Assembly: GCF_000143415.4 (NCBI RefSeq)
Contig: NW_003314287.1
Location: forward strand, 828,203 to 892,202
DNA: 64,000 bases
Origin: Selaginella moellendorffii
Taxonomy: Eukaryota; Plantae; Lycopodiophyta
Direction of reading: 5' to 3'
The notes under the pieces were generated by a model, which saw nothing but the letters and a program-made list of their open reading frames with translations, had not been told where the DNA came from and ran no database searches. Of the stretch, positions 1 through 64,000 are shown one piece after another (the first letter of the stretch is position 1; each line of letters opens with the position of its first letter). The translations under genes and the position numbers were made by a program.

Positions 1-81
1 GAGCGGATAAATTCACAGCTTCGCAGCACATCCTTCCTCGACTGCAAAGAAAAAGGAGAAAAATAAGTTCTTACGATCCAC

Positions 82-1284
82 TCACTTGGACCGTGTGATC
101 ACTTGCTCGGTGAGCTCCGTCAGCGCTCTACGACACAAAGACGCCTTCTCCGAGGTCGTGGGAGGAAAGCCCGCGACCGCATCGGCGGCCTTGGACGCGT
201 GCTCCCTGGCCAGCTCCTTGGTCTTGCGGATCCCACTGCTCGCCAGCACCATCTTGAGCGCACTGTCAACGTCCCCGGGATCCTTGAACTTCCGGTCGAT
301 GAGCTCCTGTAGCGCCGGGTGCTCCTCGAGCGCGTAGAGCACCGGCGCGGTGGCAATCCCCTCCCGCAAGTCGGAGAGCGCGGGCTTCCCCAGCGACGCC
401 TTGGTGCCCGTGAAGTCGAGGAGATCGTCGACGAGCTGATAGGCGAGGCCGAGGTGGCGGCCATAGTCAAAGGCCAGCGCCGCCACCTCCTTGGGGTGCC
501 CGGCCAGGATGGCGATGCACTTGCAGCTATTGGCGATGAGCGAGGCCGTCTTGTAGAAGGTCTTCTGGAGGTAGTAGTCCATGCTCGAGCTCTTCTCGGC
601 GTCCACTGTCCACTGCATCACCTCTCCGGCGACTAGATGCTCGAGAACTTTGGACATGAGGCCGACCACCTCGTCGTTCTGGAGCGTGGAGAGGCTAAAG
701 GCGGCGCGGGCGAGGAGGAAGTCTCCGGCCAGGACCGCGAGCTTGTTGCCCATGATGAAGTTGAGCGAGGCGATCCCCCGGCGCGTGTCGGCGTGGTCGA
801 GGACGTCGTCGTGGAGGAGGCTGGCGACGTGGATCATCTCGGTGATCTCCGCGAGCTTGTGGTGGCGCCAGTTCTTCTCATCGCTGGTGGCGGCGGCGGC
901 GCTGGGGAGGACCATGGTGAGAGACGAGGACATGAGGAGGAGGACCATTGGCCGGAAGCGCTTGCCCTCCACGCCCAGCTTGAAGAAGTACTCGGCGGCG
1001 GAGGCGAGCTTGGGGACCTCGGCGGCAACCATGTCGCGCAGCCGCCGCCCTAACTGGGCCATCTCCTCTGCCACTAGACCAAATGGATCCACTTTGTTGT
1101 CGACGTCGATCTTCGGCTCGAGCTGGACAAAGCGGCGAGAATCCCAGCGCGCCGCCAGTGGCAGGAGCTTTCTTGGACAATCGGCCGCCCAGGGATGCGA
1201 TTGGATCGCCGCCGGTGTCGCTGTGATGGTCGAGGAGAGTGAGAGAATTCGGGGGAGAGCGCGGCGCCATACTGTCGCCGCCAT
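82..1284 (-). CDS. Trans-prenyl diphosphate synthase (geranyl/solanesyl diphosphate synthase, GPS1/SPS3-like), intronless, about 400 aa with probable organellar transit peptide
   Basis: GKRFRP motif, first DDxxD (LHDDVLD...RRG), KTASL, second DDxxD (LVDDLLD), LGKP..SDL..G..TAP. Likely ATG at 1284 (MAATVWRR...). The ORF-track extension to 1677 overlaps the next gene. Confidence 0.92.
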   Translation of the reverse strand: MAATVWRRALPRILSLSSTITATPAAIQSHPWAADCPRKLLPLAARWDSRRFVQLEPKIDVDNKVDPFGLVAEEMAQLGRRLRDMVAAEVPKLASAAEYFFKLGVEGKRFRPMVLLLMSSSLTMVLPSAAAATSDEKNWRHHKLAEITEMIHVASLLHDDVLDHADTRRGIASLNFIMGNKLAVLAGDFLLARAAFSLSTLQNDEVVGLMSKVLEHLVAGEVMQWTVDAEKSSSMDYYLQKTFYKTASLIANSCKCIAILAGHPKEVAALAFDYGRHLGLAYQLVDDLLDFTGTKASLGKPALSDLREGIATAPVLYALEEHPALQELIDRKFKDPGDVDSALKMVLASSGIRKTKELAREHASKAADAVAGFPPTTSEKASLCRRALTELTEQVITRSK

Positions 1285-1417
1285 TGCTAGAGATCTAGGC
1301 CTGACCCGGCTAGGAAATCGCGATAGCGTACCCCATTGCGATCGCCTCCTTCCTCTTGTCAGCCGCCGTGCTCTCTTTTTAGGGCTTTGAGGGATTGTAA
1401 GGGTTTTCTGGCAAGCT

Positions 1418-2835
1418 ATGGGGTCGGGCGAGGACGATGACAAGATCAGAGCGTCCAAGAAGACGCTGACGGTGGTCATTGCGGCCATTCTGACGCTGCT
1501 CACGAGCTCGCAGGTGCGTACATTGCTAGATCCAGTGCTCCGATCGAAATTCTTTCTTTGCAGGGGATTCTTACGGCTCTTTCGCAATCCAATGGAGGCT
1601 ACGATTACGATTACGCTACCGTCCCATTCTTGTCCGAGCTGCTCAAGGTGTGAGATCTTGATCATTGTGAATTCCAATAAAGCTGAGGCTTTCGTGGTAT
1701 TTTAGCTTGCATTTTCGGGAGTTTTCCTCTGGAACGAAGTGAGATCGTCCAGTAGCACACAGATCACGGGCGATTGGAAGACAATGCGGCTGTATCCAAT
1801 TCCTTCCGTCATCTATCTCATTCACAACAATGTCCAGTTTGCGACACTGACTTACGTGGATACGTCGACTTACCAGATCATGGGAAATCTCAAGATCGTC
1901 ACGACTGGCATTCTTTTCCGGTAAGCTCCGGAATTTCTTTTGATATTTGAGCTTTTATGGTTAAGACGTGGTGATCTCATAGTATCATGCTGAAGAAAAA
2001 GCTATCGAACTTACAATGGATGGCCATAGTTCTGTTGACAGTGGGAACCACAACGAGTCAGGTGGAATTTGCATTTGAAAGGTAGACTAAAACGTGTTGT
2101 CTTTGAACAGATAAAGGGGTGTGGAGAGAGCAAGTGCGAGAGTTTGTTTGCTGCGCCAATGCAAGGCTACTTGCTGGGAGTTTTATCGGCGTGTCTCTCA
2201 GCACTAGCCGGCGTTTACACTGAATATCTGCTGAAGAAGAACAACGATTCACTTTACTGGCAGAACATCCAGCTTTACGGGTAAGTAGTTTCATGTAGAC
2301 TTCACGCAAGAAGAAGTGTTGGGCTGATTCAAGCACAGGTTTGGCGTCTTGTTCAACGCCTTGAGACTCAGCGTGGACGACGTGAGTGCCAGCTTCTCGA
2401 ACGGTCCTTGGTGGTTTCGGCTGTTCAATGGTTATAGTTTTGTTACATGGCTCGTCGTTATCAACCTCGGGTGCACGGGATTGTTGGTTTCTTGGATCAT
2501 GAAGTACGCGGACAATATCGTAAAGGTCTGGAAGTTTTGTTTGCGACTCTTGGAAAACTCGCTTGCTTGTGCAGGTTTATTCCACATCTATGGCCATGTT
2601 GCTCACGATGGTGTTATCTATTTACCTCTTCAACCTGCAGCCTACGCTGCAAGTAAGCTATCTTCCCTCTTTGAGCTTTCCCTTTTTTTTTGCTGATACT
2701 GACTTTGGGCGACTACAGCTATTCCTGGGAATTATCATATGCTGCATGTCGCTTCAGATGTATTTTACCCCTCCGCATCTTCTCGTTGATTCGCTTCCAC
2801 AGTCATCGCTTCCACTATCCGCCACGAGAACGTAA
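1418..2835 (+). CDS. Nucleotide-sugar transporter (CMP-sialic acid transporter-like, SLC35A family), multi-exon
   Basis: Exon peptides LLTSSQGILT..., LYPIPSVIYLIHNNVQF..TYQIMGNLKIVTTG, LSALAGVYTEYLLK..SLYWQNIQLY, GLLVSWIMKYADNIVKVYSTSMAMLLT. Short GT-AG introns (e.g. 1514-1563). Confidence 0.9.
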
Positions 2836-3095
2836 GACGCAATTACTTTCTCTTTACAAAGAGCAAAATAGAGGAGAGAGCCTCAGAAAGTATCCTCGAG
2901 AAGGTTTGATCTGCCATTCATTTTTCTTTGCGCTTGTGCACTCACTGTACGTGTTTGCAGGCGAACTTTGTTGCTCACTACTGTAAGAACAAAGAATCAG
3001 CACGTCCAGTTTCAGCGAGGATCACAGAAATTGATCCATCGGGGAAGAAAAGAGAAGAAAAAAAGCAGCAGCTCTATACACGCGCGATGGCTTCA

Positions 3096-3558
3096 TCACG
3101 TATCGCGCTTGTAGAAATACTCGTTGATGCCCGGGGTAATCTGAAAGTGTTTTCGGGTGTAGAGGTACCGTCTCAGCGCGTGATCATGGTACGCTTTCCC
3201 TTCCTTGAAATTCTGGACAAGCCCCGCCATTCTATCATCCTTGTTAACTCTGTTGGAACAGTGACGAGACCTGGTCCTGAGGAAAAAATGATTCAAGCAT
3301 CGCTACCTGACCTCCGGATTAAGCGTCAAGTTCCTCATGCTCACGAACGACGCCAATCCCACAGCTGCGGCCATAAACGCGATCAAAGGGTATACCTGTT
3401 CGATTGATCGATCGTCGAGAATTAGAAACTCGTGACAATGCGAGAGAATTGATGCGTCGGGGGCGAAGAAGTGGAGGGGGAAATCGCACCTCGGGCTTTG
3501 TCCATCGCTTGAAGTTCTCAATTTTTCTCCTCGCAATCTCTTTAGCGGAGAAGGCCAT
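3096..3558 (-). CDS. B12D/NDUFA4-like small mitochondrial protein, 3 exons (3558-3490, 3395-3307, 3249-3096), 103 aa
   Basis: Spliced product contains RWTKPEVYPLIAFMAAAVG...RNLTLNPEVRVNKDDR.AG..N..EG..Y..H.LR, the B12D pattern. Exon lengths sum to 312 nt with canonical GT-AG sites. Confidence 0.85.
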
Positions 3559-3864
3559 TTTCCTCTTCCCGGGAACAGAGCCCTAACTGTAAGTTGACGT
3601 GGCGCGAAGCGTTTGGCTGTAAAGCATCCGCTGGCGCATTGCGAGATGGAATTTGCATTAGCCGTCGATTCAAAGAAGGTGCTTTCTGGATGAGAATATT
3701 TCTAATTCAGTCTCAGAAAACTAGACCTACTGGTTCTGGAGTTGCCGATGGGATCCGCGATTTGGAATCGGCGGATCGCGCTAGGGTAGCTCACAGGGAA
3801 TGATGGATCTTCGTGCAAATCCAGGGAGATCGAAGCTCGCCGTGTAAATCGTGGGATTGATCCG

Positions 3865-6491
3865 ATGAGTTCCTCGAGGACGAGCCCGCCCCATCACAGG
3901 CACGATGGGACGTCGCCGCTGCCGCTGGGAATGGACGCCAGTCCCGCTCCTTCGAAATGGGTATGTTCTTCATCGAAATCTCCTCCCCTAGGTCGATGTC
4001 GCTCGAAATATTGCATGCGCTCGGGCGAATTTCGTGCATTGCGAGCTGAGATTTCCCTCCTCTTTGCAGGACGGCGCCAGCACGATCTGGCCTCACGATC
4101 CAAGGACTGGATGGAGCTACTGTGCGACGATCCCGTCGTGGGTGGTCCTTCCGGAAGCTAAGACAGGAGAGGGTACTTTTATCAATCCCACTGTGGTAAT
4201 TGGTATCTTTTCGTTGGAAGGGATTTTGTGGAGCTGAATGGAATTCTCTTGCAGTTCTACAGGGTGCTCGTGGGGATCCAGTCACCGCAAGGTGTGACTT
4301 CTGTGCGGGGTATCCTGCGACGCTTCAGCGATTTCTTGAAGTTATATGCAGCAGTAAGTAGGTGGCATGGATTGTTTTAAGGACTTTTTATTTTTCTAGT
4401 CATCTGAATTGGTGCTTCCAGCTGAAAAGTGCGCTCCGGAAGAAGAAAATCCCTCCAGCTCCTCCCAAGAACACACTGCTTCGTATCAATTCAAGCCAGG
4501 CGCTGCTGCAAGAGGTCTGACTGCGTGCTGCCTTGATGCTGTTCGTTAAATATGACGTTTTCAGACGATTTTTCTCTCAGAGAAGGCATGCATTGGACGA
4601 TTGGATGAGCAGCCTTTTGAGCGATATTGAAATCTCTCGGAGTGCTCCTGTTGCTGCGTTTCTGGAGCTCGAGGCCGCTGCCCGTTCAGGTATTTTACTT
4701 TTTTTTTTCTTCGGACGGTGCTGATAGATGCCTTTGCAGCTGCGAGCGCTGCCTCTGCTCAAGAGGACAGTGCTTCAGTCATCGCTGGTTTGGCACTCGA
4801 AGACTCTGGCCTCATTGCTCCGAGTTCACTGTATAATGGCTCTTCGTCGGTAGCTTCTCTCCCGGATTATGCTAGCGATGCCGCCTGCAGCACGTCTGGC
4901 GTGAGAACACCAACAAGTTTAAGTGAGCTGGGAGTAGAGGTCGAGACAGCAGATGACATAGCCACAGCTCAACGTAAGAAAAAAGGTAAAGACGTAGAAC
5001 AAGGGTTGGAAGATGGCAAACAGGATAGCGAAACGTCCAAGATATTCAGATCAGTAAGTGAAGCAACACTAGATAATTTTCATAGAAGGAAGGATAGCGA
5101 CAGTGATATAGCGAGCGAGCAATCCATTCCAATGTCCGTTGAAGGCCCCTCAGACACTTCGTTGGTGCTTGCTGCCGGTATAGAGCGAAGGATGGAAGGG
5201 GTGTCCAGTTTTGAGTCCGACATTTTAAAAGGCGCCTCGGTTTTCTTGCCGGCCGATCAGCGAGCAAACTTAAAGAGAGTCATGGCAGCACTTCAACGCA
5301 GATTTGAGATTGTCAAAGCAGATATGGAAGACTTGATCACGAGATTGAACCAGGAAGTTGCTGTCAAGGGGTTTTTGACCATCAAGGTACACTTTGTTTA
5401 GCATAGAGTATTTCGGCTGACAAGAAATCATTGTAGGTGCGAGACCTCGAAGCAGAGCTTGATAATACGCGTCGCAAAAGTCAAGATGTGCTTCAACAAG
5501 CTGTCTCTGTGGAGCGTGAGCGAGTTACTGAACTGCAGTGGGAACTGGAGGACTGTCGTACCGCGTTAATGAACGCCGAAGAGTCTTTGCAAACGGAACG
5601 GGTGCGTTTCGTCGCAGTTTACTTCAGTTCTTAGTAGTCTAATGATTCTCGTTTCAGAACGACAGAGGCATGGAAAACGAGAGTTTGCAATCTATACGCG
5701 CGGAACTCGACAATTCAAAGCAGCAGGTTGTTCAACTCCAGGAGAAGCTGGAGTCGTTGGCTAAAGAGCGGGATGCTATAGAGGCTCAAGCTCGTGCAGA
5801 GAAGAGAATTCTAGCAAAGGAGATTAAAACTTTGAGAAAAAACCAACCCGAGCTCAAAGAGGAACTCGACACAGCACTGCGAATCAAAGCCGAGTTGGAG
5901 GTGCTTAATCCGAGCTTTGTCTTGTTTTTAACCTTTCGTGTTTTTATCATCCAGGGAGTCTTACGGAAGGAGAGAGAAAAGGAAGAGCTAGCGAGAAACT
6001 CGAGAGCCAGTTTCATGCACGAGGTTTCAGCTCTTCGACAACGGCTCCAAGAATGCAGTGTTGACTTCCTTGCCAAGGAAGATGGCGCCAAGAACTCCAT
6101 CTCGAGCGACGCAATGGAGCTTCTCACGACGTCAGATAATCGCATCAATCTCCTGCTCGCGGAAGTAAGCTTTTGTTTATTCCTTTCACCTCTCAAGTTT
6201 TTTGTGTCCCAGGCTCGCTTGATGGCGGAAGAACGTGATGAAGATGAAGATGAGCACTATCCCACCGCGAATGGAGCCACTGCGAACTCGAATCCTCCGG
6301 ATGGAAGTGGAAGCGAGGACGCGGTGAACAAGTTCCTGGTGGACATTCTCATCGACAATGCACAGCTCCGAAAGAGCATGAATTCGCTGACGAGGAGCGC
6401 TCTTCTCGCGGTCCAAAAGAGAGACAACATCGAGGGCGCCATGGAGGAGGCGGCTCCCAAGCGCAGCAGCGTGCTCAACAGGTTTTTGTGA
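3865..6491 (+). CDS. PX (Phox) domain plus coiled-coil protein, EREX/EREL-like, multi-exon
   Basis: N-terminal [32 protein letters not shown] signature [10 protein letters not shown]...PP.PPK, then coiled-coil exons ([41 protein letters not shown]). Confidence 0.88.
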
Positions 6492-6593
6492 CGATCGATC
6501 GAAAGAGAAAAAAACAAGAAATTTTGATGCTGTAAATGTTTTGCACAGGTTTTAAGCTAAAGAACTATGCTTTAGGGTTCTTGGAGTTTTTGG

Positions 6594-7213
6594 ATGAACA
6601 AGCCCGGGCAAGGCGGAGGAGGCGCTGCTGCTACCACGGCCGCCGCGGCAGCTGCGACGATCCACCGGCAGCGAGCGCTACTGCAAAGAGCCGATGCGGA
6701 CATCGCGAATCTCATCGACAATTTCGCGCATATGCTCAAGGCCGCCAGGGTAAGCGGGCGACTTTTCTCTTGTTTTCTTTCCTGGTACCAAATGTAGGGG
6801 ATTTTCTAGGTGAACGATCCCGTGAGGAATGCACAGGAGAACTTCCAGATGGACATCCATGCTTCTAGAGTGGTACGCCAAAACGAAAAATATTCCATCA
6901 TTTTTCCTTCAGCCAAATTTCTTCTCCTCTCATGCTCTGATGGTTTTCCTTTTTATTCTTCCAGGTCCAAGCAGCCGACTCGCTTCTCAAGCTTGTCTCG
7001 GAGCTCAAGCAAAACGCCGTCTTCTCGGATTTCATCTCGCTCAACGAGTGCATCGCCGAGAGGGCCGCCAGATTCGAGGAGCAAAACTCCGACACCGAGA
7101 GGCTCCTCTTGAGCGTCGGCGAGGAGCTGGGCGCGTCGCTGGTAGAGCTCGAAACGCTCTACTACAAATCACTACAGAGACTATCGCCGGCGGAGCATCA
7201 GGCCCAGGAGTGA
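6594..7213 (+). CDS. MED22: Mediator of RNA polymerase II transcription subunit 22, 3 exons (6594-6749, 6810-6872, 6965-7213)
   Basis: LLQRADADIANLIDNF, VNDPVRNAQE.FQM, VQAADSLLKLVSELKQ.A.FS.F.SLN, ELE..YY.S. Confidence 0.9.
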
Positions 7214-7266
7214 CGAGGAAAAAAAAAGCTCGTCGCGTTTGTTTGTTTATTACAGGGATTTTGGAC

Positions 7267-7532
7267 TCAAGTCACCACAGTCGTGATCTTTTCAGCCTCG
7301 AGATCTTTGAAGAACTTGTGAATCGGGACGAGTTCCTTCCTCATGAACTCGCGCTTGCCATACGCCCCGCCTGGGACAAGCAAGGATCACTCGCTCAAAA
7401 ACGCGTCAAAGATCAAAAGAAAAAAAAAAACATCGCAAAGAGAGGACTTTTACCAACAATTCCCAGGAAGAAACCCATGCCGAGGTTGAAGACGAGATTC
7501 CGGACATCCTTTGCGCTCATGTGACCCCCCAT
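7267..7532 (-). CDS. Cytochrome c oxidase subunit 5c-like small membrane protein, 2 exons (7532-7454, 7370-7267), 60 aa; absent from the ORF track
   Basis: Manual splicing gives MGGHMSAKDVRNLVFNLGMGFFLGIVGGAYGKREFMRKELVPIHKFFKDLEAEKITTVVT*. Length, the single TM segment with GxxLGxxxG.xxK and the F..LE..I..V tail resemble plant COX5C. Confidence 0.6.
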
Positions 7533-9596
7533 GTTTGCTTCTCGAAACGTTACGCACTTTTAGGCCTTTTCACAAGTAAGCCCTAAAAATGTCGTCCACG
7601 TATGCCCTAATTTTTCACAATGGTTGGATTGTTTTGGAGGGGGAAAGGTGGCAAAGGTGGTAAAGGTGACAAAACCGGCAGAATACCAGTATTTATAGCA
7701 AGTTTGGACAAGAAGGTCTCCATGTGCGTGAATACAGAGAGGCCACGAGCAACGGAGAAGGCAATGGAAGAAAACAAAGTAGCAACTTGCATTTCATCCA
7801 TGCCCCTTCTTCTTGGAGCCATGTTTTGGTAATTTGGCGCTGTGTGCGGCATCTTGATCTTGTGCTTGTATGGTGGGTGCTGCACACACACTCACTCCAT
7901 ACAACCCCGCTGGCAAAAGAAAATCAGTCTCCATCCCTTTCCGTACCACCTCATGCACGTGTTCCAACAGTGCTGCTCTTGTTTCCTTTTGCTTTTCCCG
8001 GACGACAAAGAGAGAACACTGACAAAAGTTTTACCCGGCGATTCCTGAGAGGGCTTCCAAAGTGCGCTCGTCCGCTGCCCATGCCCGCTCTAAAGTATTT
8101 CCGTTTGCTGCCAAGTGCGTAAGCCGGAAATCTATTCTTCAATCAATGATGGGATCGTGTCCTGGTGGTAGATCGATCATGGATCGCTGCTTTGACCGTA
8201 CTGGCTTTTGGTATACATATCTATATGTATATCATATCACAGAGGCGATTTCATATGCTCTTCGTTAGGTAGCGATCTCGAGCTGGTGTTTTCTTCTGAT
8301 GGATTCGTCGATTGATTGATTCGAGTGAGGGCGACGCGGCACCGAAGAATGAAAGCGAGAGATCCAATCAGTCAGTAAGAAGAAGAGAGAAAACAAGTAA
8401 AAAACATTCGGTCGGAGGGACGGGAGCCCTGACCTCCCAACACACAACAAATAACAAACTCGTTCTTCCATGGGCAGCAGCAGCAGCAAACGGTGGTGCC
8501 AACGAGGGGCGAGAGATTGCGATCGGAAACAAGAAACACCAGCAGGAACTTAGACTCCAGCAAATGCCCGTGCTGGGCATTTTTAAACTGCTTCTTTCCC
8601 CTGCTGCTGTGCGCTCCTGTTCCCGTTCCTGGCGCGGCTGCGGAAGGGAACAGAGGCAAATAATGATTTGGGGCAACAGGGCTGCGAAAAATGCCGGCCT
8701 GTGGACGGCCTTTTGCAGGGGAGCACGCGCTTCCGTGCAAATACCCTGTTTAGTTTTGTGTTTCTTTTAGGGCTCATGGCTTATTGTTGTCCTTGAGCTG
8801 GGCAGGAGGGCATTTGCTGATGCCATGATGGCGGCATTATCTCGCAGGACGGATTGCTAGAGCGGGCTTTAAAGTTACTCCTCTCTCTCACACACTCCAC
8901 TTCTTGGAATGGGTGACGGGGATCGAGCAAAAAGTCCACTCCTTGCGACTTCCCACAATTGAATTGAAGCCGGCATAATCGATCGATCACGAAAGAAAAC
9001 GCGAAGCGCCGCCATTTGCCCCGGCGGATCTCTCTCACCTCTCGCTCGGAGGATTTGAAGGGATTTCTCGGGCCGCTTTCAAGACCAAGGAAAGCGAAAG
9101 CTCGTTCGTTTTGGCGGATCAAGGGGATTCTTTTCAAAATTCTCCTTCTCTCTTAGTAAGAGCTCACTCATCAAAGCTCTTATTCTCATCTCTTGCTTTT
9201 TTCCTCCCAGAAATTCCAATCTTTGTGATTCCTTTCGAATCCAGCGTAGAGAGCAAATGTGGTCCTCACCAATCATTCCCGCGCTGCTCGTCCTGTTCGT
9301 CCCATCTCTCTCCTCCTTGCGAGCAGCCATGGCTCGTCGTTAAGCAGCAGCGAGCAAGAAAAAGAAAGGAAAGGAAAGTCGCAAGAGGGAAGAAATGTGT
9401 CGGGATCAATCCAAATCAGTCACTACTGCTGCTGCGCTAGATCATCAGTCTGCTGAGAGTTTCTAATCAACAACCGGCACAGACCCCGACGACCAAGACC
9501 ACCGCTCATCTCCTCTTCAACCAAAAGTGGAAAGGAAAAAGAGATCTCTTAGTGCGATAGCGAGGAAGAAGAAAAATCTCCACTCGATCCAAAAAT

Positions 9597-11390
9597 ATGG
9601 GACTTTGCATCTCTAGACGAGCAGTGGAAGCGAGCGATTCCAGCCAGCATGAGCACCTCTCCTCCTCCAAGATCAATGGAGGAGCTGGCGGCCGCGGCGG
9701 TGCGGATGGATCGTCGGCATCGTCGCTAAATCCCGCGGCAAGGCTCTTGCTCGACTCGCCACGGATCTCCACCGATATCAGCGAGATGGGCATGCTGGGC
9801 CTGCTCTTCCACAAGAGGTACTGCTGCAAGTCCCTCCCCTCCAGCCACCAGAATCCAAGAGGATACCAGAAGCTCGCGCTGGACATCCCTCCCAGCGAGC
9901 TGGTGATCCAGCAAAATGCGCTCTTTGAGGAGCAGCGGCGAGACGATGCAATGGAGGAGGAGGATCGCAAGAGAGACGAGGGAGGCGGCGGAGTGGAGGA
10001 GGAGGATGATGGGTATCCAGCATTCCAGCCCAATTCAAGGCCCGCCGCGGCGATCGAGCCGCCCATTACGCTGGCTGCGGTGGCGGCGGCGATCAAGGAG
10101 GGATCGCGCGTGGGCGGTGGCAGCAGGGGAACGTGGTCATCCGCGGGCGAGGAGTTTTACTCGGACTGGGAGGATCGATCCAGCACAGCGGCGACGGTAG
10201 TAGCAGCTCCGCCACCACCGCCGCCGCCGCCGCCGCCACCGCCGATAGTAAGTACTACTCACGAGCTAGGAGTTTTCGAGGCAGAGGAGTATTTCAAGGA
10301 GGATTCTTCCCATCCTTCGAGACCAAACGATCGGGTGGAGGGATCATCAGTCAAGTCTGTGGAAGAGGATTTGATCTCTCTTCCAGTGGCCAAGAGTGAA
10401 GACAGGCGCTGTTTATCCTCGCGCTCCTCGTCGTGCTCTTCGTCGGGTGGTGGTGGTGGAGTCGGATGGGCTTCGCTGTGCGCGGGTTCCAGCGCCGTAG
10501 AGATCGATCACAAGGTGAAGAGCCCGGCCAAGTCGATGAAGAACAAGGCTGATAACCACATCTACAAGATGCTCAAGCTCCTGGCATCGCCCTCCTCTTC
10601 ACACCAACCGTCCATGGCGAGCTCTTCCAGCAAGCCGACTAGAGGTGGCGAGCATCGGTCCGCGCGGAAGACACACAAGAAAAAGGCCAGGATCGCGGAG
10701 ACTCAAGTCAAGGAATGGATGGATCGAGCCAGGAAGAGCCTCGACACGGATCAGAAGAACGCCATGGCCTCATCGCCTCAAAGGTCTTCCGTCACCCAAG
10801 AACAAGTGGCGAAGAAATGCCAGGGTGGTGGAACCGGATTTGGGTCGCCGTTCCCAGCGTCACCCAAGCAGCAAAAGAGCTCCTCCCTCGATCAACTTAA
10901 GCTCGCGCAAGATCAAGCCAAGGAGGACGATGATCACAACGACAGTGACTCCAGCTCCGACCTGTTCGAGCTCGACAGCGTCACCACCAGCTTGAGCTCG
11001 GCTCGCTCTTCTCTGTCCCGGCTGAGCTCCGCGAGATCATCCGTGCGCAAGTCCACCGTCGACGAGCAGGACATGCTACACGTAAATCTCGTCCCCGCGG
11101 ATCACAGCAGCGCCAAGGTGTTGATATCGTCCTCGGAGGCCGTGATCCATCAAAACCATCACTGCAAAAAGAGTGGAAGCAGGAGGGACAAGGAGGAATT
11201 AGATGGTGCGAGCAATGCTGCCGTGCTGATCATGAAGAACCGGAGGCTGCACGGCAGCAAGATTTCTTGCCTGGATTCAGGTCCGCTCTTGAGTATTGTC
11301 GAGGAGAGCAAGCCGGCATCAGTGGCTAGCAGCCCCGGTGGATTAAATTCATGGAGCAGCAGCACTAGTGCTTTGACAGTGCAAACATGA
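9597..11390 (+). CDS. PHYTOCHROME KINASE SUBSTRATE (PKS)-like Ser-rich disordered protein, single exon, 597 aa
   Basis: Two PKS hallmark motifs, ELGVFEAEEYF and SDSSSDLFELDS. N-terminal MGLC acylation-type sequence. Confidence 0.65.
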   Translation: MGLCISRRAVEASDSSQHEHLSSSKINGGAGGRGGADGSSASSLNPAARLLLDSPRISTDISEMGMLGLLFHKRYCCKSLPSSHQNPRGYQKLALDIPPSELVIQQNALFEEQRRDDAMEEEDRKRDEGGGGVEEEDDGYPAFQPNSRPAAAIEPPITLAAVAAAIKEGSRVGGGSRGTWSSAGEEFYSDWEDRSSTAATVVAAPPPPPPPPPPPPIVSTTHELGVFEAEEYFKEDSSHPSRPNDRVEGSSVKSVEEDLISLPVAKSEDRRCLSSRSSSCSSSGGGGGVGWASLCAGSSAVEIDHKVKSPAKSMKNKADNHIYKMLKLLASPSSSHQPSMASSSSKPTRGGEHRSARKTHKKKARIAETQVKEWMDRARKSLDTDQKNAMASSPQRSSVTQEQVAKKCQGGGTGFGSPFPASPKQQKSSSLDQLKLAQDQAKEDDDHNDSDSSSDLFELDSVTTSLSSARSSLSRLSSARSSVRKSTVDEQDMLHVNLVPADHSSAKVLISSSEAVIHQNHHCKKSGSRRDKEELDGASNAAVLIMKNRRLHGSKISCLDSGPLLSIVEESKPASVASSPGGLNSWSSSTSALTVQT

Positions 11391-13403
11391 AATTAAATCT
11401 TGATTGGTGGGTCTACCCGGACGGACTTGGTGGTCGGCTGGGCCCTGTTGACCATGTCTAGGAGCATGGTTAGAGAGAACTAGGCTGGAGGTGGCGTTCC
11501 ATGCCTTTGTGGAGAATCTCCTAGCAAACTCACTAATGTCAGCTCAGTGGACTTTAACCCATCTTCTCTCACATTTGTAACAACATTGTTTTGTCAAAGA
11601 AAACTTTGGCAATGAGTATGGGGTTTAAGCAAACTAGAAGATTTAAAATGTAAATTTAATTTAAAAAGTTTCGCTGAATATTAAGCACATGGTTGGGAAG
11701 AGTTAGTCCCCAAATTTTAAAAGTGCCAATATTATCAATTTTTATATAGTTTTCAAGGTTCAAAAATATTCTCATTCTTTAAAAAAGGTCATTTGAATAT
11801 TCAAAGAATCAGTGCATATTGCAAGTGTGAAAGCCTAGAATATATAAATCTAAATATTTGTATTAGCCCAAAACTTAAGTTTATCTATAAGAGTGATTAG
11901 TCCAAATTGAATCCAATTTCCACTATATAATAATAATATATAGCATGATAGTTATTTATCCCCTCCTCTTAGAAGGATGGAAAACAATTATAATTCTCTG
12001 ATCAATAGGTTAAGATCCAAAGGAACATTAGGAGGCATTGATGGACCTATAAGTGGTGCAATTTATTTTTAATTCCTCTATATGAAATGTTTCAACTATT
12101 GTATATACATAAATTCTAGAGGATTAACTTATTGAATGTTATGCTGAATATCATAAACTTATGACACAACTTACTACAACATTTGATATGATCCCTTCCA
12201 CTAGATAAGGAGATTTTTAAACAAATCATATACCATAAAATTAGAAAAACAAATTAACACCAAATCATTCACTTTATACTCTTTATATAGATATGTGAGA
12301 CATAAATCCCTAAGCTCCAAAATGGAACTAAAAGTATGCCATATAGTAGTGGTCTTTAAACTCTTTTAGACTCTTAGTTAATGGCACTTGCTCTCCTCAA
12401 CAATGTTCAAGAGACTCTTTTAGACTCCTACCAAAAGTTTCAACTCAAAAAGTCAAGACGAGTGGAACTCCCAACAAAGTGCTTGAGGAATGAGCACAAA
12501 CAATCAATAAATGAGTTTCTAAAAAGGGACATAAAAAGGATTGACATATAGCAAATTTCATGACATGTGAAAGTGCCAAGATTGAGTTTAATAAAAAGTC
12601 CAAGATGGATATGAGATAGAAGACCGAATACAAGACCAAATCTAAATCCAAGTTCAGGTCCAAGTTTGAGTTTGAGACTAAGTCCGAATACTAATACAAG
12701 TCGTTGGGGGGAGGGGATGTAAGGCATTCCAAAAGCATAGTAGGGAGAGTGTAGGGGTTGGACTTTAATAAAACCAATTTGGTCACAAAAGGCTAATGTG
12801 ACTTAAGAAGGTTACACCCATATGGTGGGTGATGATATAATTATTAAGGAGTCTAATGCTAGAGTGAATATAGATGAATAAATGAGGTAACTTAGTAAAG
12901 TGTTTAAAAATCAACTCTAGTTTCCCTAGGAGATTGAATAGTTGATACTCCCAATCCAAGTGTGGGAAGTGTTTATTAAAGAAAGAAATTTTTGCAAAGA
13001 GTTGTGTATAAGCGACTAAATTTTCTATTCTACTTTAGTCACTTAACCACACTTCCAACCATTTGGAGGAATTTCACTCATAACCTCTATAAGTTCTATT
13101 CCAGACTTGGGGCTTGCTATCCCTGAGAATGTCATTTATGCCACTCAACCTTTGCACTTAGTCCAAGTGCTCCATATGTCACCCAAAGGTACCACTAACA
13201 TAGCAACCCGTTACACTAAAGCCATACTCATTCACCTTTGTCACACTGGTGATTCAACAGTACCTACATCACAATCCTGTCTCTCAAAGACTAGATTATC
13301 CATCCATGAGTGATTATCCTAGATATACTTTTTAGCATCTCTAGGATGCCTGTAGACATGGGGGATAAACTTCCCCAATATCCCTTTTTCAATCCCTACC
13401 AAG

Positions 13404-13691
13404 ATGCTTTATTTCGTTAAAGTGGGACTTTTCATTATCCCACTTATGGTGTGTGGCCACATGCCATTTTTATAACAACAATAAAAAATTAAAGTTTTAA
13501 CTTTATAATTTATAAATTAAAAATTTTTCATATGATTTTGTGTTATAATATTGTGAAATATAAAAAAATAAATTAAAAAACTGATAGAAATATTAATAAA
13601 TATTAATTAAGTACTAGGAAATGGCATGTGGACACATGCTAATTAATGTCCCACTTTACTGAATAAGTCCCACTTTAACGAAATAAAGCAT
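13404..13691. mobile_element. 288-bp MITE, non-autonomous member of the 46155-58461 transposon family
   Basis: 27-bp perfect TIR ATGCTTTATTTCGTTAAAGTGGGACTT and TSD CAAG. It interrupts an LTR whose uninterrupted copy reads CCCTACTAAGTCCC at 20101. Subterminal sequences match both ends of the large element. Confidence 0.9.
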
Positions 13692-14889
13692 CAAGTCCCT
13701 TTCTGTTCACGGCCATTCACCAACACTACCATTAAGTCAAGGCCCATAGGCCCGACCACTAAGTCCCATTGTCCTCTAAAACTTCCTCACCATATAATTG
13801 TATCCTTGATTATTACACTAAAAAATTACTCTTCTTCCTTTCCATAGTCTAAAACTTTGGGACAATATTTTGGAACACCATGGCCCTATATAAGCCTCAT
13901 GGGTACTTTCCCCACCTTTCACATTTGGGTGCTCTAGCCATGGGGCTAGAGCAAGGTTTTATTAAGCTATATTAAGTATTCAAGTAAGTAGTGCCACCCA
14001 TGCTTGGATTGGGAGCATCAACCATTTGATCTCCCAAAGGAGCTAGAGCTGGCTCTTGAACACTTCACCAAATTACTTTGTTTGTCTATTTTTATTCATT
14101 CTAACTTTGGACTTCTTAATGGATATATCATCACCTAACATATGAGCATAACCTTCTTAGGTCACATTGGCCTTTTCTGGCCAAACTGGCTCCACTAAGG
14201 TTTAACCCTTACACTCTCCCTACTATACTTTTGGAACCCCTTGTAGCCCCCCCTTCCCTAGGGACGATCGCTTTAGGCTTTCACCAAATAGCCTATATTA
14301 GTATTTGAACTCGGACTCAAACTTGGATTCGGACTTGGACTAGATCTTGGTCTCGGTCTTTGTCCTTGTCTCAGTCTCAATTCCATCTCAGACTCCATCT
14401 CGGGTCTATATTAGACTTTCATCTTGGGTCCATCTCGACACTTCTATATATCATGTGTTGATCCTTTTATGTCCCTTTTCTAGAGACTCACTTATTTCTC
14501 ACTTTGAGTTCGTTCCTTGAGCCCTTCATTGGGATTCCACTCTTGCTCTTAACTTTTCAAGTTAGAGCTTTTAGTCCAAATGTGTTACACTCATTTAGCT
14601 TTTGCTTCAGCTACTACCATGTGGCACCCTTACAACTCCACTTTGGGGCTTAGGGATTTGTGTCTCACAACTCCACCACCCATAGACGAAGTTCAATATC
14701 TTCATTGAATGATAAACCATTTTATAAAATAACCCTATCATGGATTACCACTTTTCATCCTTAGCACCTAACCAATATTTGTCAATGTTTTGACATTAAA
14801 AGCTTACTTAAAAGCAACTTTGTGACCCACTTATAGGTCCTTCCTTGGAAACTATTTTTTTGAACTCATAATACTATTATATTGTTGCA

Positions 14890-14970
14890 ATATAAACTCT
14901 TGAGTTTGGACTTCTTGAGAGGTTACCCAACCCAGTATTATTTAAACCCAAAGACGCTTAACTTCAAACT
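14890..14970 (-). mobile_element. Degenerate Cassandra LTR fragment
   Basis: GAGTTTGGACTTCTTGAGAGGTTACCCAACCCAGTATTATTTAAACCCAAAGACGCTTAAC matches the 43850 LTR. Confidence 0.65.
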
Positions 14971-17900
14971 AAATTTTCTATTCTACTTTAGTCACTTACA
15001 CGTAGTTCATTTCCCTTAAGTGTCCTTTCCACTTAGTCATCTTAACCAAGCCACACCATTATCAATAGTTTAAATCAACACTTTGAACTAAGAATTTTAT
15101 TCCTTAACCTCACAAGGACTTCATTTTTGCTTAGCCATAAGATCATCTAGTGATTTAACCTTCACACCTTAACAAGTTTGCCAATAAATACTATATCTTC
15201 TAGACCTTTAAATTGTTGACCATGACCTTGAGGGCATCCCCCCACACTTGGAAGTGCACCCAAGCTAGCCCTTCTAGCCAAAAGTCCACAACAATTGAAG
15301 ATTAGATGTCTTTATTTCATTCACCATGTCTTTGGTGCCACTTGCACCAAAGTGTTTAAGTTAGATATGCCGAACTTTTATATTAAAAAGTTTAACTATG
15401 CATTATGACTCTAGGGCATCCCCCACTTGGCAGTGTGCCCAAGCTAGTCTCCTTACTCAGAGTCCATGATCACCAAAAAATGAGTGTCCAAACCATTACC
15501 ACGCCCTAGTTAGTTGGGACTCGAACCCAAGCACTAACGAGTTGGGACTCAAACCCAACCTCCACATATGCATATATAGGCGGCATTGCCTAGGATGCTT
15601 GGCATGACTCCCCATGCTAGTGCACCAATTTATACTTAAAATGTGCTATGGATCACATATGAGGAACTTAGTTCCTCTGAACTGCAAAGTCCTCTCAATT
15701 GATAAGTTTGGATTTTATATGAACTCCTCCATGCTTGGCCCTATAAACCACCCCTTTTTTAAGTCAACACCTTTAACTAGGGTCTTTGTTCCCCTCTTGA
15801 TTTGCTAATCTTTCTTAGCAAGTCACCCGACTAGCATAACATGATTTCATGCATAAGTATGAAAATCTTTAGCCATTGATTTTCATTCAAAACCATTTCT
15901 TTGAACAATTAGGGATTACTTCCTCAACCTTGATAGCATTGCCTTATGGCAAGCTTCAAGACCATGCTTTTGCTGTGTTACTCTAATTTTGTGCATTTTA
16001 TAAACCATTTACACTTAGCTTTTCAAGTACTAATTTACCTAAAATTGTCTTTAGGAACCTTGAAGGGACTCTATCCCTTATCTTGCTAAAGCCTCTCCTT
16101 TCGCAAGTTTTTTTACTATTATATAGTCTAACATGGACAATTCCATACTTTAGACTCTTCATAACATCACAGTTACTAATAGTAACACGTTTAAACACCC
16201 ACTTGATTCTCCACTCCTAACTTGCATAACCACTCTTGATTATGCCCTTTGATTTTTATATTTCAATTCTATCCCTTTACTACTTGTTTTTTGGCCTTAT
16301 GCCTTCCCTTTAATTATTCTCCTCTTATCTAAGAAGGTGGTTTTGCACTTTCTACCATGCCTTAACAAGTATTCTTAGGGATGAACTTACTCAATAGCTT
16401 AAAGAGTGGTTATTCACTCTAGATATACTCACTATGTCTAATAGGGTTTCTCATATTTATCCTCTTAAAAACTATAGAGGTTTGGTTTCAATATGCTCGA
16501 AACCGGAAAAGAGCATATGGGGGGGTGGTGGTGACGAAGGGGGGATCCCTAGAACTAGAGTTCGGTTTTGTGCAGATTAGATCAAGGAACTAGAGTCTAG
16601 TTTTGTGCAGCCTAGATCAAGGAGGGGACCACTCGCTTGGCACCATTACAATTGCTTGTTTGAATATGCAAAGGACACTGTTCTCCGACACACACCAGGT
16701 CCTTCAAACTATGTGGCAGCACTTCCCTACCTTTTGATTGCACACCTAGTTTCAATTGGCAATGGAACAACTCTTGACGGCACACTAAAGTCCCAGTTTG
16801 TACAATACAACTGTGGTGGCTAATTCCTTTCTTGCCTTAGTTGTGGATTCACCATGATCAAGGCACTCGAAGCACTGCCACTTAAATGTATGGGATGTTT
16901 CAAGGGGCATAGCTTGTGTTAGAAGATGCATCAGGCTAGCTTGTTGGAGTGTGGAAATGTAACCTCAATCCGGATCCGAAAGGAGCAGCTCGCCTTTGGC
17001 CGTGATTCCAGATGGATAGTTCCAAGTGTACAGCTATATTGGTATGAGGCCGTGGGACTAGCGTGGCAGCATTACACTTGCACAGCCTAATGGGAGGCTG
17101 GAAACAGCAATCCCAGTTGGAGGGGATTAGTCACACAGTAGCAAGCAGAGGACTTCTAGGCAGCACCAGCATCACCATTACCAGAGATTGCACATTCCTC
17201 CTCAATTCACCGCACTGTGGAATTCAAGATAGTACATCTCTAGGGGCTTTTTATATCTCTGAGAAACTGTAAGCACCATACAGATGGAGATCAAGCAAGG
17301 GCGATGTACCTCCATTAATCTCACGATCGACTCAAGTCCTTCACATTGGTAAACGCAATCACATGGGAGAGATGAGGCTAGGGACCATGGATAAGGCGCA
17401 AAGTTCACTACTAGTACAGATAGGGAGCACGCATTTGTGGAGTGAGTGGCATGAGGTGGAGCTTGGCTCTCCGGACCCCAAAACTCTAGACCCTAAGTGA
17501 ATGAAGAAGGAGAGGACTCTGCCGATGAAGTTCTGTGCAGCTAGTGTCCTTGGAAGAAGTTCCAACAACAGTGGACTCCAAAGCCCCAAACTTGAATCGT
17601 GTTCTGAAATTTGGACGTTTGGATCTCGCTCATGAAAAATTGGATTGTCACAAAGTTTTGCTACTGTGTGCTCCTTTGGAGGATCTATCTTCCCACCATT
17701 GCGATCAGCAAAAAGGTACTTGGTTCAGCTGCCATTGCAATCCCTAGGTTGTCCATAACTCTAGCCGTCGCTAGAGATAGGGTTGCCTTGATCTCACGAG
17801 CTCATAGTGACTAAAAGAGTACTCTTGACGCTTTCTAGCTCATGGAATATGCAAATCCATTGAAACCAAGGCATAACTTACTTTTAGCATTGTGCTTATT

Positions 17901-20900
17901 GCTCTCCTAGTCTTACTCCTACTCTAGATCAAGCACGAAAGTCAAATCTCAAGGCCCTCTTCTCACTAAACTTAGGCTTCTCTCCTCTAGTTTGACTTTC
18001 CTCTTTTTTTTTATATACTCATCGTGTAATCCCATACATTGGGGTTAATGTTGCTATGCATTATGCCCATTACTAACCATGTTAAAATCCTTCTTTGGCT
18101 TTGTTCAATTTAAATATACAGACTTCTCTTGTCTCTGCAACTTTGGATGTTAGATAACATCTTTTATTCATTATTCATTAGGGATTTAATCCTTTGGGCT
18201 TTATCTAATGCCCTCATTATTCCAAACACCACTCCCTGGTATTTTAGAGTGTTTTAGTGTCCCAATGATGACCTTCTTTGACAATGAGCATTTCACTTTA
18301 TGACATTGATTTATTATATCTCAATATAAACAATTCATCCCCCAGAAGGATACATTTAACCTCTTTATCCCAATAAAAAGTCTTAAATAGTTAACTTCTA
18401 CCAATCTAATCAATTATTTTGCACCTTTTATTTAGTTTCCTCATAGTTGTTAAGTCCTACAACTCATTACCGATGCTTCCACACTTCCATCATTATTTAG
18501 GTCACCACACTCTAACTGCGTGTCTTTTAGCTTAGGCTATGCCATTTTTATTTTCATTGGGATTCCTTTGGCAAGGGTTCTCATAAACCTGCTAACTTGA
18601 CCTCAAAGCATCACACCTTGGCACATTTGGTGTCTCCACACTATCGGTTATACAAGCTTACCTTTACGATACTCCCACTTTTGTTTAAGTCTTTGCCAAG
18701 ATTAAAGTAGTGGTCTTTTATACCAACTATTAGTTAACATTTCATTATAGTGTTCACACACAACTTTGTGCTAAAGTTGTTTTTTTCTAGGAATACCTTT
18801 CCCACGACTTTAGTATGACACATTTTGCTATCAATGAGATATCTATTGTTCTCATACTTGGATCCTATGATCCTCCCTATCCTTCGTAGGGCACAACACA
18901 ACTCAATCCAAATGCTTCTATCAATCTTTTAAGACCATTCCTTGACTCTACTTGAGTCATTTAACTTTTTAGACTTCGCTAATCTGATGACATGTGAGGT
19001 CTTACTTTTTAAGATGCCAACTCATTGAAATACAATTTCTTGTATTCATGTCTTACTCATAAAGACCATCTTTGCAAATGTTACTATGATATTTGATTAT
19101 TTTTTATTTTATATGGGCTACTTTTGCCCCTTATGACTATCTATTCATATGATGAGAATACTAATTCATCCTCTAAGTACACCCCCAACTCCTTGGGTTA
19201 TTTTAGCATTTATAAAAAATAGCTCTAACTACCATTTCAAAAACTCATGTCCTCATCCTTATTTGACCTCCCATGGTCATTAATTTTGGTATCAAATTCA
19301 TAAGCACTAGCTTCAACTATATGAGGATAATTTTATGACTCCTTTATTATTTTGGAGTTTTTATCTTTCCCATGATCCTCACTATAGTTTTTTACCATAA
19401 CTATATTAGCCAGTTCACTAAATCAAATGCTCATCTAAATCATATCCTCAACTAAAACCTTATACTGTTCCTAAGATCCTAAAGTCATTCCCTTATTAAC
19501 CTTTTTCTATTCATCACATTGCCTATAAGTTCACATTTAAACTAAAGTGGAGTGAACTGTAATAGAGAGTTATGTCCTCCCGACCTACTACTCCTTATGG
19601 ATAAGCCCAATTCTAGGACCTTCCAATGCTAACGTAAGTGGTGATATACTTGAGCATCAATAAAAGTCAAACTAAGGAACAGTTCTGATACAAAATTGTA
19701 AGCAACTAAGTTTTCCATTCTACTTTAGTCACTTAACCACACCTTTGACCATTTGGAGGAGTCTCATTCATAACCTTCATAAGTTCTATTTCGGACTTAG
19801 GGCTTACTAGCCCTGAGAATGGCATCTATACCACTCAACTTTTGCACTCAGTCCAAGTACTCCAGATGTTTGATCCCATGACCGACACTCAAAGGTACCA
19901 CCAATATATCAACCATTTACATTAAAGCCATGCCCATTCACCATTGTCACACTGGTGATCTAACATCATCTACATCACAGTCCCGTCTCTCAAAGATTAA
20001 GCCATTTGTCTATGAGTAATCATTCTAGATCCACTCCTTAGCATCTCTAGGATGCCCCCAGACATGGGGGATAGCCTTCCCCAATATCCCTTTTTTCAGT
20101 CCCTACTAAGTCCCTTTTTGTCCATAGTCGTGTTCACCAACACTGCCATTGGGTCAAGGCCCACAGGCTTGACCACTAAGTCCCAATGTCCTCTAGGACT
20201 TCCTCACCATGTGACCATATCCTTGATCATTACACCAAAAGACTACTCTTTCTTTCCACAATCTGGGACTTTGGGATAATATTTCGAAACACCGCATTCT
20301 TATGCAAGCTTCATAGGTACTCTCCCCACCTTTCGCCTTTGGGTGCTCTAGCTATGGGGCTAGAGCGAGGTTCTGTTGAGCCACGCCAGGTATCCAAGTA
20401 GGTAATGCCACCCACACTTGGATTGGGAGCATCAACAATTCAATCTCCTAGGGGAGCTAAAGTTGGCTCTTGAACACTTCACTAAGCCACCTCGCTTGTT
20501 TGTCCATATTCACTCAAACTTTAGACTTCTTAGCATATTCACTCAAGCTTTAGACTTCTTTGTATCATCACCTAACATAACACATGGGCATAACCTTCTT
20601 GGGTCACACTAGCCTTTCCTAGCCAAATTAACTCCACTAGGGTCCAACTGCCACACTCTCCCTACTATACTTTTGGAACCCCTTGCACCCCCCCCCCCCG
20701 GGGGACAATTGCTCTGGGCTTTGACCCAACAATTTGTATTAGTATTCGGACTCGGACTTGGATTCAATCTTGGTTCCATCTCAGACTCTATCTCAAGTCC
20801 ATTTTGGACTCTATCTTGGGTCCATTTTGGACTCCATCTCAAGTCCATCTTAGACTCCATCTCGGGTCCATCTTGGACTCCATCTTGGGTCCACATCTTG

Positions 20901-23900
20901 GGTCCATTTCGGACTCCATCTTGAGTCTATCTCGAGCATTATCTTGGACTTCATCTCGGGTCCAACTCAGACTCCATCTTAAATCCATTTTAGACTCTAT
21001 CTTGAACTCCATCTCAAACTCTATGTCAGGTCCATCTCAGTTCCATCTCAGATCCATCTTGACACTTCCACATGTCATGTGCTAGTCCTTTTATGTCCCT
21101 TTTCTAAAGATTCATTTATTGTTCACTTCGAGCTCGTTCCTCAAGCCCTTCGTTGGGAGTTCCACTCTTGCTTTGAACTTTTCAATTAGGAGTTTTTAGT
21201 CCAAATATATTACACTTGTTTGGCTTTTGCTTCAGCCACTACCACGTGACCCTTTCGGCTCCACTTTGGGGCTTAGAGATTTGTGTCTCATATTATGTAT
21301 GAATACTATAGTGCAGTGCTAACCAATAGTTGGCATAAGAAACGACTAGTATGGTCTTGGCAAAAACTTAGACATAAGTGGGATGTGTTATGAGGATAAA
21401 TTCATCAAGCCGATGGTGTAGAGATACCAAATGTCTCAAGGGATGATACCATAAGGACAAGTTGGCTGGTTCATAAGAACCTCTTGCCAAAAGAACCCCA
21501 ATGGAAACAAGATTGATATATCCTATGCTAGTAGGCATGGGATTCATATGCTTATACCGAATATGGATGGAGGTGTGGAAGCATTGGCAATGAGTTATAA
21601 AACATGATAACTATAAAGCAACTAAGAAAAAGGTTATAGTGAGAGCTACTTTCTAATACTTTTTATTGAGATGAGAAGAAGGTCAATTATGTCTCTTAAG
21701 GGATAATATGCTTATGTTGAGATATAGTGTCATAATAGGAAATGTTCATTACTTAGAAAGTCTATCATTGTAAAATATAAGCACTTTAAAACACTAAAGA
21801 GGTGGTGTTTAGGTAATATAAGGGTATTAGATAAGGCCCAAGGGATTAAATCTCTAAAGAATAATGGATAGAAAATGCTATCTAATGTCTAAAGTTGATA
21901 AAAGTTAGAGACGGGTAAGTTTGACTATCCAAACTGGATAAAGCCAAAAGGATTTTGATATGGCTAGTAATAGGCATACTGAGACCCATAAGTAATAATG
22001 TTAATCATGCTGTGTGGGATTACAAAATGAGTATATCTAGATTGAGGAACCACTCTCTAAACCATTGAGTAAATTTATCCCTTAGAATAATTGCTAATGC
22101 ATGGTGGAAAGTGCAAAATTACCCTTATAACATGGAAGAGAATAATAAAAGGGAATCTATAAAGCCAAAAATAAGTAGTAAAGGAATAAAATTAAACCAT
22201 AGGAATCGAAGGATATAGCTTAAAGTGATTACAAAAGTTAGGAGTAGAGAATTAAGTGGGTGCTCAAAAGTGCTACTACTAACAATTGTAATGCCATAGA
22301 GAAGTATAGAATTATCCATACTTCTCTAAAGTATGAAATTATCCATATTAGACTATATACCAATTAAAAAGCTTGTGAAAAAAGAATCCTTAGCAAACTA
22401 AGGGATAAAGTCCCTTCAATGTTCCCAAAGATAATTCTAGGTAGAAAAATATATGTAAATGATTCATAAAAATGCGCAAAATTAAAATGGTACAACAGAA
22501 GTGTGGTCTTAAAACCTGCCATAAGGTAATGCTATCAAAGTTGGGGAAATAGTTCTTATGCGTTCAAAAAGATGGCTTTGAATGAAAGTAGATGTTTAAG
22601 GACTTTCACTCTTATGCCAAAGACCATATTACACTGGTTAGATGACTTGCTAAGTGGGATTAATAAGTTGGAGGAACAAAAATCCTAGTTGAAAATATTG
22701 ACTTTAATAAGATGGTCCATAGGGCCAAGCATGGAGGATTCCATGTGTGATTATATGCTATTTAATTAGCTTGTTAAGTGAAAGGACTTGGAAGCTCAGA
22801 GGAACTAAGTTCCTAAACTATGATCCAAAATATATATTGGATATAAGTTGGTGCACTAACGTGGGGAGTCACATTAGGGATCTTAAGTGATGTTGTTTGT
22901 AAATGCATATACAAAAGTTGGGTTTGAGTTTTAGCTTTCAATTTGAATCTCAACCTACTAGGGCATAGTGATGGTTTAGAATATGAGGACACTTAGTTTT
23001 CTTATAGTTATAGACTCCCAATAAGAAGTCTAGCTTGGGGACACTACCAAACAAGGAATGCCCTAGAATCGTGATACATGGTTAGTGTTTAGTGTGAAAG
23101 CTTAGCATATTTAATTTGAATACTCTAGTGCAAGTAGCATCGAGGACGTGGTGAATAAGATGGGGATACCGAATTTCGATTGCTATAGACCCTTGGCCAA
23201 GGTCTTTTCCCTTATATTTGAACTTTTACCGATTATTTCAAAATCGTTCTCTTTGGTTGCTTACAGTATTCCTCCATTGATTCAAATAGAGTTTATTAAG
23301 CACTATTATATATAACTAGATAACAATAGTATTATAACTTTATCATCATCTTATAAGTGTATATTTTTTCCATTTAGATGGAGAGGTATTTGGTGGGGAC
23401 CGAAGAAGGGATATTAGAGAAGGGTGTTCTACATGTCTCTAGGCATTATAATAATGCTAAAGGGCTAGCTTGAGCACACTACCAAGTGTGGGGGATGCCT
23501 CTGGTGTCATAGTCAGCAATTTAAAGGTTTGATAGACCTAATATGTATTAGTAGACATTTTAATAAGTAATTATAACATCACTAGGTGATCCTATGGCTA
23601 AACAATGATAAGCCCTTTGTTAGGTTAAGGAATAAATTCTTAGTTCAAAGTGTTGATTTAAATTGTTGATTTAAATTGTTGATAATGGTATAATTTGGTC
23701 AAGGTGATCAAATGGGAAAGATACCTAGGTGAAATAAGTTGTGATAATACAATGGTATTATGAGTTTAAGAAAAGTAGTATCTAAAGAAGGACTTAGAGG
23801 AGGGTTGTAAGATTGGGCTAAGAATAGAGCCTATAATAGAAAATGTTAAAAAAATTTACTAAGGGTGAACACCCCCTAAACTTAGCAAAATAGAGCCTTT

Positions 23901-25936
23901 ACTATAGAACCAAAAGGATACCTCAAAGATGGAGATAGTAATCCCATGTTATTTGGTGTAATAATTAAAGGATAGGAGCAAAAGAATAATGGTCGAAAAT
24001 GGGCCTTAAAAATTGTTGAAAGGAATCTAAATGATAAGTTAAGCAATGAATCACTAGGTGGTAGATGCTAATAGATTGTGGAAAAGGAAATATATTTCCA
24101 AGGATGGGATTCTTAAATGCTCCAATTTAGAGAATATGAAAGCTCTAAGAGATGGAGCAATAAGATAACTAAATGATAGGGCTATAGATAGCTTTAGCAC
24201 AAATTATGAATTTAATGCCTAGGGCAACATGAAATAAAAAAAGGGATAATAGTAAAGAATTTTTTAGGATAGGGAATTGGAGTTTGTATAATATGTGCAA
24301 TGAAAAGTGTTGGAGACATCTAGGAAATTGACTTGAAAAGTCAATATTAAAGTTCCAAGGTATGATAATTATGTTGATAAAGGCTAAGACTACTCTAGAA
24401 TAAGTAATAAAATTGAGATAGAGAAGGTGTCTCTAACAAGTTTAGCAAAAACTAAATGAACAAAGGGAAAGGATCACCACATGTGATCGAATGAGATTCT
24501 AAGTTGGAGAGATTATGCTCCTAAAAGGATGGGCAAGGCATGGTGAGATTTTGATGTTGAACCATTGATGAGCAATGGTGTGGTGCCAAGGATGAAGATG
24601 GTAGATGAGGTTACTTTATAAAATGGTTTATCATTCGATGAAGACAACAAACTTTATCTATGGGTGGTGGAGGTGTGAGACATAAATCCCTAAGCCCCAA
24701 AGTGGAGCCGAAAGTGTGACACATGGTAACTCAAAAAGTCAAGGGGAGTGGAACCCCCAATAAAGTGGTCGAAAATTAAGCATGAAATAATCAATAAATG
24801 AATCTCTAAAAAGGGATACATGAAGGACTAACATATAACAAGTGTCAAGATTGAGTTTGTAAAGGAGTTTGAAATGGAGTTCGAGATGGAAGATTGGGTC
24901 CAAGATCGAATTTAAGTTTGAGTCCATGTCCAAGTCTGAGTTTGAGTCTAAGACCAAGTTTAAATACTAATACAGGTCGTGAGGTGAATGTCCCCAAAGT
25001 AGGGGGGAGGGAGGGAGGATACAAGGGGTTCCAAAAGTATAGTAGAAAGAGTGTGAGGGTTGGACTCTAGTGAAACTAATTTGGCCACAAAAGGACAATA
25101 TGACCCAGAAAGGTTATAATCACATGCTAGGTGATGATATAATCATTGAGGAATCTAAGGCTAGAGTGAATACAAACAAAAAACAAAGTAGCTTGGTGAA
25201 GTGTTCAAGAGTTAGCTCTAATTCCCTCAAGAGATTGAATAATCGATACTCTCAATCCAAGTATGGGTAACACTACCTACTTGGATACCTAATATGGCTC
25301 ATCGGAACATCCCCCTAGCCATATGGCTAGGGCACCTAAGGGCAGAAGGTGGGAGAATACGCATGAGGCTTGTGTAGGGCTACGGTGTTTTGAAATATCG
25401 TAAAGTCTCAGATTGTGGAAAGGAAGAGAAGTAGTCCTCTTGCATAATGACCAATGTCAAGGTCATGTGGTGAGGAAGTCCTAGAGGTCAGTAGGACTAA
25501 GTGGTTGGGCCTTTAGGCCTTGACTCGGTGGTAGTGTTAATGAGCACTATTGCAAACAAAGTTAGTGGGTATTGAAGAAGGGATAGTAAGAAAGGGTGTT
25601 CCCCATGTCTTTGGGAATCCTAAGGGTGTTAAAGTGTGGCTAAGGGATGACCACTTATGGACAAAGGGCCTAATTCATGTCTATGGTATGGGTCTCTTGG
25701 ACTATTAATGAGATAAAGGTGAATGGATATAACTTTAGCATAACAGATTGATATATTAGTGGTACCTTTGGGTGTTTATATTAAGATCAGATATGTGGAA
25801 CACTTGGACTAAGTGCAAAGGCAAAGTGGTATAGAGGCCATTCACAAGGCTATCAAATTTCCAAGTTGGGAATAAGATTTATGAGGGTTGTGAATGAAAC
25901 TTTTCTAAGTGGTCGAAAGTGTGATTAAGTGATTAA

Positions 25937-26235
25937 GTCTTGGATCTAACTTTATTGGTTAGCTAGGGGAATCACATCACATGTTGAGATTGACATTTAA
26001 AATTTTTTTTTGCCTCCAACTAGACTTGACTTGAGGGGCAAGGTTTTAAAAGAGTGGGGCTCTCATGAGAGCTATGGCTCTCAACTTCCATTCACGAAGG
26101 CGTGAACTTGCAATGAAGTGTGATAAATTATAAATAGAGAAATAATCTATAAGGGTTCAAATATAAAGGGGATAAAAGTGCACCCTCTTTTCTAATCGGT
26201 TAAGGGTTTTGGGATATTTAGGGTTAAATGTCTTT
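25937..26235 (+). mobile_element. Degenerate Cassandra TRIM fragment (internal region plus part of an LTR)
   Basis: GGAATCACATCACATGTTGA...GGCGTGAACTTGCA...GGGTTCAAATATA...GTGCACCC...GGTTAAGGG is homologous to 35460-35880. Confidence 0.65.
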
Positions 26236-29207
26236 ATTCTCTTTGAACTAAATAATTACACTCTTCCCAAAGTCCAGGAGGGCACCAAAACTAAAAGGTG
26301 TGAAATATTGACTTTAGATCTAACATCACTAACTTTTGGCAATCACAAAGATAAACTCAATCTCATTGGCAATATAGGATCATAACTATATAAGGGTTTA
26401 TATAGTGAAGCATTAATAGAACTCTTCACCCTTATAATATATACATATTAGAATAATGGCAAATAGTTATCTTAATCCAAATGTTGAAAGTTTATATATT
26501 TCACAATCATCCTCTTGAAAGTTCGAACAAAATTTTCCACTAAACCATCCATTTGTAAATGATAAACAATTATAAAAGTGTGGTGCATCTCAAGCCAAGA
26601 CATTAAGATATGAAATGCCTCAGCCATAAATGCAAAGTTATTATCCAAACCAATCTACTTGTGGCAAATGTGATTTTAGGTATCGAAAGTTACCTGTCAA
26701 TTATTCCTTTCAGATATTCTTTCTTTACTACCACAATAATAAGAAGTTAGTATTGTTGGTTCCCTTTTCAACCCCTCTTGTTCAAGTGTTAGTAAACTTT
26801 ATTTAGCATATATACTTGCCAGATGGACATAAAGTAGGAACTTCTATGTGTTTCTTGTTGAGCATACTCAGCTTGGCTTTTTGTTCTCTTTTGCGTTATC
26901 CTGCACTAGCTTAACAAAAATGATTATGTATTGAGACTAGTCCTTAATATCACCAAATGGTAGCTTATTGTGTCTGCTAAACACCCTCTCTATCATGCAC
27001 CTTGTGTTAGTTCCATTTGATCCAATTGCTATTTATGGAAAGTGTCTAGATTTATTAATTTGGCACATCTACGAAATGTAGAAATTGTCCTGAACACAAT
27101 GGTGTTAGTTCTATGTCCAAATTCGCAATTTAATGCCATTCCATATTTAGTAAGTTTGGTACTAAAAGTGGATAAGGGTGAAAGCATAAGGGGTTCTAAA
27201 TGTATAGTAGGGATAGTGGGTAAGTTGAGCATGGCTAACCAACTTGAGGTATAATCTAACTTCTACTTGCTTGCTTGTCCTTGTTTTGTGTCTAGTTTGG
27301 GTCTAAGTCTAAGTTCCATACCATGCTAATTGGTGGAGTACCTATATTCTATATCCTTGTGTTAGACCACTGATATGCTAAAATAACACTAGACTCCATT
27401 TGGCTTCATTTTGCATGCTAGTCTTGACATTGGGATGCTAGATGCTCTAAGATTGTCCCAAATCGCTTTGTGCTCTTGTCCTTTTACTCCTTGGATTGTA
27501 TGCTTGGAAGTCATTTCATGCTCTAGTTTTGGCTCCATGCTTAAGAGTTCAGCTCCATTCCTTCGTTCAGTGGCCTAAAGCCCTAAAACTCGGGTTCCAC
27601 TCCACTATCCTTGGACATGTGGCATATGGTATATGGCATATGCATGTGGCATATGGAAGGTTTAAGTTCTACTTCATGGTTATTCTATGGTAAATCACTA
27701 TAGGATAAAGGGTGAAAACCATGTGTGCTACATTTGGTATTAAGTGATGAATCTTAGCGAGTACTATCCAATGAGATTAGGCAACTAATGTTGTTGCATA
27801 TTCAAAGATGAAAACGATGATCCAAATAGGTATATATTTGGGTGCTATAACTTCACCATTGTTCTATGGGTATGAAATTTAATTACCTTTTGTACTAAAT
27901 TATTGAGCTTTCGCTTGGACTCATAGAATAGATGTTAGATGTACCATTTTACACAAATTTGTGTTTGGGCTTGTGAGTGAGGCAAATTAGCAACTCAAGG
28001 TTACACTTTGAGTTGGTAGGATTGATGTTAGCCTATTAGGGATTTCATGAGTTGTTTTATGTACCGAAGGTAAAAGTAAAATTTCCCTAAGTTTGCTATG
28101 AGTGGCAAATATGCTAGTTTGTAACTGTTTAGCATACCACTAGTGGATCCTTCTTAGGCATGATTAAAAGTGGATCAATTAAGATTGTAGGGATTAATGA
28201 GGTTTGGTCAAAGATGAGATTGAAAAGAGTCATCAGAGACAAAGGATCAAACACATAAATTATTCTCTCTTCATGGAGAGATGATTTGCAACGATGTATT
28301 AACTCATTGTTTGTACTCATATCATACAATCAAGAGTCACTACCTTAATGCATGTTGGAAGTGGTAGTTTTACAAATGGTGAGTTGTAGGATGGATAGCA
28401 GTAAAGCACTAAACCATTTTATCTAGGCTTACTATTAGAAAGTTTAGGTTATAATACTCAATTCTTCTCCGGGGAACCTTGATATTGCTCTTTGAATAAC
28501 TTGGTGTTAGATTAGTGTTGAGTTTTGGTTAAAAAGAGAGGTATACGATTGTTTGTGTTATGAACAAAAGTTAATGGTGTTGGATGTTGTAAATCTCTAT
28601 CGGTGGGGTGTGGCATTTATGTATTGCATCATTTGACTTACATGGTTTTTTCATGTTAGCATATTGACTTTACCTCTGTCAATATTATTTATTTGCGTTT
28701 AGTCTATAATGTTAGATTTCATTAAGTCTTGGATGTGGTGAATCACTCCTTGATAATAAATGAGTATTGTTGAAGGTTTAGTCTCGGATATTGAGTACAG
28801 TATCTTTGATATTGGTTAGCTTGATTGTTAAAGAGTTTTTGAGTGGTGATTCACTTTTACTTTCTATTAACTTTGTTTTTGTGTTGATGGCATTGAAATG
28901 ATGCCTTGTCATTGACATTGTTAATGTTGAGATTCAAATAAAATGAGATGTATTTCCATATGATTAATATTGAGTTTTATTAGTTTTAATGGAGATAATG
29001 TTAATAATTTGGCTGTAAATTTGTGTTTTTAGCAACTGTATTAGTGTTTAAATGAACTGAGTGGCAAGTTGAATTAGTTGTATTCTAAATGAGATTGTTT
29101 AATAGGGGTTGAGCTTTAGCTTTTCCTTGAAAAGTGATTTAGTCATGAAGTATACTAGCTTTGTGAGAGGAAGAATTAATGATCGATATTGAAATGTTTG
29201 AATCTTT

Positions 29208-29307
29208 NNNNNNNNNNNNNNNNNNNNNNNNNNNNNNNNNNNNNNNNNNNNNNNNNNNNNNNNNNNNNNNNNNNNNNNNNNNNNNNNNNNNNNNNNNNNN
29301 NNNNNNN
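29208..29307. other. Assembly gap (100 N)
   Basis: Run of N. Confidence 1.
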
Positions 29308-31046
29308 GGCTACGAAATCTGTGTACAATTTAGTCACTGTAAGTTACGTCTTACTATAAAAGATAGATTCATGAAAGATCGTTTAGTAATCACTTATTGA
29401 GCATAGCTTTTTTATGCTTGGCTTTTGGATTGATGCAAAAATACTGTTTATTAGTTTTGGCATTATGAAGTATAACTTTTGGATGTGTTAAGGATAATAT
29501 GATTTTTTCTTTAGTATTGAAGTTAGTTTATGTGAAACTTTTGATCATTGTTAAGCAAGACTTGGCTATAGGTTCCTTCAAGCTTTAAGTTCTTTGAGTT
29601 TTCATACTCATTATTTCATTTGCTTGGAGTTGTTGGGGACTATATTTTGGTTTATTAGCTTTAATATTGAAATTAGTATTTGCATATAAAAATCATTGGT
29701 GATGATTAACTATCATTTAGGATATTTAATTGTCCTTATCAAAGGTTTTGCTTAATTATTATTGATATAGAATGATTTACCGTTCTTCAGGATAGTGGAT
29801 TCTTTCTTCAATGATTCTACATTTCTTTATTGGTGTAAGGAATGAACTCGCCAAGGTGTCGTAGGCTAAAGGATCCCCAAAAGCATGACTAAAATGATAA
29901 AGAGTTCATCGGATGGGACCGAGTCGAAGATCAAGTCCAAGACCAACTTTGGGACCGAGTTCGAGATAGAGTCTGGGATCGAGTCCGAGGCCGAATCAGA
30001 GACCGAGTTCGAGACCGAGTTCGAGACAGAGTCCGAGATCCAAATCAGGTCCGAGATCGAGTCCAAGGTCGAGTCTGAAGTCGAGTCCGAGATCGGGTCA
30101 GAGATCGAGTCCAAGATTGAGTCCGAGACTGAGTCCGAAGTCGGGTCCGAGATCGAGTTCGAGATCAAATCCAAGACTGAGTCCGAGTACTAATACAGGT
30201 CAAGGGGTGAAAGCCCAAAGCGTGCATCTCCCAGAGGGGGGGGAGGGGGGGGGCTGCAGGGCGTTCCAAAAGTATAATAGGGATAGTGAGGTCCAAGAAT
30301 CAGTCTTGAAGGAACTATCCAGTGGTGCTTCTAAACTGACTTGAGGTTGAGACTGGGGCTGAGGGGCCTTGGGTGGGAGTGAGCAGGGACTTAGGTGGTG
30401 CTGGAAGGGCAACCCCAGGAAGTGCTCAAGAGTAGCTCCCACTCCCGAAAGGGAAACCAACTGCGGTGCTCTCGGCTCATGTGGAGTGGTGCCCCACTTG
30501 AGTACCATGCGGCTCATTGGTCCTCGCCCTTCCTAGGGGCTTGGGCCTTCCTTTGGGATGGAAGTGGGGGGGTAGAGGTACCTATACTGGGCCATTAGGC
30601 CACGGTGTTTCGCCCCAGCGTCTCGAAGCAAGTGTTGCACCCAAGACTTGGGATTTAGAGGGTCCCATGATCAAGTCTTGTGGTACCAAGGGGTGTTAGA
30701 AACCTGGAGGCTTGGTGTACTTGGCTGCTTGTGCTTGCGGGGAGTGTAGCCAAACCTTAAATCTAGTCTAACCCGGGGAGGGGGATTGGGAGAGATTTGG
30801 GAATCCGTGGATGGATGGCTAACGTTCTGTTGCTCGTGCAGTGAGTAGTTGAAACTAAGTAGAACCAAGTAGGAACTGATACCACAAGCGGGAACCTTGG
30901 CGAGGGAACTTAGCAAAAGTCAAGGCAGTGTTGGACGGATAAACGAGGTAAGCTGGCAAATTGGAAAGGAAAAATTTGTGGCTTACAATTTGGTATCAGA
31001 GCCTTTTCCTCAGTTCTAGCGAAGGATAGAGGCAGATTGCTGAGAG

Positions 31047-34000
31047 ATGGCAAAGGTAGGGCGGAAACGAACCAAAGTGGAGATGAAACCTCCTCCAGAG
31101 CTGGAGCCTCCGGTCGAGCAAAAGGCTATGGATGAGGAATCCTTGCATAAGGAGGACTCCAGTGAGGAAACTTCCAAACAGGAGTTTGGTGGCGAGGTGT
31201 GGTCGTCCAAGGCTCGATTGGACGTTCTAGAAGGACAATTGGCATAGACCAATGCCCTGCTGGAGACTCTCATACGCAAGCTAAAATGTGACGAGAAGCG
31301 GAAGAAAAAGCAAAAGACTGCGGATGCTGGCAGAGCAGAAGGTGCAGACCCTTCGGTAGGGACTGAGGCAGAACCAAACAAGGTCGAACAAACCAAAGTG
31401 GAATCAGTCCCTCAAGCAATTCGCAAGTACAAACCAAAGCCCCCACCAGTCTTCAAAGGAGTGAACGACTATAAGGTGGTGGAGGATTGGTTTTATGATA
31501 TGGAGGACTACTTCTGAGCGTTGCGGTTACTGAGCTCGGAGAAGGTCCCATGTGCAAAACCATACTTGGCAGATAATGCCAAGTCTTGGTGGAGAACGAT
31601 GGAGGCTAACAAAGGATCGGTGGCCACTTGGGACATGATGAAGGCAAGGATTTGCATGACTTACATTCCTTCGAATGCTACTCTACATCTAAGAGACGAG
31701 TTGAGTAGGCTGAAGTAGACCGGAATCATTCAGGAGTATGTGAATGGGTTTATGGCAAAGAGGATACTTGTCATGGACATGGGGGATATAGATGCATTCC
31801 ATGCCTTCATATCGGGCTTACAAACCTGGGCTCGCGGCGAGGTGATGCGTTGGAACCCGACCAATTACAAAGAAGTGTTGGATGTAGCTATCAAGGTGCA
31901 TTTCAATGATAACCTGTGAAAGGGGAATATGATGAGGTCGGGGTCCACATTTAGCAAAGGGGCCAAACCAAGGGGAACATATAGCAAAGGGAAATTCAAG
32001 AAGAGTTTCTCTAAAAATGAGTCCTTGGGGTTCTGGAAAGGCAAATCCGGTGGCCAGCGAGCAAGTACATGGGGGAGTTAAGCAAAAAGAGACAAACCTA
32101 CGGATAAGAAGGTCAAGTCATTTAGTAGTATGGGAAACAATGTATGCTACAACTGCAATAAAGCAGAACACTTTTTGAGGGAATGTCCCTACCCGAAGAA
32201 TGCCAGAGCCAATATGGCCATTAAGTCGGGTGAAGTCCAAATTGAGGTATGTGATCTAGTCCCTAGCTCAAAGTTACTCATTACACGAGCAACTTTGGTA
32301 GAGAGTCGTTTGCGACATCTACTAGCCCTCCGAGGGAAGCTCGGAGGTAACTTTGTTAAGATCCTTATTGACACGGGTGCTTCGGATAATTTTGTGGCTG
32401 CAGACATAATCTAGCAAGCCGGACTAATGGTGCAGCGGCTGGGTGAACCAAGGACTATAGAGTTTGTTCAAGGTAGCCAAAGCACTGATGAGGTACTTTG
32501 ACAAGCGAGAGTCGAAGTAGGGACTTGGAAAGTAGACATGGATTTCACCGTGTTGGACATAGTAGGATTTGATGTAATCTTCGGGATGGATTGGTTCAAT
32601 TGGTTTGTGGTAGCCCTGCATGGACAAGGTAGGAACCTTGTGGTACTAGCGAATGCCCAAGGAAGAAGATCCAAGGTGGAGGCCCAGGATCTAAAGGTAG
32701 GGCAATGCAAGGCCAAAGATTCATGCCTAAACCTGGTGTCCACAAGAGGACAACTCACTAAAGGGACCAAGGCTACATTTTTGTGCTTGAGGAGTGACAA
32801 AAAAACAGGAACAGAAGAAATACCTTTAGTGATCCAGCGGGTGTTAGACCAATTCCAAGATATCATGCCGAAGGAGCTACCGGCGGAGTTGCCCCCCGCA
32901 CGACCGATAGAACATAAGATTGAGCTGGTCGAGGGTGCTAAGGCAGTGGTTCATCCCCCCTATCATTTGAACGAAAACGAACTTGCGGAGCTCAAGCGCC
33001 AACTAAAGGAGTTGGTGGACAAAGGGTATGTTAGGTTGAGCAAGTCGCCGTATGGGGTGCCGGTGCTATTTGTGAAAAAGAAAGATGGATGCGCATGTGC
33101 ATAGATTACCGGTTGCTCAACAAATATACAAAGAAGAACAAGTACCCTTTGCCAAGGATTGAGGACCTGTTCAATAAGTTGGGAAAGGCAAAATACTTTT
33201 CGAGGATTGACCTAAGGTCAGGATACTACCAGATCAGAGTAGCAGAGGAAGATGTTGAGAAAACAACCTGTCGAACGAGGTATGGGAGCGACTATCGAAT
33301 GTACACGAGTTAAGGGCATTTTTGGGGCTATGTAACTATTATCGAAAGTTTATCAGACACTATTTGAGAGTAGCTCTGAGCTTAACGGACCAAATGGGAA
33401 GATGGTATGGACAGCAAAATGTGAGGCGGCATTCGTCCACCTCAAGGGGAAGTTGAGGAAGGCTCCCGTGTTGGCATTACCAGACTTTGGTAAGGACTTT
33501 GAGGTAGAAACAGATGCTTCAGACTTTGCGTTGGGTGTAGTAGCATTCTTCTCGGAGAAATTGGACAAGGCTTAACGGAAGTGGCCTGCCCATGAGAAGG
33601 AATTGTTTGCGGTGGTCAAGGTGCTCAAGGAGTGGCGACACTATCTTGGGAGACACTTCAAAGTTTACATAGACAATGTGGCAACGAAACACTTCTTGTC
33701 ATAGCCCGACCTGAGGGGAAAACAAGGTCGGTGGGCCAATGCTTTGGCCGAGTTTGATTGCGAGATTTTGTACAAGCCTAGGAAGAGCAACATCGTGGCA
33801 GATGCGCTAAGTCGAAAAGTGAGCTTGAAGTTGGGAATATCCAGCATGACAGCAACCTTTTGGGATGATGTGCGGACCACATACGAGAACAATGGTCTAG
33901 CACAAGAAGTGTTGCTGAGGAATCTAGAGGCATGGGAAGCTCACCAGAGAGGTGAGTTGCCAATGGAAGAGAAAATGGGCTATGTAGAATGCAATGGACT

Positions 34001-36629
34001 CATATATTACAAGCAAACTAAGGTGTATGTTCCAGAAGGGGAGTTAAGGAAGGTAACCTTAGAAGAGTGTCATGATGGACCTCTTGTGGGACACGGTGGA
34101 GTGCCCAAGACAATGGGCTTACTCAAGAGGAAGTACCACTGGCCAGATATGGCTAAGGACATTCAAGACTATGTAAAGACATGTCCAACATGTCAGTAGG
34201 TCAAGGCCGTGACTAAGGCTAGTGGGGGTTTGTTACAAAGCATCCCAATTCCAGATCGTCCGTGGAAATGTCTTATGATGGACTTCATCACGGGACTCCC
34301 CCCAAGCAAAGGGTTCAATGCAATATTCGTGGTGGTGGATCGATTTTTGAAGATGGCACATTTCATACCCACCACAATGGAAGTGGATGCGGAAGGTGTG
34401 GCGAAGCTGTTCTTTGAACAAGTGGTTTGAGTGCAAGGAAGGCCAGAAGAGACTATCTCAGATCGAGATAACATCTTCACCAGTAGGTTTTGGAGAACAC
34501 TCCTGGAATAGTATTGCACCAAGGTTAAATTCAGCACAACCTATCACCCACAGACAGGTAATGGGTATTAAGTCAAGTTTGATGGCACTAACACTTCTTG
34601 ACAGACGGACAAATGAAAAGGGTGAAAAGGTAATTGGAGGATTATTTATGATGCTATGTCTTGGGAGAGCAGATCAATTGAGTAAGTCATTTAGGACTTG
34701 CGGAAATGTGTTATAACAACTCACCACATTCGAGCATCGGGGTGAGTCTATGGGAAGTCATCAATGGGCGAGCTATTGAAGGTCCTGTGGAACTCGGTGT
34801 GGCCAAATATCATGGAGAGATACCCGCAGTGGAGGCATTCACAGCAGAAAGACTCAACATTTGGAATCTAGTGAGGGATTCCTTAGAACGGGCTCAACAA
34901 AGGCAAACCAAGTACGCGAACCAGAAGCACCAGGACGTAGAGTTCTAAGCTGGGGAGAAGGTGTGGCTGAACACCAAGAATCTCAAGCTATTAAGTGGGA
35001 TCAATCGGAAGTTGACCCAAAGGTAAAAATGCATGTATTCCTATAAATGAATTGATCTTGAGTTCCTTAAGCCGGTTCACGGGGGGCCTTATGAGATTGA
35101 GGCTCGAATTGGTAAAGTGGCTTACCGTCTCTGACTTCCTCGAGAGATGGGGAAGATGCACCCTGTGTTCCACGTGAACTTACTTAAGCCGTATTTTGAG
35201 GATCCGCTTTGCAAGGACCAAGTAAGACCTTTACCTGAGGTTATCTAAGGGGAAGAGGAATACAAAGTCGAGGCTGTAAGCAACCAAAGGGAACGACTTG
35301 AAAGACAATCCACAGGCTTCAAATATAGAGGGAAAGGGCCCATGAATAAGAGTGCACCCCTTTTTCCAAATGGTTAAGGGTCTTGGGATACTTGGGGTTA
35401 AGCGTCCTTGGGTTTGAATAGTACTGGGCCAAACTTAAGAGCTCACATTTGGTATCAAAGAGGTCTTGGGTCCGACTCTGTTGGTTGGCTAAGGGAATCA
35501 CACCACATGTTAATTGACATTTGGCAGGTCCAGTTTGCTCCCGCTAGGCTCGACTCGAGGGTAGGGTGTCAAGAGAGCAGGGCTCTTGGGAGAGCTGCAG
35601 CTCTCAACTTCTGTTCACAAGGGCGTGAACTTGCAGAGAAGCGTGATGGATTGTAAGCAACCAAAGAGAACAACTTGAGAGACGGTCCATAGGGTTCAAA
35701 TATAGAGGGAAAGGGCCCATGAATAATAGTGCACCCCCTCTAATACCGATTGTAAGCAACCAAAGAGAACGACTCGAGAGACGGTCCATAGGGTTCAAAT
35801 ATAGAGGGAAAGGGCCCATGAATAAAAATGCACCCCCTTTTCCAATCGGTTAAGGGTTTTGGGATACTTGGGGTTAAGCGTCCTTGGGTTTGAATAGTAT
35901 TGGGCTGGGTGACCGCCCGGGAAGTCCAAACTTAAGAGCTTACATTTGGTATCAGAGCGGTCTTGAGTCCGAATAGTACTGGGCTGAGTGATCGCCCGGG
36001 AAGTCCAAACTCAGGAGCTTACATTTGGTATCAAAGCGGTCTCGAGTCCGACTCTGTTGGTTGGCTAAAGGAATCACACCACATGTTGATTGACATCTGG
36101 TTAGTCTAGTTTGCTCCCCCTGGGCTCGATCCGAGGGGTAGGGTGTCAAGAGAGCAGGGCTCTCAGGAGAGTTGCAGCTCTCAGGAGAGTTGCAGCTCTC
36201 AGCTTCCGTTCACAAGGGCGTGAACTTGCAGGGAAGCATGGTGGATTGTAAGCAACCAAAGGGAACAACTTAAGAGACAATTCACAGGGTTCAAATATAG
36301 AGGGAAAGGGCCCATGAATAATAGTGCACCCCCTTTTCCAATTGGTTAAGGGTCTTGGGATATTTGGGGTTAAGCGTCCTTAGGTTTGAATAGTATTGGG
36401 CTGGGTGACCTCCCAGGAAGTCCAAACTCAGGAGTTTATAGAGCCCATCCTCAATGTGCACAAGAGCAAACGACAAGGACGTGAGGTGAGAGAGTTCCAT
36501 GTGAAGTGGAAAGGATTTCCACACTGTGAAGTAACATGGGAACCGGAGGAGAACCTAGCGAATGCACGAGATCTAGTGGAGGAATTTCTGCAAGGCAGAA
36601 CTCTATGTACTTATGCAAAGTTCAATTAA
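31047..36629 (+). pseudogene. Gag-pol of the Gypsy element (gag, CCHC knuckle, protease, partial RT, RNase H, integrase, chromodomain) with nonsense codons, frameshifts and a deletion
   Basis: CYNCNKAEHFLREC; LIDTGAS; [25 protein letters not shown]; ETDASDFALG; H...GH..C..C and MDFITGLP; FHVKWKGF...TWEPEENL. Confidence 0.92.
35275..36440 (+). mobile_element. Tandem/rearranged Cassandra TRIM array inserted in the Gypsy chromodomain
   Basis: Repeated TGTAAGCAACCAAAG LTR starts, PBS TTTGGTATCA(G/A)AG, 5S-like A/C boxes, near-TSD GAGGC/GAGCC. Confidence 0.85.
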
Positions 36630-39600
36630 AGTATCAATTTGTGAAGTTGAGCAATGGCATATATTGGGACCCGAAGGCATGCCGAAGGTAAGCTAATTAG
36701 CATGGGTTAGCTAAGTCGACCAGGCGTAAGGAATTACATCTGACTCCCTGCAGGGATGTCGAATCCATAGATGTATTCTACGGAGGTTGGGTTTGAGTCC
36801 CAACCCCCTAGTAAAGCAAGGCTGAGTTCAAGTCCCGACCCCATACTAGGGCGTGGTGAGGTGAGGAGTATAGAGACACCTATATTCCGTTGTCATGGGC
36901 TCTTGGTTGGGGAGGCTAACTTAGGCACACCGCTAAGTGGGGGAATGCCCCCGGAGACATGGTCAACAAGTCGTAGGATAAAAAAGAGACGTTCAATGTG
37001 GGCATTGAACTTCTTCTATGGATGGTGGAGTTGTAAGGAACCAACTTGCCAAGGTGTCGTAGGCTAAAGGATCCCCGAAAGCATGACCAAAATGATAAAG
37101 AATTCATCAGATGGGACCGAGTTGAAGATCGAGTCCAAGACTGACTTTGGGACCGAGTTCGAGATAGAGTCCGAGATCGAGTCCGAGGCCGAATCGGAGA
37201 CTGAGTTCGAGACCGAGTTCGAGACCGAGTTCGAGATAGAGTCCAAGATCCAAATCGGGTCCAAGACCGAGTCCAAGGTGGAGTCCAAAGTCAAGTCCGA
37301 GATCAGGTCCGAGATCGAGTCCGAGATCGAGTCCGAGATCGAGTCCGAGACCGAGTCCGAAGTCAGGTCCAAGATCGAGTCAGAGACCAAGTCCGAGTAC
37401 TAATACAAGTCAAGGGGTGAAAGCCCAAAGCCTGTGTCTCCCGGGGGGGTGGCTGCAAGGGGTTCCAAAAGTATAATAGGGATAGTGAGGTCCAGGAACC
37501 AATGTTGAAGGAACTCTTCAGTGGTGCTTCCAAACTGACTTCAGGTTGAGACTGGGGCCGAGGGGCCTTGGGTGGGAGTGAGCAGAGACTTGGGTGGTGC
37601 CGGAGGGGCCACCCCAGGAAGTGCTCAAGAGCAGCTCCCACTCCCGAAAGGGAAACCAACTGCGGTGCTCTCGGCTCATGTGGAGTGGTGCCCCACTTGA
37701 ATACCATGCGGCTCATTCATCCTCGCCCTTCCTAGGGGCTTGGGCCTTCCTTCGGGATGGAAGTGGGGGGGTAGAGGTACCCATATTGGGCCGTTAGGCC
37801 ACAGTGTTTCGCCCTGGCATCTTGAAGCAAGTGTTGCACCCAAGACTTGGGATTTAGAGGGTCCCATGATCAAGTCTTGTGGTACCAAGGGGTGTTAGGA
37901 ACTTGGAGGCTTGGTGTGCTTGGCTGCTTGTGCTTGCGGGGAGTGTAGCCGAACCTTAAGTCTAGTTTAACTCGGGGAGGGGGATTAGGAGAGATTCAGG
38001 AATCCGTGGATGGATGGCTAACGCTCCGTTGCTCGTGCAGTGAGTAGTTGAAACTAAGTAGAACCAAGTAGGAGTTGGTACTATAGGCAGGAACCTTGGT
38101 GAGGGAACTTAACAAAAGTCAAGGTAGTGTTGGACGGATAGACAAGGTAAACTGGCAAATTGGAAAGGAAAAATTTGTGGATTACAATTGGTAGGATGAT
38201 TGATAATATTTTATAATAATTAGTTGTTTTCTTTACTATATATTGTTTGTGATTTGCTCTAGATTGGTCTCTTGGGTTTGAGACATCAGTAGGATGTTAT
38301 TGCCACTTACTTAAAAGACTTAAGTCCTTTAATATGGTTGATTGAGATCTATTTAAATTGGTTAGTGCAATAGTTAGTATGAATGTTATGTTTGTTAGTC
38401 TTGCAGTATTCATTTTATTGATAGTTGTTCAATCTAGTTTTAATAAATTTTGGATGTTATTTCCTTCAGGTGATACATTTGCGAACATTTTGTTTGTTAA
38501 TCGATGATACTTTGTATTCTTTGAGTTATTTTACATAAGTTGTTTGGCATACTATTTGCAATCTTTGATAATTAAGTTTTCTCATAGAGTTTTCTTGATG
38601 ATACATTGGCTATTAAATTTTTATTAAATAGTGAATCCTATAGTTTCCAATTATGATGATGTTGGTGGTTCCTATACTATAATAATGGTTTATTAGATGA
38701 TAAATTACTTAGAACACTTTTATATTCTAATCTAAGATTTATTTATTAATATTAAGTCTCTTAAATATCATTGTCTCTAACTTTGATATTATTCATCTCT
38801 TGATCTTTGAGTTTAGGCCAATATAAGTAAACTGGTTTCAGCACTTCATGTATATGGTAAAATCTTTAGTCATGGGGTAGCTACTGTCAATTGGTCATCT
38901 CTCAATGTTCTTTATTTCATTTAAAAAGAGCATGACCGTACAAACAACTTTAACTATCTATTTATAGTAGTCTATCTAAACCTTACCAATGGGTTTGGTT
39001 TCTTTGTTCAGAAAGGTCAGAGCCTTTAGCTTCTCTCTCTATATCCCTACGAGTAGAGGCGTATCACACTTTTGTAAGCTAGGTGACACTCAAAGTAATA
39101 GGGGTGGCTAACTCCATTGGTCATTTCCTTGTTAGCAATGGCCAAAAGGGGTCTGAGTTGGTAGTGCATTTGCGTTAGAGAAAGAGGTTGCCTCCTAACT
39201 TATTTAAGTTGATGCATTTCTTATAAAGTGTGAATATTATGAAAAAAAAATTGAGTTATTTCCTTGACAGTGTTTTAGACTAAAGTAAACATTGATGAGG
39301 ACATCAATCTTCCCTAAGGAGGGAGAGTGTCACAAATATAACTTTGGGTATCGAAAGTTACCTATTAACTAATCCTTTTAGATATTCTTTCTCTACTACC
39401 ATAACGATAGGAGGTTAGTATTGTTGGTTCCCTTTCAGCCCTGCTTATTCAAGTGTTAGTAAATTTTATTTAGCATATATACTTAGCCAATGGACATAAA
39501 GTAGAAATTTCTATGTGTTTCTTGCTGAGCATACTTAACCTAGATTTTAATTCTCTTTTGCTTTATCCTACACTACCTTGACAAGAACCCTTGCATATTG

Positions 39601-40670
39601 AGACTAATCCCTCAATATCACTAAATGATAGCTTACCATGTCTGCCAAACATCCTCCCTATCATGGATATTGTGTTAGTTCCATTTGGTCCCAACTACTA
39701 TTTATGGAAAGTGTCTAGATTTATTAATTTGGCACATCTACAAAATGTAGATATTATTTTGAACATAATGGTGTTGGTCCTATGTCCAAATTTGCAATCT
39801 AATGCCATTCTATATTTAGTAAGTTTTGAGTTAGTCTTAACTCCTAGTACTAAAAGTGGATAAGGGTGAAAGCCCAAAGCAAGTGTTCCTTAAGGGGGCA
39901 GGTTGTGGGGGGTTCTAAATGTATAGTAAGGAGCCAACCAACTTGAAGCATAATCTAGCTCTTATTTGTTTGCTTGTCCTTGTTTTGTGTCTGACTAAGG
40001 CTTAAGCCAAGTTCCATGCCATGCTAGCTGGTGTGGTACCCATATCCTCACGTTAAGCCATTAGTATACTAAAATAGCACTAAACTTTGTTTGGCTCCGT
40101 TTTGCATATTGGTCTTGGCATTGAGATGCTAAATGCTCTAGGATTGTTCTAAGTTGCTTTATGCTTTTGTTCCCTTGCTCTTTGGTCTATATGCTCAAAA
40201 ATCACTCTGTGCTTCGGTTTCTTCACTCCTTGGCTCCATGCTTAGGAGTTTGGCTTCGTTTATTTGTTCAATGGCCCAAGGCCCTGAAACTTGAGTTCCA
40301 CTCCACTATCTTTGAACACATAGCATGTGGCACATGGCATGTGATATGTGGTATATAAAGGGTTTAAGTTCCGCTTTATGGTTATCCTATGGTAAATCAC
40401 CATAAGATAAAGGGTGAAAACCACATGTGCTTATTCTAGACAAGAATGCTAGAATATCACTTGATTGAGGAGGAAGTATCCAATAGTAGTTGCAAACACA
40501 CTAGCAAAAGCACTAATTTTCACCTAACATGTTTAAGTAATTGAAAGCAATAATGATATATTCATTATTGGTAGTAAACCATGGAAATACCTTATCAGAT
40601 CAAACACCACTAACTTAAATAAACAAAAATTGCTATTAATTCCAATTTTCTTTTTGAAGCATAAAAAGGA

Positions 40671-43600
40671 TATGAGACATAAAATCCCTAGGCCCCAAAG
40701 AGGAGCCGAAAGGGTGCCATGTGCTAGTGGCTGAGATGGAGTTCAAGATGGACTTGAGATAGACCCGAGATGAAGTCTGAGATGGAGTCCAAGATGGAGT
40801 CTGAGATGGACCCAAGATGGAGTCTGAAATGGACCTAAGATGGAGTCCGAGATGGAGTCCAAGATGGATCCGAGATGGAGTCCAAGATGGATCTAAGATG
40901 GAGTCCAAGATGGACTCGAAATTGAATTTGAGATGAAATTCAAGATGGATCCAAGAGGGAGTCTGAGATTGAGTCTAAGATGGAGTCCAAGATGGACCCG
41001 AGATGGAGTCCGAGATGGAATTTAGATGGATTCCAAGATGAAGTCCAAAATAGAACCGAGACCGAGACCAAGACTGAGATCGAGACCGAGACCGAGACCA
41101 AGACCGAGTCTAATTCCAAAACTGAGACCAAGATTGAGTTCAAGTCCAAGTCCGAGTTCGAGTCCAAGTCCAAATACTAATACAGGTTGTTGGGTGAAAG
41201 CCCAAAGTGATCATCCCCCGAGGCTAGTGTGGCTCAGGAAGGCTATACTCAAATGTTGAGTGATGAGATAATTATTGGGAAATCCAAGGCTAGAGTGAAT
41301 ACGAACCGACAAGCAGGGTTGCTTGGTGAAATGTTCAAAAGCCAGCTCTAGTTCCCCTGAAAGATCAAATGGTCGATACTCCCAATCCAAGCATGGATGA
41401 CACTACCTACTTAGATACCTACCGTGGCTCAACGGAACCTTGTTCTAGCCCCATGGCTATAGTACCCAAAGGCAGAAGGTGGGAAGAGTACCCATGAGAC
41501 CCACATAAGACTACGGTGTTCCAAAATAATTTCCTAGAGTCCCAGATGGTGGAAAGGAAGAGGAGCAATCCTTTGGTGTAGTGACCAAGGATGCAGTCAC
41601 ATAGTGAGGAAGTCTCAAAGAACAAGGGGACTTAGTGGTCAAGCTTGTGGGCCTTGATCCAATGGCAGTGTTGGCGAACACGGCCATGGATAGAAAGTGG
41701 GGACTGAAAAAGGGATATTGGGGAAGGTTATTCCCCATGTCTGCAGGCATCTTAAGGATGATAAGGAGTGGATTTGGGATGACCACTCATAGATAAATGG
41801 CCCAGTCTTTGAGAGATGGGACTGTGATGTAGGTGGTGTTGGATAACCAATGTGACAAAAGTGAATATGCATGGCCTTAGCATAATAGACTGATATGTCA
41901 GTGGTACCTTTGGGTGTCAGTCATGGGATTGGACACATGGAACACTTGAACCAAGTGCAAAGGTTGAATGGCATGGATGCCATTCAAGGGGCTAGCAAGC
42001 CCCAAGTCTTGAATTGGACTTATAGAAGTTGTGAATGAGACTTCTCCAAATGGTCGGAAGTGTAATTAAATGACTAAAGTAGAATGGAAAAATTAGCCAC
42101 TTACAATGTGGTATCAGAGTAGTTCTTTAATCTGACTCTTATTGGTGGTCAAGTATATCATCACTTGTCTTGGCATGAGAAGGTCCCAGAAGTGGGTTTA
42201 TCCTAAAGGAATAGCATGTTAAAAGGGTATGCTTCTTCACCTTTGTTTCTAAGTGAACCTATTAGCAATGTGATGGATAGAAAATAGGTCAATAAGGGAA
42301 CGACTTTGGATTTTAGGAACATTATAAAGTTTTCCTCATAGAGTTGAGGTTGTGATTCAGATGAGTGTTTGACTTAGCAAACTTGCTAATGTAGTTGTGG
42401 TAAACAATTATAGTTGGGATCATGGGAAAGATAAAGACTCCAAAAATAATAAAGGAATCATAAGATTATTCTCATATAATTGAGGCTAGTGTTCGTGAAT
42501 TTGAGACTGGAATTAATGACCATGAGAGGTCAAATACGGATGAGGACACAAGTCCTTGAATTGGTAGCCGAGGCTACCTTTTATAAATGTTAGAACCCAA
42601 CCCAAGGAGTTGGGGGTGTGCTTAGAGGATGAGTCGGTATTCTCATCATATAAACAGATAGTTCTAGGGGGCAAATATAGCCCACAGAAACGAAAAATAA
42701 TCAAGTGTTGGGGTAACACTTGCAAAGATATTTTTTATGAGTAGGATATGAATACAAAAAGTTGTATTCTAGTGAGTTGGCACATCAAAAGTAAAACATT
42801 ACGGATCATTAGATTAGTAAAGTCCAAAAAGTTAAATGATTCAAGTAGAGTCAAGGAATGGTCATAAGGGATTAGTAAAAGTATTTGGAGTGAGGTGTGT
42901 TATGCCCCACAAAGGATGGGGAGAATCATAAAATCCAAGTATGAAAATAGAGGGTATCTCATTAATGGTAGTATGTGTCATACTAAAGTCGGAGGAAAGA
43001 TGTTCCCAAAAGAAAACAACTTTGACACAAAGTTGTATGTAAACTCTATAATACAATGCTAATCGATAGTTGGTATGGGAAACAACTATATTGGTTGTAG
43101 CAAAGACCTAAATATAAGTAAAGTGTCATAAAGGTAGGCTCATAGAGCCAATGGTGTGGAGACACTAAATATGCCTGTGGTCAGTACCTTTTGGATTTGG
43201 CAAAGTGAAGCCTTTGCCATAAAACCCAAAGAATACTTCAAGGATATAAGTAGTGATCTTATGTTATTTGGTGTAATAATCAATGGATAGGAGCAAAAGG
43301 CTAGTGGCTAAGTTTAGGTCATGGAATTCATTGAAAGGAATCCAAATGGCAAAGTTAAGTGAGGAACACTAATGTATTAGATGTTAACAGATTGTGAGAA
43401 AAGAAGTATATTTTCAAATATGGATTCCCAAATGCTCTAATTTGGCAAAGATGAAAGCTCCAAAGGAGGAAGCAGCAAGGTAGCCAAATGATAAGGCAAT
43501 GGACAACCCTAGCACAACTTATGATAACTAGAATTTAGTGCCAAAGTTGGCACAAAATAAAAAAGAGGATGATGGTGCCCTTAAGTAAAGAACTTGATAG

Positions 43601-44710
43601 AAATATGGAATTTGCACAATATATGCAATAAAAAGTGTTAAAGATACCCAGGAAATTGACTTCAAGAAGTCAATATTAAAAGTTCTAAAGTGGAATGATT
43701 ATATCGATAGAAATTGAGATTACTCGAGAATGAGTAGTGGGATTGAGATAGAAAAGGTGTTTCCAACAATTTTAGCAAGAATTAAACTAATAAAAGGGAG
43801 AAAACCACCACAAATGGTCGAATGAGTCTCTATGTTAGAAGGACTATACTGTAAGCTCCTGAGTTTGGACTTCCCGGGAGGTCACCCAGCCCAGTACTAT
43901 TCAAACCCAAGGACGCTTAACCCCAAATATCCCAAGACCCTTAACCGATTGGAAAAGGGGGTGCACTCTTGTTCATGGGCCCTTTCCCTCTATATTTGAA
44001 CCCAATGGATCGTCTCTCAAGTCGTTCCCTTTGGTTGCTTACAATCCACCACGCTTCCCTGCAAGTTCACGCCCTCGTGAATGGAAGCTGAGAGCCGCAG
44101 CTCTCCCGAGAGCCCCGCTCTCTTGACACCCTACCCCTCGGGTCGAGCCCAGTGGGAGCAAACTGGACCAGCCAGATGTCAATCAACATGTGGTGCGATT
44201 CCCTTAGCCAACCAATAGAGTCGGACCCGAGACCGCTCTGATACCAAATGTAAGCTCCTGAGTTTGGACTTCCCGGGAGGTCACCCAGCCCAGTACTATT
44301 CAAACCCAAGGACGCTTAACCCCAAATATCCCAAGACCCTTAACCGATTGGAAAAGGGGGTGCACTCTTGTTCATGGGCCCTTTCCCTCTATATTTGAAC
44401 CCAATGGATCGTCTCTCAAGTCGTTCCCTTTGGTTGCTTACATATACTCCTTAGAGGATGAATAAGGCATGGTGAGCCTTCGGTGTCAAACCATTAACAA
44501 ATATTTGTTAGGTGCTAAAGATGAAAAGGGTAATACATGTTGGTAGAAAGGCTAGTTTAGCACAAAAAGCCTGTACCCAGATGTTGGGTGATGCAATAAC
44601 CATTGGGAAGTCCAAGGCTAAAGTGAATACGAACCAACAAGCAAAATATCTTGGTAAAATATTCAAGAGCTAACTTTAGTTCCCTTGGGAGATCGAATGG
44701 TCTATACCCC
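40671..44710 (+). mobile_element. Decayed family-B LTR element: LTR 40671-42105, PBS 42109-42119, internal remnant, partial LTR cut off at about 44710
   Basis: LTR is homologous to 19698-21292 (reverse complement). TGGTATCAGAG follows ...CTTACA. GAGTCC/GAGATG tandem repeats lie in the LTR. Confidence 0.75.
43850..44442 (-). mobile_element. Complete Cassandra TRIM (593 bp) with two identical 194-bp LTRs containing 5S rRNA-derived A/C boxes; TSD TATAC
   Basis: LTRs 43850-44043 and 44249-44442 are identical by eye. Minus strand reads GTTAAGCGTCCTTGGG...TAGTACTGGGCTGGGTGACCTCCCGGGAAGTCC, like the 5S internal promoter. PBS TGGTATCAGAGC is present. Confidence 0.93.
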
Positions 44711-46843
44711 GGCGATGGTCCAAAGTTGAGTTGAGCTCATGAGTTGAGCTCAATTCAACACAAGTCAACTCAAGTCAACATAGTCAATAAGAAATATTAC
44801 AAAGGAGATCTAAATTGAACAAATGAAAGTTCTAGCAAACTTTAAAATATTAAAATACATAAATATCTATGTTAAAAGTTTCTATAAGATTGAATTGTTT
44901 AAAAAAGACAAAGTTCATGAGAACCTATCTTTTATAAAACTATATTATTTTATTATGACAACTGTTACAGCTGTCATATTTGATTTGACTACTTAAAGAT
45001 GGGAAGCAAGGAAAATACAAGATTCGTGAATAAGACTTATAGTGCAAAGGAATGTGAGAATGTTAATTTTGTTTCACTACCACAATCTTCATATTACACT
45101 CCTGGTCCTTATTACCCATTTGGGAATATGGAGATCACTATTACGATTGATAAAAATGCTCCTGTTACTTCTAAAACAACAGTCCAGAGCAAGAGAAATG
45201 AAGAATGAATAACACAGCGGAAAGCACCAAGAAATCTACTCCATAAAACTTTCCATGACATTTGTAATTTACATATTAATTCATATTAAAAACTCTATTG
45301 CTTGCCTATATCGCAATCCTCTCATATGATAAGACCAAGGTATATTTTGCAGTGAATCCTCATTAAAAGTTTTTGGAAATTGTTATTAAATAATGATAAA
45401 AGAAATCAAAATCTTTCGAAAAAATCAAAAGTAATATCACATCAAAGAATCAACTTTATATACATTTCCAAGACTAAAAGGCAATCTCACATGAGAGAAT
45501 GGTAGCGTGCCAACGTGCTCTACCACTATAATGTGGTCTATATTTCCTTGCAATTTATTTCCCTAGACATTTGGCATGTGTAGAAAAGAATATGTGTAGC
45601 AAAGTAGGATTCATCATAATGATAAAGCATGTGTATACACGATAATCTAAAATTCTAGAAGCTCTTATGTTTACAAGAAAGCTATGATTATGAAGCCCCA
45701 TTTCCAAGACTGACATTTAAAGAATCTGAGTATTGTCAGTGTCATAATAAATAAACCTCATTCCCAAGACTAAAACTTAGTATATAAACTATTTAGAAAA
45801 GTTATAGTCATTGTAGGTTTTTTGTTCTCCTTGAGCTCCTTAGAAGTTTATATTGAAATGGCTCAAAGGAGACCCATTGCTAATCGTACTTGGCCCCTCA
45901 GCATTTCATATCAATTTCCACCTCCATCCCCAAATTCTACCAACATTCCATCTTCAGCTCCACATAACAATCCTTTTTTTGCTGAGGGCTCTAGTGAAGC
46001 TGAATTAGAGCTCCCTATATATGAAATTCCGGATCTTGCTACTAGAGAGGGATTGCCTCCAGCGCTTCAAGAGCAATGCCACATGTTTTTGCAAGATCTT
46101 GCTCCTGACATGGCAGGACTACTTGAAAGCACAAAACGCTATTACATTCGGTGTAAGCTCTATTTCGTTAAAGTGGGATTTATTCAGTAAAATGGGACTA
46201 GGTACAAATTTTCAAGTATTTGAAAATGACGTGAAATTATATGTTTTTTGTCCAGGGGCTAGACATATCTGGGGCATGGTGACTAGCGCGGTGACTTTGT
46301 GTCCAGACTGAGTCCATCTGGTTGTATAAAAAATCTCATTGTCAAGGTGAACAAGCCGAATCTGAAGCTAAAGAAGAGCGATGGCATGCGCGCACACACT
46401 ATTTGTTTGTTCATTGAGCGTGTGGTGAGCTTTCCAAGATGAACGTCATTCCTATTAGCCAGACATATAACTTAATGGTGAGAACATTTAGATATTATTC
46501 AATGTTATCTTTTTCTAACGAATCTAATTGTGAAGGTGTAGCAAGAGGCATTGCTAGTCTGGAGAAGTCATTTAACTCATTTGACCCTTAGTGTATTTTC
46601 ATGAAACTAAATAACATTCATATTATTAAGGAATTTCTCTAGTACCTTTTTTTTACGACATAGAGGCTTGCATTTCTTTCAAAGGTGATTTAGTAAAAGG
46701 CCTGAGGGCACATGCCATTCTATTTCTCAGACCGGTATTAAGATATACTAGTGCAAAGGGCCACATGCCATCACGCCTCCTCTGATTCAGATTCGGATTG
46801 TTCACCTTGAAATAAAATACATTAGAAACTTAGTAAAGGAATA

Positions 46844-49729
46844 TTAATGAATCTCACCTTGAACCCGGGTTATGAATGCTCTTGCTGCATCTCTTGCATG
46901 GTCTGGCAAGGTGATGGTGGCACTCTGCTTCCGCATCCAACCATGCACAACATTATCCACCGATATGCTCATGCTGGGATCCCTTGGATTCAGCACCCAT
47001 CTCTTTTCTAGGCAATCCTTCGTATATCCGGAACTTGGCTTGAACCACTCCACAGTTACATTGAAGGAGTTAGTTTCTGCGTCCTCCTCTGCATCAGTGA
47101 TGCAGCGCCCCACCCATATCATTTGTTTTTTATTACTGGGTCTGACAAGCACGACCATTCCTTTGCAGACCTGTACTGGATTGAATGCTGAATCCGGCTT
47201 CTTGTTCCTCGGCCCACAATAGTGATCCTCAACATCGTTATCTGTCACTGCATTTCCAGAGGACATTGTTCCGCTACTATCTGGTGCTCTGGGTTCTGGC
47301 CAAAAGGACTCTTCCAATTCTTCATATACAACCGGCCCATTTTGGATAGCAGATATAATCTTCTCCCAGTATTCGAGCAAAGGCTTGCACCTCTTAAAAT
47401 AGGATTCTCCACCAAACACCAACCCCCTCTTCCAGAAGGCAATATGCTGTCTAATCCCGGCCACTATACTTTCCTGGTCTTTGAGTCCATCCGGGTGCAT
47501 CGGCCGTGGGGAACCCTGAGGAATCATAGGTTCCCCAGTTATGGGATCTCTCTTGAAGAGTTCAATGCCGTCCACTGGCAGCCACACTGTGTCCCATTCT
47601 CTCATCTTGTACCTCATCACTGGAGCACCGTCACGCATGCTGAAATGAAACTGAAGAGGCTTGGAGTGGCCAATCAGCGTTTCGGATCCGTCCCTGATGT
47701 AGCCTCTTACAAACCCCTTAAAGTCTGGAACCTCTGTCACAAGTGCAGCTTCAACAGTGCCTTTGATGCAATTTTGGAATTCATCGTAGAGTTGTGGGAG
47801 GGTGAGGACATTGGATCGCCGGAGGGACTCTGCCAGGTGACTGAACATGGCATCGACGTCTTCATGAGTGTGCCCAACCATGAGAAAGCCAAGTGTAACC
47901 ATTTCAAATATGCCTTTGGCAACAAGCATCGCCAAGTACGCGAAGACGTACATGTTTTTGTTCTCACTGCCAGCATTGTCTGTTTGGAGCAGAAGATGGG
48001 GTGGAAGGCCACATCGGCCGCAAGAACTTCCTTGAGATTCTGCTTCGTTTGGATGAGGCTGTGCATTCACCGGGCGACCAGCCTCGTCGTAATGGCATGA
48101 GGCCTCACGTGATAACCCTACAATCTGACGGCCAACATATTCACTGGGATGGTATGGGGCCCCACGCGATACTGCAAGCCTTTGCTCCTCCTCCAGCTGA
48201 ACCCTGTATGGGGTTCGATCGACAAGGGCCTTATGCAAGGGTTGGCCGTTCAGCTCAGTCTGCGCACTTTGCAGAGACCTTAAGTGTTTTGCTAAGGACG
48301 CAATCATCATGTTTGCACCCCCGCCACCCCATAGAGGTACAAAGAAGTTCCCATAGTTCTGGGCACCATGCCCATGAGCGATTATGCCAAACAGAGACAC
48401 AGGCAGCTGCATGGATGAAGAGATTGCCTTGGGGGCAGGATTGAGTCGAGGTAAGCACGTCTTTTTCTGATCCATTTTGTCGTGGATGATGCAGAGGTAA
48501 GAGTCAGGTCTCTCCATGGAGAGAATCCTGTTATGATAATATGCAGTCCTGCAGCTTCTCTGCTCGATGTTGTGGTCGAGCCGCCTTCTAACCAACGTCT
48601 CTCGCTCTTGAGCGCTGCAAGAATTCTTCGACAAAGCCATTTTGATAGCAGTGCACTCGTCACACTTTGAAAAGCTGGAGTACTTTCCTATACTCACATC
48701 CCTGAACCTGTTGCTCCACAATCTACTAAATCTAGATTGGCTCAGCTTCCTGTAGCCATTACTCTGGAGTTCCTGATTCACATCTTCCAATATGGCCCCC
48801 TTGGTATACATGGAAGGGAGAACTCGTTGGGTGTCTCGTGTTCCATCTTCCAAGAGGCGGGTTTTATGTGGTTGCTGCTCGCTACATGTCTCGACAAACC
48901 TCTTGAAGATTGCCTCTCCATATACAACATGACCCCTGGTTTTGTGCGTACCGTCGTTCCCATGGACTGCCTGTTGAACCCTTTGTTCCTCGAACTCAGT
49001 TTTGATTCTGTAGAATGTGGTTCGAGGGACTCCATAAATGATTCTCCATGCCTTCATGCAGACCAAACCCCTCTGGAAGACCATGCCCCCCACCTGATGT
49101 TCTAAAGCATCAACAGATGACCGTAATGCCTCATACACAAAATTGCGAGCTGCCTTCCAGGACAATGTCTTGTATCTTGCTCTCTCCTCTTCAATAGCAT
49201 CCCAATCAGCATGTTGACAGCACCTCCTCTTGCAACAAGCAACTGTCGAGACCATTCGAACCTCCATCGCCATTTTCTGCCTTTTCGGTTCGTTGCTCAG
49301 ATCCCTTTGGCTGCGCTGTAGGAAGGTGTACTTTCTTTTCCCATGAAGAGATGTTCTGTCATCAGTTGTAGTGGTGTTTGATTGTGAATCCTTCACATTC
49401 TCAAACACTAAATGCCTCAATTTCCACCGCACAATGCTTCCAATAGTCAGACTGTTTTCTTCTGTGTCAACAACCTCTAAAATTGCAACTCCAATATCAT
49501 CCCAGCCCAATTCTTGATTAGCAACTGCATCTCGTGGATCGACAACTATGGCTAAGCCCTCAGCTACCACCTCCCCCTCGGGGTTGTATAGAAACACCTT
49601 CGCCTGAATCCATGTAACACGGTTCATAAGATCCACGGAGGGAACATGCGTCGCACGTGCGCTGTCCCCAACATCTGCTTTCTTCGGAAGATTTTTCAAG
49701 GCAACAACAACATTTACCCCGACGACCAT
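46844..49729 (-). CDS. Sola-like DDD transposase, uninterrupted 961-codon ORF (true start may be downstream)
   Basis: Cys motifs CCKRRC and FSKCDEC. Acidic triad candidates HDKMDQKK, LQTDNAGSENKN and FLMVGHTHEDVDAMFS. Lies between TIRs with a 4-bp TSD. Confidence 0.85.
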   Translation of the reverse strand: MVVGVNVVVALKNLPKKADVGDSARATHVPSVDLMNRVTWIQAKVFLYNPEGEVVAEGLAIVVDPRDAVANQELGWDDIGVAILEVVDTEENSLTIGSIVRWKLRHLVFENVKDSQSNTTTTDDRTSLHGKRKYTFLQRSQRDLSNEPKRQKMAMEVRMVSTVACCKRRCCQHADWDAIEEERARYKTLSWKAARNFVYEALRSSVDALEHQVGGMVFQRGLVCMKAWRIIYGVPRTTFYRIKTEFEEQRVQQAVHGNDGTHKTRGHVVYGEAIFKRFVETCSEQQPHKTRLLEDGTRDTQRVLPSMYTKGAILEDVNQELQSNGYRKLSQSRFSRLWSNRFRDVSIGKYSSFSKCDECTAIKMALSKNSCSAQERETLVRRRLDHNIEQRSCRTAYYHNRILSMERPDSYLCIIHDKMDQKKTCLPRLNPAPKAISSSMQLPVSLFGIIAHGHGAQNYGNFFVPLWGGGGANMMIASLAKHLRSLQSAQTELNGQPLHKALVDRTPYRVQLEEEQRLAVSRGAPYHPSEYVGRQIVGLSREASCHYDEAGRPVNAQPHPNEAESQGSSCGRCGLPPHLLLQTDNAGSENKNMYVFAYLAMLVAKGIFEMVTLGFLMVGHTHEDVDAMFSHLAESLRRSNVLTLPQLYDEFQNCIKGTVEAALVTEVPDFKGFVRGYIRDGSETLIGHSKPLQFHFSMRDGAPVMRYKMREWDTVWLPVDGIELFKRDPITGEPMIPQGSPRPMHPDGLKDQESIVAGIRQHIAFWKRGLVFGGESYFKRCKPLLEYWEKIISAIQNGPVVYEELEESFWPEPRAPDSSGTMSSGNAVTDNDVEDHYCGPRNKKPDSAFNPVQVCKGMVVLVRPSNKKQMIWVGRCITDAEEDAETNSFNVTVEWFKPSSGYTKDCLEKRWVLNPRDPSMSISVDNVVHGWMRKQSATITLPDHARDAARAFITRVQGEIH

Positions 49730-50220
49730 CTCTCCTCATTCAATAGCGACTACATTCCCATCGAAGACAGTCTCTACTGATACAGCAGCATTGCCTTCCC
49801 CAGGCCTTTGACAGTGTATAACAAAGTTCCGATCCATATACACACAGGGTCCCCTTTTGCAACTCTCTTCCCACCATTCTCAATGTGACCCTTTTCCCCA
49901 AACCCTGTAGGCCATTATCTGTAAATGCTCATTAGAACTTAAGACCATACACAAAATGATTGGAGAATGGCCTAAATCATAACATACCAAACAACCTCAA
50001 TAGCATGGGGTGGGAGGCCTCATGCCATCTTGATATACACACAGCTGCAGGCAAGTAAAAACATACATGACAATACGCTAGCCATGAAATTGCAAGGGCC
50101 CAAGATGGCATGTGGCCTCATGCCATTTCTAAATGTGGTCCTAAACCATTCCATGGTGAACATACCAGGAAGCACAAGTGCCGAATATCAAGAGGAAGCG
50201 GTAGCCACACCAAAGACAGT

Positions 50221-50340
50221 GCCGCTCGCAACACCGCAACTACTCGTAGCGCCGCTCGCAACACCGCAACTGCTCGTAGCGCCGCTCGCACAAACTGCCA
50301 CTCGCATAAACTGCCGCTCGCAATGCCGCAACCGCTTGTA
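50221..50340. repeat. Short tandem repeat (30-bp unit GCCGCTCGCAACACCGCAACTRCTCGTAGC and decayed copies)
   Basis: Direct inspection. Confidence 0.8.
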
Positions 50341-51137
50341 GACGCATAAACCACAGCTCACAACGCCGCTTACACAAGCAGCGCTCACTGCGGTCAGCGG
50401 AACCAAGAACACGGCGCACAAAAATGATAGACCTAGGAATGAGTTCGAGAATTCAAAAATAACACACGCTTGAACGTCACATCAAATCCTCTGACAAACC
50501 AGATCTTATGATTCCTCTGACAAATTTCAAACTGAGTAGCTTCTAGACTTTGCTGTCGGAGGTTGAACTTTGTCACATCATGTCCTTGCCTCGATCCAGC
50601 TGTGCCATGTCAGTGATTCGAACTTTGCCATGCCATGTCAGCGATCCGCACCAAGATTATTCGCCGTGTAAAGGAATAATTATGCTGTGTGTGTACGTTC
50701 ATTTATGGCAATATAAGGCCACACGCCATTCAAAGAATAATGCTAGTCGAGCATTTTTTGGTGCATTTTTGGGTTCAAAATTGCATGAGCCCACACACTA
50801 TAAAGTTTACCTGTACCAAAAATAGAAACAACTTTATTTACTTGGGAATTTAAGTGGTTGAGGCATTTTTAAACTTACAAACACATGCCCTATTTACATT
50901 CTTTTGGTTGCTTAAAATTCAAAAATATTATAAACCTTTCTTTTTGCATTTTCAATGTTTTCAATTATGGTTTTTGATTTTCGCAGGACCAGCCTAGTAA
51001 TCTATTTGCATCCCGTCATGTTTATAGCTAGCTTTCGTTTGTCCCCTTCGCTAGCCTGAGATACATCTGCTCGGCATCTGCCTCTTACAGCATTTGCCCA
51101 GAGAGGGCATCTTTCTTCACGCAGCATTTGGCACATG

Positions 51138-51169
51138 TTTAGGGTTAGGGTTTAGGGTTTAGGGTTTAG
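51138..51169 (+). repeat. Interstitial plant telomeric repeats (TTTAGGG/TTAGGG), telo-box-like
   Basis: TTTAGGGTTAGGGTTTAGGGTTTAGGGTTTAG. Confidence 0.85.
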
Positions 51170-52632
51170 CAATTCAGTAGCTTGATAAACATGCAAATAC
51201 AGAACTTGATGCAAAATCCTTGGATATGTCACAATGCCCCTAGGACCATAAACACATTTCAATAGAGAGGGTCCTTTCATTTCATAACTCCTTACGTAGA
51301 TCTTGGTGAAACCAGAGTTAGTGAAGTTGGTTTCTTGTGATCCCGCATCTGATTGTGATGTCCCTTTGCAGTGTCGATGGAAAGGTCAATGCACACCAAA
51401 CTGTAGAATCTTGGAGCAAAATAACGGTCGGATCTATGGCAAATGCCCCTGAAACATTGTAAGGCTCGTGTGGTCTCATGTGGTGTCCGATCGAGATGCT
51501 TCTTTGCAGGGTCATCAAGAAGGACATTGTATACCATTCTGTAAAATCTAGTTGCGATCTAACGGTTGGATCTCCAGGAAACTCAAAACAATCTCGCGCG
51601 TGTTAGAATATTCTAGGAATATACTCCTATGTGCTCCTGAAAATGGCATGCGGCCCCACGCCATTCAAGAGATAACGCCAGATGATGCCGAGCATTTTTT
51701 GGTGCATTTTTTGGGATCAAAATTGCATGAGCCCACATGCTTGAACGTCACATCAAATCCTCTGACAATTTATTTAGCTGAACATCTGGCATTTTTGGAA
51801 ATACAAGATGCTTTGGAATATCCAATCATGCATGGTATAAATATAGCGAGGGTATTAAATGATATCCCAATCATGATCTTTCTTTTGGATTTCGCGTGCA
51901 TGCAGTCCGAGGAATGATGACGTTGCGGATTTCTTTTGGATTTCACGCATGCGCGCGCCGATCCAGAAATTAATGGTGGCGCCCAAGTCCGAGAAATGAT
52001 GACGTGGCGGGATTACCAACCGTCGTGACATTTCGCGCGTGTGAGGTTAGGTTTTGCATTTTGCTTCGTACTCGCGCTCGCACACTCGCGCTCGCATCGC
52101 GCTCCCACTCGCGCTCCCACTTCTCTACAGGTTTCTCGTGTGCATCGGCATCCACTCGCGCTTGCATCACACTCGCGCTCGCATCGCGCTCGTGTGCATC
52201 GGCGTCCACTTCAAGACACACCCAGTTTGTAACTTCGCCGCCAACTCCGCCGCCCACTCCGCCACCCACACGCAGCCCACTTGGCGTCCCGGGAGATTTC
52301 AGCGCCACTCTCCAACTGTAAGTGGCAGAGTAGCCTTCCTGCTACGATCCGCTGCACACACAGTGCACATTCGCCAGCGAGTCCGGTTGTCACGCCTCCA
52401 TTCGGCTTCAAATGGTAAGTCTTTTAGGCCAAGTAGAAAATGGCATGAGGCCACATGCCATTCAGTAGCAACATTGGCATGCACCGATTGGGCTCTCGAG
52501 TGCAGTCCGGTTACAGATGGCGTGTAGCCTCACGCCATCTTAGGATGCAGCCTCAAGACATCTGATGCAGTGGTGAATGGCGTGTGGCCTCACGTTATTT
52601 CCAGCTACTAGCTTTTCATCTGTCAGCTCTAA

Positions 52633-55600
52633 TTGTTGTGCATTTCTGAACAGGCGAGGAATTGCGTTCTTCTTCCAGCCACTGTCAATGTGGATGCAGA
52701 GAAGGGGGAGGAGCTCACCAGTTGGACTTTCGGGATAGAAGGCGAGGATCTGAGGCTGTACAACACAGATGGCGGGAGAAAAGAATGCATGGGGACCCTC
52801 ATCCAAGTGACAGACACTCCATGCAGTTCCATGCAAGAATATGGACTGGCACTTGTGGTAGAGACAGCGTCTGCCTTCAAGATCCACCTTGCACATCCTA
52901 GCGGCTTCCCGGAGGGGGGCAGCGGCTATGAGGAATTCCTAGAGGGAGCTAGGGAGAGGTTGTCCAGGAGGCCCACAATTTCAAAGACGCTGCGGGTCTA
53001 TGAAGATCACATGGAATCCACGGACCTCACCTACGGCGATGTTCAAAAACTATATTCCAACATTGAGCCGTTGAGAGTGACTCCAGTTCGCGAAGCAAAG
53101 GGGAAGGGGGTTGATCTGGAAACTACCTCGAAGCAGAAAAGGGTGGTCAAGCTCAAGCCGACGTCCGACTCTCCTGCTCCAAAAAAGAAGCTACTTAGTG
53201 ATGCCATTGCCTCGGGTTCGAACACTACACCCACCAAAAAGAAGAGCCGCAAAGAGCAGAAAGAGCAAGAAGAGGCAGCAAAAATCGTCGCAGATAATAG
53301 TACTTGTTACTATTCCAACAATGTATATACAATCGACGTGAGCCGTATCGACATCCAAAGCAAATACAACCACAGGCTAGTATCTGATGAGTGGGTGGAG
53401 AAACTGAAGCAGAAGATGCTGGCAAGTCCAGTAACACCCGACATCGCAGACGTGATCCCCTACTACCGAACAATGAAGGGCGAGACGAGGTTTCCAGACT
53501 TGATCAATAGGAAGGTGTTGGATGATCAGAACATCCGGTTCTATGCCGTCTCCGGGCAGCATTCTAGCTTGGCGATGCAAGAGATAGTTGTGGATATTAT
53601 GGTGGGCGAGGAGGTGAAGAAAGTCTTCAAGACAAGAGTTGTCCGCCTGATAAAAGGCAACTCGCCCCTCCGATCTATCATATACATCTCCCACGCGCAG
53701 AATGTCAAGCAAGAAACGTGCTACAAATCGGGTCTGCACGAGACATTGGCACGAACACGGAAGCTCTGGGTTCAACTGAAGAAGCCACAAAAACCAGGAC
53801 AAGGACGTGCACTAGCAACTAGCGCCTGGCAGGTAAGCCTCGTTGCATGTGGCATAGCATGTGGCCTCACGCCATTTCCATTGCAGGAATTCTCGAGTCT
53901 TCTCTCGAAAACACTGGGGGTCAATGACACACTCAGCATCCATAACATTCTACTCGCGACAAAAGTTGTTTTTGACAAATGGGTAGATGTGCTGAGGAGG
54001 TACCATGACGGGGAGTTGCCAAACTCAATGGGTGTGGAGGACGGCCGGAAGCCCAATGATTTGAAGCTCAACGCCTTGCGTTTCTCGCGGTCTCTAGACG
54101 ACGACGACCTTCTGACAGTGGCTAATGCTCTTCTACGTGGTGAGGTTGTCTTCAACAAGACCAAAATGACTCCCGGCCATATTGTGACATACGAGGACTT
54201 GTGCACGACTCTGAGAGCTCGTGCGCTATTGAAGGATTGGATCTTCGAGCAAGTGGCCGTGGAGAGGGTGAGCATCGACACCACGCAAGAGATGATGGAA
54301 GCGCTGGAGTTGTCAAATGAAGACATCGACAAGTACGTGAAGGGGGCCCCCAAGTTCATCGATCTGTTGCGGGATGCCACGAAAAGTAAAGCTGAGAAGT
54401 TGGATCAGTATCCAAATTTCATTAAGATTGATGTCGACCGCCGGCTTCAGAAACAGCTCGACCCCGCAGCAGAGGCCTATCGAGAACCTTACCGGGTATA
54501 CTTGAATTCGGATGAGGATCAAAGGTGGAGGAGCATCGTTTCCCGCGGAGATGAGCAGGTCAAGAACATCTTTTGTGTGATGGACTTCACAAACGAGGAG
54601 ATCACTCATGCAGACGAAGTCAGCTCCATCATTGACTTAATGGTGGGACTTGCGGAGGTGGAATCTTCAGTCCACTATATGATCTACGACTCCGAATCCT
54701 ATCACAAGTTCTGGAAGGCCTTGAACGAGGTGAAGGCTCGGTTGAAAGGCAAGGAGATGCGGGAGATCCATGGGATAATGGCTAAGAAGAAGATACCGAC
54801 GAATGTCCGCATCTTCACACTCGCCCTTGTTATTGGTCCTGCAGCAGAGTGGGACTGGAGTGACTTCCCAGCTTCGTTCGACAAGGCCAATCGAATTGAT
54901 CTGAGGGAGGTCAATTTACCCATGCCTGAGGAACTGAAGACGGCTATGGAGCTTTCGAATCCAAAGAAAGCTCCAGGTGCAGCATGGGAAATGCTCAGTT
55001 GGGTCTTCAACGCAATAGCGGGTGGGTCACCTGCTTCCGACTCCAAGGGCAAATGCGTTGTCGAGTACAACTGCGGCGGACTATTCTTTCGAGCCGCATT
55101 ACTCAAGGGTGTCCTGTGTGTTGCGGTGACAAACTCCATTGAAGAGATGACTTCAATGGAGCATATAATTACAGTTGCCAAAGAAAAACAGTATCTTCTC
55201 TGCGAACCTGGTGAGTACACACTTTAAGTTTAAATGTTATCTCACAAGCTCTGTATGCAGGAGCGTGGCCACCCCCAGATGTTGAAACGGCGTTAACAGC
55301 TACTGTTGAAGATACCCATGTTGGGCCGAGCTCACAACCTGCACAAGGTAAGGTCACGTGAGGCCTCACGCCATTTTGATTATAGATCGTTGTGAATATT
55401 CAGACACGAGGACTGAAAAGCGCACTGGTGGCGCATCGAAGAAGGACAAACAGAAAAGCAATAGGAAAAAAGGAGGTACAAATTATATTTGCAATGGCGT
55501 GTGGTCTCATGCCATTCCTTGCAGGAGAAACTTCTTCAAAGGCAAAACAGGCAAGCACCAGCCAAGCTCAAACTGACAGTGGTCATAAAAAGCGAAAGCA

Positions 55601-58019
55601 CGTTGGACAGTCGTCGAGATCAGAGGCGTTTGATTCGAAAAGGAAGAAGGGCAACGAAAAGATGATAGGTAATGCCTCGCGGTTATGGCGTGTGTGCTCA
55701 TGCCATTCATTGCAGATCAAGGGCTGAGTGAAAGCAGGCAGTCACCACCTCATGACTCAGATTCCTATGGCAGACTCCCCTTCCCCAATCTCAATGGAGA
55801 GGTACAATGGATGAGGGAAGCTTTTCAAGGCAGGGCCACGTTTTTCTCATCTCGTCGTCTTCGAAGGGTGCAAGAACGTGCAGAAACCATGTTAAGACAG
55901 TCGGGTGAGGATACGGTCCTAGGTCACGCACTAAAACAGGCTATGGATGTCTTGTATTTTGAGATGGAGACTCGGCCAGATGATTTTCCCAAGATGGTCC
56001 TGGAAGAACAAGCCATCCAGCCTGAGCAGCCTATGGAAGAAATGCAGGAGGGGGATGAGGAGCCAGAGAAAGATAATGAGCAAGAAGAGCAGAAGGATGA
56101 AGAGGAGGACAAAGAAGAGGAGGACGAAGAGGACTTGGATGGTCCTCACAATGGTGACGATCACAATAACGACGACGACGATGATGACGACGATGGCCAG
56201 CCTGAGGTGGCCAAAGAGCGGCGGAGGAAGGTCATACAAGACAAACCATCAGGTAAATAATAATACATCCATTCCTAACCTTTTACCATTTCTAACATTG
56301 TCCATGTGGGTCGCAGAGCAAATGGTAAGTAGAGATTATTCAGTTGAATTTACAAACTCTAGCCTTTAGTGTCGAGGAAGGATAGTGCCAAGCAAGGGTC
56401 GAAACGTATGTCCAATCCTTCAGAATCAGCAGTGCGCCCAAGTGATATCGGTCCTAGTTCCTCAATAGCAGTTGATGGTAAATACAGTATAGTCGATTCA
56501 ATATGCTAATGAGTTTGTTTTTAGTAGCACGGGAGGATACCATCTCAATCGAAGGGAGATATTTGGACATGCATATGGATCCGCCAGTGGACTCTACTTG
56601 GCTGCAAGAGTCATCAGAGCTGGTGGAGGCTACTATCCATATCAACGCCAAGCAAGCTGACCACGCTCCACTTGATGCTGCCCATACCACTGAGTCAATC
56701 TTGTCCACGTATCCAACTGACGGTGACCAGGCGCCATTGGACCCACATGAGGCCGCCCCAGCCGCCGAGCCGGTCGTATCCTCATTTCCAACGGACTCAA
56801 CGTGTGCCCAATCGTCTGACTACGCGCCGTTGGAACCTCCCTACACCGCCCCTGCTGCCTGTTCGGTCATGTCCACTTTGCCAACGGAGGCACCAGCTGA
56901 AATGGCGTGTGATCACACGCCATCGGAACCACCCCATGCCACTGTTGAGCCAGTTGTACCAGAGTCTACAGCTGAAATGGCATGTGCCCACACGCCATCG
57001 GATGCGATTGACCCCACATTGCAGAGGAGAGTATTTCCGCCCTTCACGTTTCCTCGACCAAAACCCTCTCAACGACCATCGGGAGCAACATTCGCTAATA
57101 TTGTAGATGGTAAAATTGACTTGTACCATTTTTTATGCTAACGCATTTCATTTCAGAGTCACGGCGAAGGTACTATATCGTTTTTGATCTGAACGGTGTC
57201 CTTTTCTCCCATGAGCGTGGCTCGTCCTCGAATGTCATTGCACCCTCCAAAGCCTGCGGTCGCAAGTTGGTCAAAAGAGACAGATTCACATTAATCACAC
57301 GGGAGAAACTGCGGGATCTAATAATGACCATGCGACACTTAAAACAGAGGGCCGGGTTCAATTTACAATTGGGAGTTTGGACATCCATGATGCGCCACAA
57401 TGCATTAACGTTGCTACAGATGATGCACGATCAGACGCGAGTAATATTACCATTTGACTTTCTCCTAACGCAGGAGGATTGCTTGACTATGGTCCATGTG
57501 AGGGGTAGCAAGCCCATCTTCGTCAAGCCAGAGGCTGTAGTGATGAACCGGACTGCTAGCTCAAGTGAAATCCTCATCATTGATGACTCGCCGATTAAAA
57601 CTGCAGCGAACACGCACACATATGCAGTGCACCCCATCTCTTGCAGTATGGAAACTAGGGAGAAGAAACCGTATGTTCTGGGGGACCTTGCAAAACGGCT
57701 TGGAGCGATGGTGATAGAGAACCGGCCAGTCCAGGAGGTGGCTGCAGAAATCAACCAAATGGCAGATGGAACGGTATATCAGAAGCCATTTGATCGGACA
57801 GACACCAGTCATCATTTATGGCATGTATATTGTCTAGCCAAGCACTATCCGCATCTCCATAATCTGCTCAACCGGATGGGTTCTTCGACCACTGAACATG
57901 AGCGTGGACGTATTAGAGAAGAGATGGCATTACTATTGGGTTTAAATCCTGATAGTGTGGAGAGTGATGAAATTCCAAGATTATTGTATAGGCGTTGGAG
58001 GCAAAAAATAACAGTCTGA
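52633..58019 (+). CDS. Transposon cargo gene, multi-exon: ParB/Srx-like domain, degenerate amino-MTase-like domain, acidic/low-complexity linker, C-terminal FCP1/NIF HAD-like domain (could be two genes)
   Basis: IDVSRI....YNHRLVS..WV..L...ML...FYAVSGQH (ParB-like); FCVMDFT and KCVVEYNCGG..FRAALLKG..CVAV (MTase-like remnants); YIVFDLNGVL, GVWTS, ILIIDDSPIK (FCP1/NIF). Candidate small GT-AG introns at 53833-53886, 55211-55260, 55476-55524, 55669-55715. Confidence 0.65.
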
Positions 58020-59231
58020 GATGGCATGTATTTATTTAAAAATGTAACTTATTATGGCATGGGGTTCCATGCAATTGTATTAATATTAAAAGACAATTCT
58101 TTGAGAGGATTTGCATTATACTAGAAGTGTTACAGCATGTTATTGGAAGTCTACGAAGTTGTTTTATTAATAATGGGAAAGTAAAGATTGAATGGGGACT
58201 TGGGCTCCACCTAGACTCGGAGCAACTGAGCCAATATTAAAAGGATGGAAAGAAATTGGACGACGATGACAAGGAGAAGAGAGAGGTGAAGCAGTGGCAG
58301 GGGGAGGAGAAGTGATTGAGTAGACATTTCCTTGTTTAAAATAAAATGGCATGTGCCTCAATGCAGTTGAATTTTGTTATATTTATATACTATATAAAGG
58401 TTTGGAAACCTTATTTTACAAGTGGGATAATGACAATTCCCACTTTAACGAAATAGAGCTTGTGTCCAATATGCTACTTTTTCTTGGACAAGACAAATGG
58501 CTCTATGGGTTTACAAACTTTTCTTGAGCACTGTAAGAATTGCCCAACGGTAGGTCTGGAAAATGTGCACGTGTGGATGTACAATAGATTCAAGAATGAA
58601 TTATAAACACATACCCACTATCGCTTCATGGTGAGGAACAACATCCCCTTGGGAAACACTGCATTGGCTAGTGCAAAATATGGGGTTTTTAGGCCACCCT
58701 ATAATGGAATGTAAGATCTAGAATTACTTTACTATACTATAGTATTGTCACTATTAAAAGAAAATAGGTAGGTAACATACCTTGTTCTAGAAGGTGCTAT
58801 CATATCACATACAATTGTTTACAAAATGTTGAAGGAGGAGATGGCAACACATAAGCGCTACAAAGTGATGGTGACAAGTGAGAATAATAATCTATAATTA
58901 TGGTATCTGACACTGACACTGACATCTGACAATTTTACTGACATCTGACAATTTTATTGACATCTAACACTTTCACTGACATCTAGTATATAATAAGCTT
59001 TCCATTTTATGTAAGGATGCAATTAACTTTCTTTTGCCTCATCATCAACATAATGATTTCTTTTATACTTCCTCCTATATTGGTATTGTGGGGAAGATTC
59101 ACCTTGCATATGTTGAGCCATGGCTTCTGCATAGTCAGAGAGACTTCCAAAGCCTCCAATTCTAGAAAATCCAGGTGACTGTGATCTATAAAATAGAATG
59201 AAATATATATTGAAATTTTAATAAACATAAT

Positions 59232-62200
59232 TTACCTCCTTGAGGTTGAAGGCAACTCACGAAATCCTCTAAGCCGGCGTTTGAAGAAATGATGTTCTTC
59301 AATAGCAAACACCGACCTACCAGAGTCACGTGCTGCCTCCACCATAGAACCGCTACCTGTTGTGCAATCAATCACAACACCATCTGGTGAGCAATAGAGC
59401 TCAAGCAAGACTTGCATTGCCGATGGAGTTCGGAATCGGTACCCTGGAAATGTGTTGCGGATCTGCTCATCCACAAGGTTGGGTATGATGTTAGTGGAAC
59501 TGTCATACCCAGGCAAAACACGTGCTGCACGTTCGCTATCACGAAACCCATCATGTGTGTTTCTGCAAAAGGCATGATAGGTCCACATCATAACCTGGAA
59601 AATAAAAATGTTTAGAAATTAGATAAAAATATAGAATACATACTCACCTTTTCAGGCTTCCCTTGGACGCCCCTCGTATCAACACCAATAGGATCCATGA
59701 TGCACCCAGAAGAGAATGACTTGAAATGAACTTCTGCTGCACACGTCATAAGCTTATACATCTAGTTGGGGTCGTTCGGTAGGATGAAGACGACATGGCT
59801 AGCTTCGAGCATAAGTGCTTCGGACAATAGGAATGCATCGCGCAAGTGGTCAAGTGTGAAAAAGTTCCAATCCTCAACTTTCCCATCGATATCTAAAAGA
59901 CCATTTGGAAAGTCGAAAAGAATGAAGTCCGCAACTGGCAGCACGGGCCTTTGTATCTTTCGGCACCAACGGTTGAACTGGCGGCATATATCCATGTTGA
60001 TGTTGTCTTCTGTGAAAGATGTCAATAATCTATTGTAAGAGACAATGAAGATACCCACAATGCCTCGTTGTGTTATTAGGGACACAAGACGGACCTATAA
60101 AAGAGCTAAGTGAATGAAAAAAGTAATAAATAGTATGATACCGTCATATGGCGTGTTATTGATGAGAGTTCCTCCAACTCCTCTTCACGAGCATCTCGTC
60201 GAGCTGGAATGAAATTACTACCAACAGTCATTGCTGCAAAAAACATGTATTACCACCTTTAGTTTGTAAAATTCACTTTTTTTTACCTTGAGGTCGACGT
60301 GATATTCTGTGAACCACTTGATCATCGTTATTTACTGGTAGAACCTGATCCAGATCTTGGTTGTTTGATGGTTGAATTGGAGTCTGTTCCTGATTGTCTG
60401 GTGGTGGAACATGAACTTGATCTGGAGCTTCCTCATCCTCATCTCCATTGTCATTTGCATTGCCATCGTTGCTAGCATTGATAATTTCTTCGCAATCTAG
60501 TGTAGAGGTTTCCTTCCCTAGGAGCTCCAACTCCCAAGGGCATTCTATCTTCCGTGCCTTCAGAACTCTCACAAACATTGTTGGGTACATTCCTCCATCC
60601 CTTACACCCTTTGTAACAAGTGGAGTGTAAACTGGTGCCTCAAATGGCATGCCTCTATATCGAAGATACCTGTAAACAATATATATTAAAAAACAGTCTT
60701 AGAAATCATATTATACTTATAAGCTGCACGTCGCATGAAATAAGGTTGACCATGTTGGCAATCATAAGTTGTTGTGCTTGTAGATTTCTCTGGCAGCCAC
60801 CCCTCTTCGATCCCTTCCAATGACGTGTTGATGTAAGTGTCAAAAGACATGAATGTGCCATTTGGATCGTCACCAATGTGTGGTGTCAAGAACTTCTCAC
60901 CTTCACTTATAGTTTGCGTGATGTAGACAGCCCTTCTCATCATGTTCTCGAATAGTTCTGGCAGTCCTTTCTCTCTGTTCATCAAGTAGACATTGAGGAA
61001 CTCTAGAGTCTCTATCTGTTGCTTATATGGAAACTTCGATTTTGCGATATTGTAAATCATGTCATCTGGAGTTTTGTTCACTGTAAAAGTAACATATGCA
61101 TAATTAAGAAAAATGAAGTGTGATAAATAACTTACATTCATGAGAAGAAATTTTGGCTATAGTCTCTAGCCACTCCTTCGGCCTGTGACTGTCTGCAATG
61201 CATACTAGTTTCTTCAACTTTGAGGACTTTGCATGCTGAATTTTATGCTCAATTTGTACAAACTCAACTGAGAGCTCTTCCCGACTCTTCTCCGGATATG
61301 CAAGTTTGTAAGCATCTTGCTTGACCTTCACCAAAGGCTAAAAACCAAAACAATTAAAAGAGGCTTTTATAAAATAAAAAGGAAAGACATACCTTACACC
61401 ACACAGCAAGCATAAAACTGATTGGGTTATTGAACCAAGTTGTACCGTCATTTCGAGTGTGTGAGTGCCCAACAAATGTTGCGAGATCATCACCATAATG
61501 TTGGCGGATGTCATCCTCACTCAAGTCTGCCAAAAATCGAAGTTGCTCGATATCATGGACAAGATTTTGTTTTTGAACAGAAAACTGCCCAAGCCTACAT
61601 TTAAACACAACAAAATAGGTTAAAGTGGAGTTAAAGGTAAAATTATAAAACTTACGCATTGATCTTTTGGCAGGCCAATATAAGTCTGTTGACATCTAAA
61701 GGTCCCCTCGCGTAGACATGGCCGACTGGAACGTTGATATGGTAGACAAGATCATCGCAAAAATGATCGTCGATACACTTCATCCAAGCTCCATATCGGT
61801 AGTTACTGTCAATAATTTGGAACATTGTCCCCGCAAGCTGTTGAGTCTTAGGATGTCTGATAAGCATGTCATCAAATTCTAGGGACTTCCTCCTTCAAAT
61901 AGGATCCCAACTATTCACAATCTCAGGTGTGACAGTAATGATCTCCATTGTTCCTAGCTTGCAAAAAGAGACTAGAAACATACCAATATTTGTTGCAAGG
62001 CCATTCTGTTTGAACAAGCTGTATATATCCGGGTTGATATACTTGGATGCTGTGCGGACAAGGTTCGTCTGCTGCAAACGGCAAAGGGGGATTTCTCTGA
62101 TCAAGTCACAAGGGCCTGGCCACTTGAGCGCCTCAAGTGTTTGGTGAACTGCTTTTTCCCTTGTTTGCATAATAGTCTCTTGGAAGCGCTTGTCCACCAC

Positions 62201-62581
62201 GTTGTTAGGAAGGTCTGCAACTCTTTCAGCTCCAGGCTGTTTCTCAGGTTCCCTATCGTGAACACCACTAGATTGCCCAACTTCAGGGATTTGCGTTGGT
62301 GGTGGTGGCAGTGGTGGCAGGGGCAGAGGCAATAGTGGTAGTGGTGGTGGCAATGGTGGTGGTGGCAGTGGCGATGGAGGTCGTGGAGGTGGTGATGGCG
62401 ATAGTGGAGGTGGTGATGGTGGAGGTGATGGTGGTGGAGGTGGTGAATCTCTAACTAAATGTGTCTCTGTTGTGCCAATGGACATGTCGATTGTGATGTC
62501 ATCGTCAGTGCCAAATTGAACTTCTCGTGTCTTCTTGGCTCCAACAACCTTTTTATGTGTTACAATTTTTCTTTTTTGCAA
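59232..62581 (-). pseudogene. ParB/Srx-like plus beta-class N4C/N6A DNA methyltransferase-like fusion gene, multi-exon, with two apparent nonsense codons (61895 and 59762)
   Basis: IPLCRL....VR...FQIIDSNYRY.AW (ParB DGNHR-like); DFILFDFPNG (motif IV position); LLELYCSPDGVVIDCTTGSGSMVEAARDSGRSVFAIE (motifs X-I-II). The reading frame continues across both stops. Confidence 0.7.
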
Positions 62582-62667
62582 GAGAAAAAGTTTTATTAGT
62601 CAAACTAAATAAAGATAATGAGAAATTTAAACAGTCAAAGAGAAAAAAAAAATCAAGTGGGCCTAGA

Positions 62668-62980
62668 CTCCACCTCGGGCACTTTGGTTGCCCAGGGGGG
62701 CGTGGCGATGCGAATAACCTCGGGCCCCTGAGCAGCCAAAGTGCCCGAGGTGGCCGGCCCGAGCTCGAGCTTGAGTAGTTTTTCTCGCCGAGGAGCCGAG
62801 GTTATTCAACTAACCTCGGCCCCTCGGCAAGCAAAACTGCCCAAAAACTACCCGAGATGGCCGGCCCGAGCTCGACCTCGGGCAGTTTTGCTCGCCAAGG
62901 GGCCACGGTTATTTCAATAACCTCGGCCCCTCGGCAAGCAAAACTGCCCGAGGTGGCTAGCCCAAGCTTAACCTTGGCCA
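62668..62980. repeat. GC-rich alternating inverted/direct repeat array
   Basis: AACCTCGGCCCCTCGGCAAGCAAAACTGCCC occurs twice, with its near reverse complement (GGGCAGTTTTGCTCGCCAAGGGGCC) in between. Confidence 0.8.
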
Positions 62981-63120
62981 GCAAAGAAGAAATCAAGAAA
63001 AAAAAAGGGAAGCAATGGAATGGAAGCAATGGACTCAAAAAATGGAAGTGGAAGCAATCAAATCGAAACTCACCCTTGATGGCATCTTTCCTCTCGATTT
63101 CTTGATCGTGCTAGATTTCT

Positions 63121-63380
63121 TGTGTGCTCAATCTCTCCTGCTTGTGCACTCAATCTCTCCGGCTCGCACACTCAATCTCTCCCGCTCGCATGCTCAATCT
63201 CTCCCGCTCGCGCGCTCAATCTCTCCCACTCGCGCGCTCAAACTCTCCCGCTCGCGCGCTCAATCTCTCCCGCTCATGCGCTCAATCTCTCGATCTCTTG
63301 CATGCTCAATCCCTCGATCTCCTTCGCACTCAATCCCTCGATCTCCTTCGCACTCAATCTCTCGATCTCTCGCGCGCTCC
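63121..63380. repeat. Minisatellite, ~22-bp unit CTCAATCTCTCCCGCTCGCGCG
   Basis: Direct inspection; about 11 units including variants. Confidence 0.85.
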
Positions 63381-64000
63381 ACTCACAATGCGAACAGTAA
63401 CCTAATCTTGGCAGCTACCCTAACCCTAATCCTGATGGCTGCCCTAACCCTAACCAATCTCTAATCCTGGCAGTTCATTCCGAATAACCTAAATCTCAAC
63501 CATCACAATATCTTTGATCTTATTTTATCTTATCATTATTATTATATGTAAATTATGCTTCTTTATTTTGTATATTTTAATGATGGTATAACTAGCACCT
63601 ATCAACATTTCTGTTATTAGAGATATGATATTTTATTTTACAAATTATCTAGAAAGGATGCATTCTCATAAATATTTTGTACATATTTTGGAATCGTTAC
63701 AAGAACTTTAAAGAGTATAAATAAGGCATGTTAAAATATGTTGTACTATATCCATCTATGAATGGATGAATCCTCATCCAGAAATTTATTTTGTGTTGTA
63801 TAAGATCCTAAACAATAGGCACGTGCTTTAAATGTCATTGAGCAGTGTTCACAATTATGGATAAAACTTGAGTTGTACTATGAATCAAATTTGTCATTGA
63901 AGAATAAGATTTGACAAGATTTATTATCATCTACCACTTAAAATTTGACAACTTGACATATCACATGTGCTGATAGTTAGATTGGATCTCTTGGTTTGAC

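Follow-up and report, generated by a model that had tools for sequence, protein, structure and literature searches.

A palindrome in predicted tiny introns of a Selaginella moellendorffii transposon: a putative DNA site that probably doubles as a predicted branch site

Background

A stretch of 64,000 nucleotides from the genome of Selaginella moellendorffii (contig NW_003314287.1, positions 828,203 to 892,202), called the window here, contains a transposon gene with several copies of one 22-nt palindrome in very short predicted introns, each at almost the same distance from the 3' splice AG. Why should the copies lie there, and what fixes the distance? A sequence-only reading of the locus had offered three answers: that the transposon places DNA binding sites in its own introns, that an RNA hairpin regulates splicing, or that motif insertions created the introns. 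All positions below are those of the window.

The transposon and its host setting

The gene belongs to a whole DNA transposon of 12,307 bp (46155-58461, no strand assigned), which has perfect 24-bp TIRs and a 4-bp TSD, GTGT, with both ends and the TSD readable. An empty site was also found, in a contig of the DNA-like run X2 that joins 46150 to 58462, with four letters that fit either side. Summed X2 depth is about 94-164 within the transposon, versus 4.5-9.4 to its right, depth not being equal to copy number. On the minus strand, a frame of 963 aa (46844-49735) encodes a DUF7869 transposase-like protein (Pfam PF25273, E=3e-42; 15 homologues). Its variable loop carries two palindrome copies, both in frame (48092 and 48149), and the frame is followed by a 52-nt intron without the motif (46857-46806, minus strand). 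A comparison of the transposase profile with solved structures gave no match, and a literature search for DUF7869 found no paper. The window also harbors a 288-bp MITE (13404-13691, no strand assigned), with TIRs related to those of the transposon, the TSD CAAG and two copies of the palindrome (13446 and 13621).

Three host genes of the window were modelled by hand, which gave open frames of 341, 688 and 155 aa. Their 18 introns range from 48 to 109 nt, with a median of 58 nt, and none of them contains the motif. Tiny introns are the norm of this host. Small size as a trait of the motif introns was rejected, since host introns and motif-free introns are equally small. The introns of a gene on the right flank, whose model could not be carried through, were excluded from the branch-point set described below.

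The palindrome

The motif is a spaced dyad of 22 nt (8-6-8), ATGGCRTG-N6-CAYGCCAT. With up to three mismatches it occurs 21 times in the window: 18 times in the transposon, twice in the MITE and once, as a weak site, elsewhere. The chance expectation is 0.17 per shuffle of the transposon sequence. The 18 transposon copies comprise seven in predicted introns of a second gene (gene 2), two in gene-2 exons, two within the transposase frame and seven elsewhere in non-coding sequence, so that 14 of the 18 are non-coding. Within gene 2, seven of nine copies are intronic (P=1.4e-6 against uniform placement). Motif density is also higher in introns, with seven copies in 530 intron slots versus seven in 3768 other non-coding transposon bases (P=7e-4). 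The copies are dispersed, with spacings of 57-1956 nt and unrelated flanks; longer common flanks were found only for 56902 and 56977. Two facts are absent from the sequence-only reading: 11 of the 18 transposon copies are non-intronic, and introns without the motif are equally short (45-52 nt).

Between the two arms, the variable R and Y positions show no covariation. Among 19 copies, after one copy with a C was left out, they read A/T in five, G/C in four, A/C in seven and G/T in three (odds ratio 0.95), and the arms are thus unmatched in 10 of the 19. As the arms vary independently, the motif fits a dyad DNA site rather than a selected RNA stem. The palindrome is likely the transposon's own putative DNA recognition site, and the proposal of putative DNA binding sites within the transposon's own introns is the best supported of the earlier answers. 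It draws on the confinement of copies to the transposon and MITE, the dyad symmetry, the independent arms, the palindromes that related transposons have of their own, and a gene product with a predicted ParB fold.

Gene 2 and its predicted introns

Gene 2 (52412-58019, plus strand) starts with the ATG at 52412 and is predicted to encode 1639 aa in ten exons separated by nine introns. Its product would consist of a ParB/Noc-like domain followed by a helical domain, a degenerate methyltransferase-like segment, a low-complexity linker and an NIF/FCP1-like domain. Four palindrome copies lie within GT-AG segments of 38-54 nt, as the sequence-only reading had described, and these are borne out from the sequence as predicted introns on the plus strand. 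The segment of 54 nt (53833-53886, phase 0), at a conserved position, holds the motif at 53854-53875, with a CTCAC whose A lies 17 nt from the intron end. The one of 38 nt (55348-55385, phase 1) has a motif with a decayed left arm (55353-55374) and a branch-like A at 17 nt. Those of 49 nt (55476-55524, phase 1; motif 55494-55515) and 47 nt (55669-55715, phase 1; motif 55685-55706) both have CTCAT with the A at 15 nt. The end spacing noted earlier was also recovered, the four copies stopping 11, 11, 9 and 9 nt before the segment end, AG counted. A predicted 50-nt intron of the same gene without the motif (55211-55260, plus strand), which has CTCAC with the A 16 nt from the end, serves as an internal control. 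Further downstream, the region 56253-57156 (plus strand) contains three motif-free predicted introns (56253-56369, 56478-56524 and 57110-57156). The two exonic copies, 56902 and 56977, are in frame and have CTCAY on neither strand.

Removal of the four motif segments and the five further predicted introns gives a single frame of 1639 aa. Retention of the 38-, 49- or 47-nt segment truncates it at 868, 927 or 961 aa, respectively, while the 54-nt segment is in frame and stop-free, yet absent from homologues. Frame continuity is not unique to this model: the frames are connected by at least 200 further six-intron GT-AG chains. It is therefore supportive but cannot alone single out these introns. 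The motif introns were chosen by eye (n=4) and the gene models were hand-guided. All linker introns are in phase 1 and the exons between them (87, 90 and 144 nt) are multiples of three, so skipping, for instance of 55348-55524 as one intron, would keep the frame. Of the four motif introns, the one of 38 nt is the weakest prediction. It is 10 nt below the shortest of the 18 host introns, and only 21 nt separate its donor from the branch-like A.

The three remaining intronic copies (52440, 52517 and 52577) are found near the 5' end of the gene. They are indeed followed within a few bases by CAG or TAG, as had been observed, but the separate 5' introns that this had suggested are not the simplest solution. 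A strong donor at 52415 leads into a frame of 858 codons only with the AG at 52653, which defines predicted intron 1 (52415-52653, plus strand, 239 nt) around all three copies, whereas the AGs directly behind the copies give 1-25 codons before a premature stop. Among the micro-intron chains, 154 of 437 give each 5' copy its own intron, and the 40 chains listed all need four introns with weak donors. Three separate micro-introns were rejected as the main reading because of these weak donors, and most likely the three copies share the single intron of 239 nt. A YAG nevertheless follows them at 4, 5 and 6 nt, that is, in 3/3 cases versus 6/33 other half-strands within 12 nt (P=0.012). These YAGs may be decoys or relics.

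RNA data were also consulted. In the raw RNA run X8, of which about 12 in 100 were read, 195 reads fell on the window, 192 of them partial and about 169 consisting of a 40-nt match followed by other sequence; no splice joint was seen among them. The contigs of X1 and X12, which are RNA only by guess, gave no joints either, and cross intron 1 and the intron at 57110 unspliced. Among the X1 and X12 pieces listed, none spans the four motif introns. X1 also covers spacers and is therefore likely DNA.

Age of the intron at 53833-53886

Because the 54-nt segment is in frame and stop-free, evidence from homologues is needed for it. Word-based protein searches with gene 2, at near or shorter lengths, gave no match. 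A full HMMER search gave 19 matches, of which 16 were aligned and three (P0020, P0022 and P0033) left out as chance-like. The named homologues come from Selaginella moellendorffii and from Calypogeia and Riccia, both liverworts. Protein P0035 of S. moellendorffii (RefSeq) shows, at WQ|EF, a gap of exactly 18 residues, equal to the 18 codons of the segment, and the annotated proteins P0016, P0021, P0028 and P0034, liverwort proteins among them, continue across the site. Furthermore, six unspliced gene calls (P0017, P0018, P0025, P0026, P0030 and P0031) diverge or stop after W or F, then K, Q or N, and a Val from the GT codon. In the fold model of gene 2, the 18 residues border a low-confidence part. 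The relatives that have an intron at this position are only 22-28% identical. An intron position common to such distant relatives implies that the intron is older than the transposon-specific motif. Judged by these alignments, intron 53833-53886 is real and old. An origin of this intron from the motif was rejected on the exact gap in P0035, and the idea that motif insertions created the introns is contradicted here. None of the homologues extends over the three linker introns.

Motif spacing and the predicted branch site

Branch points were predicted with a hand-made score, taking as reference 25 motif-free introns (18 from the host and 7 from the transposon). In these, the A of YT[ACG]AY peaks 15-16 nt from the intron end (8/25). 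The spacer closes with CT in all four motif introns and, joined to the CAY that opens the right arm, this makes CTCAY, with the A at 17, 17, 15 and 15 nt. This CTCAY is the top-scoring branch-like box in all four. It occurs on the sense strand of 4/4 motif introns, versus 7/32 other half-sites (P=0.006), and on the antisense strand of one of the four. The four end-distances lie within 3 nt of one another (P=0.006 under uniform placement inside such introns). Together with the intronic excess of copies, this clustering goes beyond what chance placement would give.

A sibling copy of the transposon, in a contig of X2, repeats this geometry. It has a partial motif just before the position equivalent to 55563, with CTCAT, 9 nt to the AG and the A at 15 nt. 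This fifth unit of motif and acceptor is without counterpart in the window copy, the contig having at least 255 letters unlike the window, and so the number of units differs between transposon copies. From these predictions, the right arm of the motif likely doubles as branch site and so would fix the distance to the 3' AG: the spacing would be constant because the right arm overlaps the likely branch site. Two points were missed in the sequence-only reading, the overlap with the branch site as the likely cause of the spacing and tiny introns as the host norm.

The gene-2 product as candidate reader

Palindromes are bound by dimers of ParB, Noc and KorB. Modelled on the homologue alignment, the first conserved region of gene 2 reaches a pLDDT of 82, versus 31 from the single sequence. 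In Foldseek the model matches Noc/ParB (best E=8e-4). VIA aligned it to PadC (Z 9.2, rmsd 3.1, 99 aligned) and KorB (Z 8.4, rmsd 2.7, 94 aligned), and 203 residues (17-306) to a pNOB8-like ParB (Z 8.0, rmsd 4.4). The region also matches sulfiredoxin-type ParB domains, which do not bind DNA, and DNA binding can therefore not be read from the fold alone. Pfam gave no match on the ParB-fold part, and an HTH_17 match in one homologue is weak (E=0.14). A later segment looks, by alignment only and with no Pfam match, like the motif with which N4/N6 methyltransferases bind SAM, and an NIF-like part (E=2e-5) forms the C-terminus. On the modelled structure, the ParB/Noc-fold protein is a candidate binder of the motif, and a more striking one than the transposase.

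Related transposons

Loci encoding related transposases numbered 80 in a metagenome scan, many of them redundant. Four of the closer ones (L001, L004, L011 and L012) have a clear dispersed palindrome near the transposase, and each palindrome is different. The window motif is absent from the 80 loci save for a chance-like site with one mismatch in three overlapping loci. A gene-2 homologue was found in none of the 80, and hence the transposase could be what reads the motif. L011 has copies in its coding frame, behind the stop codon and in a predicted 125-nt transposase intron; once this intron is taken out, the frame grows from 357 to 968 codons. The transposase of L012 is interrupted by a donor, and three copies come after that donor. 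As predicted from these loci, an own palindrome within an own intron is a recurrent trait of this transposon family. The palindrome of the L011 intron stops 47 nt before the intron end, while the intron has a CTCAC with the A at 17 nt. As the L011 palindrome is not the branch site, the overlap is no family rule. Among the elements compared, the predicted branch overlap is seen only in the window transposon, where introns are smallest.

Proposed explanation and alternatives

We consider it rather probable that a transposon-specific putative DNA site accumulated in pre-existing introns, in a register that lets it serve as predicted branch site. A dimeric protein encoded by the transposon, either the transposase or the gene-2 product with its ParB/Noc fold, would bind the dyad. 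New copies may arise through short-patch copying between repeats, and within the gene they would persist either in introns or, keeping the frame, in unstructured linkers. Where host introns measure about 50-60 nt, a GC-rich insert of 22 nt would have almost no room between donor and branch site, and the copies retained would be those whose orientation and register supply a CTCAY branch box followed by a T/C run. Given the phase-1 linker exons, recombination between motifs could gain or lose units of exon plus intron in frame. If this is true, the locus is a clean natural case of a short sequence read twice, as DNA site and as core splicing signal, and shows a transposon adding self-recognition sites where host introns leave no spare room. 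A bolder version, which we hold to be doubtful, is that a eukaryotic ParB/Noc-like clamp of an undescribed early-land-plant transposon family loads at parS-like palindromes, the 22 bases being dual-coded as DNA site and micro-intron branch point, so that the code and the splicing of its reader co-evolve and may self-regulate.

The copies might instead have created the introns. A motif with a pyrimidine run and an AG is a ready 3' half that could act near any GT of the coding linker, or a whole motif intron could have been copied, as in introners but confined to the transposon. The 38-nt intron is little more than donor, motif and acceptor, all four upstream exons end in AG, a YAG follows within 11 nt in 7/7 intronic copies, the introns at 53833 and 55669 both read GCCTCG behind the donor and finish with CATTGCAG, and the sibling copy has an extra unit. 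However, similarity beyond the motif is weak, with a score of 17, where the top score among 46 motif-free comparisons is 16 (p=0.016, uncorrected for 6 pairs), the three modelled host genes have no such intron, and the conserved position of 53833 in relatives of low identity places that intron before the motif. We consider creation of the introns unlikely. Crowding alone, in which introns are the sole free space and so small that closeness to the AG and CTCAY are by-products, another base acting as branch point, is in our view slightly less likely still. The 13-29 nt of free room for a 22-mer, the small sample of four introns, and CTCAY present in some other half-sites anyway speak for this idea. 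It is at odds with the spacing, which is improbable even inside short introns, with the excess of CTCAY on the sense strand and its first rank among branch-like boxes in each intron, and with the fifth unit of the sibling, where the same geometry returns.

Least probable, in our judgement, is a role of an RNA stem of the palindrome in concealing the branch A or presenting decoy acceptors, so that splicing of gene 2 would be reduced or regulated, with self-limitation through premature stops from the 5' decoy AGs. The hairpin of the sequence-only reading is weakly supported, as the folding predictions give the motif stem in only two of the four motif introns and the arms show no covariation. The motif stem is predicted in introns 55476 (z -2.5) and 55669 (z -1.7), where it buries the branch A, as well as around each 5' copy (z -2.0 to -3.6), with two changes at 52577 that keep G-U pairs. 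Each AG just behind a 5' copy would also lead to a stop within 25 codons. But any palindrome folds, and for 53833 (z +0.45) and 55348 the prediction is a structure other than the motif stem. In addition, the arms do not covary, Rfam gave no match, and the copies in spacers, in both orientations and in the MITE need no RNA role.

Comparison with known systems

VANDAL transposons are Mutator-type elements. Arabidopsis has the closest parallel to the favoured reading of a DNA site gathered in introns of the element itself: VANDAL/VANC, an anti-silencing system. According to the part of the report available, VANC21 binds a short motif in introns, intergenic stretches and terminal non-coding parts of VANDAL21, motifs being gained and lost between copies (PMC5735166). 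Both systems have an accessory gene and an element-specific short motif enriched in non-coding sequence, own introns included; in the same portion of the report, the VANDAL motif has 9 nt, is not a dyad and is multiplied as tandem repeats (PMC5735166), whereas here a 22-bp spaced dyad is dispersed. A motif in introns of 38-54 nt that overlaps the predicted branch site is a feature of the window transposon which VANDAL/VANC lacks. The window transposon is not of the VANDAL type, having a DUF7869 transposase, a 4-bp TSD and a ParB-fold accessory protein rather than one of the VANC family.

A second parallel is found in TnpA of Spm/CACTA and the AtMu1 transposase, described in the section available as sequence-specific regulators that act via family-specific motifs (bioRxiv 10.64898/2026.08.24.746577). 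These systems share with ours family-specific motifs, a reader encoded by the element, here only a candidate, and motifs retained in non-autonomous copies, but their motifs cluster at the termini in that section (bioRxiv 10.64898/2026.08.24.746577), while here they are spread along the whole element, including coding frames and micro-introns. By analogy, the transposon works like VANDAL/VANC and Spm/AtMu1 and is a member of neither. Dual-coding of DNA site and branch point would be a new twist on motif accumulation of the VANDAL/VANC kind.

In the bacterial systems ParB-parS, Noc-NBS and KorB-operator, the replicon that carries the protein's gene also bears many palindromic sites. By predicted structure, gene 2 resembles them in a ParB N-terminal fold followed by a helical domain. 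It differs in being a eukaryotic intron-containing gene on a TIR transposon, in the SGQH that replaces the GxxR motif, and in its fusion to methyltransferase-like and NIF-like parts, and no ParA gene was seen. A literature search for ParB with transposons, over titles and listings and the accessible part of PMC4738411, found no such element described. The locus exposes a transposon family with a DUF7869 transposase, element-specific palindromes and a predicted ParB-fold cargo shared by lycophyte and liverwort proteins, which is a small, testable system for the divergence of element-specific recognition codes.

Sola2 elements are similar in their short TIRs and 4-bp TSD, here a TIR of 24 bp with the TSDs GTGT and CAAG; in the part of the Sola2 report available, the TSD is also of 4 bp and the reported ones are AT-rich (PMC3627910). 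We did not assign the element to Sola2 and left its superfamily undesignated; compared by eye, the catalytic motifs seem to differ, with DFKEN and SDGA in two Sola2 proteins of that part (PMC3627910), versus HDKMD, DNxxxENKN and GHTHED in the present family.

Finally, the symmetrical introner-like introns of fungi are, in the text available, short introns with a common palindromic core that are copied whole to new positions (PMC8469720), and several short introns here likewise share a palindromic core. The differences are that only the 22-nt core is clearly common here, that the copies are confined to one element and also occur outside introns, and that one motif intron, 53833-53886, lies at an old and conserved position rather than being a recent gain.

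Predicted and possible introns in gene 2 and the transposase

A predicted intron of gene 2 that lacks the 22-base palindrome (57110-57156) has a 3' end similar to those of the introns that carry it, and may be a decayed copy. At the conserved intron of gene 2, two annotations of a single S. moellendorffii gene, the homologues P0016 and P0035, differ by two residues exactly there, which suggests that alternative donors are used at this intron of that gene. In many relatives of the transposase (metagenome loci L018, L025, L042, L059, L072, L079 and L011) there is a gap near residue 306-316, which is probably an intron, and the transposase in the window is uninterrupted at this position. The variable loop of its minus-strand frame contains two in-frame copies of the palindrome (48083-48171). 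The copy at 48092 reads CTCAT on the sense strand, followed 15 nt on by GAG, a possible cryptic intron.

Insertion site and flanking sequences

At its insertion site (45860-46154 and 58462 onward) the element breaks up a short frame on the plus strand together with intron-like sequence, and its target may be a gene of another element. Outside it, at low depth in the DNA-like run X2, lies a second multi-intron gene (59000-63085, minus strand), with an N6_N4 methyltransferase segment (59235-59618, Pfam E=2e-4) and GC-rich repeats of its own (about 62660-62980). It is probable that a different mobile element carries this gene as cargo and that the 46155-58461 transposon inserted into that element. 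Short telomere-like repeat tracts were found upstream of gene 2 (51136-51170) and of the flank gene (63400-63460). LTR-like sequence is present at 43850-44443, as two close copies with a primer-site-like stretch in between.
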